Below, one piece after another: positions 1 to 9,750 of a DNA stretch of 9,750 nucleotides. The stretch's first letter is position 1, and each line of letters starts with the position of its first letter. The stretch lies in the IMG/VR virus record IMGVR_UViG_2526164633_000033. The stretch is one strand, 5' to 3'. The notes beneath the pieces are model-generated. The model had not been told where the DNA came from and made no database searches. It worked only from the letters and a program-made list of their open reading frames with translations. The position numbers and the translations under genes were made by a program. This DNA is from a virus (lineage: Duplodnaviria; Heunggongvirae; Uroviricota; Caudoviricetes).

Positions 1-375
1 CTAACAAGATAAACTCGCAGGATTCTCTTTCGTCGCATTGACAAAACAACGGAATAGTCGATTACCTGACTTCCGCCATTTCTGAAGATCCTGCATATTA
101 ATACCATAACTGCTGAACAACATAAAGGTGTCATCCAGATATTCGTCGATCTGCTCAATGAGCTTATTGTCTTCATTATACTTAATTTTGTAATTAAGTG
201 CGAAGGTCGCAATATGCTCAATCAGTTCATTCAACTGGAGGTTGATCGCCGAGGTTGGGTCGTTAACCCAGCCATGATTGCTTTCTTCAAGGTTTGCAAG
301 ACAGTCATGATACAGGGTTTCACAGAGAAACTTAAGCTGTGCGATATCATGTCTTTTGGGTGAGTATTCATCCAT
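1..375 (-). CDS. Hypothetical protein, 124 aa, AT-rich; complete ORF with stop at 1-3 and ATG at 375-373; no family recognised
   Basis: ORF track, frame re-derived by hand. A purine-rich Shine-Dalgarno (GAAGGGGA, reverse complement of 386-393) sits about 6 nt upstream of the ATG. Composition is visibly AT-rich compared with the phage structural genes. Confidence 0.5.
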   Translation of the reverse strand: MDEYSPKRHDIAQLKFLCETLYHDCLANLEESNHGWVNDPTSAINLQLNELIEHIATFALNYKIKYNEDNKLIEQIDEYLDDTFMLFSSYGINMQDLQKWRKSGNRLFRCFVNATKENPASLSC

Positions 376-879
376 AACGCGTCCCCTTCTTAGTGGTTGA
401 ACTAACGGACACCTTTCGGGATGGAAAAAACTTACTGACCTGGACTTGCCCTCTCGTTTGTTAGCTTAACTATAAGCCACTCTTTGCAGGTTTTCATCGC
501 ATTATTACGAAAAATTACAATTAGGAAGGAATCGGGACAGGACTCACTTTTTCATACTAGCACTAACCCGCAGCAGGTAAAAGCAGTTTGCTCGAACTGT
601 TCATAACATTTCAGGATTATCGCCAGATGAAATTGGTGACACTAATACCAGGATTGCTCTGAATATGACGTAATAACCGAGGAATGAATAAAGAATTACC
701 GCAAATAATTAAGAATAGCCTCTAAATGATTATGGATTATTAAATCTATTAGCGCTACTTAATATAAATTAACTAACAATCAGTATTTTTTATGAATTTT
801 ATCCGTGGTTAATACTGGTTTTCGTATGAGATCCTGAGTTGGTGGTTCAATTACTCCTTAATGTTCGTAGGTTATGCAT

Positions 880-906
880 AAAAAAGGCCGCTCTGCGGCC
901 TTTTTT
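880..906. terminator. Putative bidirectional rho-independent terminator (A5 - GGCCGC/GCGGCC stem - T6)
   Basis: Seen in sequence: aaaaa(881-885), stem ggccgc(886-891), loop tct, stem gcggcc(895-900), tttttt(901-906). The flanking A-run and T-run allow termination on either strand. Confidence 0.45.
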
Positions 907-990
907 CTTTCAATAACCGATTGATTTATAATGCTTTATCTCTCTTTGTTCCACTATGTGTCCACATTCAGTGGAGGGAGAGGGGAGTAA

Positions 991-1011
991 GCCCGCTACA
1001 TTGCGGGTTTT
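991..1011 (+). terminator. Putative rho-independent terminator hairpin (cccgc-tacatt-gcggg) followed by TTTT
   Basis: Seen in sequence: stem 992-996 / 1003-1007 with a T-run at 1008-1011. The stem is short (5 bp) but GC-rich, and no annotated + strand ORF lies upstream. Confidence 0.3.
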
Positions 1012-1050
1012 GTCTTATAGTCTGATCACTGTTTCAAGTCGGTGAGGGCA

Positions 1051-1093
1051 CCAAAAAGAAAACCCGCAGTTTTTACGCTGCGGGTTTGTTGTT
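1051..1093. terminator. Putative bidirectional rho-independent terminator, likely 3' end of the hok-like transcript
   Basis: Seen in sequence: a perfect 9-bp stem aacccgcag(1061-1069) / ctgcgggtt(1078-1086) with an 8-nt loop. It is flanked by ccaaaaagaa(1051-1060), U-rich on the - strand, and tgttgtt(1087-1093), U-rich on the + strand. Confidence 0.45.
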
Positions 1094-1173
1094 CATGTCT
1101 GTGAGATAGGGTGCCTTATCGACCTTACCCTGGCAACCGATTGACGGGGGATTGCTCCCCCGTCGCGGTTTCC

Positions 1174-1314
1174 TTACTGCTTACACTGTAAGAACGCCGC
1201 AAACTCCGCTCCCCAGAAGCTCATCCGTATTTCACACAGCGAACCGTGCAACATCCAGATGATGAGGATTGCCGTCACGCAGAACGTGATGGCCGTAAGC
1301 GATTTTTGCGACAT
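1174..1314 (-). CDS. hok: Hok/Gef-family type I toxin (HokA-like small membrane toxin), 46 aa
   Basis: Hand translation of the - strand gives MSQKSLTAITFCVTAILIIWMLHGSLCEIRMSFWGAEFAAFLQCKQ. It has one hydrophobic N-terminal helix, the SLCE(I/L) motif and the E-x-AAFL-x-CK tail with two conserved Cys, which I recall as typical of Hok/Gef toxins and closest to HokA. An AAGGAG Shine-Dalgarno (reverse complement of 1323-1328) lies 8 nt upstream of the ATG at 1314-1312. This gene is below the size cutoff of the supplied ORF track. Confidence 0.75.
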   Translation of the reverse strand: MSQKSLTAITFCVTAILIIWMLHGSLCEIRMSFWGAEFAAFLQCKQ

Positions 1315-1444
1315 AGCACTTGCTCCTTTTCCGGAGAGGCGCTAACCTTTCACTTGTCAAGGTAATGCGGTTAGGGCCTCGGTTAAACAGAGATGTTTTC
1401 CGGGGCCTTTCCACATCTGGCCTTCGGGTATTCCCTCCGACCAT
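1232..1444 (-). CDS. Possible mok-like overlapping reading frame (70 codons) that would couple translation to hok
   Basis: ORF track shows a 70-aa frame starting upstream of hok and ending inside it in a different frame. This matches the mok/hok arrangement of the plasmid R1 hok/sok locus as I remember it. No clear Shine-Dalgarno was found, so this is inference from architecture only. Confidence 0.3.
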   Translation of the reverse strand: MVGGNTRRPDVERPRKTSLFNRGPNRITLTSERLAPLRKRSKCYVAKIAYGHHVLRDGNPHHLDVARFAV

Positions 1445-1504
1445 CAGCCGAAAGGCACCCGCGCGTAATCTATCGCTTTTTTGTTAATCCGGCAATTCTG
1501 CCTG

Positions 1505-1765
1505 TTAGTTCTGAGGTAAAGGCAAACTCATCTGATTGTTTCCCCTGTGTGAAGCTGGCAGCTCATGCCACGGGATACCTTCTGAAGAGTGAACGCCGGA
1601 GGCGTGTTTTGATGTGAATTTATGGAAGGCTTCCAGTGTTGAGAAGCATACGCCGCATTCCAGGTTGTTACACTGGTAATACTTTTGCCGCACGGTGTTT
1701 GAATCATTTTCCGGACGACTGGTGCGGATTCGGGCAGATGCGCCACAAAGCGGACAACGGAACAT
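1505..1765 (-). CDS. ogr: Ogr/Delta-family zinc-finger late-gene transcription activator, 86 aa
   Basis: The translation begins MFRCPLCGASARIRTSR...YYQCNNLECGVCF, the C-x2-C...C-x4-C zinc-finger signature of P2 Ogr / 186 B / P4 Delta. A strong GGGAGG Shine-Dalgarno (reverse complement of 1771-1776) lies 5 nt upstream of the ATG at 1765-1763. The track ORF starts 20 codons further upstream (1825) but that start has no such site. The C-terminal 35 residues are divergent from the P2 Ogr I remember. Confidence 0.85.
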   Translation of the reverse strand: MFRCPLCGASARIRTSRPENDSNTVRQKYYQCNNLECGVCFSTLEAFHKFTSKHASGVHSSEGIPWHELPASHRGNNQMSLPLPQN

Positions 1766-1796
1766 AGCGACCTCCCTTAAATGTAGTAGTGCTGCT

Positions 1797-1825
1797 ATTC
1801 TATGTTGTACTGGTTCAGACTCCAA
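1797..1825 (-). promoter_or_regulatory. Putative sigma70-type promoter for ogr (-35 TTGGAG, 17-nt spacer, -10 TAGAAT on the - strand)
   Basis: Seen in sequence: reverse complement of 1820-1825 is TTGGAG and of 1797-1802 is TAGAAT, with a 17-nt spacer, about 20 nt upstream of the ogr ribosome-binding site. Found by motif matching by eye only. Confidence 0.25.
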
Positions 1826-1883
1826 CTGACAGTTTGCATAGATACACGGTTAAGTAATTAAATCATTCAAAATCGGGATAAAA

Positions 1884-3320
1884 ATGAGCACACATGAAAT
1901 AGCTAGCACACAAGCACAAGGGCAACTCGTATCAACAGATTTCAATCGATTCGAGCAATTTTTGGAGTCGCTTGGATTACCAAAAGAAAATGTTCTTGCT
2001 TCAACGATGGAGCGTCAGGTTGTCCAAACAAACTTTCCTCAGTTTGTGATGGCGTTACCAGAAGACGTTAAGCGTGACTCTAGATATTTGTCCAAATTTG
2101 CAGCAGCAAGTGCTATTGGTTTGTTTGATGCTGCCTTGAATTATGTCTGGAACGAAGTTGTACTTAACTTACGAAGAAAGACAGTTATTTATGGTTTGGA
2201 ACTTTTTTTTGATGCTGCCGTTGGTGGTAAACATAGAGATCTATTTAGTACTGAAAGTGACTTAAGTGGTATTAAAGATAAAGTTCTTCTTGATAATTGC
2301 GCTAAATTAGAATTGATCTCCGACTCAATTTATAAAAAACTCACCCATATTTTAATTATGCGCAATGATCTTGGTGCCAGTCATCCTAATGATGCGAAAA
2401 TCAATGCTTATGAACTGATGGGGTGGTTGCAAACATGTGTTCAAGAAGTTATCAATGACACACCTTCAGAGGCTGCACTGCAAGTTAAGGCTTTTGTTGA
2501 GAATCTGCGAAATCAAACTGAAGTCATCAGTAGCTCTAGTTTGCAGCATATGAAAAATGGGCTCAAACAGCTACACACAAGAAATTGTGATAATGTCCTT
2601 CAGACAATCTTCGGTATGTATATTGGTGCTGGTGCAAATAACATCCTTAAGAAAAATATATCTGAAATTGCTCCAACAGTTTGGGAATGTGCAGATAATA
2701 ATATTAAATATAAACTAGGTGTTGCGCTTGATGGTTATCGAACCAACTTGCACAATGATAAATTTTTAGCAGGTAACGAGTTTTTCGAATTTTGCTCTGG
2801 TAATAAATTTAAAACCCTTGAGGCTAGGGTTATTCTGCTTGATGAATATCTGGATGATTTAAGTTCTGCTCACAGCGGTTGGGATAATTTCTATAATGAA
2901 GTTCCTCATGCTAGGAAAATATTAAGTTACATTTCCAATGAATCGGATATTCCTAATGAACGTAAAGAAAAATTAATTCGTATAATTCTATCGTGTCGTA
3001 TTGGTAATGGTGTTTCTTATAACACTGGTGTTTCTCCTTTAGGCAAACCCATATACGATTCAATATTGAATATGCTGGGCGATGATAATATCGTTCAAGT
3101 TATCATTGCATTCTATAATCAAGAGATTTACCACTTATTATCTAACAAAAACTGTAGGAAGCATGCTGTGCAAATTCTAACGGATATAAGAACTAATGTT
3201 GTTAGTGATAAGCTCAAGCAAATCTTAGATTATCTGATTGTAAATGGTGATACTTTGGAAAAAACTATGAAAACCACTGAATTTAAAGCTCTAGCATCAA
3301 GTCATATAAAATTTAGTTAA
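1884..3320 (+). CDS. Hypothetical 478-aa protein in an AT-rich cargo island between D and ogr; N-terminal HEPN-like R-x6-H motif; candidate abortive-infection/defence protein
   Basis: Uninterrupted 479-codon ORF with ATG at 1884 and a GGGA ribosome-binding site at 1875-1878. Composition is visibly much more AT-rich than the flanking phage genes. It is transcribed convergently with D and divergently from ogr. Residues 160-167 read RNDLGASH (nt 2361-2384), which fits the HEPN Rx4-6H pattern. No other catalytic motif was recognised. Confidence 0.8.
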   Translation: MSTHEIASTQAQGQLVSTDFNRFEQFLESLGLPKENVLASTMERQVVQTNFPQFVMALPEDVKRDSRYLSKFAAASAIGLFDAALNYVWNEVVLNLRRKTVIYGLELFFDAAVGGKHRDLFSTESDLSGIKDKVLLDNCAKLELISDSIYKKLTHILIMRNDLGASHPNDAKINAYELMGWLQTCVQEVINDTPSEAALQVKAFVENLRNQTEVISSSSLQHMKNGLKQLHTRNCDNVLQTIFGMYIGAGANNILKKNISEIAPTVWECADNNIKYKLGVALDGYRTNLHNDKFLAGNEFFEFCSGNKFKTLEARVILLDEYLDDLSSAHSGWDNFYNEVPHARKILSYISNESDIPNERKEKLIRIILSCRIGNGVSYNTGVSPLGKPIYDSILNMLGDDNIVQVIIAFYNQEIYHLLSNKNCRKHAVQILTDIRTNVVSDKLKQILDYLIVNGDTLEKTMKTTEFKALASSHIKFS

Positions 3321-3330
3321 TAAATTCTAA

Positions 3331-3368
3331 GTCTTCAAAAAAGGTCACAGATTTGCTATCTGTGGCCT
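3331..3368 (-). terminator. Rho-independent terminator for gene D (11-bp stem with one G-U pair, 5-nt loop, U-run on the - strand)
   Basis: Seen in sequence: stem aggtcacagat(3342-3352) / atctgtggcct(3358-3368) with loop ttgct. On the - strand transcript the hairpin is followed by UUUUUUG (reverse complement of caaaaaa at 3336-3342). There is no U-run on the + side. Confidence 0.5.
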
Positions 3369-3503
3369 GAGGCGGACGCCTTAGTGAGGTGCCACGTACC
3401 ATAAATATCAAGTAAATCATTACAAATATTTTTTAGCGTGAGTGTATTCTTAAGTCCGGCGTAACTATTCTGTATTTATCTTTTTCATGGTATCTATGGT
3501 TTA

Positions 3504-4613
3504 TCATTCTGTTTCTGCTATCCATTCCGGGATTTTTGCTTCAAGCTCAAGCTGAGTGGTAAAGCCGCTGTTATCAATGGTGTGCTCGGCTTTTGCAATA
3601 ATCCAGTCCTGATTATCAATCTCGCTTTTAAATCCTGTTACCGTGCCATGCATTTCGGGGTAGAGTTCTGCGCGTCCGCGTGCCAGTGTGATGGAGAATG
3701 ATGCGGCTCCGCGTTGTAGTTGTTGCCACTTTGCCGCCGCTGCGCGTCTTGCTGCCTGCTCGTTCTGATAAGTCTTGCGTAACACAAACACATTGCCTTC
3801 CGCGCCTTCCATATAATCACCTTCACGGCTGCTGCTTTTCTCTTTTTTCGGTTTTGGCGGTTTGCGGCGTTTCACGCTGACTTTTTTCTTTTTCCCGTAA
3901 TTAAGATCAAGCCAGTAAGCGCGTACCCCCGTATACGCCTCGCGGTCAGCAATGCGGAACTGATGGCGATCGCCGCTGCTGCGTGTGATGGCGAACGATG
4001 GCAACGGCTGGCCCTGTGCGTTCACGCCACCGCCGGGCATGATGAATAACAGATTACCGCTTTTTACCGTGGTGATTGCGCCCAGCATTTCCGCCATGCG
4101 CGTAAGGAAGGACATGTCACTTTCTTCGGTCTGGTCGGCGTGGTCGATTTCGATATGCATCAGCATTTCGCTGATTTGCGGTTTCAGACCGTACCGATGA
4201 GCGATGGCGGATACCACACGCTCAACGGTCACATCATGCCAGGACACCTCACGTTTAACGTTAAATTCATCCCGAAAATCTGCGCTTCTGGCTGAAACAG
4301 TCAGCCTGTCCGGCGGTCCTTCGTGTGCGATTTCATCGACAATGTAAGAGCCTTTTTCTGTCAGCGGTTCGCCTTTCCAGCCAATGAGAACCGTCAGGCG
4401 CGCGCCCCGTGGCGGTAGCTGCAACTGACCATCCGCATCATCCAGCGTGATGGTGAGCTGGTCCGCTTCAAATCCCCGGTTGTCGGTCAGTGACAGGCTC
4501 ATCAGGCGCTCTGCCACGCCTGACAGCGTTTTACCCTCCGCGAGAATATCAAAATCCGGCATTTTCACGGGGTCTGTGCTCTGACTGAGCAATTGCATGG
4601 TGGTGTCGGTCAT
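3504..4613 (-). CDS. D: P2-type tail protein D (gpD, late control gene D family), 369 aa from the proposed start
   Basis: The translation contains LSLTDNRGFEADQLTITLDDADG...SARSADFR...VSWHD and a lysine-rich KKKKVSVKRRKPPKPKKEK linker, matching my recollection of P2 gpD. I prefer the ATG at 4613-4611, which has a GGGAGGG Shine-Dalgarno 4-5 nt upstream. The track start at 4634 has no such site, so the start could be 4634 or 4613. Confidence 0.85.
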   Translation of the reverse strand: MTDTTMQLLSQSTDPVKMPDFDILAEGKTLSGVAERLMSLSLTDNRGFEADQLTITLDDADGQLQLPPRGARLTVLIGWKGEPLTEKGSYIVDEIAHEGPPDRLTVSARSADFRDEFNVKREVSWHDVTVERVVSAIAHRYGLKPQISEMLMHIEIDHADQTEESDMSFLTRMAEMLGAITTVKSGNLLFIMPGGGVNAQGQPLPSFAITRSSGDRHQFRIADREAYTGVRAYWLDLNYGKKKKVSVKRRKPPKPKKEKSSSREGDYMEGAEGNVFVLRKTYQNEQAARRAAAAKWQQLQRGAASFSITLARGRAELYPEMHGTVTGFKSEIDNQDWIIAKAEHTIDNSGFTTQLELEAKIPEWIAETE

Positions 4614-4769
4614 CTTTCCCTCCCTGTGCGGCATGGTCGCATGTGCGTGCGGAGGGGGTTACTGCTTTTTGTTGTCGCCGGGTCGGGAGAACGGCGCAGG
4701 GGTGAGATTACGCGCGTGGTGGGTGATGATTGTTGCCGAATCATTTAACGGATACAAGGGGCTGAAGCT

Positions 4770-5954
4770 ATGAGTGAAACTCGTTTTCATGGTGCCCGTG
4801 TTACGGAAAATACCGACCTGGTAACAGCGATTAACGATGTTGATTCCAGCGTTATCGGTATCGTGGCAACGGCGGATGATGCGGACGCGAAGCTGTTCCC
4901 GCTGAACAAGCCCACACTGCTGACCCGCGTCAATGACGTGCTGGGAAAATGCGGAACAACGGGGACGCTTTATCGTGCGCTTAAGGCCATCGCAGACCAG
5001 GTGAGCACAAAGGTGATCGTCGTTCGCGTGGCTGAACACAAAGAAGAAGACGGAAAGACGCAGGATCAACTGGTTATCGGTGGTTCTGAGGATGACGGCA
5101 GCTATACGGGGATGTATGCGCTGCTTGTTGCAGAGCAGGATGAAAGCATCGGATACCGTCCGCGTATTCTGGCCGCGCCGGAGCTGGACACGGAGGCGGT
5201 GACAAAATCCCTGTGCGTGATTGCGGGTAAACTGCGCGCATTTGTGTATGCCTCATGTCACGGCTGTAACACGATGGCTGAAGCGATTACCTACCGCCAG
5301 AAATTCAACGAACGTGAAGTGATGCTCTTATGGCCGGACTTCATCGCCTACAACCCGAAAAGTGGCGAAAACGAAACGTTCCCCGCGCCTGCTTATGCGT
5401 GCGGCCTTCGTGCGTACATTGACCATGAGCAGGGCTGGCACAAATCGCTGTCCAACGTTCCGGTTAAAAATGTGCTGGGGATGTCGAGGCATGTGTTCTG
5501 GTCGTTGCAGGCCGAAGACAGCGATGCCAACAGCCTCAACAACAAAGAAATCACGACCATTATTCGTCGCAACGGGTTCCGCTTCTGGGGCAACCGCACA
5601 CCGGAAACGAACGCCTACATTTTTGAGGTGTATACCCGAACCGCACAGGTGCTGGCTGATTCAATTGCGGAAGCGCAGTTTGAAACCATCGACAGTCCAC
5701 TGACGCCTGCGAACGTGAAGGATGTTATCAGTGCCATCAGGGCAAAACTGGATTCACTGGTGACTGCCGGGAAACTGATTGGCGCGGAGTGCTGGTATGA
5801 CGTGGTGGATAACAGCACCACGGATTTACGTCAGGGGCGTGTGCGTATTCGCTACAAATATACGCCCGTTCCGCCACTGGAAGACATGGAGCTTTACCAG
5901 ACGTTTACTGATGAATACTTTGAACCCGCATTTGCGGTGCTGGGAGGTGCCTGA
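4770..5954 (+). CDS. FI: Contractile tail sheath protein (P2 gpFI family), 394 aa
   Basis: 394-aa ORF of the length expected for a P2-type sheath, with an AAGGGG Shine-Dalgarno 9 nt upstream of the ATG at 4770. Its stop overlaps the next gene's start (TGATG at 5952-5956), as expected for the coupled FI-FII pair. Confidence 0.9.
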   Translation: MSETRFHGARVTENTDLVTAINDVDSSVIGIVATADDADAKLFPLNKPTLLTRVNDVLGKCGTTGTLYRALKAIADQVSTKVIVVRVAEHKEEDGKTQDQLVIGGSEDDGSYTGMYALLVAEQDESIGYRPRILAAPELDTEAVTKSLCVIAGKLRAFVYASCHGCNTMAEAITYRQKFNEREVMLLWPDFIAYNPKSGENETFPAPAYACGLRAYIDHEQGWHKSLSNVPVKNVLGMSRHVFWSLQAEDSDANSLNNKEITTIIRRNGFRFWGNRTPETNAYIFEVYTRTAQVLADSIAEAQFETIDSPLTPANVKDVISAIRAKLDSLVTAGKLIGAECWYDVVDNSTTDLRQGRVRIRYKYTPVPPLEDMELYQTFTDEYFEPAFAVLGGA

Positions 5955-6465
5955 TGGCTGTGCCAAAACATCTTCGCTTTTTTACGCTGTTTGTGGATGG
6001 TGAAAACGAAGTGGGTAAGGTGACGTCCGTCACTTTGCCTAAGCTGACGCGCAAAACCGACAGCTACCGGGGTGGTGGCATGATGGGGGCGGTAAGTATT
6101 GATCTCGGTCTGGACGACTCCGCGCTTGATGCGAGCTTTGTCATGGGGGCGCAGTTCGTGAGCTGTTCCTTAAGTATGGCGGCACGATTGACAGCACGCT
6201 GCTGCGTTTTGCGGGTGAATACTACACCGATGCAGAAAGCGACCTGTATGAAGTCGAAATGCGCGGACGTGTGACGGAAATTGATATGGGGGAAGCCAAA
6301 CAGGGCGAAGCCACATCACACACTTACGCCATTAAAAACACCTACTACAAGCTGAGTGTTAACGATCGTCCGTTGTGGGAGATTGACCTGCTGAACTTCA
6401 TTTACCGGAAGGACGGCAAGGACATTGTGCCTGACCGTATCCGTTCCGCGCTTGGGCTTGGCTGA
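5954..6465 (+). pseudogene. FII: Tail tube protein (P2 gpFII family) interrupted by a frameshift; N-terminal part in frame 2 (5954-6274), C-terminal part in frame 1 (to 6465)
   Basis: Two track ORFs, 5954-6274 and 6259-6465, lie in adjacent frames. The frame-1 reading is open from 6130 and gives ...ELFLKYGGTIDSTLLRFAGEYY..., a natural continuation of the N-terminal MAVPKHLRFFTLFVDG... Adding one G to the G5 run at 6145-6149 produces a single ORF of about 170 aa (...SFVMGGAVRELFLKYGG...). A GGGAGG Shine-Dalgarno precedes the ATG at 5954. Confidence 0.75.
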
Positions 6466-6520
6466 TAAGTAATATGCAGGCGGCGCAGTGCGTCGCCTCT
6501 GACTGAAAAGGAGAAAACTG

Positions 6521-6895
6521 ATGAAAGACATCGATACTGAAACCCGGAATAACACCGTGGCGGATGATGTGACGGCAGGTGAGGATATGGCTGTCGAACA
6601 TGGCGTAAAACTGACCCGACCCATTGAGCGTGGTGGCGAAAAAATCACGTATGTGGAGATCACCGGGGCTATTGAACAGGCTGGATCCCTGCGTGGTCTG
6701 TCGCTGTCTGATGTGCTGAATCTGAAAGCGGATACCATGTTCACGCTGTTGCCTCGCGTGACCTCGCCACGACTGGATGAAGTGATGATTAAAAAAATGT
6801 CGTCACGCGATTTTATTCAGTTGTGCGCTGTGGCTGTAAATTTTATGAGCGAGCCAGACTCTGGCGCGAAGAGCGTGCAGGAGACGGCAGCGTAA
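6521..6895 (+). CDS. E: Tail assembly chaperone E (P2 gpE family), 124 aa
   Basis: ORF with an AAGGAG Shine-Dalgarno 8 nt upstream of the ATG at 6521. Its position, between the tube and tape-measure genes, and an overlapping -1 frame that extends to the tape-measure start, are the hallmarks of the E/E' pair. Confidence 0.7.
   Translation: MKDIDTETRNNTVADDVTAGEDMAVEHGVKLTRPIERGGEKITYVEITGAIEQAGSLRGLSLSDVLNLKADTMFTLLPRVTSPRLDEVMIKKMSSRDFIQLCAVAVNFMSEPDSGAKSVQETAA

Positions 6896-9750: not shown

Follow-up and report, generated by a model that had tools for sequence, protein, structure and literature searches.

A putative type I toxin-antitoxin cassette of the hok/sok family next to ogr at the end of a P2-like prophage

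The window analyzed here is a stretch of 9,750 nucleotides from a tailed phage (Caudoviricetes; IMG/VR record IMGVR_UViG_2526164633_000033). On its minus strand it carries a short gene for a Hok-family toxin, which sits directly downstream of the late-gene activator ogr and in the same orientation, as a preliminary description based on the letters had placed it. The genes and features of the locus, listed by position in the window, are as follows.

881 to 902, no strand assigned: boundary of host and prophage (att core), within the hairpin of the acrB terminator; host tomB-acrB intergenic DNA to the left, phage DNA to the right
1050 to 1087, minus strand: intrinsic terminator of the hok mRNA, AAACCCGCAG-CGTAAAAA-CTGCGGGTTT followed by TCTTTTT (terminator scan)
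1109 to 1125, minus strand: fbi-like element, AGGUCGAUAAGGCACCC, pairing with the mRNA 5' end (minimum free energy, MFE, and consensus folds)
1142 to 1165, minus strand: 3'-UTR stem-loop just past the hok stop codon (helix 16; 100% paired, with four covarying pairs, in 60 sequences)
1174 to 1314, minus strand: hok-family toxin gene, 46 aa, product MSQKSLTAITFCVTAILIIWMLHGSLCEIRMSFWGAEFAAFLQCKQ (profile matches and RefSeq identity)
1323 to 1328, minus strand: hok Shine-Dalgarno sequence AAGGAG, 8 nt upstream of the ATG at 1314 (read from the sequence)
1232 to 1444, minus strand: "mok-like" frame of 70 codons, open in the window copy and not conserved
1315 to 1460, minus strand: hok mRNA leader, with a tac-like 5' end GGGUGCCUUUCGGCU (1460 to 1446), a ucb-like segment GAAAGGCCCC (1411 to 1402) and a Shine-Dalgarno-like GAGG (1380 to 1377)
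1320 to 1348, plus strand: predicted Sok-like promoter, -35 TTGCTC (1320 to 1325), 17-nt spacer, -10 TAACCT (1343 to 1348) (homology to sokW)
about 1355 to 1410, plus strand: predicted Sok-like RNA of about 56 nt starting at 1355/1356, with a single-stranded 5' tail of 14 to 18 nt and a hairpin (1373 to 1409) ending in UUU (homology to sokW)
1467 to 1495, minus strand: predicted hok promoter, -35 TTGCCG (1495 to 1490), 17-nt spacer, -10 TAGATT (1472 to 1467), +1 at G1460 (read from the sequence)
1505 to 1765, minus strand: ogr, P2-type late-gene activator, directly upstream of hok (Pfam Ogr_Delta, E 5e-14)

The 46-aa peptide matches the Pfam family HOK_GEF (PF01848) over residues 7 to 44 with 29.9 bits against a gathering score of 22, matches PHROG 251 ("MokW-like host killing") over its full length (80.6 bits, E 1.3e-22) and is 100% identical to WP_000078916.1, a "Hok/Gef family protein" in RefSeq. 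The Hok/Gef-family gene that had been read from the sequence is thereby borne out, and its ribosome-binding site is present as well. A Hok survey lists M1, C16, T18, L30, C31, E32 and E41 as residues that more than 80% of 1,264 Hok peptides share (bioRxiv 10.1101/2025.08.07.668861); by our own comparison, all seven are found in the window peptide with an offset of -4 (M1, C12, T14, L26, C27, E28 and E37). The name "HokA-like" that the gene had received reflects a best match: HokA of E. coli K-12 is the top-scoring NCBIfam model, yet the score of 34 bits lies far below the equivalog cutoff of 89 (NF007290), and the peptide is therefore not a HokA orthologue. Judged by its sequence, it is instead a member of a separate 46-aa clade found in phages and plasmids (PHROG 251). 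Within an alignment of relatives, entropy at the third, first and second codon positions of hok is 0.62, 0.43 and 0.21, a pattern that indicates selection on the Hok protein.

The mRNA that would express this toxin can be delimited at both ends. We propose hok and Sok promoters on the basis of positional conservation and homology to sokW, and both are weak by consensus. For hok, the hexamers match the sigma-70 consensus at 8 of 12 positions, and a sigma-70 promoter scan of positions 800 to 1900 listed none; they nevertheless have counterparts equally far from GGGTGCC in copies whose upstream DNA is unrelated (TTGCCC/TAAATT in a Stx phage, TTGAAA/TAGAAT in a plasmid, TAGAAT in 933W). Since the Rfam model RF01794 (sok/hok leader) begins with GGGUGC, the same bases as those at 1460, G1460 is the likely 5' end. 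This model matches 1301 to 1460 of the minus strand over its full length, with 48.4 bits (E 1.6e-9), short of the 59 bits that its gathering score requires; at gathering thresholds Rfam returned nothing in the window, and RF01794 appeared solely in a permissive search. The Rfam comparison that the preliminary description had proposed thus gives a match with a low E value that falls short of the gathering level. Although named "sok", RF01794 (157 positions) covers the leader in the hok sense, between the 5' end of the mRNA and the start of hok, and not the antisense, so the strand of the match should not be taken as the Sok strand.

At the other end, a terminator had been placed about 90 nt past the hok stop codon, and we find there a G+C-rich hairpin (1087 to 1060) that starts 87 nt past it, in a scan that yielded five terminator-like sites where 1.5 were expected. 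The hairpin is conserved in P2-like copies and scores as a terminator on the plus strand too. Upstream, no terminator-like site lies on the minus strand between the ogr stop codon (1505 to 1507) and 1460, and the hok -35 box begins 10 nt past that stop codon; ogr transcripts probably read into hok and, as antisense, across the Sok promoter. Such read-through could couple Hok expression to late-gene activation.

Folding the predicted 409-nt transcript (1460 to about 1052) gives -177.8 kcal/mol with a z-score of -6.3. In the MFE fold its first 15 nt pair with 1125 to 1109 and close the whole molecule by 15 bp, which is the long-range 5'/3' pairing expected of a hok mRNA, and a consensus fold of nine homologues has the same closure. 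Relatives were collected by an exact 15-mer scan of IMG/VR, and 61 sequences were aligned; about 20 of the retrieved loci lack a hok ORF and are probably chance 15-mer matches. Over 60 distinct sequences the tac/fbi helix is 95.9% paired, and all changes on its 3' side are compatible with G-C, G-U or A-U pairs; its 5' side served as the search pattern, which places two-sided covariation in this helix beyond reach. Imposed on the same 60 sequences, the MFE structure of the window has 91.3% of cells paired, compared with 36 to 43% when the partners are slid, and a covariation score of 0.144, compared with 0.04 to 0.056. Covarying pairs occur in two elements, the 3'-UTR hairpin and a long-range helix between the Sok-target region and the 3' UTR. 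By analogy with the R1 model, the stem-loop at 1142 to 1165 is likely the protective 3' hairpin of the processed mRNA. MFE and consensus folds also place the hok Shine-Dalgarno sequence in a local hairpin with an upstream CUCC (helix 7, 93% paired).

The 5' end has other partners as well. The consensus fold of the 61 sequences contains an alternative helix between tac and +50 to +59 (ucb), and in a fold of the 3'-truncated RNA tac pairs with +19 to +35, forming an immediately downstream hairpin. The tac/fbi arrangement and alternative tac partners have been described for plasmid R1 (PMC9841398), and in these models the alternative partners match those of the R1 switch.

The frame at 1232 to 1444, suggested earlier as a mok-like reading frame overlapping hok, does exist in the window, in the register that mok of R1 takes relative to hok; a role as mok and conservation of the frame find no such backing in the relatives. 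Neither the phages P88 and Chuche nor the Stx-phage and plasmid copies have a leader ORF that reads through the hok start, and 37 of 65 unique clade members lack such an ORF through the hok ATG, the others having inconsistent starts. No ribosome-binding site precedes the ATG at 1444, the tac helix includes it, and in relatives its frame is shifted or broken by a stop; we therefore rejected it as a mok start. The annotated 70-aa mokW of 933W has a GAGG followed 8 nt later by its ATG, whereas the homologous triplet in the window is ACC; the start codon nearest to that position, TTG at 1360 to 1358, is one codon downstream and in frame, and is not conserved. Variability by codon position follows the hok frame and not the mok frame; because hok varies most at third and least at second positions, the would-be mok wobble position is the least variable. 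A conserved short upstream ORF at +108 (GTG-NNN-GGT-TAG) was also considered and discarded, being absent in the Stx-phage copy and in the plasmid copy pW49-2-a. The GAGG box, the mok ribosome-binding site of R1, is still present, inside a hairpin.

From these alignments, mok is not a conserved feature of the 46-aa clade. A tentative further reading, from which we lean slightly away, is that the clade represents a mok-independent hok/sok variant that kept the tac/ucb/fbi RNA switch and GAGG and lost the leader ORF: Hok would be translated directly from AAGGAG after refolding, and Sok would act via RNA decay or structure and not by blocking mok. A clade without conserved mok offers a handy natural test of whether mok coupling is dispensable.

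The antisense RNA is best placed by comparison with phage 933W, whose record gives sokW as a 71-nt RNA on the strand opposite hokW that starts 7 nt after a TAACCT box. A block in the window alignment, AGGTTAGCGCCTC, is invariant in 61 sequences and aligns with this box. The predicted Sok-like promoter was missed by the promoter scan because its consensus match is weak (6/12). In the hokW-sokW study, sokW counteracted HokW and a promoter-less sokW construct lost antitoxin activity (PMC8621323); the primers YO-421/422 in its Table 2 suggest to us that the promoter-less mutations fall in the TAACCT box. SokW consists of a 14-nt tail and a long hairpin ending in GGGGCUUUU. The predicted RNA in the window has the same layout of tail and hairpin (-24.1 kcal/mol, z -3.3), and it would span +49 to +106 of the leader, compared with +51 to +121 for SokW, which would leave about 27 nt between its pairing region and the hok ribosome-binding site further downstream. 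The interior of its hairpin covaries or is compensated among homologues, a conservation inseparable from constraints on the hok strand; one position forms a U·G pair on the Sok strand and a C·A mismatch on the hok strand. Leader positions +91 to +100, which face the Sok tail, are the most variable untranslated segment, as would be expected, in our interpretation, if this segment sets Sok/target specificity.

A Sok on the plus strand around 1400 to 1490 had been anticipated from canonical loci. This interval is the complement of the tac hairpin region; it folds with a z-score of -2.2 and no promoter was found for it, and we abandoned it as a Sok unit in favor of the better supported 1355 to 1410.

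The predicted module is reminiscent of hok/sok of plasmid R1 in most of its parts. Both have a small membrane toxin with the conserved Cys, Thr, Leu-Cys-Glu and Glu residues, an mRNA of about 400 nt with tac/fbi closure of its ends, alternative tac partners and a hairpin at the hok ribosome-binding site, an antisense gene inside the leader (both the gene and its promoter being predicted here) whose -35 box overlies the spacer between the hok Shine-Dalgarno and ATG, and a terminal stem-loop followed by a terminator. The differences are that the window peptide has 46 aa and the R1 toxin 52, that the module is phage-borne and not plasmid-borne, that it has no mok start at the homologous position and falls below the Rfam gathering threshold, and that the mok leader ORF, needed for hok translation in R1, is not conserved in the 46-aa clade. 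Like the window module, hokW/mokW/sokW of the Stx phages 933W and Sp5 is prophage-borne, and it has been validated (PMC8621323). Shared blocks are the hok -10 box (TAGAAT there, TAGATT here), the +1 GGGTGC and AGGTTAGC, the Sok -10 box TAACCT as read on the hok strand. The toxins themselves are more distant: HokW of 933W has 51 aa and shares 31% identity over 35 aa with the window toxin.

Closer relatives are common. We find the module in 1,555 of 5,426 complete E. coli genomes (29%), where the annotation among the copies listed is Hok/Gef. Phages P88, Chuche, P884B11 and 500465-2 encode the same peptide or one with one or two substitutions ("MokW-like host killing", PHROG 251) at the same place after ogr, and such copies have 94 to 98% DNA identity with the window, with no difference of substance. 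The records of WP_000078916.1 and of the phage copies annotate the CDS only, with no Sok RNA or mRNA elements. A Stx-phage version with 81% DNA identity to the window module adjoins lom, and plasmid versions (IncI1 and others) have 84 to 87% identity; the clade thus recurs with different flanks in P2-like phages, Stx phages and IncI1/IncF plasmids.

We consider it very probable that the module is a type I toxin-antitoxin cassette of the hok/sok family and that a P2-like (Xuanwuvirus-type) prophage carries it as accessory cargo, in the stretch from ogr to the attachment site. The weak promoter at the end of ogr would start an mRNA of about 409 nt at G1460, which would end at the terminator (1087 to 1050). 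In this RNA the tac-like 5' end would pair with the fbi-like element (1125 to 1109), the Sok-target region with the 3' UTR, and the hok ribosome-binding site would be held in its local hairpin. If the R1 and hokW paradigms apply, the closed full-length mRNA would be stable and untranslated; slow 3' trimming would remove fbi, and the 5' end would refold onto +19 to +35 or +50 to +59, exposing the Sok target and permitting translation. A short, unstable Sok from about 1355 to 1410 on the plus strand would bind the leader at +49 to +106, blocking expression and triggering decay, presumably by RNase III acting on the Sok/mRNA duplex as in R1 and hokW-sokW. Once Sok synthesis stops, upon loss or induction of the prophage, the 46-aa Hok would be made and inserted into the inner membrane, and the cell would be killed or lysed. 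By analogy, the module most likely serves to addict the cell to the prophage, to assist lysis when the prophage is induced, or to do both. In hokW-sokW, Sok disappears on induction, and Hok advances lysis and doubles phage release (PMC8621323). This locus is the best precedent for the biological role, prophage addiction being the classical alternative.

In P2, attP follows directly after ogr. On this ground the preliminary description had presented the module, which lies some 150 to 580 bp from the prophage end, as either phage cargo or the first host gene at the junction. The first of these holds, and we regard a host origin as very nearly excluded. Host homology, comprising tomB and the tomB-acrB spacer, spans 1 to 902 and is found in 5,389 genomes, while the match to ogr-hok blocks elsewhere starts at 881. 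When the window is aligned with an unoccupied tomB-acrB site and with a lysogen of the ihfA site, the crossover falls within AAAAAGGCCGC...GCGGCCTT, the terminator hairpin, and the unoccupied tomB-acrB site has no hok. Other strains have the ogr-hok pair next to ihfA, to the glyW-cysT-leuZ tRNA cluster or to serS, so that the block occupies at least four chromosomal sites, and it is also found in packaged phage genomes: the sequenced P2-like phages P88 and Chuche carry the hok module and flanking phage genes in the same arrangement, and the gene order in Chuche is ogr, hok, int. Given the junction, the recurrence of the pair at ihfA, leuZ and serS and its presence in P88 and Chuche, these comparisons make the module phage cargo and not a host gene.

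Even as phage cargo, the cassette could have decayed into a non-functional remnant, as several hok loci on the E. coli K-12 chromosome have, with an ORF and RNA motifs that persist only through recent descent. Most relatives have lost the mok frame or show it inconsistently, and degenerate copies occur elsewhere, such as an E. albertii plasmid copy with a stop at codon 2 and the SE11 copy with a mismatch in the fbi element. We nevertheless think decay unlikely: neither here nor in the inducible or isolated phages P88 and Chuche is there damage to the ORF, its ribosome-binding site, either promoter box or any helix, compensatory changes preserve the helices, the codon-position entropies point to selection on Hok, and P2-like phages, Stx phages and plasmids all have the module, amid different flanks. 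Another reading accepts the cassette and gives it abortive-infection defense of the lysogen as its main role, Sok being depleted when an invader halts host transcription. The hokW-sokW paper cites a report that R1 hok/sok lowers T4 plating (PMC8621323), and the neighboring slot between ogr and gpD holds variable low-GC cargo typical of defense islands. However, hok/Sok gave no protection against T4 in a 2026 re-test (PMC13047441), a section heading of the Hok survey states that hok is not enriched near defense systems (10.1101/2025.08.07.668861), and the 46-aa peptide has no PADLOC match; a primarily defensive role therefore seems to us about as improbable as decay.

The window module is an already catalogued hok/sok-family cassette, with a peptide named in RefSeq and PHROGs; enrichment of Hok in prophages has been reported earlier, and a prophage hok/sok locus, hokW-sokW, has already been characterized (PMC8621323). 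As far as sequence comparison can tell, its sole unconventional trait is that it belongs to a clade without conserved mok. Its importance is modest and lies mainly in correct annotation: the module is now firmly assigned to the phage and not to the host, and coordinates are available for RNA parts that were unannotated, namely both termini of the hok mRNA, its fbi element and the predicted Sok-like RNA with its promoter.

Several further observations concern the surroundings. At 881 to 902 the prophage is integrated in the transcription-terminator hairpin of acrB, between tomB and acrB. This junction occurs in none of the 5,426 complete E. coli genomes, in which no single match spans 380 to 1900, and in the lysogens that we examined the same phage type is integrated elsewhere, among other places in the ihfA terminator, the hairpin of which matches the phage copy exactly. 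Because the junction is unseen in these genomes and other lysogens use other sites, acrB-terminator integration looks, by sequence, like the use of a rare secondary attachment site with an imperfect core. We presume that the A+T-rich segment between the att core and the hok terminator (903 to 1050) is the attP arm, in which Int and IHF would bind; within it, at 989 to 1010 on the plus strand, lies another terminator-like hairpin, AAGCCCGCTACATTGCGGGTTT, followed by TGTCTT.

On the other side of ogr, between it and tail gene D, an ORF of 478 aa lies on the opposite strand (1884 to 3320, plus). Its G+C content is 0.32 to 0.39, compared with about 0.52 in the hok-ogr region and 0.51 to 0.60 in the tail gene. 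Pfam, NCBIfam and PADLOC gave no significant match to this ORF, only weak sub-threshold ones, and it matches PHROG 27609, a family of unknown function, with E 2e-200. In the same slot, STEC1585 (1359 nt) and SE11 (1155 nt) have other hypothetical genes, and P88 and Chuche have none annotated; since its contents differ among these four, it looks like a variable cargo hotspot, possibly for defense genes.

The 46-aa hok clade also appears in other settings. A member with 75% identity (MPQKTIIV...; locus L010, NZ_CP124742.1, 120716 to 121152) adjoins the type B L31 ribosomal protein gene; the record is a 212-kb "plasmid" of EDL933 whose content looks chromosomal. Two IMG/VR contigs (L032, 4318 to 5392; L112, 5545 to 6355) each carry two tandem copies of the clade, 455 to 720 bp apart, and these tandem copies differ in their leader (Sok-target) sequences.

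Follow-up and report, generated by a model that had tools for sequence, protein, structure and literature searches.

A one-base loss in a G run splits the tail tube gene of a P88-like Escherichia coli prophage close to a contig end

Results

The stretch of DNA analyzed here (9,750 nt, in the following termed the window) corresponds, with 100% identity, to the terminal 9,750 nt of contig AIHB01000009.1 from the draft genome of E. coli DEC12B (GCA_000250235.2), so that the end of the window is also the end of the contig. It represents the right end of a P88-like prophage (Peduoviridae, genus Xuanwuvirus) together with the adjoining host DNA. The window starts with tomB (positions 1-375, minus strand), followed by the host/prophage junction at about 881-905. 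The prophage part contains hok (1174-1314, minus strand), ogr (1505-1765, minus strand), an open reading frame of 478 codons (1884-3320, plus strand) and the baseplate hub gene D (3504-4613, minus strand), which is intact (369 aa) and divergent from the sheath operon, as in P88. This operon comprises the intact tail sheath gene (4770-5954, plus strand, 394 aa), whose stop codon overlaps the ATG of the tube gene in the sequence TGATG, the tube gene (5954-6465 as a whole, plus strand), the intact gene E for the tail assembly chaperone (6521-6895, plus strand, 124 aa), the E' extension frame of the GpE family (6823-7059, plus strand) and the tape measure gene T (7046-9750, plus strand), which runs off the contig end and is broken at 7311 and 9725.

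The assignment to Xuanwuvirus is based on nucleotide identity and gene order in comparison to P88. This phage shows 94.6% nucleotide identity over 98% of the 6,247 nt between 3504 and 9750 of the window, and it has the same order of genes: D on the minus strand, then sheath, tube, E, E', T and U on the plus strand, then an invertase gene on the minus strand. Shae_phiSM, like P88 one of the nearest isolated phages, is 96.0% identical and likewise keeps the gene order and the orientations of the window. The prophage is thus related to P2, but it is not P2 itself. Compared to P2, the sheath-to-U operon of Xuanwuvirus is inverted.

Several other features of the window were noted. The hok gene, a member of the hok/gef toxin family, adjoins the end of the prophage and occupies the same position in P88 and most of the related prophages. 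For the 478-aa protein encoded between ogr and D, neither a Pfam match nor a significant PADLOC match was obtained. It matches PHROG 27609, a family of unknown function, and the exact protein occurs in 422 blocks of the sequence collection. Other P88-like prophages carry different genes in the same slot (PIN_4, a ParA-like ATPase, DUF2971, a methyltransferase and ComF), which indicates a variable cargo slot, possibly one for defence genes. The annotated start of gene D (3504-4634, minus strand) is inconsistent in RefSeq (locus entries L001, L013, L015 and L017): in several genomes the gene is given as a 266-aa "VgrG/Pvc8 family" protein with an overlapping partial "hypothetical protein", elsewhere as a 369-aa "late control D" protein. 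The two entries that were aligned to the window, L001 and L002, are nearly identical to it across D. The frames of E and E' overlap, and the heptamer A AAT TTT at 6838-6844 is a candidate slippery site for a -1 shift, where a slip would yield a 179-aa E+E' fusion with the GpE domain at its end. Heptamer and context are exactly conserved in 37 of 59 fetched loci. The arrangement corresponds to the conserved tail-chaperone frameshift of P2, and frameshifting at this heptamer is a candidate mechanism by analogy with P2 E/E'.

The tube gene is split between two reading frames, as had been described in the first-pass annotation. Direct reading of positions 6140-6151 gives GTC ATG GGG GCG, with a run of five G residues (G5) at 6145-6149 on the plus strand, where all intact homologs have six (G6). 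The 5' part of the gene, which is FII-like, lies in frame 2 (5954-6274, plus strand) and encodes 106 aa (deposited as EHX36455.1). The 3' part lies in frame 1 (6148-6465, plus strand; GGC GCA GTT to TGA), and a sub-ORF of it with 68 codons (6259-6465, plus strand) was deposited as EHX36456.1. The open part of frame 1, from 6130 to the stop codon at 6463-6465, specifies the C-terminal portion of the tube protein, reading ...HGGAVRELFLKYGG...SALGLG, and across 6130-6274 both frames are open. The 106-aa product consists of native residues 1-66 followed by 40 out-of-frame residues up to the stop at 6274; translation would thus leave the tube frame after residue 66 and halt 40 codons further on.

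Addition of a single G to the G5 run had been proposed to give an open reading frame of tube-protein length, and it does so: the restored protein has 170 aa and is identical to the intact tube protein WP_000290457.1 (P0017) found in close relatives. It matches the Pfam family Phage_tube (PF04985) with 159.5 bits over positions 1-165 of 165, above the gathering cut-off of 22.4, whereas the deposited pieces match only in part, the 106-aa product at positions 1-61 and the 68-aa ORF at positions 101-165. Residues 1-167 of the restored protein align with the 168-aa tube protein of the R2 pyocin (PDB 3J9Q, chain S) with an E-value of 3e-25. The gene is located directly 3' of the sheath gene and 5' of E/E' and the tape measure gene. 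Family match, position and full-length alignment together bear out the earlier identification as an FII-type tube gene. The restored protein resembles the R2 pyocin tube (3J9Q, 5W5E; PA0623 in 6PYT), whereas the reading frame in the window keeps only 66 native residues. Instead of one reading frame of about 170 codons colinear with a solved tube protein, the window has pieces of 106 and 68 aa, and the tube gene as deposited is therefore a pseudogene of the PF04985 family. As about 104 of the 170 tube residues are missing from the 106-aa fragment, it would be unable to form the stacked hexameric tube. Should the sequence be real, with the tape measure gene broken twice in addition, the prophage would not be able to make tails. 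In that case the tube gene would not be the only broken tail gene.

A search of 5,426 complete E. coli genomes found the tube gene in 1,370 of them, and every listed match in these genomes spans 622 nt compared to the 621 nt of the query. FDAARGOS_1059 and DEC12A, which match best, differ from positions 5900-6520 of the window only by an additional G in the run. The sequence ATGGGGGG is present in P88, in Shae_phiSM and in each further intact locus that was examined, and all of these have a single 513-nt ORF, in which the G6 run forms part of the codons ATG GGG GGC (Met-Gly-Gly), in contrast to the two ORF pieces of the window. The tube protein of P88 (AIZ95156.1) is identical to the restored protein in 169 of 170 residues, the difference being S80 in the window protein and G in that of P88. 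The alignment with intact homologs called for by the first-pass annotation thus gave G6 in every intact relative, and no intact homolog ended at the frame-2 stop at 6274; the intact proteins, including those of P88 and Shae_phiSM, have 170 aa.

Comparison with related loci revealed five differences that were seen in the DEC12B assembly only, namely three 1-bp deletions and two missense changes. Besides the G5 run at 6145-6149 in the tube gene, these are, all in T, a deletion at 7311 (AA to A) that leaves a 91-aa fragment ending at 7321, the substitutions D306Y at 7960 and T410A at 8272, and a deletion at 9725 (AAA to AA) only 25 nt from the contig end. The states of the window at 7311, 7960, 8272 and 9725 were found in none of 58 other fetched locus entries, some of which duplicate one another, and among 153 billion gene positions the 91-aa T fragment is on record for the DEC12B assembly only. 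The deletion at 7311 at first seemed to be shared by L041 and L004, but theirs is a neighboring one (CAAAAG to CAAAG). The G5 run of the window is a separate private event, since the other carriers of its tube haplotype, L001 and L002, have G6.

All five private changes are located between 6145 and 9725, i.e., within 3.6 kb of the contig end. In the 10 kb upstream no private difference was found: prophage positions 954-6144 have none, and an ungapped alignment of the 4,939 nt of host flank with the complete genome of DEC12A, the sister strain, shows no mismatch. By our own arithmetic, the chance that five of five private changes fall into the last 3.6 kb, 26% of the compared length, is about 0.001. 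The same prophage with the same 478-aa gene is present in three other assemblies, a Logan assembly (L045/L061), GCA_900000205.1 (L050/L059) and GCA_900015875.1 (L060). All three encode a 170-aa tube protein and a full-length T, called as 937 or 940 aa, and over positions 954-9750 (8.8 kb) L045 and L050 differ from the window by four substitutions and three 1-bp gaps. A consensus mixed from known prophage copies like those of DEC12A does not account for the private bases at 7960 and 8272, because these are absent from all 58 compared entries, including the copy at the flk site of DEC12A. A second G6 run, located within T at 8805-8810, is intact in the window. In two NCTC assemblies (L043 and L046), in which neighboring genes are fragmented by many indels, this run is off by plus or minus one base, so that G6 runs in this module attract indel calls elsewhere, too.

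The loss of one G from the tube gene is, on the other hand, not confined to DEC12B. The exact 106-aa product was found on 98 contigs (104 blocks of the collection), and the carriers adjoin pheT-ihfA, serS, flk, tomB or a tRNA cluster and differ in their cargo genes. A K22N variant of the product occurs on 953 contigs (1,068 blocks), including the complete genome of Shigella boydii Sb227 and several other complete genomes. Of 1,087 complete E. coli genomes with a match to this stretch, three contain the exact G5 70-mer, and in each of them RefSeq marks the gene as "frameshifted". The same change from G6 to G5, the length of 106 aa and the out-of-frame tail are shared by the Sb227 protein ABB66010.1 and by E. 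coli 2011EL-1370-2, RM12275-C1 and STEC1585, the tube genes of the latter three carrying the RefSeq flag. The Logan assemblies L003, L005, L006 and L009 have G5 with every other tail gene intact. A product corresponding to G7 was found on eight contigs, compared to at least 1,000 for the intact products.

The G5 run occurs on at least five tube haplotypes, four of which have an otherwise identical G6 partner and one a partner that differs at one site. The identical pairs are the window with L001/L002, L015/L020 with L022 and L024-L026, L014/L011 with UTI89 and sister O145 strains, and L009/L010 with the O26 strain 11368; the fifth G5 group (L006, L008 and L012) has L027 as G6 partner with the one-site difference. 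A single origin of all G5 runs can be rejected: that of the window lies on the haplotype of L001/L002, and the other G5 genes are 7-12 substitutions away. Given the different DNA haplotypes and chromosomal sites, these are independent events, and the loss of one G has independently happened, or been called, many times. Recurrent loss is to be expected at this site, since the gene, which is otherwise ordinary and belongs to dispensable prophages, has no other G6 run. The comparison shows that the G6 run is a real hot spot for the loss of one base and that genuine G5 pseudogenes exist in other lineages of E. coli and Shigella. In the lineage of S. boydii Sb227 (L062-L067; about 1,000 assemblies) the G5 allele with K22N is fixed. 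In some copies of this lineage IS1 has also entered the tube gene in its 3' part, and gene D is shortened to 306 codons; the lineage is a clear example of stepwise prophage decay. In contrast to this Shigella allele, which has been inherited across about 1,000 assemblies, the event in the window is private to one assembly.

The host/prophage junction at 881-905 is located within a terminator hairpin (AAAAAAGGCCGCTCTGCGGCCTTTTTT) between tomB and acrB. This hairpin resembles the terminator of ihfA, where the same prophage is seated in other strains. The prophage thus seems to have integrated at a secondary attachment site. The tomB/prophage junction was found in no complete E. coli genome. In DEC12A the tomB-acrB site is empty and the flank identical, which suggests a recent lysogenization that would have left little time for three frameshifts. 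A chimeric contig with a false join of tomB and prophage DNA is unlikely, because the approximately 12 identical nucleotides shared by the similar terminator hairpins (AAAAAGGCCGCT) are too short for an assembler overlap. The pattern at the junction is what would be expected from an integrase crossover at a secondary attachment site, although this is no proof of it.

Discussion

The split tube gene of this prophage represents an ordinary frameshift at a homopolymer, and nothing about it points to recoding. The first-pass annotation had offered two explanations, an error of sequencing or assembly and a genuine inactivation. This pair of alternatives still stands, and the evidence now leans to the former, since the private changes are crowded towards the contig end and other assemblies carry this prophage in an intact form. 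Judged from the sequence comparisons, the missing G of the window is probably (at roughly 65%) a consensus error near the contig end. One G would then have been lost during base calling or consensus building, where support for the end of the contig was poor, and the strain itself would be unmutated. A local cluster of 1-bp deletions and odd substitutions right before a contig break points to a weak consensus rather than to biology. The genomes of the DEC collection are probably drafts of the 454 era.

Several observations do not fit easily with a consensus error. The deletions at 7311 and 9725 affect very short runs, whereas longer runs are correct (the G6 run at 8805, and A7 and T8 runs without gaps in comparison to L001), which is not the classic length-dependent pattern of homopolymer errors. 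The host flank of the same contig is free of errors, so that the assembly cannot be poor in general. Furthermore, the change from G6 to G5 certainly occurs in nature, as seen in S. boydii Sb227 and in the 1,068 collection blocks with the same product.

These observations are at the same time the main arguments for a genuine inactivation in DEC12B, which we regard as possible but rather unlikely. Replication slippage would have removed one G from the G6 run of the tube gene and two further 1-bp deletions would have hit T, leaving a tail-defective, decaying prophage. The site of the first event is a proven natural hot spot, at which G5 occurs on at least five tube haplotypes, is found in three of 1,087 complete E. 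coli genomes with the RefSeq flag in each case, and has left its exact product on 98 contigs and the Shigella variant on 953. The two deletions in T are atypical of homopolymer miscalls. However, a genuine inactivation requires that three 1-bp deletions arose independently within 3.6 kb and that two missense changes were added to them, while the other 5.2 kb of equally dispensable prophage and the 4.9 kb of host flank are without any private change. The indel-to-substitution ratio greatly exceeds the one usual in natural divergence, as known from E. coli mutation spectra, and the cluster abuts the contig end. The empty attachment site of DEC12A, which argues for a recent acquisition, also speaks against a genuine inactivation.

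A functional two-frame arrangement, either by a programmed -1 slip on G GGG G or by a phase-variable switch of tail production, is very improbable. Formally, if tRNA-Gly slipped by -1 in the P site, from GGG at 6146-6148 to GGG at 6145-6147, reading on with GGC GCA would restore exactly the wild-type sequence M-G-G-A-V-R-E-L, and the G5, G6 and G7 alleles all occur on the same N-terminal protein haplotype, several of the G5 prophages having all other tail genes intact. If the G6 run did act as such a mutational or translational switch, for which we see very little chance, G5 lysogens could be recurring and persisting tail-off variants in which G5 reverts by slippage or the P-site slip leaks full-length wild-type tube protein, and the host would silence virion production while keeping the cargo genes of the prophage. 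However, the sequence in the zero frame is G GGG GCG and contains no X XXY YYZ heptamer, so that only a slip of a single tRNA in the P site would be possible. The RNA downstream of the run (6150-6240) folds with an ordinary -28.9 kcal/mol (z = -0.94; 34 of 200 shuffled sequences fold at least as well) and thus gives no sign of a stimulatory structure. Nor are the two frames conserved in functional relatives: the run is in frame in P88, in Shae_phiSM and in each of the 36 G6 entries among the fetched loci. A tube needs hundreds of subunits, for which leaky slippage would be insufficient, and contingency tracts usually comprise seven or more bases, with ON and OFF states both common among close relatives. 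The tract here has only six, G5 is rare in complete genomes, and in Shigella it is accompanied by further decay, with IS1 in the tube gene and a shortened D. The presence of G5 and G6 on identical haplotypes fits with a mutational hot spot, and beyond the slippage-prone run itself neither programmed frameshifting nor phase variation has support.

Apart from flagging a recurrent site of one-base loss in a common gene, the analysis adds nothing new, and the result is of little importance to biology and of more to curation. If the missing G is a consensus error, EHX36455.1, EHX36456.1 and the split tape measure entries of DEC12B are artefacts among the protein records, and it would be wrong to count the prophage as defective. 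If the deletion is genuine, DEC12B carries one more tail-defective P88-like prophage with an ordinary pseudogene. A tube gene that appears split at this G6 run should be checked against the reads before the prophage is called defective. A further point of annotation concerns PHROG 55, the family of the restored tube protein P0017, which is labeled "head closure" in the category connector. In RefSeq records of P88-like phages the label "head closure" sits under the tail region, and it looks like a mis-annotation that has spread.
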